A stretch of 64,000 bases of DNA from an uncultured Nitrososphaeraceae archaeon (GCA_963825865.1 CAWGVG010000036.1:32001-96000); one strand, 5' to 3'; shown: positions 1 through 64,000, numbered from the stretch's first letter. Numbers and translations: made by a program. Notes: a model not told the origin generated them from the letters alone.

Positions 1-720
1 ATAAGAGTATATCAGAAACCTACAGGACAATACTACTATTATTACTACTCTGTCAAATGATCGTTTAATACAATTGTATGACTCACAAAGAATATCCGAA
101 AGCAATCAAACACATGTTAGGATGCTCATCATCATCATCGTGATGAATCCGCTTATATTAGTGAGTTATACGATGGTGAATTCTCGATCTCATCTGACAA
201 GTGTCAATCTGCATATTATTGTAAAATCTACTTATTTCGACGCCTCTAAATCTTTCATAATAAAATTCTATAACAAAAATATATCACGGTCCTAATCTAT
301 CTATATTACATCCTGATAATACATTATTATATAATATTAATTATACAGTTACATCGAGATAATTTGGTCACAAGAATTAATGGCCGAGTAAAGGAATAAT
401 CTTTGCTATTGACAAAATCTAGTCCGATCTTCTAACAAAAGAATTGTTAACAAATTTGCTAGTAACAGACCATTATAAAACAAGATATCATTCAAATTAG
501 CAAAACTCGGTGCCAGTCTTGTAAGAAAAATTCGATAGTCATACAAGCAATTAGTTGTGATGTCATTGCTCATATTTAGAAATCTTATGCCTTTAATGAT
601 GTAATTTTCTTATGGAGACAATATTGATCAGGCGTATGTCGAGTACAACCATGCATATGGGAGCAATGCCGACATAGGTCACAATAAATGACCTTTCGAA
701 ATTTTTCAGTATTGGACCCA

Positions 721-1452
721 CTACATAGAGTTACGAGCTATAGCATATGACCTATCTTTAAAATTGCTCCTAGGACGCAGCTTCACAAAAATATCGTAAG
801 TTGCAGAATAATGATAGTAAGTGCCATTTTTAGCCTCAAAATAAATCTGATAAGGTTCATCCGAAGCTTGTAGTTCTCTTATGAGAATCCAATAACCATC
901 AGTCACAGCCTCGAAATAACTGGCTTTGAGCGCTTCCTCCCATTTATCTTTGAGAGGGCTCTTGTCTGATACAACTATTTTGAATAATTGAGATTCTACA
1001 CGATAATCTTTAAGGTTATTTACGATTGGTTCAGTATTTTCGTTGCCGATCTTGATGTACGAACCAATCTCCCAGCCACTATCGATGTCTTTTCTAGCAT
1101 AGTAGCGTAATTCTCCCTCAGTTTGCAATAATTTCTTTTTATCTTCTGGATTTTTGCACCCTGTCAGGAAATTTGCTTCTACCACCGGGAAGAAAATAGC
1201 AGTTTCCTCATAGATTTCAATTCTTTTATCGCCTGTTCTGTCATAATGTGTAGTGGTATTTTCTCTATATCCATTTTCTCGACCTTCAACTGGCAAATAA
1301 TCAACATTGGCTCGTAAAAAAATTATCGGATCATTTTTTGAATAACTATCTGGATCACTGGAAAGCACCCATTTCAACCATTCAGACGCCCATTCTCCAT
1401 AGGATCTGCCCCTAAAATTTTCATTAGGAGGAACTATATCGAGTTTTTTCAT
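721..1452 (-). CDS. Uncharacterised Trp-rich protein, paralogue 1 (most divergent, no signal peptide)
   Basis: Intact 243-aa ORF with YGEWASEWLKWVLS, AIFFPVV, YRVESQLF, AVTDGYWILI and terminal TYDIFV motifs, shared with three other ORFs in 2678-8503. Confidence 0.8.
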   Translation of the reverse strand: MKKLDIVPPNENFRGRSYGEWASEWLKWVLSSDPDSYSKNDPIIFLRANVDYLPVEGRENGYRENTTTHYDRTGDKRIEIYEETAIFFPVVEANFLTGCKNPEDKKKLLQTEGELRYYARKDIDSGWEIGSYIKIGNENTEPIVNNLKDYRVESQLFKIVVSDKSPLKDKWEEALKASYFEAVTDGYWILIRELQASDEPYQIYFEAKNGTYYHYSATYDIFVKLRPRSNFKDRSYAIARNSM

Positions 1453-1902
1453 AAAAAAAAAACTTTAATATGTCTTAATAAAGTTATACTTGTAGTGATT
1501 TTCTTCCAGGTCGATATGCGTTGAACATTTCTTATCGGTGTTAATTATCGAATCATTGATTGTGAAAAATAATGCTACGAGTTCATATGGAAAACGGATG
1601 CTTCACTTGTGATAAAAACTCGAATTGGTTCTAGGTCTTCAGAAGCTTTTGGAAAGTGACTTATACGATTGGAATCACCATATGTGGCATTTTAAACCAA
1701 TTACCTTTTTCATACTGGTATAACATTTTTTTATGATTTGATCCTGGCAACTACCGATCCAGAAGAAAAGCTGTTATTTCAAAATCTCTAGTTAAATAAT
1801 AACATAGGCATTAAAATGAAGGTTTTTAAAATTAGATGTAACCAATGTTAAGCGACATACATTTATAGTCGATCGAATAGTAGTAATTGGGTTTAGTACT
1901 AG

Positions 1903-2460
1903 TTGGGTGAACAAGCAAACGAGCTATTAATAAAAGGAAAGGAAGCTTACAATAAAGGTAATTACAAGGATGCTGAGCAGTACTATAAAAAAGCAATAGA
2001 GGATCCGGATCAGTATTATAAAAGATGTGCTTTAATTAATTTGAATGTTCTTTATGGAGAAGGAAGCCACGAATTTTCCAAATCTGTAGAAGTAAATCGA
2101 AAGCTATTAGAAATTGACGACAGTTCGGAGGCTAAGACAAATCTGGCAGAAAGTCTATTAAGGGATAGAAAGTATGAAGAAGCACGAAAGTATGCGTTAG
2201 ATGTTGTGAATGCGCCTAAACATACTATTGGTGAACGTGACGATACTGATATGTTATACCCTGATCATCTAGATGATAAAGGCTATAAAACCGTTAACAC
2301 ATTATTCACTTTGTGTTCATACTTATTGGAGGAAAATAATAACTTTAAAATTCCTGATGAAAAATGGCTATTTGTAGGACTAGCCAAATCGATAAATGAC
2401 AGCAATGCAAGTGACAAAACAAAAAAAGCATTACTTGCTGTTATAGATTCATTTAAATAA
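1903..2460 (+). CDS. Tetratricopeptide-repeat protein
   Basis: TPR-like helices KGKEAYNKGNYKDAEQYYKKAIE and AKTNLAESLLRDRKYEEARKYA. Confidence 0.7.
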   Translation: MGEQANELLIKGKEAYNKGNYKDAEQYYKKAIEDPDQYYKRCALINLNVLYGEGSHEFSKSVEVNRKLLEIDDSSEAKTNLAESLLRDRKYEEARKYALDVVNAPKHTIGERDDTDMLYPDHLDDKGYKTVNTLFTLCSYLLEENNNFKIPDEKWLFVGLAKSINDSNASDKTKKALLAVIDSFK

Positions 2461-2677
2461 ATATCAAATGAGTAAGCAATTAGAGAAGCTGATTCTCTTA
2501 TAACAGTATAGATGTTTAGGACTAAGGAAGTTAATATATGCTAATCTAAAGCTATTGTTATAAAACTAATTTGTCAGAACAATCAGTATTGCTTTACAAT
2601 ACCCAATCAGATGATATATTACATAACTGCTAACAGTGACTTCACATACATAGCCTAAGAGACATAATAGTGAAGGT

Positions 2678-3293
2678 TTAGCATTTTACTATTAGCTCTA
2701 TATTCACATCAATCTGAATCCTGCCAGATAAACATGAACTGGATGTCCTAATATTGTGTTTTCCTGGAGATAAAGGCTTAAAAAAGATCCAGTAGCCGTC
2801 TCCCACCCCTCTAGTTGACCCGTCTTTGACTCCATAAATGTTATTTGCCAGGAAAGGAAAAATCAAATGGCGGAGATTGCACCCGATGCTTTTCTGAAAT
2901 GAGCAAACTAGCACCGTCAATGTTAGCCTCTTTTTTTACAATATCATCAATATTGGATTTAGCATGTAAAATCATTTCATCCTCAGTTTTCAAACTAGGG
3001 TCTTCAGAATAAGATGTAGTGAAATTTATAACTGGAAATAATACTGCTTTTCCAGCAGGAATAGTAATAGTACGTTCAACCTTTCGAGCAATTGTGCCTG
3101 CCAGAAACAACACATTAGGATCTTCTTGGTTAATAGCCCACCTTTCACCAGTATCATCATAGGCTGGGTGATTTTTTTTTGGTATAGAAAGAAACCATTG
3201 CCACCACCTAGTTGTCCACTCCTGGCATGACTTATCAAAAGGTTTTTCATATAGGCTATACATTGTGGGTATGCTATTATCATTGTCAGTCAT
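2678..3293 (-). CDS. Uncharacterised Trp-rich protein, paralogue 2 (one frameshift)
   Basis: ORF 2841-3293 (EWTTRWWQWFLSIP, LFLAGT, IPAGKAVLFPVIN) continues in ORF 2678-2920 (NNIYGV, GVGDGYWIFFKPLSPGKHNI). Confidence 0.8.
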
Positions 3294-3545
3294 AGTTTAC
3301 CTCTCTACAAGAATAATAGTAGGTATTTTTGAACCGGCACGTTTTCGTCAATTGCATGTATTGTCATAAAGTTAGCCTAGTTATAAGCTCGATCTTTTTA
3401 ATTTCATTATCTTTGTAAAAGACACAACTTCCAGTAAATATTTTAGTTTTTAGTGCTTTATGAAACAATCCGCAAGAATAAACTTAAGCAATCTGGTAGT
3501 TGCCATTAATTGTTAAGAATAAGCAACCCTAGGTACAAATTAAAA

Positions 3546-4201
3546 TCATGATTGAGGCTTTATAGTTATGTGATACGTTACTTCTGTCTCAAAGTGTGGT
3601 TCAATACCATGGAAGTTTATTGTGTGATCTCCGTTGTTAAAAGGTTCAAAGAACACCCAGAAGCCATCAGATGAGCCTTCGTAGATCCAGCTCTAATATT
3701 CCAAACATTATTTTCCGGTAACGATAAGTCAAAAGGTCCAAACTGAATACGGTATTTGTCTAAATCATGCAGTTCCAACCCATCAATAGTTGCTTCAAGA
3801 ACACTCCAATGAACAATATCCTTCGCAGTATGGGAAATTAATTCTTCATCTGTTTTAATAGATGGTACTTCAGAATATGAGAATTGTGAAACAATTAAAG
3901 GAAATAAAATAGCCTTTTCACTTGGAATAATGCATTTACGTTCCGCCCAATGCATCTTGCCAGTTGTTCCAGCTAGGAACCATACAGGACCATTTTGCCC
4001 TTCAGCACATTTTTCACCGGTACTGTCAACAAGTGGATTATGATCTTTTGGAATTGATAAAGCCCACTGCCACCATTTAGCAGTCCATTCACCATATGGC
4101 AATCCATAAGGTTTAGAGTCTATTGGAAAAAGTTTTGGTGTGCAAACTGCATGTCTTGGCATTGAAGTTTTATCTGAATCTTCAGAAGTAAGTTCAGTCA
4201 T
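3546..4201 (-). CDS. Uncharacterised Trp-rich protein, paralogue 3 (one frameshift)
   Basis: YGEWTAKWWQWALSIP, GPVWFLAGTTG; the C-terminus reads in another frame as SDGFWVFFEPFNNGDHTINFHGIEPHFETEVTYHITIKPQS, stop at 3546-3548. Confidence 0.8.
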
Positions 4202-4399
4202 AAAATAAAACCTCCTTCTTCAAAGTCTTTAAGTCGTTGTTATTTTCCAAATCAGCTTACATTGTAATAAAGTACCTTATATCTAATTTGAGATACCAAA
4301 TTACCAGAAAAAACTCTAGGAAGTCTTCTGCAATAAGATTATGCCTGGGGTAATATAGACCAATAAGATAATTATAACTCTTCTTTCCAATATATCCTA

Positions 4400-5903
4400 A
4401 TGCAGATGTCAAAGAATAGCATTAGATTAGCAAAATTGATAAGAATCTATTCATATTTGTATGATAAATTGTTCAAGTCATCTTCACCATTATCATCATT
4501 ACATCTTAAGAGTAGAAATAAATATACTACAAATAATGGTAGTGCATCAACAAGAATAAAATCTGTGGAGGATACACTCACTGAAATTATTCCACTCTGT
4601 AAAAAAATTGGTGTAACAAGAATTTCAGATATAACGTATATGGACAAGTTGTATATACCTAACTATACTGCAATATTACCTGGCACAGAAGACTCAATAT
4701 GGGTTTATAGTGGAAAGGGACCAACAAAAGCACATGCCAAAGCAAGTGCATTAATGGAAGCAATAGAAAGATATTCTTCTCTTATCTAGTAATTATTCTA
4801 AAAGTTTTATTCAAGGAACTTATTTGCAGTTATCAAAATCATACAATAAAGTATTGCATCCTGATGAAGTAGTAGAACCTGTTAATCAGGCATATAATGA
4901 CAGAGATTCTATTATGGATTTCTTGCCAGGATTTGATTTACTAACTAATGAAAAGGTTTTGGTTCCAGCGCAGACTTGCATTATCCAAATATTCTGCAAA
5001 ACCTCCAGCTATCTGTGCATTTCCATATTCTCATACAAATGGACTTGCATCTGGCAATGTATTGGAGGAAGCTATATGTCATGCATTATGTGAAGTTATT
5101 GAAAGAGATGCATCAAGTATAGCTGATTTATGTGCATCTTCTATACCATATAGCTATCTTAGAAAAAATAAAAAATTCATTAAAAAAAGCAGAGAATGGC
5201 GAATATCCATGTCACTCAAATTCCTGCTGAAGATAAATTTGTAGACGATTCAAGTATTTTTCCAGATGTTGATATTTCTGAAATTGCAGAGGAGTTTGAG
5301 CCCATTAAATTTTTAGTCAAAAGATTTAGTGATGCTGGCATCCCTTTATTGATAAAAAATATAACACAAAAAGATATTGGCATTCCTACATTTGTTGCAA
5401 GCAGTATTGAATGGATAACCAGTAATTATGGATATTTCGCTAAAGGTTATGGAACACATCCTGATGCTAGAATTGCTTTAATACGCGCAATAACAGAAGT
5501 TTCACAAACAAGGGCAGGTAATATTCAAGGTGCAAGAGATGATTTAAAAAAAATACAATATAAAGAAAATGAGGAGATATACAAAAGAAAATGGCAATTT
5601 ATGCCTGCATCATCGTCATTGACTAGAAAAAATAACGGCAAAACTATTAAATTTTCCAAGATTAAAACGTATCTAAACAAAGATATATTAGATGATATCA
5701 AACTTATTTTAAATCGTTTAAAGAAGGCTGGATTAAAAAGAGCAATAATCGTTGATTTAACTAATCCTAATGTTGGAATACCAGTTGTAAGAGCAATAGT
5801 GCCAGGGCTTGAAACTTTTGAGGTTGCAAAATTATTTATGGGTAACAAAGCATTTATGGGTAGAAGAGCAAAAAAGCATTTTATGAGGATCTTGCGTTAT
5901 TGA
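4400..5903 (+). CDS. ycaO: YcaO-family ATP-dependent enzyme, TfuA-associated type, split by frameshifts
   Basis: Consecutive ORFs give [95 protein letters not shown]. Confidence 0.9.
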
Positions 5904-6055
5904 CAAATGACCGCATTACTATGAAGATTAATGAAAAATTAAAATCTGGTTCCCACCTGCTTATCAAAATCAGCTTCTAATTAAAAAGAGCGTAACATTC
6001 AAAATCTAGAAATGAAAAATTAACCAACTACACAGGTAAAATTTACCTATGTAGA

Positions 6056-6178
6056 TTAGTTATGCCCAAGCTCTTCTGTCACATTTCCAGGTGTTCTTAA
6101 TATGAGCGTTTTGTCAATAAAATCGATTGATGCTCTGCGGTTGATTAATGCTCTTAATGTTGCAACTGTTTTACGCAT
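6056..6178 (-). CDS. Small 40-aa ORF, candidate peptide (MRKTVATLRALINRRASIDFIDKTLILRTPGNVTEELGHN)
   Basis: Clean ATG-TAA ORF read by hand; AT-rich TATA-like AAAACTCTTATTAA about 20-35 nt upstream; convergent with YcaO. Confidence 0.45.
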   Translation of the reverse strand: MRKTVATLRALINRRASIDFIDKTLILRTPGNVTEELGHN

Positions 6179-6366
6179 GATACATATTCCATTATTGCAA
6201 TTAATAAGAGTTTTGGAAACTAAATTTTGTCGCTAGCAAAAGATCGCTCCTATTCTTAGGCCATTAATTCTTGCTACTTAACATAATTATAATCAAAGCT
6301 ATCAGCAGAATTGATTATTCAAGTTCCAATCATCTATAGATCAGGATCGTCTAATCTGTTGTTTTT

Positions 6367-7710
6367 TTATCTTCCTTCTTTTTTCACTTCTCTTATTACA
6401 AAGTCTACATATTTTTTCAATTCCTTTTCATCCAATTCTACTGGTTGCTCTGTTTCTATCTCTAATCTGGCTTTGTCCTGATCAATTTGTTTGACAGTTT
6501 TTTCAATTTCTTTCTCCATTTCTGCATGTCCTATTATGCCTAATAACTTTGATTCTAAGGCATGTTTGTGTATAGATTTACGCAATTCATTATTTGCTGA
6601 AACAAGTGTTGCTGAATTGTAGATTCCTAACAACATCAAAAATGCTGTTATAATCAAAACCGTTATTGTTGCAAGCCCGAAAGGAGGATAGGGGGCAAGA
6701 GTTTGTACCACAGCCTGATCTGCACCAAATATTAAGAATATTCCCCAGCCAGAGATAATCATGTATGTCTTTAAATTTTTCTCATAACTTATGATTTTAG
6801 ATATCTTCCAGAACGCGACTGCAAAGGTCAACCCTCCAATAGGTTTACTTAACGATAGAAACGTTGTCAATATGATGGAAACAGTAATAGGATCAATTGT
6901 TAGATACGAAATCATTATATCGGCGAAGATAAACTTGTAAAGGTAGTTTACTATAAAATAAATAAGTGGTATAGATAATATAATCCAGTAGGCTATGGCA
7001 TTAATTAATTTTTCTTTGTAAGAATTCATTAATAAGGCTGTTGTAATCCATATGCTAATAAATGACATAATAGAAGATATTGTGTAAATATTATCCAAAA
7101 ATACATATCTACCAAAAGATATGTCTACAGTGCCACCGATAAATTCTCGTGCCTCATCTGATCTGTCATTTACCTTGACAGTTGTAATAATAGCTGTCAC
7201 GACCAAGTTAGAAGCTATTAGTGACATTGATATAAAATACAGAAAAACTATCGAATTATGATTTGATCTGTACCAAGAAATGAACAGCATAGATAACCTT
7301 GTTATAAAACCTGCTGCTGTCCCATAACTTATAATAATGATGAAAATTGGGATTAATTCTTCATAGTAGTTATTATAGAAGAGCTGAAATATCAAGAATC
7401 CCATCAAGATCCCTGATACAAATAGCGAAATTAACGAAATTCTATACAACAGATTAACGTTTAACCTTTTATTTAATCGATCTCTTTTAAATGAGCTTTG
7501 TATGTACTTAATTATAACAAATTCTAAAAGTAGACACAACGAGGTATTTGCGATAAATAATATGAGCTTGCTTTGTTGAGTAATAAAAGATTTATTAACG
7601 AGATCGTAAACCTTAACAATAGAAGTGTCGATTACTAAGGTAACAATCAAACCAATCATAATACAGAGAAATTTTTTATAGTTAAAGGAATTTTCGTATT
7701 CTTGGAGCAA
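6367..7710 (-). CDS. Polytopic membrane protein with charged cytoplasmic C-terminal tail
   Basis: 447 aa, roughly 10-12 hydrophobic segments followed by a helical charged tail (ELRKSIHKHALESKLLGIIGHAEMEKEIE); divergent from the secreted paralogue with a 48-bp gap. Confidence 0.8.
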   Translation of the reverse strand: MLQEYENSFNYKKFLCIMIGLIVTLVIDTSIVKVYDLVNKSFITQQSKLILFIANTSLCLLLEFVIIKYIQSSFKRDRLNKRLNVNLLYRISLISLFVSGILMGFLIFQLFYNNYYEELIPIFIIIISYGTAAGFITRLSMLFISWYRSNHNSIVFLYFISMSLIASNLVVTAIITTVKVNDRSDEAREFIGGTVDISFGRYVFLDNIYTISSIMSFISIWITTALLMNSYKEKLINAIAYWIILSIPLIYFIVNYLYKFIFADIMISYLTIDPITVSIILTTFLSLSKPIGGLTFAVAFWKISKIISYEKNLKTYMIISGWGIFLIFGADQAVVQTLAPYPPFGLATITVLIITAFLMLLGIYNSATLVSANNELRKSIHKHALESKLLGIIGHAEMEKEIEKTVKQIDQDKARLEIETEQPVELDEKELKKYVDFVIREVKKEGR

Positions 7711-7758
7711 CTTTGATTAATAAAAATCAAGCTTAAAGATAATCCTTTTGTATTAGAA

Positions 7759-8503
7759 GTGTATTTTGGATATAGATTGAGGAAAATAGTAGGTTGTTTT
7801 ATTGCAATTTCTGTCTTGTATGCATTATTACTCCTGTCATCTGCAATGTCGTCATTTGCTGCTTATGCTGCAGTTACTAATTTAGTAAATATTTTTCCAC
7901 CAGATAGCAAGCCATATGGCTTATCGTATGAAGAACATATCAAAAACTTCTGGAGATGGGTGATATCACTCCCAAAAGACAAGAGTCCTTGGAATGATGC
8001 GACGGGAGCGAACTGCGATAACGGGCAATCAAAGACAAATTCATCAGTTTTTTACCTAAGTGGTAATGGAGGAGGTACATCTGATAGAACATGCAAAGTC
8101 CCAGCTGGGAAAGGTCTATTTATACCAGTTTCACCAATGGAGATTTCTGACAAGGAGGCTCCAAATAAATCAGTAGAGGATTTACACAAAATCTCAAAGA
8201 AAGATCAGGACAGTGTTACAAGCCTGTATCTTAAAATAAATGACAAGGAGTATAGCCGTGCAAGATCTTAGCAAGTATAGAACACATACAGGTGTTTTTG
8301 ATGTGACCTTTCCTAAAAATGCAATTTTCGGAGCTACTGAAGGCACTTCTAAAGCTGTAGCTGATGGTTATTACGTAATAACCCAACCGCTTGCAAAAGG
8401 CACCTACACCATTCCGTACAAATCAAGTTTGATATGTCCAGGAACAGATTGTCTGCAGCCTAATTTTGCCCAAGATGTAAAATATACCATAATTGTACAA
8501 TAG
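7759..8503 (+). CDS. Uncharacterised Trp-rich protein, paralogue 4, secreted (one frameshift)
   Basis: Hydrophobic signal peptide ending AAYA, then YGLSYEEHIKNFWRWVISLP, VFYLSG, RTCKVPAGKGLFIP; continues in 8240-8503 with YRTHT, AVADGYYVITQPL, VKYTIIV. Confidence 0.8.
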
Positions 8504-8670
8504 ATATAATTATATTATATTCCTCATAAGAGAAGTTTTTCGTCAATGTGTCATTTATTTAGGCTATTCCCCGTCTTGACGACTACTTTCTCTTTTTTAT
8601 GATTCTATTTCTTCTTGTATTAAATGTGCAGTATGTTGTTATCGTTATAGTTGTTGGCTATGTTTTTTGA

Positions 8671-9402
8671 TTAGAAAGTAACACACTGAAACCAGCCCCT
8701 AGCGATTCGAGCTACCTCTTCAAGCGTACCTGGCTCTTCGAATAGATGCGTTGCTCCAGGGATAACTACGAGCTTCTTCTTTTCTACCTCCTGCAAATGC
8801 TTCAACGCATCTTTATTCAAGTCAATTACATTGGTATCATTCTCTCCTACAATGAAGAGAGTTGGCGCTTTGACATTTTTCAAAGCTTGTGATCCAGCCA
8901 GGTCAGGGCGTCCGCCCCGTGAGACAATAGCGCTGATAGTATTGGCACGTTCTGCTCCTGCAATCAATGCTGCTGCAGCGCCAGTGCTAGCACCAAAGTA
9001 TCCAACAATAAGATTTTGAGTATCAGCTTGCTGTGCAATCCAGTCCGTGGCTGTAATCAACCTTTTGGCAAGCAGCGCGATATTAAATCGATGTTGACGA
9101 GTTACGAGATCCTCCTTTTCCTCTTCAACCGTAAGAAGATCAATGAGTAGTGTCGCAAGACCAGCATCTTGTAAAACTCGTGCAACGTATTGATTCCGAG
9201 GGCTATGCCGACTGCTTCCACTTCCGTGAGAAAATACGACTATTCCTTCTGCTCCGACCGGTATGGTCAAATGTCCTTCAAGTGTTGCTGCTGATGATGG
9301 TGTTGTCGTTATTACTGTTTCTATTGCAGTAGAAGCAGGTTCGTATCCGTCGACCGATATTCTAACTATAGCCTCACGACTTTTTTCTCGTCGTTCAATC
9401 AT
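8671..9402 (-). CDS. Dienelactone-hydrolase-like alpha/beta hydrolase
   Basis: FSHGSGSSRHSPRN, nucleophile elbow GYFGASTG, VSRGGRPDLA, IPGATHLFEEPG. Confidence 0.85.
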   Translation of the reverse strand: MIERREKSREAIVRISVDGYEPASTAIETVITTTPSSAATLEGHLTIPVGAEGIVVFSHGSGSSRHSPRNQYVARVLQDAGLATLLIDLLTVEEEKEDLVTRQHRFNIALLAKRLITATDWIAQQADTQNLIVGYFGASTGAAAALIAGAERANTISAIVSRGGRPDLAGSQALKNVKAPTLFIVGENDTNVIDLNKDALKHLQEVEKKKLVVIPGATHLFEEPGTLEEVARIARGWFQCVTF

Positions 9403-9471
9403 GAATTATATTACATCATTCCCTTTGCTTGCCATACTTATCTATATCTCTTCAAACTCTCAACTCTTAGG

Positions 9472-9710
9472 TTGATCTTTGCTAATTTTCAGGCTGTCAA
9501 CTTTCGGTTGAGCACCCAAAAAGATCAATCCTTTGGTAGCATTCAACGCTTCCTTTGCAGTAATTGCAAGCGAACCTTTTCTGTCAATATTGGCTTTGAA
9601 AAAATGAAGCATAATCCTCAAGCTGTTACTACAGCTATGCAACTATACTTCAGCGGTGAGTCTTTATGAAATACTCAAAGTTTATCAGGTTATTGGGTGT
9701 TCAAGTATCA
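9472..9710 (+). pseudogene. Transposase remnant (IS1/IS6-like Zn-ribbon and HTH region)
   Basis: IQRFLCSNCKRTFSVNIGFEKMK...AMQLYFSGESL, truncated. Confidence 0.6.
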
Positions 9711-10129
9711 TTTATGCAGGATGTTATGCACACAATCTGACAAATCTTGCAGGTTGGTTTACAGGCTTCTGATAAAGAGAAAGGAAACAATTGGTCTCTG
9801 TTGGTGACCACAAAGAGTTTATGGAAGGGACTAATCAACACTCATCAACCGAAAGTTGACAAGGTATTCATAACAACAAATCAACCGTAGAGACGACAGA
9901 GCCCTTCAAAGTAGTATTAAAATACGTAAAAATATGTATGTAGCAATGAACAAAACTTTTTCGGTTGTTAATCGACTGTAAGAACGAGTAAATTGGCTTA
10001 ACTCTCTCTCTAATATACACAATAATAAAGGACAGCTGAATCCAACCTAGAATTGATTTATTTAATTACCCAAATACTTTCTTTCTAGACACTGTTATAT
10101 TGTTATTATATAGATTAAAAATCATTTTC

Positions 10130-10970
10130 AGAACTCATCTGGAAAGTAATTTGATATATTACTCTAGATTCTCTCACTTGCTTACCTATAGCTTAGATCA
10201 TGTTTAATTCGTGCTAGTGAGATTCGAAGAGCTAACGGATGATCAGTGGAAGCTGTTAGTATCATCAATTCCAGTTCTTGTATGTCCTGCTGAGTGGATG
10301 TAGATGGATGGATATGCCTCCAACGTATGGCTCTTACAAAACAGTTTGGGAACGACACAAGAAGTGGAGTATCAAAGGCGTATGGAAAAATATTATGAAT
10401 TCCATGATATCACGTGGCTATACTTCTGGATTGATAAACATAGACGACCTATCTGTAGATAGTAGCATGTAGCAGCCAAGAAAGGGGGCAAGAAATAGGT
10501 TTTGATGGTCATAAGAGGATGAAGGGAAGCAAGATACATGTAGCAGTAACACCGAGATCTTTACCAATAGTAACAGGTTTGGGACCAGGAAACGAGCATG
10601 AAAGTAGAAAGCTCATTCCCCTTCTGAATGACATACAAATTAGGAATAACAATGGAAGACCCAAGAACAGACCAGAACGTATCTGGGCTGATACCAAGTA
10701 CCATACATTTCTAGTACTGACATACCTTTACAACAGACGTATTAGAGCCCAAATAAGAGAAAGGAGTAATACCAAACCAAAACAGGGTAGACCAAATATT
10801 TTCCTGTACCAGGACTATAGGAAAGTCAGAAGTAGTGTAGAAAGATTCTTTGGATGGCTCAAGAGCTTTAGACGAATCCAGACACGATATGAAAGATTAG
10901 CATCAACCTATCTAGGATTTATTCAACTTGGCTGTATAATGATACTAATGAGACTTTTCAGATGAGTTCT
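10130..10970 (+). mobile_element. IS5-family insertion sequence with 18-bp imperfect terminal inverted repeats
   Basis: Left AGAACTCATCTGGAAAGT (10130-10147) against the reverse complement of ACTTTTCAGATGAGTTCT (10953-10970), 17/18 match, enclosing a transposase. Confidence 0.85.
10217..10965 (+). pseudogene. IS5-family transposase, fragmented
   Basis: VRFEELTDDQW, YVLLSGCRWMDMP, GSKIHVAV, IWADTKY, VERFFGWLKSFRRIQTRYER; frameshifts and an apparent N-terminal internal deletion. Confidence 0.85.
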
Positions 10971-11855
10971 CAATACAAACAGTTCTTATGGGAGATAAGA
11001 TAAATATTGATATGAGAAATTACAGCGGTTCGCAGTCAAGACCGGAATTAAATAATCCTAAGAATGGCTACCAAAGGGTTACAGTTGATAGAGAGGATAT
11101 AAGACATCTTGAAATTTTTAATAACGGTAGCTGGAGACACGACGCAACATGTCGAGAATATACAAACAAGGACTGTAGAAAGTAGTAAATCTTACCTAAT
11201 CTCTTTATAAGAACACGACTTAATTGAGTTTAATCAGATATAATCAAAGAAGATGTGTATATACATTTTTTGATTGACTAGTGCAAATTAATGCCGATGA
11301 TCGATTGTTTATAGTTGTTAGTAGTTAACTTCTCACTCTCGTTTTTACTATCTTTTCTTTATTGCTTCTCTAGTAATAATCTTGATTGGAAGCCAATTGC
11401 CAAACACGACAACTCTTGCAGGTTTTTAGAGTTATTACTTAGATTAATAAAATCCTGTTCGTCTGATGGCATATAATAAGAAAAAGACCCCATGTGTTCT
11501 AAAAATATAATGTTCGCAGATAGCTTCTGTACCAGTAATGGCAACCACTTCTACATACTATCTTCATATCTTTTTTATGTTGTGCTATGGCCCACTATTA
11601 TCTATTAAAGATAAAAATAAATTATTTCTGATTAAATTTAACATGATTGGGAGTGCGTATCATATCCCCATATGATTATGATAATAACAACAAAATAATG
11701 AAGATTATTAGACAAAAATATGAAGAATCCTTGGTTGTGTGCAGGTATGGTAAAGATAATAACAATAATAATTGTCACCTGCTCTGATAACAACAAAGTA
11801 AATCAATAAGTTGTTTCATTTTATATAATAATAATAACATGCGTGCGGTGATGGT

Positions 11856-12408
11856 GTGACACAGATATCTTTTGAAGAGATCCTAAAGTTGGTAGAATAC
11901 ATTCCAATTAGTGGAAGCATTCCGTCTAATGGCAAGTTTATGGATGGTACGACAATTGATTCCCAGTTCTACTTTGAAAATATAGATTATGTTGCAAGTT
12001 TTAGAGATATTGTGAGGATAATAAACAGGAACATCTTAAAAGATGTACAATGGGAAAAGGTGATAGTTGAGCAACGTTATAAACAATTGCGCGAAATAGG
12101 TTGCTCATATCCTGTGGAATATCTATTATTTGACTTTTGTCTAGCGAGCATTGGAAGGTGATTATCTAAATGCAAAATTATATCTTGCACATTCTTTTCA
12201 TATTCTTGGATTGCATAGATCGTTCAACCTTTTACTATCTGTAATTGTAAATGAACCATTAGCAGAGGATAAAGATGTAAGAGAGCTTTTGACATTATTA
12301 GCGAGAGCAACTGAACCACATAATGCAGGGACATATCTTGATGCATATGGAGATGCGTATACGAAACGGTATAAAATGTATCTCGCAGAATTAGAGAAAT
12401 TGAAATGA
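11856..12408 (+). CDS. Hypothetical protein (two overlapping ORFs, probably one frameshifted gene)
   Basis: ORFs 11856-12161 and 12151-12408 overlap on the same strand with protein-like composition. Confidence 0.5.
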
Positions 12409-12791
12409 AAATGACTTCTTTTCATAATTAACCATTTTCAATAATATATATAACATCACAGCAAAAATAAGAGAAAAATATCGCAAGGCATAATCTCTCA
12501 CTGACAATCATAATAATACATGTCTCTGTATGTATTTATGTTGGTACATCACACAATCAATCATTCTTCTATGAACACTATCAGACAACAACGTTCATGA
12601 AACATTCGTTGACTTAGTTTTGTCTTTGAAAACCTGTCGTATATTCAAGGTAATTATTTTATTTTACGATTCAATAAGGCACTCTTAGACAAAATGTCAA
12701 TACGTATCTTTGATGGCGATGATAATATAAACAAAATTAGTAGTAATGATGCCGATAATAATAATAAAGAATTAATAATAATAATGCTAAG

Positions 12792-13382
12792 AATCGTTTT
12801 CATCCCGAAAAAAAAGGTATCCGCGTTTTCGGCATAGCAGAAAGTTTTAAGAAATTCAATACAAAAAAATCAACACTTGCTGGTGTAGTGATGCGACGCG
12901 ATCTTATAATTGATGGAATAGTCTTCGGTAATGCAACGTTAAAAGGGAGTGATTCAACCGAAAATATCTTATCTATGTTCAAGTCATTAAAAAGGGACGA
13001 TGTGAATTGTATAATGCTGGACGGCCTGATTATCAGCATGTACAATATCGTTGATGGCAAACTAATCCAAAACAAAACTGGGCTGCCAGTAATTGCAATA
13101 ACGTTTGAAGATTCCAAAGGTCTAGAAGATAACATAAGATATCATTTCCCAGATGACTCAAAATTAAAACTCGAACAATACGACAAGTTGGGTAAAAGGG
13201 ACCAAGTTATACTAAAAACAGGTAAACATCTTTTTATACGGTATTGGGGATTAACTCTGAAACGAGCTATAACAATACTTAATTCTTTTACTTTACAAGG
13301 CTCGATACCAGAACCTATCCGAGTTGCAAAACTTGCAGCGCGAGGGATGGCTCCTCAGCGAGCAGACTATCTAAAAAAATAA
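12792..13382 (+). CDS. DUF99 family protein (endonuclease V-like)
   Basis: In-frame extension HPEKKGIRVFGIAESF...LAGVVMRRD, then IMLDGLIISMYNIVD and IPEPIRVAKLAAR; true start may be 12694 across a frameshift. Confidence 0.85.
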   Translation, partial: NRFHPEKKGIRVFGIAESFKKFNTKKSTLAGVVMRRDLIIDGIVFGNATLKGSDSTENILSMFKSLKRDDVNCIMLDGLIISMYNIVDGKLIQNKTGLPVIAITFEDSKGLEDNIRYHFPDDSKLKLEQYDKLGKRDQVILKTGKHLFIRYWGLTLKRAITILNSFTLQGSIPEPIRVAKLAARGMAPQRADYLKK

Positions 13383-13701
13383 AGAGCTTAATTATATCAT
13401 GATAATATATAATAATGATGATATAGTAATGAAAAATATTTTACTTTGTGTATACTTCAAAGTTTTCTTTACACATATAAGAAAAGGAAATGCAATAAAA
13501 TATCAGTCCAAGTTCATAAATAAAAAAAAGTATAGGAAACAACAACAAGAAATTATGAGAACAAAGGTAATTGATGATAGGTATACCTGTGTGTATGTAT
13601 ATATATATATATAATCTTGGATAAAAACAGATTTTATATACATACTTCAACTATTTTACACAATAAAGTAGACACAATAGCGAGAAAGAGAGAGAATCAA
13701 T

Positions 13702-15525
13702 ATGAATCGATTTCCTACAGGAGCAAAGAAAATAGGTATTATTTCTATAATTTTAGTTGTTATCATCTCTTATGGCCTCTTCTTTTACCTTCAATATATG
13801 ACTGAAAATAATATTAGAAACAGTTTATTTGAGCAACAAAAACAGCGTCAGATAGAATCTACAAAAGCCCTCTCGCAACACGTTAGTGCAGACCTCGACT
13901 CTATTATGGCTAGGCTTCAGGATTTAGCAAACTCCGCAATTTTACAGCAAGGGGATTTATCTAACAATAAAACTAAAAAGATCGCCGAGGAAAGATATTT
14001 TCAAATTAATTCTCTGGTGGATAGACTTTTCATAGCAGATAAAAATAACATTATAACGTTAAATTTAGCTCCAAAAGGACAAAAGACTTTTGTTGGCGCC
14101 AATATTTCGGATTTGGATAATATAAGAAAAAGTAAAATCGAACAAACGCCAATATTTTCAAATGGCTATGTCGGATTAGATGGCAAATACAGAATAGCCA
14201 TAGTCTATCCAATAATAAAAAGAGACACTGGAGAATACATTGGATTAGTAGCATCGACAATACCTACAGTAGAGTTCTTTTCCCACCATGGAAACGTTCA
14301 CGATATAAATTCACAATTTTTGGTGGTTTATGATAGAAATGCAACTATGTTGGCTAATGGTGCAAGCGAAGCCTTGGTAGGTAAGAACTTTTTTGGAGAT
14401 TATACTCAACGCTTTATCGGCCATAATCAATCTTCTAGATAATCTAACCCATAATCTATTAGCAGGTAATTCAAGCTATGCAGTTTATAACTATGGAAAA
14501 GGTGAAAGATTGACCACTGGGATATCCAGTTCTTGTGGATGGCAAGCCTACATACTTTATTCAGATTGTAACACCTTCTGCTACTATTTATTCACAGATT
14601 AATGGTGTTCTTTTTACAGAAAGAATAAGCATGTTCTCGCTCCTTGCTGGTACTACGGCTGCAGTGGCAGTTCTAATATTATTTCTTATTAGATGGAACA
14701 GCAGATTAGACAAAGAAGTTAAAAAAAGAACAAAAGAATTGGAAGAATCAAATAAACAGCTTACGCTAGCTAATGAACAATTAAATCTTCGTGATAAAAT
14801 GCAAAAGGAGTTTATCAATATAGCAGCTCATGAGTTGAGAACTCCTATTCAACCGCTTCTTAGCCTAACCCAAATTATTCGCTCTAAAGTAAAAGACGCC
14901 GAACAAGGCGAGTTACTAGATAGTGTTATCAGAAATGCAAAAAGACTGCAGCGACTTGCTGAAGATATACTAGATATTACAAGGATTGAAAGCCAGTCAT
15001 TAAAGCTCAATAAAGAATTATTCAATCTAAATGATTTGATATTAAATGTTGTGCAAGACTATAGAAATCAGCTCGAAAAAGATAATGATGATAATCATAT
15101 TCGTATTACCTTGTTATGCGAATTTAGGAATGACGATATTTTTTTTGTAGAAGCAGACAGATATAGGCTTACACAAGTTATTTCTAATCTACTAAGCAAT
15201 GCTATTAAATTCATTAGAAGAGAAGGAGGAGAAGGAGGAGAAGGAGGAACTGTATCCATTATATTAGAAAAGAAAGAAGATAATCAACAAAAAGTCCTTG
15301 TTAGTGTAAAGGATAGTGGTCCTGGCATACATAGCGATATTATACCAAGGCTATTTTCTAAATTTGCGACAAAATCTGAAAAAGGAACAGGATTGGGTTT
15401 GTTTATTTCAAAAAGTATTGTACAAGCTCATGGTGGGAGAATATGGGCTGAAAATAATGCGGATGGTAGAAAAAGGAGCTACGTTTTACCTTAGCCTGCC
15501 GCTTGCCAGTACAAGATCTGAATAA
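13702..15525 (+). CDS. Sensor histidine kinase with extracellular Cache-like domain (frameshifted)
   Basis: TM, Cache-like region, TM, H-box AAHELRTPIQP, N-box QVISNLLSNAIKF, G boxes DSGPGI and GTGLGLFISK. Confidence 0.9.
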
Positions 15526-15728
15526 AGATGTAAAGGATCAATCACTATTAAAGAGCAAGAAATAAGAACAGAAACAGAAAGATATTTTTTTATTCTACAA
15601 CTATTCATTTAGTTTAGAAATTATTCCTGTTGTCATTACTAATGAGAGTGTACGAGTGTGTCTCTATCTATGAATAATTTTTTATATATGAATAGAAAAA
15701 AAAGAATTGTAAATTATATTTTTAAACT

Positions 15729-15857
15729 TTAGTATGCATAAGCGCCATCTGCTGGCCTGCATTGATTGCATAGTCTTATTTCTTTTTTACCATCTTCTGA
15801 TTTTACTGTCATGACTTCAACATTATCCATCCCACAGCGATCACATTTACCTGTCAT
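15729..15857 (-). CDS. Small CxxC/CxxC zinc-finger-like protein, 42 aa
   Basis: MTGKCDRCGMDNVEVMTVKSEDGKKEIRLCNQCRPADGAYAY read by hand; below the ORF-track cutoff. Confidence 0.7.
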   Translation of the reverse strand: MTGKCDRCGMDNVEVMTVKSEDGKKEIRLCNQCRPADGAYAY

Positions 15858-16486
15858 ATTTTATATATCATTAATCAACGTGATCAATAAAGGATTTTTA
15901 GCTTTTTAACATATTTAAAGTAAAACTAATTACTACTCCCAAAGCATGATTTTTTAACCATATTAAGTCGATTTTTTGTTTATCGCCTTTGAACTTACTC
16001 CTCCGCTTTGAGTGAAATAGAATTAAAGATAGTGGCAGAAGCTACTGGGATGGTCATGATAGACACACACACTCAAGAGTTAAGTCTGCTTTCTTTCTCT
16101 GTCTCTTTTATACACACCAAATTCCCGTCTTTTTTCTTTCGGTAAATCTACTACTAAAATGACAATGATGTAAAGTTCAATGGTTGTTGTCCTCAATACA
16201 GCAAGTTAACATTAAAAAGTGTGAATATTGTTTCGTTAATAATAATATTGTCTACAAGAACAAGAACAAAAACAACTTTTAACAATACCAATACTCCAGC
16301 GGCATCATTTAAGAATTGCAATAAACTTTTGTTTGGATATAGGTACAATGGTATTGAGAAGATGATTATTGGAGAAGTATTAATGCCTCTTCATTTTAAT
16401 TATTATTATTATTGTTATTATTGCTTGATAGACGATATTAGTTATGTATCATATGATGTTTTACAAAGTGGTGCATTCTAGCTCAG

Positions 16487-18199
16487 ATGCCATTACAAAG
16501 TTATTTTCCCCTTCCAAATATGAGAGACAAGCAGGAGAAAATGCTTTTAGAAATTGAACAGGCCTTAAATTCAGGATTCAAACACATCTTTTTGGAAGCA
16601 CCTACCGGATTTGGAAAAAGTCCAGTGGCTATTGCATTAGCTAGATACCTCGGAAGTTCGCATATCTGTACGGCTACTAAGGATTTACAAGGCCAATATT
16701 GTAGAGATTTTCCTTTTATCCGTGAAGTCAAAGGTAAAACTAACTTTCTGTGCATAGTAAATGACGAGATGGGTCTGGACGAAACCTGTGAGTATGGTCC
16801 TTGTATGAAGGATGACAGTTATGATTGCGTTTACAAAACCAGACTGGCTGACTACAAAGTAGAAGCTGAAGGTACAAATTATGAAACGGTGGATCTAGAT
16901 AATTTTGCCAAGAAAAAATATATTGACAAGATGAAATCCCAGCCAAAGATTGTAGAACTTCCTGAATGGAAACCCTGTCACTATTATCATCAAAAATGGA
17001 TCGCCGTTAGATCTACTCATACCATTTACAATTACAAGTATTTTCTTTCTGACCTTTTCTATTCAGGCAATGTGCAACGGAGAAAGCTTCTCGTTCTTGA
17101 TGAGGCACATACAGTAGAGTCTGAAGTGGCAGATTTTAAAAGTTTTACAATTTATAAAGATGCCCTTACACGCCTTATTCCAAAATTGCGAATTCCTGAT
17201 AAGAAGGAGTATGAGATCGAAACATGGATAGATTTTGGATATGAATTAAGGAACGAACTCCTAGATTTTATTGATAAAGCCAGTATCGTATTAGAAAGTA
17301 ACAAGCCTTATGAGCCATTTACAGAAAAAAATCTTATTGAAGCTTTAACAAAGGAGAAAAATTTGGCTGCGGTAGTTGAAGACATGAAATGTAATAAAGA
17401 CAACTGGATTGTTACAAACGTAGAAAAGGGCACAAACAACCAACTACAGAAAATAGTACTTACGCCATTGGATGTCTCAAGTTACTTTAACGATATTCTC
17501 AGTATGGGAACAGTATCTCTGTTTATGAGTGCAACAATTCTAAGCAAAGATTATCTATGCAAAATTGCAGGACTGAAATCAGATCAAGTAACGTTTATTC
17601 GTGTTCAGCAGTCGGATTTTCCAATTAAAAATAGACCAATTTATCTAATGAATATTGCATGGCTTAATGCTAAAACAATAGGCCAAAGTTTACCCACGAT
17701 CGCCAGTGCTGTTAACAATATTATGAGTATGCATAAGAATGAAAAGGGAATTATACATACAACTTCCTACTCCCAGCTACAGTTCATAAAGGATAATATA
17801 AGCAAGGAAAATGCGGTCAGACTTATAGAAACTGGACCAAGATTTGATCGGAATGAGGTACTGCAAAAGCATTCGCAAGGTACAAAACCTACCGTATTAA
17901 TATCTCCATCGTTATATCTGGGTGTAGACCTGAAAGGTTATCTTTCTAGATTCCAAATCATTGTAAAAGTACCGTATCCCGATCTTACCGACAGAAAGAT
18001 TTCTGCAATGAAACAAAGAGATCCAAAATGGTATACTTGGAATACCATTCTAAGGTTAGTTCAAGCATATGGTAGGAGCGTTAGAAGTAAAGATGATTTT
18101 GCAAATACTTACGTCCTTGATAGCAGTATATCATATTTGCTAAAAGAGGCACATGAAATATTGCCAAAATGGTTCTCAGATGCTATAATACAAAGGTAA
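16487..18199 (+). CDS. Rad3/XPD/DinG-family ATP-dependent DNA helicase
   Basis: Walker A APTGFGKS, LDEAH box, MSAT, QAYGRSVRSKDD; Cys cluster consistent with an Fe-S domain. Confidence 0.92.
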   Translation: MPLQSYFPLPNMRDKQEKMLLEIEQALNSGFKHIFLEAPTGFGKSPVAIALARYLGSSHICTATKDLQGQYCRDFPFIREVKGKTNFLCIVNDEMGLDETCEYGPCMKDDSYDCVYKTRLADYKVEAEGTNYETVDLDNFAKKKYIDKMKSQPKIVELPEWKPCHYYHQKWIAVRSTHTIYNYKYFLSDLFYSGNVQRRKLLVLDEAHTVESEVADFKSFTIYKDALTRLIPKLRIPDKKEYEIETWIDFGYELRNELLDFIDKASIVLESNKPYEPFTEKNLIEALTKEKNLAAVVEDMKCNKDNWIVTNVEKGTNNQLQKIVLTPLDVSSYFNDILSMGTVSLFMSATILSKDYLCKIAGLKSDQVTFIRVQQSDFPIKNRPIYLMNIAWLNAKTIGQSLPTIASAVNNIMSMHKNEKGIIHTTSYSQLQFIKDNISKENAVRLIETGPRFDRNEVLQKHSQGTKPTVLISPSLYLGVDLKGYLSRFQIIVKVPYPDLTDRKISAMKQRDPKWYTWNTILRLVQAYGRSVRSKDDFANTYVLDSSISYLLKEAHEILPKWFSDAIIQR

Positions 18200-18815
18200 T
18201 AGGGCCTGATAGTATCCATGTTGTGTATCTATTCGACCAGACCAACTATACAATAATACACATTTATCACAGAATGTAATTGATGGATTAGTAGTTGTAA
18301 CTTCTACTGAATTATCATAAGCATTTACATTGATATTCTGTTTGTTGGCACCTGGTATTTCTACTATGACTTTTACTTCTTTATCTGTACTTATTACATC
18401 TGCCAAAGGTTCTCATTAAGATGAAATCATTGGTCTTGTAAAGGAGCCTCCACCACTACCAACATCACCACCATGTAATGGTGATTTGACATTGCCAAAT
18501 TCCCTTACTTTTGGTTTACCATTAGGTCCAATAGTCATTGAATATCCATAAACAAATGGCCCATATTCTCTTACCTTACCCCCTCCAGTTGTTTCATATT
18601 CCCTTACTAGATCCTTTGGGGCTCTATTCTCTAAGTCTTTAAACTGTTCTTCAAATTCTCTTTCCATTTCCCTTCTCATCTCATCGAATCCTCCAAAAAA
18701 TATCAGGGAAACCAAAAAATCCTTCTCTCACTCTGCCGCTTCGTCTACTACTACCATGAAAGGATCTATTGAACCAATCAAATGGCTCTATGTCGCGATC
18801 TTCTGACGAACTCAT
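18176..18815 (-). pseudogene. hsp20: Archaeal Hsp20 small heat-shock protein, frameshifted and C-terminally truncated
   Basis: ATG at 18815 (MSSSEDRDIEPFDWFNR), GPFVYGYSMTIGPNGKPKVREFGNV, ADVISTDKEVKVIVEIPG; the final NGILEI strand is missing. Confidence 0.75.
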
Positions 18816-19149
18816 ATGGATTATCCCAGTACTAATTCTGATAGAGTCTTAAATATTTAATTTCTTAGAGCTGTATATACTTGTAGTAATAGGTATTGCA
18901 AAAATGAATTTGGGAAATCTATATTGATCAATATGACGACCAACTCCTTACAACAACATAAAGCCTTTATTTTCTATTGATTAAATTCGAGCTACTAACA
19001 CGTCACAGAGTATTAGATTTGATTCTAATGAGCTCAGCTATCAATTACAAAAACAAAAGGTTTAGAGGAAAAATGGACTATCAACAAGAAAATTGCGGGA
19101 CTGCAGATCCTATAAGGGCTCTATACTTATATCACGGAAACATCCGAAC

Positions 19150-19492
19150 ATGCTTGTGAAATTTGAATTTGAACAGTTTTCCACCATAGAGGATGTTTTT
19201 CTATACCTTGTATCAGTTGCTCCCTACATGAAACAGATTCTTCCTGTAAGCTCATACAAGGGTTATGTATTTTCCTTTGTACCTTTAACTCAGCTATCTG
19301 GGGACGTGGTGACATGGTCTATACTAAAGGCAGCATCGACGCAGGGATGGTGGAGTTTGACATTTCTACTAAAAAATACAAGTCAGTTACTGGGTTGAGC
19401 GCGCTGATAAGAATTATTTTATTATCCTGATACCAAAGAGTACGAGTATCTCAGATAGTGCGATTGCACAGTTGGAATCTAGCAAAAAGTAG
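19150..19492 (+). CDS. Conserved-looking archaeal hypothetical protein (frameshifted)
   Basis: MLVKFEFEQFSTIEDVFLYLVSVAPYM continues in other frames as VYTKGSIDAGMVEFDISTKKY and RADKNYFIIL. Confidence 0.6.
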
Positions 19493-19905
19493 TGTCTCGG
19501 CACTCGGTAGTCTGAACATAAGAAAATCAACTAATTTAGACATAAAAAAGCATTAGACTAGTTGGGACTGCACAACTATAGATCCAAGTAGTCTATATAC
19601 TGCATCATATGTGTCCATCTGACATGATTAGATTTTAGAGTTATTTGCTAGTCGTTTCACTATATATTATATCTCAAACATAAAGTTCGCTACGCACTTT
19701 ATGTTAATTATATGTAGGACATAGAAAAAATTAAATCGTATTTCTAGCGTTTAATGCGCTTTAAATGATGCGATTCTTGCTTTCAATATAACTTCTCTAG
19801 TTTCACAGTATTCTAAGCTACATGTTGAGAAATGGATTTCAATAGAATAAAATTCTAAATATACTTATATGGTTGACACATCCTTTTACATTACACACAT
19901 AAAAG

Positions 19906-20319
19906 ATGTCTGCTGATAGTAATAGTATTAATAATGATACTCATCCTAATAAACAAAGGAGAATTTTAATTGTAGATGATGAACCAGATATAATTTTAGT
20001 CTTCGAGATGGTTTTAAAAATGAGTGGTTTTGAAGTTGATGCGTATAATGATCCTCTATTAGCATTATCTAATTTCAAGCCAAATTCGTATGGTCTGGTA
20101 TTATTAGACATTAGAATGCCTAAGATTAATGGATTTGAATTATATACAAAAATGAGAAATATCGATGATAAGATCAAAGTATGTTTTATGACCGCATTTG
20201 AAGATTATCACCAAGAGTTTAAGGAATCATTTCCAACATTAGATGAAGTAAAATGCTTTATTAGAAAGCCAAAAGCAATAGAAGATCTGGTAGAGCACGT
20301 AGCAAACATTCTAGGTTAA
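19906..20319 (+). CDS. Stand-alone response regulator receiver protein
   Basis: ILIVDDEPD, LLDIRMPKINGFEL, CFMTA, FIRKP. Confidence 0.92.
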   Translation: MSADSNSINNDTHPNKQRRILIVDDEPDIILVFEMVLKMSGFEVDAYNDPLLALSNFKPNSYGLVLLDIRMPKINGFELYTKMRNIDDKIKVCFMTAFEDYHQEFKESFPTLDEVKCFIRKPKAIEDLVEHVANILG

Positions 20320-20439
20320 GTTACTACACACTTAGTTAGTTGTTATTTATAATCGCATTGAAAGCTATCCTGTTAAATCAATATAATATAAACCTTATAT
20401 CATATATCGTGTATAAAATTAGAGGTAGAAAAACAGACA

Positions 20440-20628
20440 ATGTTAACCATATCATGCAAAGAAGCAGGTGAAGAGAACTGTGACTATGTAGCAAAAGGAA
20501 ATACAGAGCAAGAGCTGATGGAAGATGGATTCAAACATGCTAAAGAAGTCCATGGCTTTACAGATGAACAGGTAGAAAAGGAGAAGCAGAACCTAGATTT
20601 TTATAGAAAACTTATCAAAGAAGTTTAA
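20440..20628 (+). CDS. DUF1059 small metal-binding protein
   Basis: ISCKEAG-x-CDYVAKGNTEQELM...HAKEVHG. Confidence 0.85.
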   Translation: MLTISCKEAGEENCDYVAKGNTEQELMEDGFKHAKEVHGFTDEQVEKEKQNLDFYRKLIKEV

Positions 20629-20851
20629 GACCAATAACCCTTTTTACTTTTTCTTCTTATAATTCACTAATCACCGTTCTTCTTTTAAGAAAAGCATAAA
20701 TATATGGTGCCTTACTTGGCCGTCAAACTATACTACTGGTGTCTGACCTTTCATTTATCGTGAGTTGATATTCGTCATATTAATCGGTCGATGCATATAA
20801 ACGAATCATAAGTATAAATATGTATCGGTCGATATAATAGACGATAAATAA

Positions 20852-21094
20852 TTGGTATTGTTAACTAAAGTGGCTTCAGCCAAGAAAGGTACAAAGTCAT
20901 TAAAAACAACCATTCCAGAAGGAATAGCAGAATATTTGGAGATCTCAGACAAAGATGAATTACAATGGAAAATGGATATGCAAGATAATCAAAGAGTAGC
21001 CGTAGTAAACAAAAAGTCGAAAGAAAAAGACAGTATAGAGCTCGCAAGATATTCCATAAAACAAAAACGAAATAAATTAAGTGGTGTATATTAA
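20852..21094 (+). CDS. AbrB/MazE-like DNA-binding protein
   Basis: SLKTTIPEGIAEYLEISDKDELQW swapped-hairpin signature. Confidence 0.7.
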   Translation: MVLLTKVASAKKGTKSLKTTIPEGIAEYLEISDKDELQWKMDMQDNQRVAVVNKKSKEKDSIELARYSIKQKRNKLSGVY

Positions 21095-21454
21095 ATGAGT
21101 GACGATGAGAATTCGGATTATAAATCGTTAGTTGACAACCCAGAGATCTTTAAAAAATTCATGATTGGTATTAGAGGAGGTTATTCTAAAAAATTTGACC
21201 TAGTTAAAAAAGCGCGTGAAACTCTGCCAGAGACTTTTTCAACAAGAGATTTTGCAAATCAGATGTTGCTAGCATTAGAGGCGAACTACTCAGACCAAAT
21301 AGTTTTCCTCGACGTTCTACAAGCAATAGTACAAAACAACAGTAAAAAGATACAACGTTTAAATAACAGAGTTAAACAAGGGCAAAAAATTGCTAATTGG
21401 TGGGATAGATTATTTGAGGATGAATCTAAGGATGCTGATAAAAAAAATGAATGA
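21095..21454 (+). CDS. Hypothetical protein
   Basis: 119-aa ORF starting immediately after the AbrB-like stop codon. Confidence 0.6.
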   Translation: MSDDENSDYKSLVDNPEIFKKFMIGIRGGYSKKFDLVKKARETLPETFSTRDFANQMLLALEANYSDQIVFLDVLQAIVQNNSKKIQRLNNRVKQGQKIANWWDRLFEDESKDADKKNE

Positions 21455-21890
21455 TATGATGGATGAATGGCGTGAGGTTAGGCGGATGAAAAGACTTAAC
21501 CAAGAATTATATGATTTATTGGGCGGATCTATTATCTTCATTCTTGGATATTCAAAGAAAAACAAAATTCTTAATTGCCATTCTAGATAAAAGTATTAGT
21601 TATGTATATTGTCTATGTGTTAGTTATGCCATCGTAAAAATTCCTGAAATTGGATGATGTTACCAATAACTAATAACGATAATACAACGAAACATAATTG
21701 GAAAGCAACAAGATAGCAGAACAAGACGCAAGTAGGTCTATATCTGAAGATTGTTATTCATTGAAGATAAAGCATCTGGGTCTGAGGCTGCTGTTGCGAC
21801 GACTACTTTTACTACAATAACAGCAGATGTTCCACCTGATAACACAACAATAAACCAAAAAAAGAACCCGATAAAACTTATTAAAAACTT

Positions 21891-22253
21891 GTGAGCAACC
21901 CATTTGTGAAAAAGCTCGAAATATATATCCCTGAGGAGAATCTTTCTGAAGTAACGGAAATTCTGCATAAACATGGTGTTGGAGGTGTGAGTCTTTCTGA
22001 GATCAAGGGAAGAGGAAAGCTTCCACATGAACCAGTTCCAGAAACGGTAAGATTCTACATGACTAGCAAAAAAATCGTCCCTGAATATGTATCCAGACAT
22101 AAAATTGAATCTATAGTATCTGAATCATCGACAAAGCCTATTATTGACGATCTTTTTCAGTTAAAACCTGCTCGTGCCAAAGTCTTTGTGTATGATATTT
22201 TAGAAGCGTACGATCTTGTGTCAAAGGCCAGTGGAGAAGATGCTTTAACTTAG
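21891..22253 (+). CDS. P-II family (GlnB/GlnK-like) signal transduction protein, divergent
   Basis: KKLEIYI, GVGGVSLSEIKGRGK, KIESIV, KVFVYDILEAYDL, SGEDAL. Confidence 0.85.
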   Translation: MSNPFVKKLEIYIPEENLSEVTEILHKHGVGGVSLSEIKGRGKLPHEPVPETVRFYMTSKKIVPEYVSRHKIESIVSESSTKPIIDDLFQLKPARAKVFVYDILEAYDLVSKASGEDALT

Positions 22254-22479
22254 AGCAGATGTTAGAAATAGAGAGGAATATATATGCAAACTAATGAGCC
22301 TGACATCAATATATACACGAATAGTTGATGTCGACTGAATCATCACAAAACAAGTGGATAAAATAAACATCATTCAGGTAATGCCAATAATAACAATACA
22401 CGTTATTCGGCTGTACACGTATCTTCAGTTCTTGCCTACCCGTTTTTAATTCATCGCAAGCAAAACCAAGCTAGTAGAT

Positions 22480-22705
22480 AAGGCGTGTCATTTCGCCTTT
22501 GGCACTGCTATTATAGCCCGGCCCGGCAAAGAGTACCTTCAATCCCTTCTTTTGTGGCCAATTGGTTTTTCATGCAAAATATTTCTTGTCTTTACTAATG
22601 ATATGTTTTTTCAAAGTCATCCTTGTAGATACGAATATGCGATTTGAATGCCTGTCCTACTTTAAACTCTTCAAATTTCAAATCTTATTTTGAAAACTAT
22701 GGCAT
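22480..22705 (-). pseudogene. MaoC-like dehydratase remnant
   Basis: Disrupted frames give LKFEEFKVGQAFKSHIRI, RNILHE, PGRAIIA, GEMTRL. Confidence 0.4.
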
Positions 22706-22934
22706 TAAACTCTATGTATATTTTAACTACCATGATGGCTACTTAGAAACTAAGCACTAGCGGCGGAGAAGGAAGCGAAATAGATGATTCTTCTCTTTGA
22801 GATTAATCAAGAGATTGGGTGTACAAGATGTTCATAAATCATACATAAGTAATGTCGATGATTATTGATGCATCGAGTGCTAGTACTAGTGCACTTAAGT
22901 AGATTAATGATTAATAATTAATAGATTGTAAGCT

Positions 22935-23363
22935 ATGACAGAAAGTGAAGATAATAAAGGTGAACGGTACAAAACTAACTCCACGTCCTCTCCATCTGAT
23001 CGGCTATCGATCCTCTCCGGACATCAATATGTCAACCTTGAAACGTACAGAAGAAACGGACAGGCAACGGCAACACCCGTATGGTTCACAATTGATGGTA
23101 ACAGGATTTTTGTCGTGACTAGGAGCAAGACAGGAAAGGTCAAGCGTCTGCGAAATAACTCAAAAGTCCGTATCGTGCGATCCGGCATGAGAGGAGAACC
23201 CAAGGGCGAATGGCTCAATGGAAAAGCAATTTTTGCGACTCCAGAAGAGCTAGAACGTGCATTGAAACAAAGAAACAAGAAATATGGATTTAAGGCGAGA
23301 CTATCCGGCTTGTTTTCTAGAACTAAAGGTGACTTGATTGGGATCGTAATCTCTCTTGACTGA
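22935..23363 (+). CDS. PPOX-class F420-dependent oxidoreductase
   Basis: YVNLETYRRNGQATATPVWF, TGKVKRLRNNSKVRI. Confidence 0.9.
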   Translation: MTESEDNKGERYKTNSTSSPSDRLSILSGHQYVNLETYRRNGQATATPVWFTIDGNRIFVVTRSKTGKVKRLRNNSKVRIVRSGMRGEPKGEWLNGKAIFATPEELERALKQRNKKYGFKARLSGLFSRTKGDLIGIVISLD

Positions 23364-23473
23364 AGCCACGCACGATAATGATTGAAAACTACTACTATTC
23401 TGATAACATGCACTTTGACTATTCACATGACTGCTAAATGGGGAAATTCATCCAGGTGATGACATAAGCTATC

Positions 23474-23620
23474 ATGAGCATTGTATTGTTCGCTGCTAAC
23501 GGAACCATTGGTCAGCGTATCGCCAAAGAAGCGCTATCTAGGGGTCATAATGTGAAGGGAGTTGTACGTGACCCAGCGCGTTTACATTTACCCATAAGCA
23601 TCTCACTGTCACGAAGGGAA
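23474..23620 (+). pseudogene. N-terminal fragment of an NAD(P)-binding Rossmann oxidoreductase
   Basis: MSIVLFAANGTIGQRIAKEALSRGHNVKGVVRDPARF, then homology is lost. Confidence 0.7.
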
Positions 23621-24079
23621 GACCGGCCCTGATGGATTTTTGTATATTATCATATGGAAATGGATATATATATATATAAATTGTGCCTTCAAGTTGAGAG
23701 CACTTTTTGCCTCCAAATTGACCTTAGATACTCCTAATCAATTCGTCTAATGTCCTGTTGTAAGGACAACTCTCTAAACCGTGCCATGTCACTCATCATG
23801 AGCTTTTGAATAGTTCATCTTAGCCCTTCATTATCCCAATAGCAGAACTCATCACTGATGCCAGGTAAAAGGTTCTGTATATTCATGTATTTTTGTCCCA
23901 AGATTTCAAAGATGAATCAATCTCTTTCTTAAATCTTATGCTGCTCGATAGCTATATACTATTTTTCACCTGCTTTAGTATCAAATCTTATACTGTATTT
24001 TATCTTTAGATAGATGAAAAAGGGATATGTTAAAGATTTTATTTATGTTCGTTTGATTATAATAAATGTTAGTATCAAT

Positions 24080-24190
24080 GTTAAATGAATAACTACATCT
24101 CCTTAGATACTCAAGATAATTCTACAAAATAAGTTAGCACTAAATTATGCTAAATAAATCAGCAGTAACTTACTCAAGTCAAATATACGG
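24080..24190 (+). promoter_or_regulatory. Dispersed upstream element, copy A
   Basis: TAAATGAATAACTACATCTC...AAATAAATCAGCAGTAACTTACTCAAGTCAAATATA, 25 nt before ATG 24212. Confidence 0.7.
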
Positions 24191-24211
24191 ATGATATCAT
24201 ATTAAGTAAAT

Positions 24212-25459
24212 ATGAACAACATAGTTATCACTATAGTACTGGTTCTTGGCTTATTTCTCTTTGTTGTTCTTTTGACAAATACAATCATTATATATGCTCA
24301 ACAGCAGATGCCACCATCATCAAATACACCACCACATACACCATCGCAATCACCATCATCTTCTCCTAAAGCTGTTAAAATAATATCGCCTACTAAAGGT
24401 CAACAGATGCCAGTAGGAAAAGACCTTACAATATCTGGAACATCTACAGATAATGCAACATCTAATTGTCAAGTGTCTATGAGTGTAAATCATGTAAAAC
24501 CATACCAACCAGCTACTGCAGCAGGCATAGCAGGAGCCAACGACTACTCAAAATGGAACTTTGTACTTACCTCTAATTATGCTACAATAAGACCTGGACC
24601 AGATAATAGAATTACCGCAAAGTATACTTGTACAGACAACCCAGCCATGCTATCACCCACTTATTCTAGTGTAAACGTTACCGGGGTAATGGATACTGCT
24701 TCAACAACATCAACAGCAGCAACAACAACAACACCTACTGCTAACTTACTACTACTACAACAACAACAACAAAAGCAACAAACAATGACAACAAGTAATA
24801 ATGCAACCACTATAAGTAATGGAAATCCCAATAAAGCAACACCACAATACAAGCCATCATTAACTATGGGCAACAATAATACTGCTGCCATAGTAAATAG
24901 TGTTAGTACACTTCCTCCTCCTGTACCAACACCTGCAAATACTCTGGATTCCGGTAAGTTACTTTACCTTGGTATTAATAGTAAATCGGCTAACAAAGAC
25001 GACAATACTAAATCATCTAACAAAGACGACAATACTAAATCAGCAATAGTTCATCATAGTAGTAGTAATGATGATAATTCTTTTGATACTACTGCTAAGA
25101 TAAAAACTCAACATACAAGTAGTAGTAGTAGTAGCGATAAACCAACCAAAAAAACAAATACTTTTAGTAATAATATTGCTGAGCACCACAGCATAAAACC
25201 AAGTACTACAAAGGTAAAAACCTCACATAGCAGTGACAAATCAACAAATAGTGATAAATCAACAAAGACAATGAGTATTACTTCTACTGATACTGAGCAC
25301 CACAGCATAAAACCAAGTACTACAAAGGTAAAAACCTCACATAGCAGTGACAAATCAAATGATGGAGGAAGAGTTATTGATTCAGAGTTTGGTCATTCGG
25401 ATCCTCTGTCTGAAGGTTTAGATCATATGTCTGATACTTTAGATCATCTATTTGGATAG
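24212..25459 (+). CDS. Secreted Ser/Thr/Gln-rich protein with N-terminal Ig-like domain
   Basis: Signal peptide; VKIISPTKGQQMPVG...CQVS...KPYQ...DYSKWNF...NRITAKYTC domain shared with 53373-54560; long low-complexity tail. Confidence 0.8.
   Translation: MNNIVITIVLVLGLFLFVVLLTNTIIIYAQQQMPPSSNTPPHTPSQSPSSSPKAVKIISPTKGQQMPVGKDLTISGTSTDNATSNCQVSMSVNHVKPYQPATAAGIAGANDYSKWNFVLTSNYATIRPGPDNRITAKYTCTDNPAMLSPTYSSVNVTGVMDTASTTSTAATTTTPTANLLLLQQQQQKQQTMTTSNNATTISNGNPNKATPQYKPSLTMGNNNTAAIVNSVSTLPPPVPTPANTLDSGKLLYLGINSKSANKDDNTKSSNKDDNTKSAIVHHSSSNDDNSFDTTAKIKTQHTSSSSSSDKPTKKTNTFSNNIAEHHSIKPSTTKVKTSHSSDKSTNSDKSTKTMSITSTDTEHHSIKPSTTKVKTSHSSDKSNDGGRVIDSEFGHSDPLSEGLDHMSDTLDHLFG
25179..25358 (+). repeat. 66-bp direct repeat (period 114 bp) inside CDS
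   Basis: EHHSIKPSTTKVKTSHSSDKS encoded twice, 25179-25244 and 25293-25358. Confidence 0.9.
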
Positions 25460-25655
25460 CCGAATATGACCTAGCCAGTATCACTTTCATTTTCACCCGT
25501 TCAATGAAATGTTGTAAGACTCAATACACTTATGCTACCAGGTTAAAGCGAGCAAATAGGCTAAAACCACTTTAACTAAAGTATTCAACGCAATAGCGTT
25601 ATGTTATCAATTATTAGTAACATATATCATTGCAATTTGCCTTCAGTCACTGGTT

Positions 25656-26009
25656 CTAATTTCTCTGGATTATCTGCATAAGGTCAAAACTCTTACCTTT
25701 ATCTCTTATACAACCTCTGTTTGTAATAAATTTTGATCTCATGGGAAAAATGTAACTATAATATGATTTATGCTCAATTGGAAGAGATCTAGATTCTATA
25801 GCTTCGCAATCAATTCCAATTTCTCTTATTTCTTCGGCTAATCTTTCATTCAGATTTATTCTTCTAATGGTAGTTTCAGTAGGCAACTCAGATCTTTCAT
25901 GTTTTTATGGCTTTCTCTTTGCCAATGGTCTTTGCTCTTTTAATAATTGTCCCGTTTCTATCGATTTGACAGAAACTGATTTCTCTTCATCCTCTGAAGA
26001 CCACTTCAT
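25656..26009 (-). CDS. Hypothetical protein (disrupted)
   Basis: ATG 26009 MKWSSEDEEK, interrupted, joins ORF 25656-25886. Confidence 0.4.
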
Positions 26010-26906
26010 ATTTATGCCTTAGTGCGATAGTGGCTACTATAATACTTTTCAATATGAGATGGAATGTTTTAATGTATTAACCCGAACAAATAAGAACCTG
26101 ATGGCTGTCAGTCCAGCCAAACCCCCCAAAATAATGGATTTGACTATAAAAGAGACCTCTTAATGAACTTCTCTTTATATCCATTTCCAGCCAAAATAGG
26201 TGCAAGAATTGTCTTTGACTACGAAGGAATTATGGAGAAAGAAGTCAAGGTCTACTAGTGAGGGTATTAGGTATAGATTGCATTATTATTTTACTGACAA
26301 AGGTCATGATAATAGTGATTGGTCAGCTGGGTTTTGAGCGCCAGGCAACCAAAGGTGCTGAGGCATTCAAATTAATCATAGGAGAATCGTTCGACCAAAA
26401 CAAATCTGGAGTAATCACAAATTCTGCAATCTCTAAAGCTAGATGCACTTTGGATCATTTAATTCTGATGGTTTCTGGATCATACAGAGTCATGACAAAG
26501 CAAGAATAACTTAAATTATCATATATATAGATATATATAGAGATCAAAAACACTAATGTTGGTGGATGGATAAGAACAATAAGAATTCTGAGTGAAATGA
26601 GTGAACACACTTTTAGTGTTCTTTTTGACGATGTTCTGCCAACTCTGCCTCTGTCTTGAACTTCTTTCCGCAACTATTGCATTTGAATTTCTTCTTACCA
26701 AACAAATTGAATTGCATACTGTTGATTAGACTTGATCATAGTTATATGTATATATCAATAAGGCTTGTGGAGTACGGTGTATGTGTGTGTGTGATTGACA
26801 AAGTTATTATTATGATGTTATTATTATTTCTAGTTTATTAATTGCAGCAGAGGAGGACAATTTCTTCATATATATATATATATATATTAAATGGTATATC
26901 TTTTAT

Positions 26907-27785
26907 CTAATCTGCTGAACTGCTAGCCAATTCAGTTTTTCCTCTTACATTTTTTTCAATATCTTTGATAAAATCCAACCCATTCTTTGTAGCCAATTCA
27001 TATTCTTTATTTGTCAGATTTGGCTCAAAGCTGATATATTGATTATAACCAATATGTTCTAGACTTTTGACAACCGATTGAAAATCAATATGTGCATACC
27101 CTGGCATTTTCCTATTGTTATCCGCAAAATGGGTATGTTGCAATAGTTCCTCTGACTTTAATATTGCATGTTCCAAAGAATCCTCTTCAATATTCATGTG
27201 AAAAGTATCTAGCAAAACTCCAAAATTGTCTTGATTTATTTGGTTGGCAATAGCAACTGCATCTTTTGCTGTTGTACAATATGGGGTACTATAACGATTA
27301 AGTGGTTCTAATAGCAATTTCACATCATGATCAGCAGCAAATCTAGCGAGTTTAGAGAGTATAGGTATGACTTGTTGTATTATGTGTGCCTTTTGATCTT
27401 CTGAAATTACTGTATGATTTCTATCAAAAGCACTAAGTTGGTCATCAGCGAAAAGACAGATATTTAGCTTATCTCCACCCAATGATTGACACATTTTAAC
27501 ACATCGCTTAACATATTCTTGTGAATGGGTTATGAAGCTTTGATCTGAACTCAAAAACTTCCTCTTCCATCCATCTTTACTTATTGAACCCCACATTCCT
27601 GTAACCCCACAAACAGGAATATCAAATACCTGGAATATCTCTTGTAATCCTATCACATCTAATTTCTCTGTTTCTCCAAACATCTCTACGGCATCATATC
27701 CTTGTCGTATCAGTCTTTCCAAGGTTTGTTCTATAGTTTCTATTCTCCTGAAGGAAGAAAGAGTAATAGAATATTTGAATGTCAT
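26907..27785 (-). CDS. Sugar phosphate isomerase/epimerase (xylose isomerase-like TIM barrel, ketose 3-epimerase-like)
   Basis: LLEPLNRY, LLDTFHMNIEE, HTHFADNNRKMPG, ISFEP metal-binding motifs. Confidence 0.9.
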   Translation of the reverse strand: MTFKYSITLSSFRRIETIEQTLERLIRQGYDAVEMFGETEKLDVIGLQEIFQVFDIPVCGVTGMWGSISKDGWKRKFLSSDQSFITHSQEYVKRCVKMCQSLGGDKLNICLFADDQLSAFDRNHTVISEDQKAHIIQQVIPILSKLARFAADHDVKLLLEPLNRYSTPYCTTAKDAVAIANQINQDNFGVLLDTFHMNIEEDSLEHAILKSEELLQHTHFADNNRKMPGYAHIDFQSVVKSLEHIGYNQYISFEPNLTNKEYELATKNGLDFIKDIEKNVRGKTELASSSAD

Positions 27786-28236
27786 TTGTTATTACAACAG
27801 CCTCTCTTTATTAACTGCATGATTACTATGTAACCAAGTTAATTAGGTAATGCCCGTTTTTACACAATTTATCTATTTACCAGTTAAATAGTTTTTAGAA
27901 AAGTCGGATTTGGGACTTAAGACACACTTCCCAGTTATAGGATCCACACAATTTTTATCTGATCTTTTATCAAACCTTGACTCGAGAGAAATAATAATCA
28001 TATACAGTCTCTAGAACTATAACATATTTTATTATTTGGAGTTCGTTCCGCAATATAAATGATGTTTGAATTAACCTGAAAAAAGTGTATCTCCACTCAA
28101 GAATGATGTGATCTTATCTATGTTTGGCAGCTTTATGTATTCTGATTCTAGAAAACCCTTTTTACAATCAGGCAATCGTCAGTTACTAATGTGTTTAACC
28201 CATTTTGGTAAAACCAACCAAAAAGCACTAATATCG

Positions 28237-28255
28237 TAGCGGGCTCGAAGGGATT
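28237..28255 (-). other. tRNA 3'-end fragment (tRNA-Lys-like), possible att site
   Basis: Minus strand AATCCCTTCGAGCCCGCTA = end of T-loop, 3' T-stem CCCTT, 3' acceptor CGAGCCC, discriminator G; no 5' half adjacent. Confidence 0.55.
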
Positions 28256-29193
28256 AGTGACGATATCGGTGCTAAAAGTGGATTTTACTTTAATATGATA
28301 TCAGGGTAGCTTTAAAGTTTTCTGCTTCAACAAGATATCAATAAATCAAAAGATTACAAATGAAGTCCAGCATGCTATTGCAGTCTTGGCTGCATTAATC
28401 ATTAGTAATTAGAAGGAAGCATACAGAGATAAAGTGCAGCTTTGGGATGGTCTTGGATAATTATAAATGCTCCTGAGGGCTGAAGGAATTCTGTCGATTT
28501 ACTGGCAAGCTAACACTTCAAATGCACATGCACCCCATTCGCTTCTTTGGCATTTTCCGAACTCTTGAAAGACAGATTCACGGCGCATAAGCACTGCAGC
28601 TACAGTTAACATTGCTATAATTTTTTTTACTACTCAAATCTATAGTAAATTAATAGCACTATCAAGCTTTACAGGCAGGTCTGAAGCGGAAGATAAGAAA
28701 TCCAAAACTAAAATGAACATAACTCTACAGGAGGTCATGTAGCTATCCTGGACGGACTAAAGAAAATGCATGATGGATAATAAGTCCTTTTGTTAACAAG
28801 CTTGTGTTTTCTTATCTTATTTCTATTCCCATACCTTTCCTTCAGCAGGTCCATCCCCATTCAAACACACCTACTATGTTATTGAGAAATGCGAGTTTAG
28901 ACAGATAATTTGTCTTTTCTTCTCCTCTCCTTTTTCTCTATTGTTTTTTCTATCACTGGCGTTAGAGATCATGATAATAGTAATAAGTTTGAGTGCAATT
29001 AAAAATTTAAATTAGCAAGAAAATCCATCACGAGATAAATAGTTTGTAGAAGAGCTATTCTAAAAAAGTAACATCAATCAATCAAGCCAAAGAGGTTGCG
29101 CATTTTTCTATGTTTTGCCTCCCCATTTTTGCAATCTTCCTGCTTAGTCATTTCTTCTGGCTCTCTTTATAGGATTTGATCAGTAAACTGCGA

Positions 29194-29361
29194 TCATTTC
29201 TTCCTAATGTCTTTAAGATACTGTCTCATGGATTCTACGATAAGAGCAGTTACTGTCGTTTTCATATCTATGGCCAAGTGTTTGAAATCATCAAGCAAAT
29301 CAGTAGGAATTTTTATACAAGTTTTAATTTCATCACCTGCTATCGTTTAATCCGGTTCCAT
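29194..29361 (-). pseudogene. Ribbon-helix-helix-like DNA-binding protein with early in-frame stop
   Basis: MEPD*TIAGDEIKTCIKIPTDLLDDFKHLAIDMKTTVTALIVESMRQYLKDIRKK read by hand. Confidence 0.5.
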
Positions 29362-29729
29362 ATACAAAATTTATGTACACAGTTATATGTATTTATGCTT
29401 TAGCATATAGATATCTTATCATATAGAAAAGATATTTATATATATAGTTATATTCATTCATGCTTACGCATATATATTCCTTACCGTATAGAAGTATACA
29501 CTTATATATTCTATGTCTGGCAACATAGGTATGGACACTCTAACGTTCCCAGTAAAGGTAGCAACTATGATGGCAACACCATCTACGGTGCTCACGATGA
29601 CGACAAGTCAGATGACAAAGCAAGCATCTGCATTCGAAGATCCAAAGCATTGCAACACATATGGATGGCCCTCCTGTTACAACGTAGGGTATAACGACGG
29701 TCGATAAAGCTGAGGAGGCGAACTAAGAA

Positions 29730-30720
29730 ATGAACAACAATAGCAAAACTCAATTCAACAAAGTTTTGGTGATAGGGCTGGGACAGCTAGGTTTACCCGT
29801 AGCAAAATACGTTAAGGAAAAAGGATTTGACGTGTATGGCTATGATCTAAGTCATGAAGCCATAGAGTGTGCAGAGAGGATCGCCGCTATAAAGCTACTA
29901 ATTTTAGCGACTTTGATGTTTACATTATATGCGTGTCTACCCACAATCCTGATGACATTTACTCTCCGAAAATAGATGGGTTGTTATCAATTGTCGGAAC
30001 AATCTCCAGAGAGGCAAAAGACGGAGCACTTGTTTCAATAGAGAGCACTATTCCGTGGGGCACTTCTAAAAGGGTATTTGAAATGCTTAACCATAGAGTA
30101 CATGTCGCGCATGCACCCCATAGGTGGTATTCTCTAGAACAGGAAGAACATGGGGTAAATCAATTACGTATTGTAGGTGGAGTCTGTGATTGTTGTCTTA
30201 AGGCAGACTTTGGAGTTTTATAGTGACAGAAATACTGATACTACTATTACCAATATTAATACTGCAATCACCAATACTATAACTTTCAATAACATCCATA
30301 GTAGTAATTATAATGATAACAATAACAACGAGGACGGCAACAAGCATAAGAGCCTGAATATTCCTATGCGTGCAGTATCTAAAGTAGAAATTGCTGAAAC
30401 AACAAAAATAGTTGAAAACGCACACAGATATTTACAGATAGCATTTGCTGAAGATCTGTATCTGTACTGTCAAGCAAACAACATAAACTTTCCAGAACTA
30501 CGGGACGCTCTAAATACCAAATGGAATGTTGAGGTATTAGAACCAAGGGAAGGAGAGACACTGCCTACCAAAAGATACTAGAATGTTCTTGCAATCATCA
30601 GCTCGAAGAAAAAGTAAGATATTAACGGCAGCTATGGAAGTAGATGAAGATTATAGAAGATATAGAGCCAAGATAGAACCACAGCTTGAATATCCTGTTA
30701 TTGAGCCTAACAGAAAATAA
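29730..30720 (+). CDS. Nucleotide-sugar dehydrogenase-like protein (UDP-ManNAc/UDP-glucose DH family), frameshifted
   Basis: VLVIGLGQLGLP, YIICVST, VSIESTIPWGT, AETTKIVENAHRYLQIAFAE across three ORFs. Confidence 0.8.
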
Positions 30721-31338
30721 AATTTGACTGGAGTATAAAACGCGTACACGTTTTGAATATAAGATCAATAAATGTATAGGAATAAACTTGAAAGTGAAAG
30801 TGGAGTAAAGTTAACGAACTATAATATTGTTATTTTGGGTTCTGTCAACTTATCGTCTCCCGATAGGTTAGATAACCTGGCTCTATTGTTCTAACCAAGG
30901 AACTATTAGTGCCAGAACGAAGCTCTTCGTTGGCTTTATCATACTCTGGTACAACAATTAGCCATCTTTGTCTTTCTTCTAATCTTTTGCATAATTTTTC
31001 ATGTTCTAGGTCTTTCTTGTACGAGTCGCTTCTTTTTTCACTTGTTCTAGTTCCATTTTCGTCGCTACCAAATTGTCTGCTACAGGTTTATTTTTCTCAT
31101 ATTCCTGTAGAGTATTAGTAGTTACATTGTGATCTTGTAGCATCTTTATTTTTGCCATTTATAGATCGGTTATTTCTTGCCTTATTTTCATCCAGCCTTT
31201 CTTATTCTTTGCTGATATATTCGGGAGCTTAGTTCTAATACCTTACTTCTACGCCATTCTAATCTGTTTTCATTTTCTTTCATTCCTTCTTTCTTTCATG
31301 GTGAGAACAAATATTCAAGAATCATAATGTACAGAATC

Positions 31339-31563
31339 TTAAATAGCATTTTCATTGATTTGTTTTATCTTATCTAAAACATATTGTTTAAGCTCTGCAT
31401 CCCATAATATTGCAGATGCAGTTTTTGTCAATGATGGCAATGCTTTTTTACCATAAGACGTCAATGCATCAAGTGCCTTTCTTCTTGTCTCGTTGTTCCA
31501 AGACGATATTATGATGTATTCTAGCCTTGCCATCTCCATTTGGTCTGGTTCCCACCAAGCCAT
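31339..31563 (-). CDS. Small HEAT-repeat-like helical protein
   Basis: ETRRKALDALTSYGKKALPSL pattern. Confidence 0.55.
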   Translation of the reverse strand: MAWWEPDQMEMARLEYIIISSWNNETRRKALDALTSYGKKALPSLTKTASAILWDAELKQYVLDKIKQINENAI

Positions 31564-32279
31564 AAAGTTCCTCTACAACCTTAGATAATTGCTGGTTTAT
31601 ATATCAATCAATCAATCATTAAACCCCTTGCATTGTGTTATTATGTTCAATTATTATTATATCACATTAGAATATCTCAGTGTGTTGTGACTTTGGATGT
31701 TCAGCATCTGGACTTGCAATACATGACCTGACTCATGACCGCATATATTCGCTTTACAAGGAGGTTTATGGCTTATTAAAGCCTGGAGGGGCAACTTAAA
31801 TCATGTTGCTTCGCCGACGCTGAGCCGGTTTAGATGGACACAACCAAAAGATGCTTGTTTTGGATGTGGTAAGGCTAATACGCACCCAAAGGAAGCAAGA
31901 AAGTGTAACCTATGTAGGTAATCAAAATTGTTACCCATCTGTGTAAGTACAAACAACTAGCAATAATATCGGTTTATTTTGTAAATTTAGTATAAAAATA
32001 ATAGCTTCCCTCAAATACTGATGTTCTATTACATTACAACAATAACTAAGGCTCATAAAGTTAGTTAGTTAAAAATTTAGCTAAAATATATATTCCAATT
32101 TCATATTATAGTAATGAAATTGTTCATATATCCTCAAACAATAGCATACATCTGATTTATAGATCAAATGAAGCGTTCAGATAGATAATAATAGGTTATA
32201 TAGTTAAGTCAAATACAACAAAAGGCTATCTGCAGAAATTTTTTATTTTATGCAGAAACAAAAAAAGAAAATAGGTCGT

Positions 32280-32810
32280 TGGCCTATTAAAAGGTCAAAC
32301 GGAAATTTACTGTGACTTAATGAAATTATATGATAAAAAGGTTAATTGACTATTTTTCTTTTAGGGAATTTCGAATTGACCGTAATGGTGCGGAGAATGT
32401 TGTAATGCAAGGACGTGTAACGAAATAGAGAAGAGGCTGTAGTTATTATTGCCAGTATTGTTATATCTATACCTCAGGAGATTTAATTTGTTGTTGTTTT
32501 TTGTTTTTCGTTCTTGTTACTATGTCGCTATGGTGATGATGGTAACGATGATGACGCTTGCTTTGCAGTTGCATCTACAGTATATGTTACTGTGAATGCA
32601 AACTATATTAGACAAAAAAAGGGTGGCGATAACAGAATATGGTAGCAGAAGAATCTATCCAAAATATTGGTGGATAGAACACATCAGTCACAATATTAGT
32701 GGATATAATTCCCTCCTGCGAACAAGTCACATTGTTGCCTGGATGGATACATATCAGGTTGTGTGGTTGTAGTGCAGATGATGATGAAGTTGTGCAGCTA
32801 ATGCCTTATT
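32280..32810 (-). pseudogene. Decayed paralogue of the secreted CTHP-motif gene at 41195-41737, with its downstream flank
   Basis: QPHNLICIHPGNNVTCSQEGIIST at about 32700-32770; 32280-32320 matches 41111-41150 (GGCCTATTAAAAGGT...TTACTGTGACTT). Confidence 0.7.
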
Positions 32811-32896
32811 CTTGTAAACAATTATAATTAATAAAAGTAGATGAATTTTCTTAATGCATATGACGAAATGTTATAGGGGATAAATTATTGTGTCTT

Positions 32897-33139
32897 CTAT
32901 CTGTTATTTAATGGTAGGCTAACGTAAAATGTAGCTCCTTTGCCATCAGGGTTGTTTTCAGCCCACATCCTTCCACCATGAGCTTCTATAATGCTCTTTG
33001 AGATAAACAAACCCAAGCCGGTACCTGCAACTGATTTTGTAGCAAATTTTGTAAACAATCTAGGCAATATTTCAGGATCTATTCCTGTGCCTGTATCTTT
33101 AATACTGACCATTAATATCAGGATATGTCTCCCCAACAT
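32897..33139 (-). pseudogene. Histidine kinase HATPase C-terminal fragment
   Basis: KDTGTGIDPEILPRLFTKF...GTGLGLFISKSIIEAHGG, with no upstream H-box. Confidence 0.85.
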
Positions 33140-33836
33140 ACAAAGGAACTACCTTGGCTAACATCCACATGCTACTACTTTTTATCAACCGTTTTTGATG
33201 GATACAAGTTGCTATTCTTTTTCTTGTCTTATAGTTAGATAGTTAGCGTTTGTTATCTTTTATATTTGCAGATATCCCATTACCTGATTCTTCAACAAAT
33301 AAAATCTCTGATAATGGTTTTCTTTGCCTTGGTATGAATGCTTTTTGTATTAATCTTTCTGTTATAATATGCGATGTGTATTATTCATAAACTGGTGTTC
33401 CATCTGAATTATATCTTTTAACTTTTTTATCCTTGTTACTTTAACTACTGGAGGAACTAATGGGAGATCCCTTGTTGCTAATTCTGGTAGCCTTCCTCCT
33501 AATTCCTCTTGATACAAATAATACTGCTGCCTAATGCTGCCATAGTACCAGCCATCGTTGCAAACATGAATATTTGATCGGCCATTGTTTTATCTTTGCA
33601 AGATGTCCAAATTAAACATATCGTTAATAAAGATGAGTTTTTAGCTTCAAAATGTATTAGATATAAAAGATTTTGAAATATTTTGAAATATTAGACCAAA
33701 ATCATCTTATCTTGCATCTTCAATATCAGGAAAGTTTCCACAATATACAAGGTAACGAGATGGTTCTAACTTTCTAACATCAATTCCATATAAGTGATGT
33801 ATTACAGAAGGAAAAAGTAAAAAAGGCAGTATTATA

Positions 33837-35063
33837 ATGCTGGGCAATGAATTGCAAAGACAAGGTAATGAACTAACTTCGCCACAAACAATACTTGATT
33901 TAGGATGTGGAAATGGACGCAATTCATTATATTTGGCTAAAAAATACCAATCAGCTCAGTGTGGTTCTAGTTGATTCTGATGCTAGCATGCTTGAATGGG
34001 CACAACAATTATTTAGTTTACATGGATTACCTGTTAAATCAGTTCACACAACCATAGAAGAACTTGCAAGCGATCCATTAAGATTTATTGAAAAAATAGG
34101 AATTTCTAAATTTGATACTATTATATTTTCCTATGTTATTCAACATATAGATCCAGTTTATTATCCTATTGTGCTCGATTTTTGTAAACAAATTTGTAGC
34201 GGATACATGGCAATAGGCACATTCTGGAATCCTTCTAGATTAAGAGTGGGAGAATTTACAAAAATTGGTTCCGTAAATTGGTATGGACTCCCCTATGAGG
34301 AACTTGTAACACTGTTAGCTCCAAGATTTCGAATACTAAATGACAAGGTCTTGAAAACTAGTATAGCTTTTATGATAAATATGGTGCTTAGAGAAGGACA
34401 AACCTCGCTGGAAAGGGTGTTGAAACGCAATTATGAATACTATTCAGACAGAATTAGGCACGTTCGCTCGGTAGGAACAGATAGAACAAGAGACAAGAAA
34501 GGAATAATAAGCATTGATGAATTGGAGTGCACAAAACTACTAAGTTCTCTTTACCCCGGTGAATTTGATCTTGTAAGGACAGAAATGACTCAATGGATTC
34601 AAAATTGTGACAGAGTAACACCATCACTTACTGAGCCAAATTTCTATGGTGTTGTAGAATAAACAAGATTCCAGCGATGTTCAATGAGGTCTCAAAAGAT
34701 TTTGGCATGTCAACAAAAAGACTTATGCAAACTATGTTAGAAACAGATTATGTTCCTGGTCCAACCGGAGCAGAGTTTGTTGATAGACTTTCAAAACAAC
34801 TCGGTCTACGTGATGGCATAAGAGAAACGGCAATTGATTTAATTAGTAAAAATATAGAAGGTTCAAGTCCATCCATCACGGCTTGTTGTGCCATAATAAA
34901 AGCAACAAGGAAACATGGGGTTAAGATTAAGACTTGTGACATCGCCTCAACTTTGGATGTTACTACTACAGGGATACAACTTGCATTAAAGCGAGAAAAT
35001 GACATAGATATTGGTTCTTTTGATAGAATTTATATTGTGATGGAATCTACCAAAGTATTATAA
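33837..35063 (+). CDS. Class I SAM methyltransferase apparently fused to a TFB/TFIIB cyclin-like domain (two frameshifts)
   Basis: ATG 33837 then ILDLGCGNGRNSLYLAK, VVLVDSDASML, FDTIIFSYVIQHI; frame 34635-34676 reads AKFLWCCRINKIPA into EFVDRLSKQLGL, GSSPSITACCAII, DIASTLDVTTTGI. Confidence 0.7.
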
Positions 35064-36199
35064 TCTGAGTGTTACTTTGTGTAAGTAACATACTCCTTAG
35101 AGTCGTTTCACTACTCAATGACATCCATACGTTGCGTATAAGAACAGAACGTGTATATGTAGTTGTAACGACGAAACAATAAGTTATAACTCTACCACTT
35201 TATAAATTGAATTACTATTATTTAATAGAAGTAAATTCAACAAATTTCATTTGTATAATGCAAATGATTTAAAACATCAATTATAGTTCCATCACATATG
35301 GGCAGTCATATTTTCTATAATAATCCTAAGTTCACGCTATCATTCTAATGGCCAGAAAATATGTCTTTAGGAATATCAAATTCCGTGTAACATTCTGGCA
35401 CCCATGAAAGCAACAGATTATCAGGAAGCGGTAAGTCAAACTCCATAATCTACTAAAGTTTTTGTCTATTTTATCGTGACCAATATCACCCTCATCTCCA
35501 AAGAGTGAGGCGTGGGTTTCAGATGAAAAGCTTCGATTCATTGCCCTGATAAACAACACTCATTACAAGGTCTAACTTCTTTAACATCAAAGTTAACCCC
35601 AACTTTCGCAACTCTTCCTGAGTCTAGCTATACCAAAAAGCCGGGGTCCTCAAAGGCTCCCCCTTACTCCACATTTCTAGATACTACCTTTCGAATTCTA
35701 CCTGTACTCATATCACATCTCTGCAAGCTTTCTGATGCAAATCATTTGGGTTGCAGTAGATGAAAGTAAAAGGGCATACCTTATTACAATAATAGAAACC
35801 TATAGTAGGTTCATTTAGAAATCCCGTATCAACATCGTGTTCGGACTGATAAATATTGTTCAAACCGGTTATAGAGTTTAATGGAGCTTTCATCTATGAT
35901 TAGAAAATGCTGCCTGCTCTTTCAATGTTACTTCCTTCCAATTGTGTTACTTTGCATATTATAAAATTCAGACAAAACGGCGTTCATAATGAATGCAGAT
36001 AGATATAGATATGTTTCACAGCTAGAAACTGCCTAAGAAAGACAAAGGACTGAAACGACTGAGTGAGTAGTTCTAAAAATATACATTTGTAGAAACCAAC
36101 AAGTTTAAACTGATGCTCCATATAAAAGTGGACCTGCATTTTTTACTAGATTACTTGTGATTTTTTGCGAATCTAGAGTAAGCCATAATTAACCTTTTA

Positions 36200-36835
36200 A
36201 TGCATTGTAATATAATGAATCTAAATTATCCATCGGTTGTGATAGCTATTGTCATAGGACTATCAGTGATATTTCCAAATTATGCACTAGCACAGACAAA
36301 AGAAGAAGAAGACGAAAGTCCAAATCCACCACAATTAATAGCAGATGCACAGCGTGATGGAGTTCCACCTGCACCACCTGCTGTTCCTGAATCAATTAAT
36401 CTAACAAAATGTCATGAAACTCCTGAAGGATTGATACATAATATTGCAAATGATTTGCTACCACGATTCAAAGTTGTACAGGACTGTGTTACAGTTACAG
36501 GTAAAGTAACTTTGGTTCATACACCTTCAGATGGAGATACAGTTTTTGCACTCAAGCTCGATAAACCATTTTCAAGCATGGTTACCCCAGTCAATATCAA
36601 ATCGCCTAAAATGCACGGTGGTATTTGGGTAGAAATGATATGTCAAAGACCAAATACAAGCAATGATCCTATACATAAAGGAGATTGTTCAAAACCTGAT
36701 GAAATAAAGGAGTTTCATTGGCTCACACCAAAAGTAGGAGATCATTTGTCAGTTACAGGCAGATATCAACAGGATATTAGAGAAGGAGGTCATATGGAAA
36801 TTCACCCGACTTCAGATGTGACTATTATAAAATGA
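36200..36835 (+). CDS. Secreted hypothetical protein, OB-fold-like
   Basis: Signal peptide; CVTVTGKV...SDGD...LKLD...VEMIC...PKVGDHLSVTG...MEIHP. Confidence 0.7.
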   Translation: MHCNIMNLNYPSVVIAIVIGLSVIFPNYALAQTKEEEDESPNPPQLIADAQRDGVPPAPPAVPESINLTKCHETPEGLIHNIANDLLPRFKVVQDCVTVTGKVTLVHTPSDGDTVFALKLDKPFSSMVTPVNIKSPKMHGGIWVEMICQRPNTSNDPIHKGDCSKPDEIKEFHWLTPKVGDHLSVTGRYQQDIREGGHMEIHPTSDVTIIK

Positions 36836-37291
36836 GTATACAATATAAGCATACCAGCTTGTATGCACTGCTTGGATTTTGTTGACTTTTCAGGTGTTTA
36901 AAGACTTGAAATATTTTTACTGATCCATAACTATATAGTTACAAGCTAAACCAAAAGCATCTAGAGCTTAACTTTCACATATAACTGAATGTTCTCTACA
37001 CTTCATCAAACAAAGCAATTTTTGTTATTTTTGCTTATCAGAGTTGAGATACTTACAAAAGTGGATAGACATCCCTAAAGATTCTTATAGAGTTATGATC
37101 GCTAGTTGATAAAAAAAGCTAGATATTCTATGGCAATATTTTCAGTGGTTGTAATATCTTTTGGATTTAAGTGCCATTGCTACCGTTAATCCTACAGCTA
37201 ATGTTGCAATCATTAGGACAGCAACTATTGGTCTTAGACTTGTCATATAAGATGATGCTGAAGGAGGCTCGGCGGCAATGGCAGCTTTTTT

Positions 37292-37729
37292 TTACCTATC
37301 AATATTTCTTAATTTGGATATGTGAGGAATTCGTGGTACCAATACAGCAAACGCTATTGCAACTATGGCCATAAAATAAAAGTTAAATCCTATTGCCATG
37401 CCTATTGAAGCTGCAAACCATATAGCTGCTGCAGTTGTCAAGTTAGTTATTCTTTCATCTGCTTCACTTTTCAAAATAATACCTGCACCAAGAAACCCAA
37501 TTCCGGATACAAGCTGAGCGGCTATTCTTGATGACGAATTCGGATCAACATGAGCCGATAGATATGTAAAGATCATGGAACCTCCAATCACAAAACAATG
37601 GGTGCTTATACCAGCAGGTTTACCTCTGGATTCTCTCTCAGCGCCTATTAGAAACCCAGCAAGTAGCGAAAGTCCAATATTGATTAAGAAATCAAGTTCA
37701 TATCCTCTCAATAAGTCCGCTGGTAACAA
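37292..37729 (-). CDS. mgtC: MgtC/SapB family membrane protein
   Basis: IGAERESRGKPAGISTH, SRIAAQLVSGIGFLGAGII, NLTTAAAIW. Confidence 0.9.
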   Translation of the reverse strand: MLPADLLRGYELDFLINIGLSLLAGFLIGAERESRGKPAGISTHCFVIGGSMIFTYLSAHVDPNSSSRIAAQLVSGIGFLGAGIILKSEADERITNLTTAAAIWFAASIGMAIGFNFYFMAIVAIAFAVLVPRIPHISKLRNIDR

Positions 37730-37829
37730 TGATGTATGACAAAATAAAAGTCATTGTTATAACAATTTTTTGTTTTCTCGTGTGATGTAAACCCATCTAA
37801 ACTGAAGGAACAGGGAGTAATAATCTGAA

Positions 37830-38060
37830 AATATCCTAACTAAAGAAATAGAGTCATGTAAAGGTTTTGTAGATAGTTTGAATTCGAAAGAGCACAAGGA
37901 AATATTCAATAAAATGCTAAATGATTGCTACAAATATTCTACAGCTATTAATACTAAAATACAGCCATTTCCTTCAGAACCATTAATCATGGCCTTACTA
38001 TTGTCGCAGCATAAAATGATTGATTGGTTAACTGATCAAATCAAGCTGCGTCAAAAATGA
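37830..38060 (+). pseudogene. Small hypothetical protein, paralogue of 49429-49641
   Basis: NILTKEIESCKGFVDSLNSKEHKEIFNKMLNDCY...SEPLIMALL; no clear start. Confidence 0.55.
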
Positions 38061-38099
38061 GGGATTTTTGCTACGAGTCAGGAACAAAACCAAACCAGA

Positions 38100-38909
38100 G
38101 ATAATAGAAATAATATCGAACCTGAGGTTCTAAAACAAGGTGATATCTATTTCTTTTACAGGCCCAAGAAGATGCGGATGAGGTAAAAGGTATTGGGGAT
38201 ATTAGACGCTTTTTTATGGTTACTGCCCCTGAAAAATCAGAAAATACTAAGAGAATGGTGACAAAAATCAGTTTTATAGGTTATTTGTCATTGGCAAAAA
38301 ATCACTACCAGAGATTAGAAAGAGTGAAGCCAGAGCATCTGAGCGGTATTGGGCGAGGGTAGGCGGGATTTTCAATGATCCTAATGAGCTTACAAAAGAT
38401 CTCTTGTCAGATGAGTTTAGTAAAGGTGACGTAGCTAGACCTGTAGGGGAGGGAAAATATGCTATAGTGAGATATCGTAACCATGCAGAATTAGCATATA
38501 TTTTGGAAATGCCAAAAGAACCTGGTGAAGCTCAAAAAGAACTAGGTATCGCAAAGGAAGCAAGCAATGTGATTTCAGTTATTAATCCTAAAAAAAGGCC
38601 AGCCCCAACAGGTTATCCAAGCACTGAAGAACAACCAAAATATCCACCGGAGGTGTTAAACGAATTTAATGAGACTGAGAATTTCGCATCTCTTGCTAAG
38701 GATACAAAATTTATAGACTACCAGAATGCACAGATAATACAATTGGTGCAAGGGAAGGAAGGGATGTAATAAAGAATGAGATTGGCATAGAAATAGGGGA
38801 AATAGATCAATCGCAGCAGGACTCTTCACAAGCAGACACATTTAATAAACTCAAGATAAGAAAGGACCAGGTCCCTATAAGACCACTTACTGAAGGAAAA
38901 TTAGAATGA
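38100..38909 (+). CDS. Conserved-looking hypothetical protein, multiply frameshifted
   Basis: GDIYFFYRPK, RRFFMVTAPE, YRLFVIGKKSLPE, ARPVGEGKYAIV, PIRPLTEGKLE across frames; start approximate. Confidence 0.6.
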
Positions 38910-39179
38910 TGTATATATGTTACTAATAATGCTAACATAACAGTATTGTTGTGAATTGCAACACTTTCACTATTGTCGGTGATCGATTTTTGCAGATTCT
39001 TTGGCTTTATGAGGGCTAATCAGGTAGACCCAATATGTACTTGCAAGATCCTAAAGATGTCCTATAAGAATTGTTATATTTTTTATTACTGTGATTTTCA
39101 AAATGATATCAAAAAGAAAGAAAAAGTTGGATATATGCGTTGAGCATATATTATATTTTTCCACAACTCTTCAGCAATA

Positions 39180-40040
39180 TCATCCTTCTATTGGTGGTGC
39201 AAACTTTATTCCAATCTCTACTAGCCGTGATTTTAGGGAAAGACCAGTATACACATCAATGGATTGTGCTCCACTTAGGATTCTATTCATTAGTTGCTCT
39301 GTCATTGTGCCGGTTGTAAGTATTTTGCATAGGTCTACAACTGTCAATTTTTGAGGTGGTGATGGGAACACGCTTAGGGCAGCCGCTTCAAAATCGTCGA
39401 TCTGTTTTTGTGAAAGTACACTTGTGAAAGTTTGTTGGCAAGATTGGAGAGTACTAACAGGTGCAAACTTTATTCCATTCCCTACTAGCCGTGATTTTAG
39501 GGAAAGACCAGTTTGCACATCAATGGATTGTGCTCCACTTAGGATTCTATTCATTAGTTGCTCTGTCATTGTGCCGGTTGTAAGTATTTTGCATAGGTCT
39601 ACAACTGTCAATTTTTGAGGTGGTGATGGGAACACGCTTAGGGCAGCCGCTTCAAAATCGTCGATCTGTTTTTGTGAAAGTACACTTGTGAAAGTTTGTT
39701 GGCAAGATTGGAGAGTGCTGCCGCCATTACCGCCGCCGCCATTACCGCCCCCTCCTCCTTTACCATGATCGCCTCCTCCTCCTCCTTTACCATGATCGCC
39801 ACCACCGCCATTACCGCCGCCCGGATGAACGCCACCTACCGCCACCGCCGCCCGGATGATCGCCACCGCCGCCCGGATGAACGCCGCCACCATTACCACC
39901 CTTACCATCGTTTTGTGCTCCTATGTTTGGTAAAGGAAATACTGATTGTGCTGATGCTGCTGCTAATGTTCCTCCTACTACTAATGTTGCTGCCATTAAG
40001 ATAGGCAGCTATTTCTGTTAATAGTACTTGTGTTGTTCAT
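39180..40040 (-). CDS. Secreted Gly-rich protein with two 88-aa tandem domains (frameshifted)
   Basis: ATG 40040 MNNTST, then MAATLVVGGTLAAA signal, GGGGDHGK repeats, duplicated TLQSCQQTF...GIKFAP domain. Confidence 0.75.
39196..39716. repeat. Near-perfect 264-bp tandem duplication
   Basis: 39196-39452 matches 39460-39716 with only a few substitutions. Confidence 0.95.
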
Positions 40041-40064
40041 AAGTTTTGTCACAAAGCATTACAA

Positions 40065-40480
40065 TGATTATATATATTTGACTTGAGTCAGTCGATGCTG
40101 ATTTGTTTTATATTAATATCGAGAATATCAAATGAGGTGGAGTTATTCATTTATCTATTGTTGGTATATTATCGCAATCTGTTATTACTATATAATAGAT
40201 TATAAAGAATGTAATTGGAGAAAATATTATTTTATCTAAACATACAAATCAAACTGACAATTGTACCTTTTGGTTTAATAAATGGAATCTCGTTTTTTGT
40301 GATTTTATGAGTAATCATTGCAGTTAAAAGGATTTTATACAGTTAAGGACATCTGCCAAGAATGCATTCATACAAATGTAATTATAGATGCAATAAACTA
40401 ATTACACAATATAATACTATAATAATTTAATACAATCTGCTATCAAAAACCTTTTAGCTGTAGGTGTAGTACATTGTACT
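40065..40480 (-). promoter_or_regulatory. Dispersed upstream element, copy B (long)
   Basis: Core CTCAAGTCAAATATA at 40073-40087 (minus); alignable by eye with 51160-51700 over most of its length. Confidence 0.75.
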
Positions 40481-40513
40481 AGTCTGACGAGTAGTACTAT
40501 TGTTGCTACTACA

Positions 40514-40708
40514 ATGGATATGACTATAAAATTAGGAATCACTTTACCTAAATCAATAATACAGAAAATCGACAATAAGCGTGGCGATACTCCCAGGAGC
40601 AGGTATATTCGACGAGCAATTGAAAGTTGCCTTGGTGGTAATAATAAAGACATAGACAGTATTGACAACAAAGCGACAACATCCGTCAAAAAAAGTAGGA
40701 GGAAATAA
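40514..40708 (+). CDS. Ribbon-helix-helix (CopG-like) protein
   Basis: KLGITLPKSIIQKIDNKRGDTPRSRYIRRAIE. Confidence 0.75.
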   Translation: MDMTIKLGITLPKSIIQKIDNKRGDTPRSRYIRRAIESCLGGNNKDIDSIDNKATTSVKKSRRK

Positions 40709-40712
40709 GAAA

Positions 40713-41129
40713 ATGAGCGGAATTGAAAGTAATATTATGCCATTTGTAGGTACTATTGGTTTTGGTGGTATAGCAGGTTTCTTGATTGGTTTCGCTTTAA
40801 AACGGATAATGAAAATACTAGCTGTAATAGCAGGAGTGTTTTTGCTGCTCTTATTGTATTTGGAATCTCAAGGAATAATGAACATACACTGGGATAAGCT
40901 GCAAGCAATATCAAATAGTATTCTATCAACAATTACCACAACGGCAACAACAAATGCAACGTCAACAAGTGGAGGAGGAGTAGGGTCAATTCAAGCTATT
41001 TTAGGCAATAACTCAACTGCAGCTGCTGCTACTCATATCTTACCTATAACGTCCACAATGGCAAACCTGGGTATTCCTTTGACTGGTAGTACGGCAATGG
41101 GATTTACAATTGGCCTATTAAAAGGTTAA
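40713..41129 (+). CDS. FUN14-family membrane protein
   Basis: GTIGFGGIAGFLIGFALKRIMK...LYLESQGIMNIHWDKL...GFTIGLLKG. Confidence 0.85.
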   Translation: MSGIESNIMPFVGTIGFGGIAGFLIGFALKRIMKILAVIAGVFLLLLLYLESQGIMNIHWDKLQAISNSILSTITTTATTNATSTSGGGVGSIQAILGNNSTAAAATHILPITSTMANLGIPLTGSTAMGFTIGLLKG

Positions 41130-41194
41130 AGGGAAACTTACTGTGACTTCAAAATGAATTTATATAATAAATAAATTCAATCGAGTGCTTTTTT

Positions 41195-41737
41195 TTAAGG
41201 AAATGGTATTGGTAGAACGAAAGGTATTGTATCTTTTGCAGGATGATGAGTCTCTTTATTATGTATGCAGATAATAATATCACCACTACTACATTTGTTG
41301 TGATCAGCAACAGCAGCATTAGCAGTAGTAGTAGCATTTGCTTGTTGCAATAATACTACTGGAAATGTACCTGGCTTTAATGTAACAGTATTACCTGGAG
41401 ATTGTGCACCTGGAAATGAGCTTTGAGGCGATACATTATTGCCGCTTGCACTACTCGTAAAATCTTTTGCAAAAATAGTTCCAACAATGTCATTTATTAC
41501 ATCTTTTATAATTGTCAATGTAGTTGAGGGTTGTGGTGTTGGCAGTGGTATTTGAGTAGTAGTGGATATAATTTTCTCTTGTGAACAAGTTGTATTGTTG
41601 CCTGGATGAGGTACATATCAGGTTGTGTGGTTGTGGTGTAAATGATGTTGCTGCTCTGCTGATAATGATCCTGTTGTAAAGATAAGAACAACTACTATCA
41701 CTAATGCTAGATCTCTTATAGTAGTCGTGTTGTTCAT
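41195..41737 (-). CDS. Secreted CTHP-motif protein with beta-sandwich-like domain (frameshifted)
   Basis: MNNTTTIRDLALVIVVVLIF signal; reconstructed QPHNLICTHPGNNTTCSQEK; TLTIIKDVIND...SFPGAQSPGNTVTLKPG; ends PFVLPIPFP. Confidence 0.7.
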
Positions 41738-41754
41738 GTATCCTCAAACAATAT

Positions 41755-41985
41755 ATCTATATATTTGGCTTGGGTAAGTAAGTGCTATTTGTTATTGCTG
41801 ACTTATTTAGCATATTTATTTAGAATATCAAATCAATTGAAATTATTCATTTAACTAATAATACTGTAATATGGCAATGTGTTATTACTAAATAACAAAG
41901 AGTAAAGAATATGATTTGAGAAATTAATATTTTATATGAATGTGCGATTCTATCTAGTAATTCTACCTTTTAATTTGATAGACGT
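41755..41985 (-). promoter_or_regulatory. Dispersed upstream element, copy C
   Basis: Minus strand AAATAAGTCAGCAATAACAAATAGCACTTACTTACCCAAGCCAAATATATAG upstream of ATG 41737. Confidence 0.75.
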
Positions 41986-42147
41986 GGTTATCATCATCAT
42001 CATTATTATTATTATCTACTTTAAGATAAAAACAATTCCAGTAATAGGAATCTGTAACTCTTCAATCGGTTCTGTTCATATTATTATGCATCGATCCAAA
42101 TTCAGTGGTTTATGAAAGAAAAAAAAGGTTTGGTAGTAAAAGAACTA

Positions 42148-42678
42148 TCACCATATACTGAATTTGTCGCCGTTGTGGGGATCTTTGTCGCCGCCGTTAT
42201 CGCCGCTGTCTCTGCCGCTGCTGCTGTCTCTGCCGCTACCGCCGTTGTCGTTACTGACAACAGAAGCTTCACTTCCGTCTTGTGAACAAGTTGCACTTGG
42301 ATGAGTACAGATAACATTTGAAGCCTCTTGTTCTAGTGTGTTATGTGACCCACGGACTTGCCCATTTTGTGTGGTTGCCTGGATGGTTTCTGTGTTACCG
42401 TTCCCGTAAATTCCTTTAGATTGTCTTACTTTCTTGTAGCTATTTTCGCCTCCTTTCATGTAGGTATCTTGTCTTTGTTTCTTGTAACCATCTTGTTTAT
42501 CTTTCTTGTAGCTATCGTCTCCTCTTTTCTTGTAGCTATCGTCTCCTCTTTTCTTATAGGAATCTTGCTTCCACGCAAATGCTGAATGGCCTGTTGTCAT
42601 TGCTGCGGATGTTCCGCCTACTACTAATGTTGCTGCTGTTAAGACAGCAACTATTGCTAGAATTCGTGTATTGTTCAT
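42148..42678 (-). CDS. Secreted CTHP-motif protein with DSYKK repeats
   Basis: MNNTRILAIVAVLTAATLVVGGTSAA signal; DSYKKRGD repeats (24-bp tandem repeat 42502-42549); EQEASNVICTHPSATCSQDG. Confidence 0.8.
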   Translation of the reverse strand: MNNTRILAIVAVLTAATLVVGGTSAAMTTGHSAFAWKQDSYKKRGDDSYKKRGDDSYKKDKQDGYKKQRQDTYMKGGENSYKKVRQSKGIYGNGNTETIQATTQNGQVRGSHNTLEQEASNVICTHPSATCSQDGSEASVVSNDNGGSGRDSSSGRDSGDNGGDKDPHNGDKFSIW

Positions 42679-42704
42679 ATGTATTTTCGTCACCAAGCAT
42701 TACG

Positions 42705-42940
42705 ATCGTTCTATATATTTGACTTGAGTAAGTAAGTGCTATTTGTTATTGCTGACTTTATTACTATAATTATTGGGAATATCAAATGAGATGTAGTTAC
42801 ACATTAAATTATTATCAGTATTTTATGGGAATCACTTACTACCATACGATAGAGTGCAAAGAAAATGATTTGAGAAAATATTATTTCATTTGAACGTGCT
42901 ATTCAAACTGTGAATTGTACCCATTAATTTGGCAGATGTA
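42705..42940 (-). promoter_or_regulatory. Dispersed upstream element, copy D
   Basis: Minus strand AAAGTCAGCAATAACAAATAGCACTTACTTACTCAAGTCAAATATATAG. Confidence 0.8.
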
Positions 42941-43751
42941 CTGTTCTATACGCGCACAGAGGCAAGGTTAGCGTTATTCCTTAGTGAGTGTGCTGCATAT
43001 GCTGAGGAGGAGGATGATGGTATAATGAAAGACAACACACGAATATTAGACTGCATTATCTAGCTGAGATGGATAAAGCCTGTAATTGTGATGATGTATA
43101 TAACTAATCATTGTTAACATAACAGTACCTGTAAGACTTGCAACATCTTTAATGTCTGTGTGGGCGATGTGATGCATTCCTTAATTATTGTCGTGACTTT
43201 CAAATTATAACATGAGCCAAACCCGTGATTATTATTAATTAAGAGTTATTGATAACATTGATTGAATAACATTTACTGCACATAGAACACTATAGTTATA
43301 ATCATAGTCTTTAAAGATATAATATTGAAATTATCATATTGGAAAAAGAGGGGAAGAGTTCCTGTGTTGTCCATATAGATTTCGATTATTCTCTCCCCCT
43401 CTCTAATCTCTTTAATCTCTGCTGAACAGCCTTTTAGTTAAATCCTTAAATTTTTATATGAAATAACAGCAAAGAAATCTGACAAACCATTTGAAAACAA
43501 AGGTGGCTACAGGATATTTGGGATGGCTTTTGTAAGGTTCTGTTGTTGTTGCTGTCATAAAAAACATGTTATTAATTATAAAATTACAACATTTGTCTCG
43601 ATCATTACGATGGATTCAATTAAAGACATAAGGGCCATTCTTACTTCATTCTCTAAAGCCCTCGCATTCGCACTTATTTATTTAGAGAGAACAATCTAGT
43701 GGCATAACAGGTTCAGAAAGCTATTGTGAGAAATGAAATTTATTCAGGATA

Positions 43752-44138
43752 ATGAAACAGCAAAAAATGATGAGTGACCAAAATGTGGTAGATGCTTTGA
43801 AATTTGGCAAGGAACTACCTCACCTTAAAGACCAATTCCTACTATTAGTTGAGGAAATAGACAGCCTTGAGTATAAAAGAAATGGTCTCAGAACTGTTTT
43901 ATCGGCTTTGCAAAATCAATATCTGCAAAGGGATTCATTTAAATCCTTTCAATCGATATTAGACCAAAAAATACAAAATATAGCAGAGACAGATAAAAAA
44001 TTAGCACAGTTAGAGAATATCAAGAATAATGACAAAGATTATCAAAAAATTGAACAGGTAGCTGAACAAAAAGCAAATGATATTTTGAACAATAAAAAAG
44101 CAGTAGTATTAGCGAGCCGTTATTGCCGTTTTAGGTGA
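43752..44138 (+). CDS. Coiled-coil hypothetical protein (probably a fragment)
   Basis: 128-aa heptad-rich ORF. Confidence 0.5.
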   Translation: MKQQKMMSDQNVVDALKFGKELPHLKDQFLLLVEEIDSLEYKRNGLRTVLSALQNQYLQRDSFKSFQSILDQKIQNIAETDKKLAQLENIKNNDKDYQKIEQVAEQKANDILNNKKAVVLASRYCRFR

Positions 44139-44701
44139 CTCTTTCTATCCAATAAATAATAATGGTGTTGTAGAAATATTGGGCCAAAATGATGTCATCA
44201 TCATCAGCAAATCCGGAAAATTATCTTTCTATGTCATTCCATCATAAAGAGATACTGAAAATAGCTGATGGAGTTTATGACAATTTGTTAAAGGTCGTTG
44301 TTAACGATACGATATATCCTCTCGCCCACTGATAGACTTTTACTTGTACCATCTGTAAAAGTCACAAGACATTACTGCTGTTGGTATCATAGCCTTAGTT
44401 TTCATAATATGCGATAGACGCTACCAAAGAAAAAGGAAAAGTAAAACGGAGATGACGATAATATGGATCCATAAGGAAAAGGGATCTAAATGAAAAATAT
44501 AGTCCCAGTGGTTCTACATAACGTTCCGTGAAAGTCAGCAGATCCTTCATAAAAGTTTAAATAAAATCTCCTGTTCCTTCCACTCCAATGAATCAAAAAA
44601 CAACATTATTAGTATTGAGGGATGATGGCAATTATTAACTAATCTATGCATAATCACTATACAAGGTAAAAAGGATTGTTATTACTCTCCCATTTTAGAT
44701 A

Positions 44702-45241
44702 ATGACAATTTTTATGGTACTCATAATAATAATAAGAATAATCAGCACTACCATTCTCAATCTTCCTCACCCTCTCCTGTTCGTTCCTCTACAAAATCAC
44801 GAATCAAATACTATCGATATAAAAACAGCAAAGGAGCCACTTTACAAAAGAATCCTTATTGTAGATGATAATGCTGATACCACTTTTACCTACAAGTTAG
44901 GTTTAGAAACGTATTATGAAGGTTATGAGGACGACAATGAAAACAAAATAAGATTTCAAGTATACACATACAATAACCCTTTAGTAGCGTTATCAGAATT
45001 CAAACTAAACTTTTACGATCTATTGGTAATTGATATTAACATGCCTTATATCAATGGCCTTGAATTTTGTCAAAAGATATCATAGTTAGATGTCAACCTT
45101 AGAGTTTGCTTTATGACTGCAGGAGAAGCAAATATTGAAGCGTTAAGAGAGGTATATCCAAATGTAAGTTTAGGATGTTTTATAAAAAAGCCAGTTTCAA
45201 TAGAATATTTGGTTAAAAGATTATCGGCAGAATTGGATTAA
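44702..45241 (+). pseudogene. Response regulator receiver with in-frame TAG
   Basis: ILIVDDNAD, IDINMPYINGLEF, TAG at 45083-45085, then in frame LDVNLRVCFMTAG...FIKKPVS. Confidence 0.8.
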
Positions 45242-45500
45242 TGTAAGGTTGTAGCATGGTAGTAGCATTAAAAACATCATCATGATCTCATTATCTTAGC
45301 CTTAACATTGAGCATATGTGCTCCAATGTCTGTTAAAAATTATGTATCTATAAACAGTGCTCTTGACAAATCATAAGGTGTTTTTACTAAAGTAGTTTAG
45401 CGACTTTTGACACTACAATTTCTTGAAAGTCTAGCGTAATTGGTCAAGATAGATAGAGGCTAGACATAGAGAGTGACATAGAGGAGGAGATAAAAAAACA

Positions 45501-45881
45501 ATGAAAAATAATAGAATCTTGATAGTAGATGATGAAAACGATATTAATTTGCTATTCAAGATGGTTTTAGAGGATAATGGATTTAAAGTTGATACATTTA
45601 ACGATCCCCTAATAGCACTACAGAATTTTACAGCTGGTTCTTACGATTTACTACTTTTGGATATGTTAATGCCAAAGATGAATGGCTTTGAGTTATATCA
45701 AAAAATTAGAATGATAGATGATAAGGTTAAGATATGCTTTTTGACAGCAAGTGGAATAGACCATGACGAGTTAAAAAAGAGAGCAACTATTGCTAGCATA
45801 AATGATATTGAAAACTGTTTTATTATTAAGCCAATTGAAAATGAAGAGTTGATAAATAGAGTAAAGGCACAATTATCGTAG
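45501..45881 (+). CDS. Stand-alone response regulator receiver protein
   Basis: ILIVDDEND, LLDMLMPKMNGFEL, CFLTA, IIKP. Confidence 0.92.
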   Translation: MKNNRILIVDDENDINLLFKMVLEDNGFKVDTFNDPLIALQNFTAGSYDLLLLDMLMPKMNGFELYQKIRMIDDKVKICFLTASGIDHDELKKRATIASINDIENCFIIKPIENEELINRVKAQLS

Positions 45882-46036
45882 TTGTACTACGACTAGACTG
45901 AAAATACTACCAAAGCTGCCAACCGATCTCTTGTAAAAATGGTAAAACTAATTACTTTAAAATTAACTTAGTTAAATAGCTTAGCAACCTTCATTAGGAA
46001 TCACAGGAATCAAATTTTGCTGTTACAGATATAAAA

Positions 46037-46813
46037 ATGTCATCTATTATACCTATATCACTTACTAGCGGTAAAACTCTAAATTTACAAATTAAAAAAA
46101 GTAACAGGGCAAAACAACTTTGGCTCAAAGCAAATGTTCATGGAATGTATATTGTTGTTCCGACAACTATAGACTATGAAATAAATGATATACTAAATTT
46201 TATCGATGGTAAAAAGAAATGGCTTCAAAGACAATCTGATTATTATGAAAGATTAAAGAGTAAATATAATAATCCAGATGTTTTTAAGCTAGGTGGTCAT
46301 GGGGATGATAATACAATTTCCTTTCTCGGTACAAAATATCTTTTTGATCTTATCAAAGATAAAACATCATCATATATTATAAGATCAGATAATCTAAAGA
46401 AAATAACTTTCCATATTACTGTTGATAAACGTAAATACAAAGACCATGTAAAAAAATGGTATCAAACACAAACAGCAAGGATAATATCTGATCGGCTTCC
46501 TTTAATAATCAGTAACAAATTGAATCTTCTGCTACCTGCATTAGTAGCACCTTTTTATTATAACAAAATTTCAATAAAGGACCAAAATTCAAGGTGGGCT
46601 AGCTGTTCTACAAAAAGAAATTTGAACTTCAATTTATTTTTGGCTGCCCTTCCAGTTGAAATAATAGATTATGTGATTATTCATGAACTTGTACATTTAG
46701 TTGAGCTTAATCACTCGAAAAAGTTCTGGAACCTAGTTGGATTGGCAGATTTAGAATATAAAAAACATAGAAAATGGCTGCAAAGATATGGTTCTTTAGT
46801 AAAGATACCATAA
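46037..46813 (+). CDS. YgjP/DUF45-like (M48-type) zinc metalloprotease
   Basis: RWASCS, LNFN, IDYVIIHELVHLVELNHSKKFW (HExxH). Confidence 0.9.
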   Translation: MSSIIPISLTSGKTLNLQIKKSNRAKQLWLKANVHGMYIVVPTTIDYEINDILNFIDGKKKWLQRQSDYYERLKSKYNNPDVFKLGGHGDDNTISFLGTKYLFDLIKDKTSSYIIRSDNLKKITFHITVDKRKYKDHVKKWYQTQTARIISDRLPLIISNKLNLLLPALVAPFYYNKISIKDQNSRWASCSTKRNLNFNLFLAALPVEIIDYVIIHELVHLVELNHSKKFWNLVGLADLEYKKHRKWLQRYGSLVKIP

Positions 46814-46909
46814 ATATATAGAATAGTAACACTAGACTATTTATTAAAAAAAATACAATGTAGCATATAATATTTATATTGGCTCTTATAATATTTATAG
46901 TAAAGTAAG

Positions 46910-47089
46910 ATGGAAACAGGAGGAATTATAACATTAATGTATAACAAAGAATCATGCAAAGCATGTGGAACTTATCTGACTTCTGTTTCATTGTGTAATA
47001 TCTGCAAGGAACAAATTTCATGGGTGTGTGGTAAATGTGATAGAATGTATGATGTAACTCATGCGCACAATGTACTGGTTCTAAAATAA
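46910..47089 (+). CDS. Small multi-CxxC zinc-binding protein, 59 aa
   Basis: METGGIITLMYNKESCKACGTYLTSVSLCNICKEQISWVCGKCDRMYDVTHAHNVLVLK read by hand. Confidence 0.75.
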   Translation: METGGIITLMYNKESCKACGTYLTSVSLCNICKEQISWVCGKCDRMYDVTHAHNVLVLK

Positions 47090-47831
47090 CATATTAGATG
47101 ACAATGGGTAACAGTCTAAAGTTAGTTCAAAAGGTCCTTTTGTTCTTATCTGTAGAATGTAGGTTAAATAAAATTGAAAATAGACCGATCACTCAATGAC
47201 AGTAGCATAAACTATTGATAGTATAGTATTTGAATAAATTTGCCAATATGCGATTAGTAGCAGTAGCTACAATATACCAGGCACGTTGGACTATGACGCA
47301 TCAATAAGTATGGTGTATGCCTTAAACCCCTTGAACAATACGGGGCTGTGACTCTAAAGAGCCCCTCATCGTGCAGTATTAAGGAGTCTTTTATAATAGC
47401 TGAAACCAAATAAATCCCTTAGACAATTATTTATGCAATAGAATTTGCCTAAATAGACAGGACTTTTGATATTATAATTAGGTATTACTTTTAAATTATT
47501 ATCTTATTCCATAGTGAATTTGCTTACTTACTTCCTGCCTATTGAATCTTATAATATTTTCATAGTTAGTGGCAACTATAAAAATATGTACATATATCTC
47601 TCCCTCCCTCCCCCCAAGGTGTTCCTAATCTTATTAATTCATGTCAACAAATATAGATAAAATATATGCATGAATATCTTTCATTATACAATTTTTCATA
47701 TGGACAGTGCAGTGAATATAAGAAAAGAACACCCCCTATTTATCTCGGATGTCATTATTGTTACTCATGTCAGGATAATGATAATAATATGTTAAATCTC
47801 CAGAATCGCCAAGGAGCGCAAAAGATAGGGC

Positions 47832-48539
47832 TTGCCATTCACATATAGGCAGCAACAACACCCAAAAGGTTGTGATTCTATTATGATTAGTAAAAGACTA
47901 CGTTACTATGATCCAAAACATTTACTTTCAAAAAATAAAGAGGAGGATGTTATTTACTCTATATCCGTTATGAAAACGCTAACATATTGTCTTGATATGC
48001 TAAAAATAAAAGAAGACACTGAATTTCATAGAATTGCTGTTGAACTTATTCGAAAAAAAGTGCCGGTAGAAACTGTAAATGATAGCAGTAATGATTGGAT
48101 TACAATTATGAAGGTTATAGCAGATATATGTTCAGATAATGGTCAAACCTTTTCTCAATCAGGATTGTCTGACTTTCTGACTTTGGCTACAAAAGGTATA
48201 TTTGAAAAAAGAATGAGAGGAGGAAAAGCAGGAATAGTAAATGATGTAATATTTAAGATCTACGGAGATATTATTGAAAACTACCAAAACTTCGATCAAA
48301 CTTTAATGTCAAATTACCCAAGAATTATCGTTAACACTATTTCTATCATTAACAAAGGGATGGATACCGAAGGTAAAAAAATAGATGCTTATAGCTTATA
48401 CGGGTATTATCAATCACAAAAAATAATAAAAGTAGAAGAAGAAAAAGCAAAAGCTTTGCAGGAACATCCAGGCATACCTCAAGATAACAACGAAGAAGAA
48501 GAAGAAGAAGAAGAAGAACGAACAACAAGATCTTATTGA
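47832..48539 (+). CDS. Hypothetical protein
   Basis: 235-aa ORF with acidic tail; real start may be an internal ATG. Confidence 0.65.
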   Translation: MPFTYRQQQHPKGCDSIMISKRLRYYDPKHLLSKNKEEDVIYSISVMKTLTYCLDMLKIKEDTEFHRIAVELIRKKVPVETVNDSSNDWITIMKVIADICSDNGQTFSQSGLSDFLTLATKGIFEKRMRGGKAGIVNDVIFKIYGDIIENYQNFDQTLMSNYPRIIVNTISIINKGMDTEGKKIDAYSLYGYYQSQKIIKVEEEKAKALQEHPGIPQDNNEEEEEEEEERTTRSY

Positions 48540-48561
48540 AAGCCTTACTCAGATAACTGGT

Positions 48562-48918
48562 ATGGGAATGAAGGACTTAAGAGAGTCACTTGCAAAGTTG
48601 CAGGGTTCAGATGTTAAAAAGATTAGCGATCTTTGCCTCAACTATAACAAATTACAAAAATATAGTATGTTAATAGGAGAATCGGAAGGAGAATTTAGTC
48701 ATGAGGTTGAAAGGGAATTTGGAAGAAAACTCACAGACACTCAGCTGCAACATGCTATTAAATCCATACGAAAAGTTAGAACATATATTGCAAATATTCT
48801 TGATGATAAATTTGTACCCCATGATTCGCATGGCATAAACCATGTCAAACACAACCTCGAATATGGTTTTCAGTTAATGGGTCTAATAGAGTGTAAGAGA
48901 AGAAGTCTGCGGCATTAA
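48562..48918 (+). CDS. Hypothetical protein with partial HD-domain-like motif
   Basis: PHDSHGINHVKHNLEYG resembles the first helix of HD domains. Confidence 0.55.
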   Translation: MGMKDLRESLAKLQGSDVKKISDLCLNYNKLQKYSMLIGESEGEFSHEVEREFGRKLTDTQLQHAIKSIRKVRTYIANILDDKFVPHDSHGINHVKHNLEYGFQLMGLIECKRRSLRH

Positions 48919-49428
48919 AAATTTACTATGAGGAATAGTTCAAACTTCCTCCTTTGCCCCCTCATCTAACTATTACTTTGGATATTATTTTTATATAATA
49001 AGGGAATGAGCGCAAATAACACTTGGATCTTCTTGTTCTCCAGCACTGATTTCTGTTGGACTAACAAGTATTTTCCATGTAGAGGTAGCTGGCGTTGGAT
49101 CTGTTACCTTATGTATCTATTGCTCAATAACAAAAAGCTATCCGGCGCTGTCAATGATAATGACCGTCTGAAAAAAAGATTAGTTGGTAGATAAATGAGT
49201 TAGGAATGGAAAAAGTACTGAGTAGAATAATAAAAGTGAATTAAAAGATAATCAAATTGCTTTATTATATATAATTTTATTTGCTAAAACACTCAAACTT
49301 TATCTGCTGACTTCTTTAGCCATTAATAATGCTATTTCTTTGTATGAATGATTAAATTATTGACTGCTACTGATCACTTTCACCCTTTGTTTTCTAAAAC
49401 CTTCTCTATTAACCAATTAATCATTTTC

Positions 49429-49641
49429 TTATACTGCGATAAAATCAAAGCTGATAACTAATGGCTCGCTTGAGAAATATTTTCCTTTCGCATTGACAAC
49501 AATACCCGCATAGTCGCAATAGTCATTTAACATCCTTTTGAATAGTTCTTTCTCTTTCTCTGAATTCAAACTATTTGCAAAACGCTTCCACGATTCTATT
49601 TCTACAGTAAGAATGTCTTTGTTTAAAAATAGGCTAGTCAA
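49429..49641 (-). pseudogene. Small hypothetical protein, paralogue of 37830-38060
   Basis: DILTVEIESWKRFANSLNSEKEKELFKRMLNDY...SEPLVIS. Confidence 0.55.
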
Positions 49642-49984
49642 AATGATCGTATTTCAAACTATTTCTATCCTTTTAAGAATTGGAGCACCAAGAAGGGAGA
49701 GAGGGGGTTATGCCCCGATCAATGATAAAATAGCAAATAATATCTCTTGAACAAAAGTTCTCACCATATTTGTTACATATCGAGAACCGGTAATGGAAAT
49801 TGACAAATCCAATCTGCTATTGTTTTTTGAGTTATGTCCTGGGCCCAAATGTTATGTCATATTTGTTCTCAATCCCGATGAAGACAAAGTATCATGTGAA
49901 CTAGTCTTAAATTTACTTCAATACCTAAGAACTACTAATTACAAGGGATAGAAGAATCGATAAAAATTCTTGCAATAGAATACT

Positions 49985-50305
49985 TTAACTGCGATATTGT
50001 TCTAAATATGCCAGCGTGAGCGAATTGTTTACGGTCATTCGTTTGAATTCTCGATGCCCAATCTTTTGATATAAGTATAAGTTACGAACGCTCTGGTGGC
50101 AAGTAAATAGTTCATAGCGATCAGCTGATGTAAAGTATTCCTCAATTGATTGCATAAGGATAGTTCTGATGCCGTAGTTTTGATGGTCTGGCTCTACTAT
50201 CAATCGTCCGATAAATGAGGTCTCTTTTTCAGGATAAACACGCACTGAACCAACAATTATGTCATTTTTTACGGCCTTGATAAATACTTGACGTTTAAAC
50301 GTCAA
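49985..50305 (-). pseudogene. GNAT N-acetyltransferase, N-terminus lost
   Basis: IVGSVR, IGRLIVEPDHQNYGI, NLYLYQKIG. Confidence 0.75.
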
Positions 50306-50579
50306 GTGATTTAATCTATGCTTTGCATTAAAGGGGGATGCAGAGGATGTCAGTTTTCCTTTGATTCAACTATTAATTTATTTTGTCCGCAATATCTCTT
50401 GGATGTTTGATAGACTTCATCTTTGGTACTTTATCAGACCCGATAGAATCCTCTGCGACTGCATTTTTATAAATGACTTATCATTGTCTCAATAGTTATA
50501 TAAGCTAATTCTATATAATCAATGCAGAATATAGTATAATAATAAATGTTAAAAATTAATAAATTTCATTCAAAACCTG

Positions 50580-50876
50580 TTGGGTATGATGACTATGAAA
50601 TATAAAACAAAACCACATCTACTGTGTGCGCTAGCCCTTTCAAGCATACTTGTCACATCCTTTATTGCTGTTGTCAGTCAATTTGAACAGAAGGCATTGG
50701 CACAAAATGCAAGCTCAAATCCGTTAGGTAAGGTCCCTGTAATAGGAAAGCTTATGGGTGGAAACACAACAAATACGACATCATCTAAAAGTGGTGCAAA
50801 TGCAACATCAGGCAATCAAAGCTCAAATCCATTATCAAATGTACCTATAATAGGAAAGATTTTAGGCGGAAAATAA
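50580..50876 (+). CDS. Small secreted protein with two amphipathic repeats
   Basis: Signal ending ALAQ; SSNPLGKVPVIGKLMGG and SSNPLSNVPIIGKILGGK. Confidence 0.75.
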   Translation: MGMMTMKYKTKPHLLCALALSSILVTSFIAVVSQFEQKALAQNASSNPLGKVPVIGKLMGGNTTNTTSSKSGANATSGNQSSNPLSNVPIIGKILGGK

Positions 50877-51159
50877 TTGATGATCGAAACTATGGTATCT
50901 TCTTTTTTTCAAGTTCAAAGAATACCATATTTTTGTTTTCTTATTTTTTGTCTTGAGGAGTCTAGAAAAGTCTAAAGAATTCTTCGGTTTTTTTGTCTCA
51001 ATGTCTATATCTCACAAGATAGGACGCTATTACTTTTTTACCAGATTATATTTTCAAAGGTAATCTGACGATATGCTAAATTAAATTCAGAACATTCCCT
51101 TTTACAGTTAATTATCGTTCTAAATGAATCAGTATATTACTATTCCTCATACTCATACA

Positions 51160-51700
51160 ATCTACTACAATCACAGCAAAAAGGTTTTCGATAGCAGATT
51201 GTATAGAATTGTTATATTTTATAATATAACATATATTATGTACTTAAATTGGGTTAGTACGGAATGCATTCGTGGCGTAAATTCCTCAAAAAACTAACCA
51301 AAATTCAGCTGATATATCTAGCTTATCATTGTTTATGAATGTCAAATATTCCAAGCTTTTGTCCCAAATATTGTGAGTATTTTCAAAACACTTATAAAAC
51401 TACTTTCTAATTTTAAAGTCCGTTTAATTGGTAATGATTGTTCATAAAATCACAAGAAAGAGATATTCACCTATTAAATTGAAATGTACAATTGCTAGTC
51501 AGAATACGCGCATTCAAATAGAGTAATATTTTCTATACACTTTATTATATAGTAATAACAGATTGCTATAATAGACTAACAATAGATAAATTAGTAACTT
51601 CACCTCGTTTGATATCATCAATAACTATCTAAAATAGGTCAGCAATAACAAATAGCACTTACTTCCTCAAGTCAAATATATGGAACCATCGTAATGCCTG
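51160..51700 (+). promoter_or_regulatory. Dispersed upstream element, copy E (long)
   Basis: AATAGATAAATTAGTAACTTCACCTCGTTTGATATC...GGTCAGCAATAACAAATAGCACTTACTTCCTCAAGTCAAATATA. Confidence 0.8.
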
Positions 51701-51715
51701 GTGACGAAAATCCAT

Positions 51716-52201
51716 ATGAACAATACAAAAACTGTATCAGCAATAGTTGCTGTCTTAATAGCAGGAGCATTAGTAGTAGGCGGAACATCCGCAGCAATGA
51801 CAACAGGACATTCAGCATTTGCATGGAAGCAAGACTCCTATAAGAAAAAAGGAGACAATAGCTACAAGAAAGATGGACAAGATGGTTACAAGAAACAAAG
51901 ACAAGATTCCTACAAGAAAGAGAAAGATACTTACATGAAAGGGGGAGAAAATTCCTACAAGAAAGGAAGACAAGCTAATGGAAATGGGTATGGGAACGGT
52001 AACACGGACACCATCCAGACAACCACACAAAACGGGAAAGTGAGTGGGTTCCATAACACACTAGAACAAGAAGCTTCAAATGTTATCTGCACTCATCCAG
52101 GTGAGGGAGTAGCAGGTGCAGATTCGGCACTGTTGAAGGATCAGCATCCTGTACCAATGAAAGCGGTTAGAATAGTAGCTGTAGCTGTTACTATATGTTA
52201 A
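51716..52201 (+). CDS. Secreted CTHP-motif protein with DSYKK repeats, close paralogue of 42148-42678
   Basis: MNNTKTVSAIVAVLIAGALVVGGTSAAMTTGHSAFAWKQDSYKK...EQEASNVICTHPG; C-terminus probably frameshifted. Confidence 0.8.
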   Translation: MNNTKTVSAIVAVLIAGALVVGGTSAAMTTGHSAFAWKQDSYKKKGDNSYKKDGQDGYKKQRQDSYKKEKDTYMKGGENSYKKGRQANGNGYGNGNTDTIQTTTQNGKVSGFHNTLEQEASNVICTHPGEGVAGADSALLKDQHPVPMKAVRIVAVAVTIC

Positions 52202-52842
52202 GGTAGTTTTTTTTACTACTACCACATCATTTTTTTTCTTTTTGCATTAATGTTATGATTAAAATAATTCTGATATCTGAGATAAATGTCCATCATCATC
52301 ATACATGGTTATTCACAAATGTTGCAATCCAGGATTTTGTGTTACTGATTATTAGTGACATGTATCATAATTACATATCATATTCATTTCAACCAAATAA
52401 GGCGGTTTCGACATTCCATTATTATTATTATTATTAATATTATGCTTAGAAACTATGTATAATCTGAAAAATAGTCTGATCTCCTGTGAATCCTTTCAAG
52501 TTATTAAATGGCCTTTTTTAGTACCAATTAATGCCTGTGTCAATTGTCATAGTTTTTCTATTATTGAAATCAGTTGTATCAATTTTTTTAAATACAGCAG
52601 TTTCAACAACAGCTATTGCTTCCTCATATTTCTTCGTCTTCTGCTAAGAGAAGAAGAAGAAGAAGAGTGACAAGATTAGTCTGTCTAGTACTTCATTAGT
52701 TGCCGAACCTGACGAGTGTGTGCCAACAACTGAAGGCACGGCGGGGGAGACTCGAATAGCAGCTACAGCATCTCTTACCATATGAGAAGGTAGTTCTTTA
52801 CTACTATCACCTTGTTTTCCTTTTTTTGTTTCTCAACGACAG

Positions 52843-52915
52843 CTAGGAACACAGGATAAAGAACTATCATTCAGATGCATCGCCTACAACATGCATAGAA
52901 TGACTAATCTTTTCC
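52843..52915 (+). pseudogene. Transposase C-terminal relic (IS4/IS5-like)
   Basis: Frame reads LGTQDKELSFRCIAYNMHRMTNL, resembling DDE transposase C-termini. Confidence 0.4.
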
Positions 52916-52974
52916 CATTAGTGAAGATTAGTATTGGGCCCTGTATTTCATACGGTTTATTTATAATCATTTGG

Positions 52975-53035
52975 TTGTAACAAATAACACTAACAATAGA
53001 TAAATGAGCAACTTCACCTCATTTAATACTCCCAA
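52975..53035 (+). repeat. Partial orphan copy of the dispersed upstream element (copy F)
   Basis: AACAATAGATAAATGAGCAACTTCACCTCATTTAATACTC without the downstream core. Confidence 0.65.
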
Positions 53036-53372
53036 AAAACTTGATATGTTACTCATCCTACTAGTCATGGAGAAGCATTAACAGTGCGTCCTCCAGTTGG
53101 AATCCTGTACAAATGAAGGCAGTGACGGATCAGCCATACCACAACCAGAGCACAAAGTAGATGAGTATCCACAACACTTCTTTATTTTTTAATTTTAAAA
53201 AAGATGATCTTATGCTCAAAAAATCATTATAAAGTTTTAGTCTATTATGGAGTTACGCGTATTCGAGTTTCATTTGCAGAAATTCAGCTTCCGATTAAAC
53301 ACCTTTGCCTTTGCTAGTCATTAATAATTGTCTACAAATTTGATATTTATTAAAATCCTTGATATTTTTATT

Positions 53373-54560
53373 CTAATTAAATATACTGTCCTTTATTTTC
53401 TTTTTAACATCATTTATTATATTATATGCAAGATCGTTTATATTGTTGGTGCTGCTATTACTACTACTATTATTATTACTACTACTATTAAATGCCATTG
53501 TTGTTGTCTTGTATGCAGAATTATAGCCAGGTGCGAATGCTTGTACTGTGGTTGTAAAACTACCGCTACTGCTGCCATGATTATTGTTATCATTGGAGTC
53601 TGGCTTTATATCAACAGAGTATGTAGCCTCTCCTTTATAACCAGAAATCATTTTTGTTGTACCATTAGAGATAAAAGTGATCTTCAATTTTACAACGGCA
53701 TAATCAATTTTTTTACCTGATGTTACGTCATAAGCTATAGCGGTTACAGTAGATTTGCCTTTTCCATTAACAATATTTTGAGAAGATTGAATAGAGATTG
53801 ATAATGGTTTTACTTTATTATTAATATTATTAATATTATTATTGTTATTATTGTTTGTTTTAGATGCTGATAATGCTGAGGATGTCGTAGAAGGTAAAAC
53901 TTGAGGAACAGTAAGTTCATTATTATTTCCTTTTAGTATTTTCGATGATGATGTAGTATTGTTTCTCTTATACAAAGTTGGTTTCGTATCATTATGCCCA
54001 GTTGACATCACTGGCTGTTGGATTATAGCTGTAGTTGTTGTCTGAGTATCATTAGTTTTTGATGGTATTATTGTCACTCCAGTTACATTTACACTAGACC
54101 ATTTTGTTAAGTTAGTAGAAGTAGTTATCGAATTACTACTAGTGTTGTTATTGCCATTCAGACAAGATAATTTACTGGTTATTTTATTCTGTCCTTCTTT
54201 TATAGGAGTATATTTATCATGCAAAAGTGTAAAATTCCATTTAGAATAGTCATTTATTCCATTAGGACCGGATGCTGTAGCGTTTTGATATGGTTTTATA
54301 TTATTTATTATAACTGAAACATAACAATTTCCAATATCAGTAGCTGTAGAGGTTCCTAAAATATTAAAACCACTACCTACTGGCACTGTTTGATTGTGAA
54401 TAGGAGATATGATCTTTATACCTAATGATTTTGCCGTCTGTAGTTCCTGTCCTTCAGAAAAACCACTCCTACTAATCCAGACAGCAGCAGACAGAATACT
54501 TATTACAAGAACAAACCGAAACAACGAAGAGAATGACATATTTTTTAATATCAATCTCAT
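53373..54560 (-). CDS. Secreted Asn/Ser/Thr-rich protein with Ig-like domain, paralogue of 24212-25459
   Basis: IKIISPIHNQTVPVG...CYVS...KPYQ...DYSKWNF...NKITSKLSC. Confidence 0.8.
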   Translation of the reverse strand: MRLILKNMSFSSLFRFVLVISILSAAVWISRSGFSEGQELQTAKSLGIKIISPIHNQTVPVGSGFNILGTSTATDIGNCYVSVIINNIKPYQNATASGPNGINDYSKWNFTLLHDKYTPIKEGQNKITSKLSCLNGNNNTSSNSITTSTNLTKWSSVNVTGVTIIPSKTNDTQTTTTAIIQQPVMSTGHNDTKPTLYKRNNTTSSSKILKGNNNELTVPQVLPSTTSSALSASKTNNNNNNNINNINNKVKPLSISIQSSQNIVNGKGKSTVTAIAYDVTSGKKIDYAVVKLKITFISNGTTKMISGYKGEATYSVDIKPDSNDNNNHGSSSGSFTTTVQAFAPGYNSAYKTTTMAFNSSSNNNSSSNSSTNNINDLAYNIINDVKKKIKDSIFN

Positions 54561-54992
54561 AATAACCTTCTTAGTAATTCGCAGAATAAAAAGCTAAGGT
54601 ATATTATATCTGCAAATATCTTAGTTTAGATTATGAAGGATGACATTTAATATGTTTTGTTTTAAATGATTGATCCTATCGTAGTTGTTTTAGATAATTA
54701 TTAGCGATTGTAAGAAGATTAGACAACATGCTGCTTATTCATATCTTCCGGAAGAGTTGGTTGTAATGCAAAAGCAAGAGTGTTTAAAGTCTGTAGCGGC
54801 ATTGTTAATACTGATATCATTGAAGACAATGATGATGGCGATTCGATTATATCAGCCACAATTATAGCTAATGTAGGCAGCAACAATGATGTGGTTATTC
54901 TTAATCCTGAAAATGTTATTCATTTTTATAATTTCCTGTAAGCTAAATTATATAGTTTTTATTCGTTTAAAAGACAGTATATCTATGATAGC

Positions 54993-55253
54993 ATGCCAAT
55001 AGCATATGTCTTAATAAACTGTGAATCAGGATCTGAATCCATTATCATAAGGGAATTAAAACGATTGTCGCAAGTTGTAGAAGTCTCTAAAGTTGACGGC
55101 TCTTATGACCTAATAGCAAAAGTCACAGCTGATACAGTTGACAAGGTAAAAGAAGTTATTAGTTTGAAGATAAGAGGATTTGAACAAATCAGAACAACAT
55201 TGACATTAATAGCAATGGAAGAAGAAGAACAGAGAGAAAGAAAGAACAAATAA
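54993..55253 (+). CDS. Lrp/AsnC ligand-binding domain protein
   Basis: AYVLINCESGSE...VDGSYDLIAKV...IRTTLTLI. Confidence 0.9.
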   Translation: MPIAYVLINCESGSESIIIRELKRLSQVVEVSKVDGSYDLIAKVTADTVDKVKEVISLKIRGFEQIRTTLTLIAMEEEEQRERKNK

Positions 55254-55529
55254 TACTAAGAAGATATTATGATAAGAATTCTATGAAATTATATTTCCCA
55301 TATCTTTTCCTGTCCATTTATTTTCTAGTCTCCCTAAATCTATTAAGTTTTAACCATTACATAGTATTTCCAAACGTAAATGAAATGAAATATATTAAAA
55401 AATTTTAAAACATTTTTTGGTAAATTAAGTAACAAACGATGCCTTGCAATAAAAAAATTTATGCGATTAAGTGTAGGGGCAGGTACGCGATGCATACGTC
55501 ACTGTGCTAGTTAGACCATATGCTTCAAA

Positions 55530-55670
55530 TTGTTATTCTTTATATTCTAATAATATACTAATAATAGGTAAATGAATAACTTCACCTCGTTTGATATCCT
55601 CAATAATTATATTAAATAAGTCAATAATAACAAATAGCACTTACTTCCTCAAGTCAAATATATAGAACTA
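55530..55670 (+). promoter_or_regulatory. Dispersed upstream element, copy G
   Basis: AAATGAATAACTTCACCTCGTTTGATATCCTCAAT...CAAATAGCACTTACTTCCTCAAGTCAAATATATAG upstream of ATG 55686. Confidence 0.8.
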
Positions 55671-55685
55671 TCGTGACAAAAATAG

Positions 55686-56252
55686 ATGAACAACACAACA
55701 ACAGCGCTAGCAATAGCAGTTGTTATCTTAACAGTAGTAACATTAGTATCAGTAGGAGGAGGAATATTAACAATAACACCATCAGCAGCATTTGATATGA
55801 AGAAAGGAAAAGGAGGTGTAGAAGGAGGAGGACCAAATGGAAATACCATCAACGGGCAGCAGAAAGGTCAACGCCAGCTCGTCTGCACTCCTCCTAGCAA
55901 CAATTGTGTCCAAGAGGGACTTACGTCTATAGATGCTCAGAGTCCACCACGACCCACACCAACACAACTCCACGTAACCCAACGGATAGGACCTAGCAAA
56001 ACAATTACACCTGGTCAAGTCGGCGTCGTAGCCGTTACGTGTAACCCCGGTGAAATAGCTACCGGTGGAGGGTATACAGCATCAGCGAACGTTATCGTAG
56101 CATCCTCCTTGGCAGGTAACAGTAATACAGCATGGCTTGTTAATGCATTTAATAATAGTACCCAAAATGGAATTCTAGGCAGCAACTGCAGAATGTGCAG
56201 GTCTATTACCCTGATTGAAAGCTACAATGCACGTGACCTCTCTCCTAAATAA
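55686..56252 (+). CDS. Secreted CTHP-like-motif protein with C-terminal small beta domain
   Basis: MNNTTTALAIAVVILTVVTLVSVGGG signal; NGNTI...QLVCTPPSNNCVQEG; VTCNPGEIATGGGY...WLVNA. Confidence 0.8.
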   Translation: MNNTTTALAIAVVILTVVTLVSVGGGILTITPSAAFDMKKGKGGVEGGGPNGNTINGQQKGQRQLVCTPPSNNCVQEGLTSIDAQSPPRPTPTQLHVTQRIGPSKTITPGQVGVVAVTCNPGEIATGGGYTASANVIVASSLAGNSNTAWLVNAFNNSTQNGILGSNCRMCRSITLIESYNARDLSPK

Positions 56253-56639
56253 TGTAGCCGTCCTAGTAAGAGAGCATGTGTATAGAGATCTTTCAAATAC
56301 ATATCTGCTTCTCCGTCTGTCTAGATGAATTAGCAAACATAAGGCCAAAAGAGCACCTTATTAACATCTAAAATCACACCACCAACACCAAAGGTGTTTA
56401 TAATACAAGATTCTGATATTACGAATCATTAGTAACGTTCATATTCTTATTTTCCTTCTGTCAATAGTCTTATAAGAATCTCATCCTTTCTTACTTTGAG
56501 TTTATTGGATAATATGTTATATGCTCTGATGGTAAGAAATACACTTGATCTTATTTGGTATCAAATCTTTTATCGTATTTTATTTAAGTATGCATATAAA
56601 GAAGTTAATATGTTAGTTAATATGTTATACATTTTATTT

Positions 56640-56790
56640 ATCTCCATTTTGTTATAATAAATTGTATTATCTATAGATAAGTAAATAACTTCAATTGATT
56701 TGATATCATCAATATTTATACAAAATAAATCAGCAGTAAATTATATTATATAAATCAGCAGTAACTTCCTCAAGTCAAATATATAGATGA
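56640..56790 (+). promoter_or_regulatory. Dispersed upstream element, copy H
   Basis: AAATAACTTCAATTGATTTGATATCATCAAT...TAAATCAGCAGTAA twice...CTTCCTCAAGTCAAATATATAG upstream of ATG 56808. Confidence 0.75.
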
Positions 56791-56807
56791 GATTGTATTG
56801 AGAATAT

Positions 56808-57023
56808 ATGAACATGTTTCGAATAAATGAAGTAGAATATAGTAGTGTTATTAAAAAATTCAGAAGCATTAGTCGAGTGCACGAACACGACTTTGTATCA
56901 ATTATGAATGAAGGACAAAAATCAATTATTTGTTTAACATGTGGTTTTCTTTATTGTGGAAAGTGTGGTAAGTTAGTAACAATACATAATAAAAACTATT
57001 TACAGCATAATGTCTATAACTAA
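56808..57023 (+). CDS. Small zinc-finger-like protein
   Basis: HEHDF...IICLTCGFLYCGKCGK. Confidence 0.7.
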   Translation: MNMFRINEVEYSSVIKKFRSISRVHEHDFVSIMNEGQKSIICLTCGFLYCGKCGKLVTIHNKNYLQHNVYN

Positions 57024-57521
57024 TAAAGATTAGTCGATACAGAAGAAGATAAAATATTATTAGCTATGCAGCCTGTGCAAAACACTGTCCGAAAGTAATA
57101 GAACAACACGTTATTTACTATAATACGGCAGCAACAATAAAATTCAAAAATGATATATAAGTCTACGGCAGTTAGATGATGCTACCAACAACTGACAACG
57201 ATAATATCCTTTGCTTTGAGGAACACGCCGGAGTAGTTACAGGTTACAGTTAGTGAGATTTGTCCTTCAATTAGAATACATTATTATTTATTATTTATAT
57301 CTCAGATCATAGTCACTTATTATAGCATATCACAGTCTATACTAAATATCTGAAATACCATTTTTGTTGTCTTGTTAATTTGACCGTTCTTACTGAATAT
57401 ATTACCTTCAGCTATTAAAGCTAAAAGCTTGTCTTTTTGGGATTTGAAATTATTTTTGGAGTGAGTTAGCAGCAAATGTGTTTATTTAGTCTCCTTCTCA
57501 TATTATTTCGTCTATATAAAA

Positions 57522-57737
57522 ATGAATGAAAATTTTCTTCATACTGTGATAGCATTATTATTGATCGTATTGGTAGTTGGATTTTCGTTTTATTGGTCAA
57601 CCTTGTATCCAAACCCAATTGCTCAACAAATTAAGAGAGGGATAGAATTTCGTAATGCATTACTCAGATCATTTGAACAGTCGCATCCTAACTTAAAAGA
57701 TTGTCATTGGCAAGGACCAGATATTGCATGCAAGTGA
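57522..57737 (+). CDS. Small single-TM protein
   Basis: N-terminal hydrophobic helix, C-terminal C-x7-C. Confidence 0.55.
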   Translation: MNENFLHTVIALLLIVLVVGFSFYWSTLYPNPIAQQIKRGIEFRNALLRSFEQSHPNLKDCHWQGPDIACK

Positions 57738-58185
57738 GGAGAAAGTTCGAACTTTCGTTACCAATACTATAATTATCATCATCATCAGAAGAATAAAAAT
57801 TAAATCTACTACGCCTTTGGATAAATAACTGATTGCTCTCTCTAGACTAAATTCTTTCTAACTTCTCTTCTAATGAATTTACATTAATAATAGAAGGTCA
57901 TTCTTTGAATAATGCAAAATTATCTTCAATGCATTCTCTGATTATTTTTAAAGTTAAAAGCATGTATTTTGGTATAAGATTGCGTTTGTTGTAAAAAATC
58001 TCTCATCCGTACCTCCTCTCTTCCGTCAATACAGTGCTTGTAATGGCAAGCTAAATCAGATTTTGCTAAATTGTAAGCAAACTGTTGCAATGGTTCTTCG
58101 AGTGTTCTGATAACTCTATACGAGCCAGTGTTTCATGGAATGGACCAAAGAGTATTATTATACTACATTATGAGATATTGGAACA

Positions 58186-59141
58186 ATGCTATTTCGTTCA
58201 TGGAAAGAAAAAATAAGAGAATTTTTTGAACCATATGATAACAAGAAGAACAGAGAAGCCCAAAAATTGATACCTAACTTAGCAACGAATGAAAATAATA
58301 ACAACATTTACAAAGATGGCACAATAATGCTTTTCCCTACAAATCTATCTGGATCAGAATGGTGTCTTGGGGAACAGAATCTTAATTCTATTCCAACTTT
58401 TAGTACAAATGGCCACAATAATAAAATAATCCAGAAAAATGAAAAGAATATCACGTATTGGAATGTCAAAAGCGGGATCATTACATATAGGAGTAGCAAT
58501 GAAAAAGGTCGAAGCTGTAGACTCAACATATTTCCAAGTACCAACTAGACAAGTTAACGATTCGCATACTGCAATAAAACAAGGCTTTATTGGAAATTCA
58601 AGGGACTTGAAAAATCAAGAAATTACTTTCGTTGGCCGACTTCACAGAGTTATACATAAACATTTGGAAACTAGCATCAAAATTCGTGGAGGATATCACC
58701 ACAGTTACGCACCTGACCAGGCCGCATGCATTGGAATGGCTGTTTCGCACAAAAGTACAGGACATACAGCACGACGTGCAAAAGAACTTACACATCCAAT
58801 CTATGAATATGAAGAGCTATCGCCAAAATTTGAATTTTTTACTCAAGAGAATGTCTGGTTTGCTATGAAAGTAACTAGCTGGAATAATAATAATAATGAT
58901 GATGATTTAAAGGGTACTGTAACAAATCGTTGCTATATTGATTCCGAGCCATTTTTACCTGATGGAAGATTGAGAAATGGTTATAGGTTATATTCTGAAT
59001 GGATTGACCATGGCAATGGAAAAAAATATAAAGAGATTGTAAATTGGGCAGGAGGAGTACCTATTCACTGTAAGAATAGACGGATGGGATTCTGTTGATT
59101 TGTATGCCTTAAGTGCTAGGGAAATTATGCCTCCACTGTGA
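58186..59141 (+). CDS. Hypothetical protein, possible carbohydrate-active beta-sandwich (frameshifted)
   Basis: KDGTIMLFPT, NQEITF, KIRGGYHHS, WFAMKV, EWIDHG, NWAGGVP, SAREIMPP across frames. Confidence 0.55.
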
Positions 59142-59528
59142 GATAAAGAGGTTGTTGCATTATTATCTGAAATAACGTCGGTGGCCAAATATACTACAGC
59201 GTATGTATTCATAGTAACTACAATTAATGTTGTTAATTTGATCAGATTATATGAAATTATTTATAATGCTGATATGCTGTTATAGCCCTCAATATTCCAT
59301 CTGAAAAACTGATGCAGACTTGGACAATTTTACGGCGTCTCATTTTGCGGTTAGTTTTGTTTGTTACTATTGCAGTTGTATTTAATAGTTTGTCTTGGCC
59401 GGTAAATGTGTTTGCTTTATCTCCTGCTTTTGGACGCGAAGAAATAGGAAGTCCTTGGGCTGCAACAAGCACATTCCCATTCTTCACGTTTGGTGAACTT
59501 TTGTACACAATTGCGTCTATCAAAACCA

Positions 59529-60060
59529 TTACTCCCTCGACTTTCGAGCATATTGTAAGAACAAGCTATTAAAATATCTGTCAAACTTATCATTTGCAAT
59601 TATGTCATCTGAATATATGCCCAGTGATATCACATTACCCCTTTGATAGTTAAGCTCATAGGTAGCAATAACAGGCTTTTTAATTGATGGTATTGAGTAG
59701 TTTAATAAAGAGGCATTATAATTCATTAAAATCTTGTCATTAGGATTAGTGATATATTGTTCCTCATGATGTTTGTATTCAAATGGATCATTTGCAAACG
59801 TTATTTCGCATGAATAGCAAAGATAGTTGCTTCCAACCCATTGAGATGTTTCTTTATTCCATCTTTCGGCAACACTCTTCCATGCCGATCTACCATTAAA
59901 AGCCCACCCGTGGCCTTTTACCAAAGTTGTTGTATTTGTATGTCTATCGTATTTTACTTCGGCATAGAATACATTACCATCTAGTACCAATCATAGTACC
60001 GCCGTTGGATACGAAACGTTTCAGATTATCGTATTCTTGTTGTGTGACATACTCTTGAGT
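59529..60060 (-). pseudogene. N,N-dimethylformamidase beta-subunit-like C-terminal fragment
   Basis: QEYVTQQEYDNLKRFVSNGGTMI, then LDGNVFYAEVKYD...LVKGHGWAF; N-terminus absent. Confidence 0.55.
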
Positions 60061-60092
60061 TTTAATTTAATTTACTGGAATTTCTTCTGTTG

Positions 60093-60523
60093 CTATAGCC
60101 ACCGTAAATGCTGTTGATGTTGCTGTCGTGGTTGTTGTTGTTGTTCTTCTTCTTCATCTTGAATAAATGCCTGTCTTGCTGGTTGTTCTTTTTCATTATT
60201 ATTATTATTATTATTATTAACAACGGATTCTTTTCTTCTTGGAAACATTCTCTCATATGGCTCTAATATGCTTCTACAAAATTCTACTCCCTTTTGAGTA
60301 GGCTTATAATCGCAACCATCCTTTTTCCAAATGGTAATTCGCTTTTGCTTATGAAACCATTTACTTGTAGCTCATCGAGTATGCACCTATGTTTTTTCAA
60401 ATTTAATCCACAAAAGCTAACTAGTGCAGTCTGGTTTAGTTCGCCATGCTCTACCAACTTTAGTATTATATCCTCAACGATGTAAATTCTATCACGATAC
60501 GATATTGGAGAAAGAAGAGACAT
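60093..60523 (-). CDS. Winged helix-turn-helix transcriptional regulator (frameshifted)
   Basis: YRDRIYIVEDII...NQTALVSFCGLN...ILDELQVNGFI, then YKPTQKGVEFCRSILEPYE in another frame. Confidence 0.75.
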
Positions 60524-61262
60524 ATGTTGATTGTATACCCAGCATCATAGTATGCAATCAGCACATTATTATAATTAAGTTAACTATGTTAAGTACCACA
60601 CTTTTTGGTTTTTGCAGGTAAATCCTTTTTTTATACTTAAAACACCTCATACAACGCCTTTCATTTTGCCTTTTCCCTAAAGTAGTGTTCGAATTTTTTT
60701 CATCTTTGTTATGTGCTATCCAACATTCATCTCAATTCCCCTATACTGTCATTAAGATAATATGGTCACTTCAAATTTGCTAATTTATAAACGAATTGAT
60801 GCGATATTTCACACCAAAAACTCATCTTTACCAGCACATATCGTAGAGGTTTTGATATAATTGACATCGTTCTAAATGGATGTCTTTCTTACTAGTGGAC
60901 TTAACTTTTAACAACAGAACATCTCTTCCATCGGTTCTTGCTCAGACGCCTATTAACAATAATAATAATAATGCTTTAAAATCGCCATAATCTTCAGCAG
61001 TAATATGGACACTGCTAGGGATGCCAAATGAAATCAATTTACGCGCTGCTTTTTCATCGCGTATTCTATCTGTAATTAAGTAAAATATATAGTAAATAAA
61101 ATCTGTGAAGTCTTCTAAATGTTAGTACTGTACATTTTGTTAGCACTAGATTAGACAATAAAATACTAGAATAGAATACCTGTGATTCTCTAAAGCATTA
61201 ACTATGTTAAGCAAGTCTTTAATTAGTTCTGCTCTATGAGCAGGTGAAGGAATAAAAACAAA

Positions 61263-61500
61263 ATGAATACAAAAACAACTTTAGCCGTTACTTGCAATCG
61301 CCACAGTCGCGATCCTTGTATCATCAACTGCTATTGCAAAACCTGTATTAGCTAGCAACAACAAAGACAACAGTGGGCACTCAGTTTCAAAATCAGACCT
61401 CAGGGGTGTGGGCAATTTCCTAAAATGTATCGGCAACCATGGAGGAAATGACATATCAAAAAGTAAATCTCAAAAGTGCGTTGATAATCACTTAGGCTAA
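61263..61500 (+). CDS. Small secreted two-cysteine protein (one frameshift)
   Basis: MNTKTTLAV / LAIATVAILVSSTAIAKPVLA signal, then SNNKDNSGH...FLKCIGNHGG...QKCVDNHLG. Confidence 0.55.
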
Positions 61501-62781
61501 CAACAATAGCTGTAAGAACAACAAACAAACAACGCTTAGCCCTATAATGGCCTGGAGAGATAATATCTCTCTTTCTATATATTTTTATAATTAGATTCTT
61601 ATTCTTTGTAATCTATGATTAAAGCTGAGTAAGATCGGATTGAAACCATTGTGACAGAAATATGCTAAGCACCTATGCACGCACAGACAAATTGGTAAAA
61701 ACTAAGAAAAAATATTGGAATAGTAAGTAATCCCCCCAATCCCTTTTGGCTTTGGAATAGCTCTATTGGGGTGATAGTTCTATTATACTACTAACACACT
61801 GAGTATACAGCTGATAACGATAGGAAAATGATTATGTAGCATTTCTTATCTGTTACAATTCTTTTTAAATTCTATTCCTTCTTTTCTCGGCAACCAATGG
61901 TATGATTAAAGCAGCAATTTCCATTAGTCGTAGTCTTTCAAATAACGTTGTTTGCGCTGTCTCGTAATTTATACTGACTTCTTTCTTAAGATATTTGAAG
62001 GTCATTATTATCTAAATTAATAATACCTCGTGGAAAGTATTCGTAATACTATCTATGGATTAAAAATCAGTATTATCCACACATAGGTTATTGTCTATTT
62101 TGTGATGGATACTATCAACATAGTACGCTTTATCCACCAACGAGTATATCAGGTCTTTATCCGAGGGAGTTATATTATTGGATTCTTCTTCTTTTATTTT
62201 TTTCTCATTTAGCTTTATCTTTTTTTCGACTAGAATAGTATTATACATGATTGTTAACGTAGCAACATAGTATATAAAAAGATTATCTCTCAAATATTAT
62301 TTCAGATAGATACATAAAGAGTCTACAATCACCTCATGTGTCATATTAGATAATTCATTATTTCGAATTGAGTTATCCTTGGTGCAATATTATATGACAA
62401 CTTTAGTGTTAGATGTCTTGTTTTAATTCCCTGACTACATAAAATAGTCAGTCACATTTTGATAACTGTTGTCCTAAGAGTATTTGGGAAAGTGTTGCAT
62501 TATATATCTGACTTCGCAGTGTCGCAATCGCAATCTTTCCAAGTGTACACACTGCTGATGTGATCATGCATATTTGGAAAGCCTTGATTACACATGGGAC
62601 ACATCTTTCTTCTTGGCTCATTGTTCAAAATCGCCATCTATATAATAAAATGAGATAGATAGGTTGTGCAATAAGAATTATTGTGGTGGTGGGGCCATTA
62701 AGATCAGACATGTGCAGCATACATAAAAATAAGATCTTTATTATCATGACTCATTTTCTTTTATTATATTGATCTGCATAA

Positions 62782-63520
62782 TCACATAAGTTCGATCCTA
62801 GAAGACCTTTTTCTTCTTTTGCTAAATACAATTTCAAGTATTCCATTTCTATATGTCGATTTGCCTGATCTAAGGTCCACATTTGATGGAATGTCAATAA
62901 TACGATGATATTTTCCTCCTTGAGTATTAGTTGCACATATTTTTACATAACCGTCATAGGCTTTTACTTTTATATCCTTCTTATTGACAAGAGGCATTTC
63001 TACTACTATTTTCACCTCTTTAGATGATGTAATTATATCTACAAGAGGAGCCTCTCTTTTAGGTGATGTAACCTGAAATTCACTATTGTCATCACTATTG
63101 ATGCTATTATTATCATAATCATTACCATCACTACTAAGCGATCTGATATTATCAAACTCTTTTAATTGTGGTCTACTACTATTTGGTCCAACAATAGATA
63201 CAGCGTGATCATAAACTACTGGACGTACATTTCGCGGATTACCTCCCTTGGACTTTTTATACTTTCTTGGAAATTTTTTTGGTATATCTGAGTAGCGTGT
63301 GTATTCAAATTGCTGTTCTACGAACATTCTCTCTTCTATTTGCCATTCAATATCATGAAATTCTCTGAATATGTCATCTATAATACTACTACTACCACGC
63401 CAAACCCTTTCTGAAGCACTATGATTTTTAAAGAATAAGTCTAAACCAATCAGCAGCAACATCGTCATCGTCATCATCGTCATCATTATATGGTAGAATA
63501 TTCCAAAAGCTCAAATCCAT
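62782..63520 (-). CDS. hsp20: Archaeal Hsp20/alpha-crystallin protein
   Basis: PLVDIITSSKEVKIVVEMP...KYHRIIDIP...STYRNGILEIVF; N-terminus from ATG 63520 frameshifted. Confidence 0.85.
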
Positions 63521-64000
63521 AACCACCTAAATAATAAAATTTCGCCGTTTTTAAATTGTTTGATTGTCATTTTAGTAGTAAATGGTCAAATAGTTGCTTT
63601 TCGTTTTTAATTATAACTAAATCTGTATGGATACAAGGATCTGCTACAAGTATACAAAAGAAAATAATCTATTTATAAATTTCATTAGATAAAAAGCATA
63701 ACAATGCACGAGATTTCTGACAGACTTTTGATGCGCTATATAGCGCATAGATGTAAAATTTTTGTTACATTTAACTTGGGGGTAACTTCAATGTCTTTAC
63801 CTGAGGTTAGAATATAAGATTTTTTTGGTCGTTACTATCACGAACTATCTTTTTTCTTGTAGTATATGATGAAAATATTGACGATCTATATTAAAATTAA
63901 CATATTTCCTATTTTGCCTACCGCCTTTCTCTTGAAATAGCGAAAAGGACACAAAAATATTTTATTTTTTTTATAAGTCAAATTTATATGAGAATATATT

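Follow-up and report, generated by a model that had tools for sequence, protein, structure and literature searches.

A YcaO gene cluster of Nitrososphaeraceae with a candidate precursor peptide, Trp-rich proteins and a putative sensor module

Thioamitides and thiovarsolins are made by bacterial thioamidated RiPP clusters, in which a YcaO and a TfuA are combined with a short precursor. For archaea, Nayak 2017 places the YcaOs of AOA in the clade of methanogen McrA thioamidation (PMC5589413), and Malit 2021 reports 8 TfuA-related clusters in Thaumarchaeota (PMC8120280). The E. coli YcaO is TfuA-less and forms a backbone thioamide on folded uL16 (PMC13063428). Here we analyzed a YcaO locus in a 64,000-nucleotide stretch of DNA (the window) from an uncultured Nitrososphaeraceae archaeon. 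Judged from its genes, we consider it reasonably probable that the locus represents a conserved, undescribed RiPP-like cluster of soil Nitrososphaeraceae, with a proposed YcaO-modified peptide, binding modules and a sensor, and that the breaks in its reading frames are assembly errors.

A sequence-only reading had described a YcaO gene, four Trp-rich paralogues, a 447-aa membrane protein and a TPR gene in the window. All of them are found at the stated coordinates, within 721-8503, and the cluster as a whole is confirmed. Its features are:

721-1452, minus strand: pA, Trp-rich family, intact, 243 aa, without signal peptide (ORF and family HMM)
2678-3293, minus strand: pB, Trp-rich family, without signal peptide (two frames, break near 2850)
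3546-4201, minus strand: pC, Trp-rich family, without signal peptide, divergent from YcaO (two frames, break near 3673)
4400-5903, plus strand: YcaO paralogue, TfuA-less, methanogenesis-marker-1-like (four frame segments; PF02624 and TIGR03266 matches)
6056-6178, minus strand: candidate precursor peptide gene, 40 codons, MRKTVATLRALINRRASIDFIDKTLILRTPGNVTEELGHN, convergent with YcaO (translation and conservation)
6367-7710, minus strand: 447-aa polytopic membrane protein, about 10 TM helices and a cytoplasmic helical tail (ORF; AF2 model)
7759-8503, plus strand: pD, Trp-rich family, N-terminal signal or anchor sequence (two frames, break near 8260)

The 40-codon gene at 6056-6178(-) was absent from the earlier reading. 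The head-to-head arrangement of pD and the polytopic membrane protein is borne out, with 48 bp between the two starts. Likewise, three of the Trp-rich proteins (pA, pB, pC) have no signal peptide, whereas the N-terminus of pD is hydrophobic and carries a signal or anchor sequence.

Four of the listed genes are interrupted. YcaO is broken into frames 2>3>1>3 at ~4782, ~4974 and 5160-5195, and pB, pC and pD contain one break each, giving six breaks in ~6.3 kb of coding sequence, or about 1 per kb. The locus might be a decaying remnant, with genuine breaks that make pseudogenes of YcaO, pB, pC and pD. Consistent with this, the local rate is ~2.5 times the genome-wide lower bound (0.38 frame changes per kb), homopolymers are absent at two of the YcaO breaks, and the genome contains insertion-sequence genes and truncated duplicates of the cluster families on contigs C46, C57 and C34. 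However, 30/109 conserved, presumably essential genes of this genome are split in the same way, and the TfuA on contig C60 is itself read in three frames. Moreover, near-identical contigs from four other runs show one-base differences at 5/6 sites, all of which restore an open reading frame, although the contigs showing these indels have a depth below 5 and such differences may be errors. In pB, omission of one base at 2850 (run X4) extends the frame from 151 to 205 aa; in pC, an extra C behind 3673 (run X3) extends it from 200 to 224 aa; and in pD, omission of one base at 8260 (run X1) extends it from 184 to 261 aa, the alignments of the X2 and X3 contigs ending at 8262/8263. For YcaO, other-run contigs are one base shorter at ~4782 and at 4974, which opens an N-terminal part of 291 aa; the third break, in A-runs at 5160-5195, lies outside the coverage of the other-run contigs. 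The coding-region indels in these contigs are all located at frame breaks, and three more are intergenic. Apart from the shifts, no in-frame stops or deletions are present. The six breaks are thus most likely assembly errors, and YcaO, whose intactness had been questioned, appears to carry consensus errors; decay of the locus is highly improbable.

The YcaO fragments in the window score 29.1 and 115.7 bits against PF02624 (cut-off 25.7), which places them in the superfamily. An intact 472-aa ortholog in L027 reaches 213.7 bits over PF02624 profile positions 1-325 and 189 bits to TIGR00702 (cut-off 75.65). The window YcaO and the intact housekeeping copy on contig C60 share ~58% identity. While YcaO of any type occurs in 230/238 Nitrososphaeraceae genomes, the higher-scoring second type, the paralogue, was detected in 17/238, distributed over 8 genera. 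In the YcaO tree, a single split (SH-aLRT 100) separates 19 paralogue rows from 29 housekeeping rows. Alignment A5 has 96 invariant columns, and many Glu/Asp columns, as candidate ATP/Mg-binding positions, are invariant in 20 sequences (E97, E100, E199, E200, E208, E211 and D213 in L027 numbering).

TIGR03266, which represents the McrA-glycine thioamidation protein, is the top NCBIfam match of the paralogue as well as of the housekeeping copy. Both share the IQGARDD motif and a further 12-letter motif, and neither has a PxPxP tail, features in common with the McrA-glycine YcaO-TfuA system. The paralogue differs from that system in its insertions (~10-15 residues behind WQFMP, plus a QK insert), in having no adjacent TfuA (0/20 loci) and no McrA in the genome, and in its partner gene, which encodes a 39-aa peptide and not a large enzyme subunit. 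Its scores are also lower: three paralogues reach 246.7-266.3 bits and the housekeeping copy 279.6 bits, a range of 247-280 bits that stays below the TIGR03266 equivalog cut-off of 365. The absence of MCR noted earlier is confirmed by 0 matches to McrA (PF02249) in the genome (G000, 81.8% complete), whereas methanogen control genomes match. For the SagD/TOMM azoline type (TIGR03604), scores of 129.6-160 bits lie under the cut-off of 219.25, and no E1-like or Ocin-ThiF partner is present among the gene families common to the 20 paralogue loci. The E. coli YcaO shares with this enzyme the lack of TfuA; it is distant (NF040716-type matches here reach only 34-49 bits) and has a folded essential substrate and no dedicated neighbour genes. 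Overall, the sequence of the paralogue YcaO looks active and thioamide-like. The proposed thioamide class thus agrees with motif, tail and best-scoring model, but not with the score below 365 or with the missing TfuA neighbour.

As the earlier reading had noted, there is no TfuA in the window, nor is there one adjacent to YcaO in any of the 20 paralogue loci. A search of the rest of the genome, which had been recommended, returned a sole TfuA on contig C60, adjoining the intact second YcaO. TfuA is present in 4/4 housekeeping YcaO loci examined, and the other cluster families in 0/4. Since TfuA is encoded elsewhere in the genome, thioamidation in trans is conceivable. Because TfuA lies outside it, a cluster of this kind would escape genome mining that relies on TfuA as a neighbour.

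A gene of 39-40 aa was found in 18/20 paralogue loci, always tail-to-tail with YcaO at a gap of 54-284 bp, and two more G052 contigs carry the same convergent pair. Its start and stop are conserved, and differences per codon position are 0.33/0.26/0.62, the third position being most variable. It is a single-copy gene in this genome and is absent from the housekeeping YcaO-TfuA loci and from the L072 paralogue locus. Among 238 genomes, 17 contain the peptide gene and 15/17 of these also have the paralogue YcaO. The peptide forms 229 clusters, mostly of 39 aa, in a collection of 5.8 billion proteins; M1, K3, P30, G31, T34 and H39 are invariant in 105 sequences, and no Pfam or NCBIfam model matches it. 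A short precursor gene beside a modifying enzyme with which it co-occurs, the pattern used to define RiPP clusters, is therefore seen in 18/20 loci and 15/17 peptide genomes. We regard the conserved 39-40-aa gene as a candidate precursor peptide of the YcaO.

This arrangement resembles the bacterial thioamidated RiPP clusters in that a conserved short ORF adjoins a YcaO of the thioamide lineage, and several accessory genes are present. It differs from them in that no TfuA, protease, transporter or tailoring enzyme is conserved in the archaeal cluster, the putative precursor has no Pfam or NCBIfam model, and neither of the two families to which the accessory genes belong has a Pfam model. The modified peptide suggested in the earlier reading thus has a concrete candidate gene at 6056-6178(-), but its export is unsupported, since no exporter or protease is conserved among the gene families of the 20 paralogue loci.

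The motifs reported for the four Trp-rich paralogues agree with the family consensus, PxGxxYxEWxxxWWxWxxSxP ... VxFL ... IPxGKxILxPV ... YR ... AxxDGYW. An HMM built from intact relatives joins all four, with E values from 1e-10 to 1e-64, at 724-1464(-), 2681-3296(-), 3549-4219(-) and 7717-8500(+), the last three in two frames. Intact orthologs of pB (202 aa, L027:7748-8356) and pC (206 aa, L027:8490-9110) were found in L027. The most divergent of the four is pA (HMM E 1.4e-64), which tblastn at 1e-4 does not link to pB, pC or pD. All of its 61 homologues are annotated as hypothetical, and an ortholog of 77% identity lies beside the G011 YcaO. The AF2 model of pA has a pLDDT of 90.7 and is mostly beta; no close solved relative was found for it (Foldseek top E 2e-3 at TM 0.2; VIA top Z 5.7, Ig-like). 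According to this model, the Trp-rich domain is a beta-sandwich, and it represents a large family without a Pfam model. The domain forms 8,848 representative clusters, with up to 6 tandem copies, and is fused to Phytase-like, Big_7, HYR, Ig, GDSL, DyP and EAD8 domains and weakly to dCache_1.

Several diversifying paralogues beside a modifying enzyme are a pattern also known for substrates. The Trp-rich proteins could accordingly be modified by YcaO as folded proteins, in the manner of McrA or uL16, the 40-aa protein then serving as a regulator or accessory subunit. A protein, McrA, is the substrate of the closest characterised YcaO relatives (TIGR03266; Nayak 2017, PMC5589413), and the TfuA-less E. 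coli YcaO recognises folded uL16 (PMC13063428). However, the Trp-rich family occurs mostly without the paralogue YcaO, whereas the small peptide tracks it almost one-to-one (15/17 genomes; two copies of each in G244 and in G245). Only one Gly is invariant in 35 Trp-rich sequences, with another Gly and a Tyr nearly so, and hence no conserved target motif stands out. We therefore consider this explanation improbable and keep the small peptide as the putative substrate.

The 447-aa membrane protein (AF2 model, pLDDT 77.3) has no Pfam match, HisKA_7TM included, and contains neither HisKA nor HATPase_c, so it is not itself a kinase. The same module forms the N-terminus of proteins of ~1000 aa, of which there are at least 18, and HisKA and HATPase_c were found in 2/2 long forms checked. 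As the module is fused to histidine kinases, the 447-aa protein appears to be a stand-alone copy of a sensor module. Thus, the earlier description as receptor-like fits a module common to HisKA+HATPase_c kinases, but the proposed exporter role is without support. Kinase fusion and divergent pairing with a secreted protein recall two-part extracytoplasmic sensors, and 7TM receptors can be aligned to the predicted bundle with Z values up to 11.1, which is under the helical-bundle bar. Unlike those sensors and HisKA_7TM inputs, it has no Pfam match, and the cluster copy has no kinase and a helical tail of ~70 residues. On contigs C6, C7, C9, C57 and C46 of the genome, the membrane protein and a secreted Trp-rich protein are again encoded as a divergent pair.

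Taken together, the paralogue YcaO clade travels with the 39-40-aa gene and at least two cytoplasmic Trp-rich proteins, usually accompanied by a secreted Trp-rich protein paired with the 10-TM sensor module. In the mechanism that we propose, YcaO with ATP would activate one of the backbone amides in the small peptide, probably within its invariant C-terminal T-P-G-(D/E)-x-T...H-(N/Q). Based on the nearest relatives of the enzyme, the likeliest product would be a thioamide, for which sulfide, or the TfuA encoded elsewhere, would supply the sulfur; alternatives would be an amidine, or an azoline formed at the invariant Thr or Ser. The Trp-rich proteins may bind the peptide or the product made from it, the cytoplasmic copies acting inside the cell and the secreted copy forming, with the membrane module, a sensor outside it. 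It is a rather doubtful extension of this scheme that the YcaO-modified, probably thioamidated 39-residue peptide acts outside or between cells, as a signal or as a Cu-binding, chalkophore-like compound, with a dedicated two-part receptor built from the secreted Trp-rich protein and the 10-TM module and with the cytoplasmic Trp-rich proteins as chaperones or immunity proteins; the chalkophore-like option is raised by the thioamide together with the invariant His. If true, no peptide-based system for communication or metal acquisition would have been described before in soil ammonia-oxidising archaea, and the scheme would provide a function for the Trp-rich family.

The membership of the neighbours was assessed in the 20 paralogue YcaO loci. 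Trp-rich genes are present in 19 and the membrane protein in 13 of them, whereas the TPR gene is found in 0/19 other loci, and the TPR protein drops out of the proposed system. Linkage to YcaO, YcaO frames that are likely intact, a candidate peptide and a membrane module shared with kinases otherwise agree with the interpretation given earlier. The cluster is not a chance assembly, because the same families flank orthologous YcaO in 19/20 loci and 8 genera. Alternatively, only the YcaO-peptide pair may be functional, having arisen in a Trp-rich/sensor locus and stayed there by descent, with neighbours that serve, for example, environmental sensing. This would fit the wide occurrence of these families without the paralogue YcaO: the Trp-rich family is present in 17/24 and the membrane module in 23/24 same-family genomes, and this genome alone has about ten Trp-rich/membrane-protein loci without YcaO. 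Being far commoner than the paralogue YcaO, both families must have a function of their own. Further, the YcaO-adjacent Trp-rich copies are 21-56% identical to the G011 set and at most loci are not orthologs of one another, a Trp-rich gene is missing from the 7.3 kb of L070, and the 20 loci are not independent, since all paralogues descend from one split. We nevertheless consider it unlikely that the neighbours are bystanders. Gene order and orientation vary by locus, yet Trp-rich genes stay within a few kb in 19/20, while only a few percent of random 10-kb stretches of the genome would be expected to contain one, given ~10 loci in 5 Mb. Proteins of the pA type occur in 13/238 genomes, and 8/13 of these have the paralogue YcaO. 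Finally, on a G231 contig that lacks YcaO, a Trp-rich gene still lies next to the peptide gene.

The window carries a conserved gene cluster consisting of a TfuA-less YcaO paralogue, a gene for a peptide of 39-40 aa, several proteins of a Trp-rich family and a sensor pair. The window genes inventoried in the sequence-only reading were confirmed by ORF listing and profile searches. The region comprises the following genes, with pA to pD denoting the four Trp-rich proteins.

721-1452, minus strand: pA, intact, 243 aa
1903-2460, plus strand: TPR protein
2678-3293, minus strand: pB
3546-4201, minus strand: pC
4400-5903, plus strand: YcaO paralogue
6056-6178, minus strand: peptide gene, 40 residues, just past the YcaO 3′ end on the opposite strand
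6367-7710, minus strand: polytopic membrane protein, 447 aa
7759-8503, plus strand: pD, secreted type with a hydrophobic N-terminus; start-to-start distance to the membrane protein gene 48 bp

The proposal that pA to pD form one family was borne out by an HMM built from intact relatives, which matched all four with E-values of 1e-10 to 1e-64, and the Trp-rich motifs described earlier proved to be the family consensus. None of the Pfam or NCBIfam models matched the Trp-rich proteins or the membrane protein. To the right of pD lies an alpha/beta hydrolase gene of the dienelactone-hydrolase type (8671-9402, minus strand; PF01738, 28.8 bits), which was not found in the other paralogue loci and is part of a stretch with a GC content of 0.40-0.42, compared with about 0.33 in the surroundings. 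The right border of the cluster consists of ORFs (9472-10965, plus strand) that by eye resemble insertion-sequence transposase genes. A similar ORF, also judged by eye, is found on contig C46 of the same genome (28292-29308) beside a partial duplicate of the membrane protein/pD pair, 75-77% identical.

The genome of the window (G000) contains a second, intact YcaO on contig C60, which is about 58% identical to the window copy and directly followed by TfuA; we refer to this type as housekeeping YcaO. A YcaO is present in 230 of 238 family genomes, and the distinct, higher-scoring paralogue type was detected in 17 of 238, distributed over 8 genera, some with 2-4 copies. Matches of this type scored 515-698 bits against the paralogue of genome G011, and the lowest-scoring one (G190, truncated at the end of its contig) was placed in the type by a tree. 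A search of genome contigs for related loci with the G011 YcaO returned 5 loci, 2 of them relevant. The 238-genome tallies include 11 unpublished genomes (G114, G115, G116, G117, G156, G157, G183, G184, G235, G236 and G250); both the paralogue YcaO and the peptide are absent from all of them, and they change only the denominators and the 230-genome count. In a tree of 48 rows (quick search, LG+G4), from which a distant actinobacterial outgroup and the window's own broken YcaO were omitted, the 19 paralogue rows were separated from the 29 housekeeping rows by one split with an SH-aLRT of 100. An earlier, unfinished tree with the actinobacterial outgroup did not resolve the base. For both types the best family was TIGR03266 (McrA-glycine thioamidation), with scores below its cut-off. 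Nayak et al. (2017; PMC5589413) placed YcaOs of ammonia-oxidising archaea (AOA) in the McrA-thioamidation clade. No MCR alpha subunit was found in G000.

To analyze the neighbourhood of the paralogue, 20 loci (18 fetched, one on contig C39 of G011 and the window) were scanned in six frames with our own HMMs, and 4 housekeeping loci were included for comparison.

Genes found at paralogue and housekeeping YcaO loci
Trp-rich genes: 19 of 20 paralogue loci, 0 of 4 housekeeping loci
Membrane protein: 13 of 20 paralogue loci, 0 of 4 housekeeping loci
TfuA: 0 of 20 paralogue loci, 4 of 4 housekeeping loci
TPR protein: 1 of 20 paralogue loci (the window only), 0 of 4 housekeeping loci

The Trp-rich genes and the membrane protein thus flank the paralogue YcaO elsewhere as well. 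The only paralogue locus without Trp-rich genes, L070, is on a contig of 9.9 kb with just 1.1 kb of sequence beyond YcaO, and several of the loci that lack the membrane protein lie on short contigs. The TPR protein, which had been counted as a cluster member, has to be dropped, as none of the 19 other loci has one. The search for TfuA, proposed for the rest of the genome, gave a divided answer: it is present on C60 beside the housekeeping YcaO, and none was found beside the paralogue. As a rival explanation, the neighbouring genes may be bystanders that have been retained by descent. Gene order and orientation differ from locus to locus. In G011 the whole cluster is intact (YcaO at L027:9345-10763), with pB and pC on the minus strand, YcaO, pA and pD on the plus strand, and a membrane/Trp-rich pair upstream.

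The YcaO gene of the window runs through frames 2>3>1>3, and pB, pC and pD contain one frame change each. To estimate the genome-wide rate of such breaks, 400 kb of the complete relative G014 supplied 184 long ORFs for comparison with G000, and best hits with an identity of 45% or more were kept. Of the 109 conserved long genes retained in this way, 30 are split in G000 by one frame change or more. The 44 changes fall within 116.6 kb, so that 0.38 per kb is the minimum rate. TfuA on C60 (154166-154673) is also in three frames. In addition, Logan contigs of four runs (X1 to X4; soil or wetland, four studies) were mapped on window positions 600-8600. Single-base differences from the window were present at 2850 (X4), 3673 (X3), 4974 (X3) and 8260 (X1), and an X1 contig end was one base shorter at about 4782; each indel-bearing contig had a depth below 5, and the contig at 4810-5043 shared only some 94% identity with the window. 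A small share of the sequence was also present in the RNA runs X15 and X16. When these changes were applied in silico, the frames opened from 151 to 205 aa in pB, from 200 to 224 aa in pC and from 184 to 261 aa in pD, and the N-terminal part of YcaO opened to 291 aa. Contig cover included two of the three YcaO breaks, the third (5160-5195, in A-runs) lying outside it. The remaining three indels (1723, 1786 and 3379) are all intergenic. The locus may be decaying, and with about 1 break per kb it exceeds the genome-wide estimate; two lines of evidence, the genome-wide rate and the contigs from other runs, say that the frame breaks of the window are consensus errors. Since frame errors occur throughout G000, apparent pseudogenes in this genome should not be trusted at face value without read-level checks. 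Such errors probably also account for the 81.8% completeness of this 5-Mb genome.

The predicted structure of pA consists of an N-terminal helix on a beta-sandwich (pLDDT 90.7). Foldseek against the PDB gave no convincing solved relative (best E 2e-3 at a TM of about 0.2), and a wide VIA search reached a best Z of 5.7 (rmsd 3.1, 84 aligned) with a generic Ig-like fold. The profile of alignment A4 produced only a chance match among PDB sequences (E 0.38). In the protein atlas, pA matched only unnamed Nitrososphaerota clusters, and pC matched none of the named ones. A 35-member Trp-rich profile detected 8,848 representatives among 1.84 billion proteins, 1,708 of them at E 1e-30; a single protein can hold as many as six copies of the domain in tandem. 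No longer forms of pC turned up in a homologue search; fusions emerged from the profile search. Nine long representatives were scanned, of which seven contained other domains and two none. The partners were Phytase-like with Big_7; HYR with Ig; Ig and HYR with DUF6242; GDSL lipase; DyP peroxidase; and EAD8, while dCache_1 in representative P0154 scored 38 bits, below the cut-off. Such fusions are what a portable module for binding or adhesion would be expected to show. Contig C5 of G000 (17680-19413, minus strand) encodes a 577-aa secreted protein in which a Trp-rich domain precedes a region that looks Cache-like by its R/DxWY motif. P0154 is a similar representative, and a near-copy on C15 is fragmented.

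For the membrane protein, about ten TM helices with cytoplasmic helices were predicted (pLDDT 77.3). Foldseek gave a best E of only 0.19, and the best VIA Z of 11.1, to 7TM receptors (rmsd 4.4, 232 aligned; Ste2, adhesion GPCRs and rhodopsins), falls short of a helical-bundle bar of about 13. In relatives, at least 18 open frames (931-1,071 aa) carry this module at the N-terminus. Both long forms scanned end in HisKA and HATPase_c, and therefore we regard the membrane protein as a sensor input module, here without the kinase. The long kinase forms are found in Nitrososphaeraceae at L105:906-3953 (G001), L106:26-3160 (G002) and at least 16 further places. The 10-TM module matched no Pfam model, HisKA_7TM included; known membrane sensor domains are listed in a survey of archaeal kinases (Galperin, 2018; PMC5847659). 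Among 24 Nitrososphaeraceae genomes sampled, 23 have the membrane family and 17 the Trp-rich family, and 16 genomes from other families in the order yielded neither of the two. G000 contains further divergent pairs of a membrane protein and a secreted Trp-rich protein on C6, C7, C9, C57 and C46. Stand-alone ORFs that by eye resemble receiver domains (DDxPD and related motifs; C9:10401-10955 and C24:28361-28579, both minus strand) lie beside two further membrane/Trp-rich pairs in G000.

When every ORF with 30 or more codons at the 20 loci was clustered, a small ORF that the sequence-only reading had missed emerged past the YcaO 3′ end in 18 of them, always convergent with YcaO at a gap of 54-284 bp. 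Of the other two loci, L072 yielded no peptide when searched and the contig of L084 ends at YcaO. ATG stands at the same position in 16 of the 18 copies and an apparent GTG in two, and all stop right after G-H-(N/Q). Pairwise differences at codon positions 1, 2 and 3 were 0.33, 0.26 and 0.62. The peptide HMM detected one copy in the whole of G000 and none at housekeeping YcaO-TfuA loci. The peptide was present in 17 of 238 family genomes, 15 of which also have the paralogue YcaO; exceptions to the co-occurrence are G042, which lacks the peptide, G190, whose contig ends at YcaO, and G208, with only a broken fragment. In a collection of 5.8 billion proteins we found 229 peptide clusters, mostly of exactly 39 aa and all unnamed or 'hypothetical', and M1, K3, P30, G31, T34 and H39 were invariant among 105 sequences. 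Positions 24-28 and 35-38 of the peptide are variable. Pfam and NCBIfam models gave no match to the peptide. Together, these data are evidence that the ORF is a genuine gene and is linked to the paralogue YcaO. In genome G231, a peptide gene (L109, contig C89: 8278-8418, minus strand) adjoins a Trp-rich gene (8921-9544, plus strand), with no YcaO in 8 kb of contig on its usual side; this genome has the housekeeping YcaO only. Directly past the peptide stop codon of the window, an inverted repeat (CTACATAGGTAAA...TTTACCTGTGTAG) is followed by a T-rich run (6020-6055), which could be a terminator common to the convergent YcaO and peptide genes. Four separate YcaO-peptide pairs in G052 (contigs C412, C458, C152 and C544; loci L079, L080, L111 and L112) suggest a recent multiplication of the module.

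We infer that the peptide would be the substrate of the paralogue YcaO and that the product would most likely be a thioamide. The Trp-rich proteins would bind this product, and the secreted copy together with the membrane module would sense it. Complex prediction for YcaO (alignment A5) and peptide (A6), run without controls, gave scores of 0.00, 0.53 and 0.22 (median 0.22, mark 0.32), which favours neither binding nor its absence. Alternatively, the YcaO may act on the Trp-rich proteins themselves, as in the case of McrA or uL16 (PMC13063428).

Soil nitrification is driven by AOA, and a modified product of the cluster, if found, could be the first modified peptide of these organisms. As far as we found, the literature on AOA YcaO enzymes assigns a product, substrate or role to none. 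The work that we found on RiPPs with YcaO in archaea or on RiPPs in Nitrososphaer- taxa consists of general mining surveys. TfuA-related clusters in Thaumarchaeota have been counted as 8 (Malit, 2021; PMC8120280). The YcaO and RiPP literature on AOA that we found makes no mention of the second YcaO, the 39-aa peptide or the accessory families, although supplementary cluster lists (PMC8120280, PMC12144867) might include the cluster. Mining rules that require an adjacent TfuA would overlook such clusters. The peptide, the Trp-rich domain and the 10-TM sensor module are three families that had no match among the Pfam models searched.

Two other gene types recur at the paralogue loci. A DyP-type peroxidase gene is present in 5 of 20 (L071:3832-5142, L075:14968-16605, L081:5641-6984, L082:5607-6938 and L084:2713-3135; Pfam Dyp_perox_C checked on two), and representative P0191 fuses DyP to the Trp-rich domain. 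A phosphoribosyltransferase-domain gene (PF00156, two checked) is found in 6 of 20 (L070:6101-6820, L071:7798-8508, L074, L077, L079 and L082), and another adjoins a Trp-rich fragment on C46 of G000 (39731-40418).
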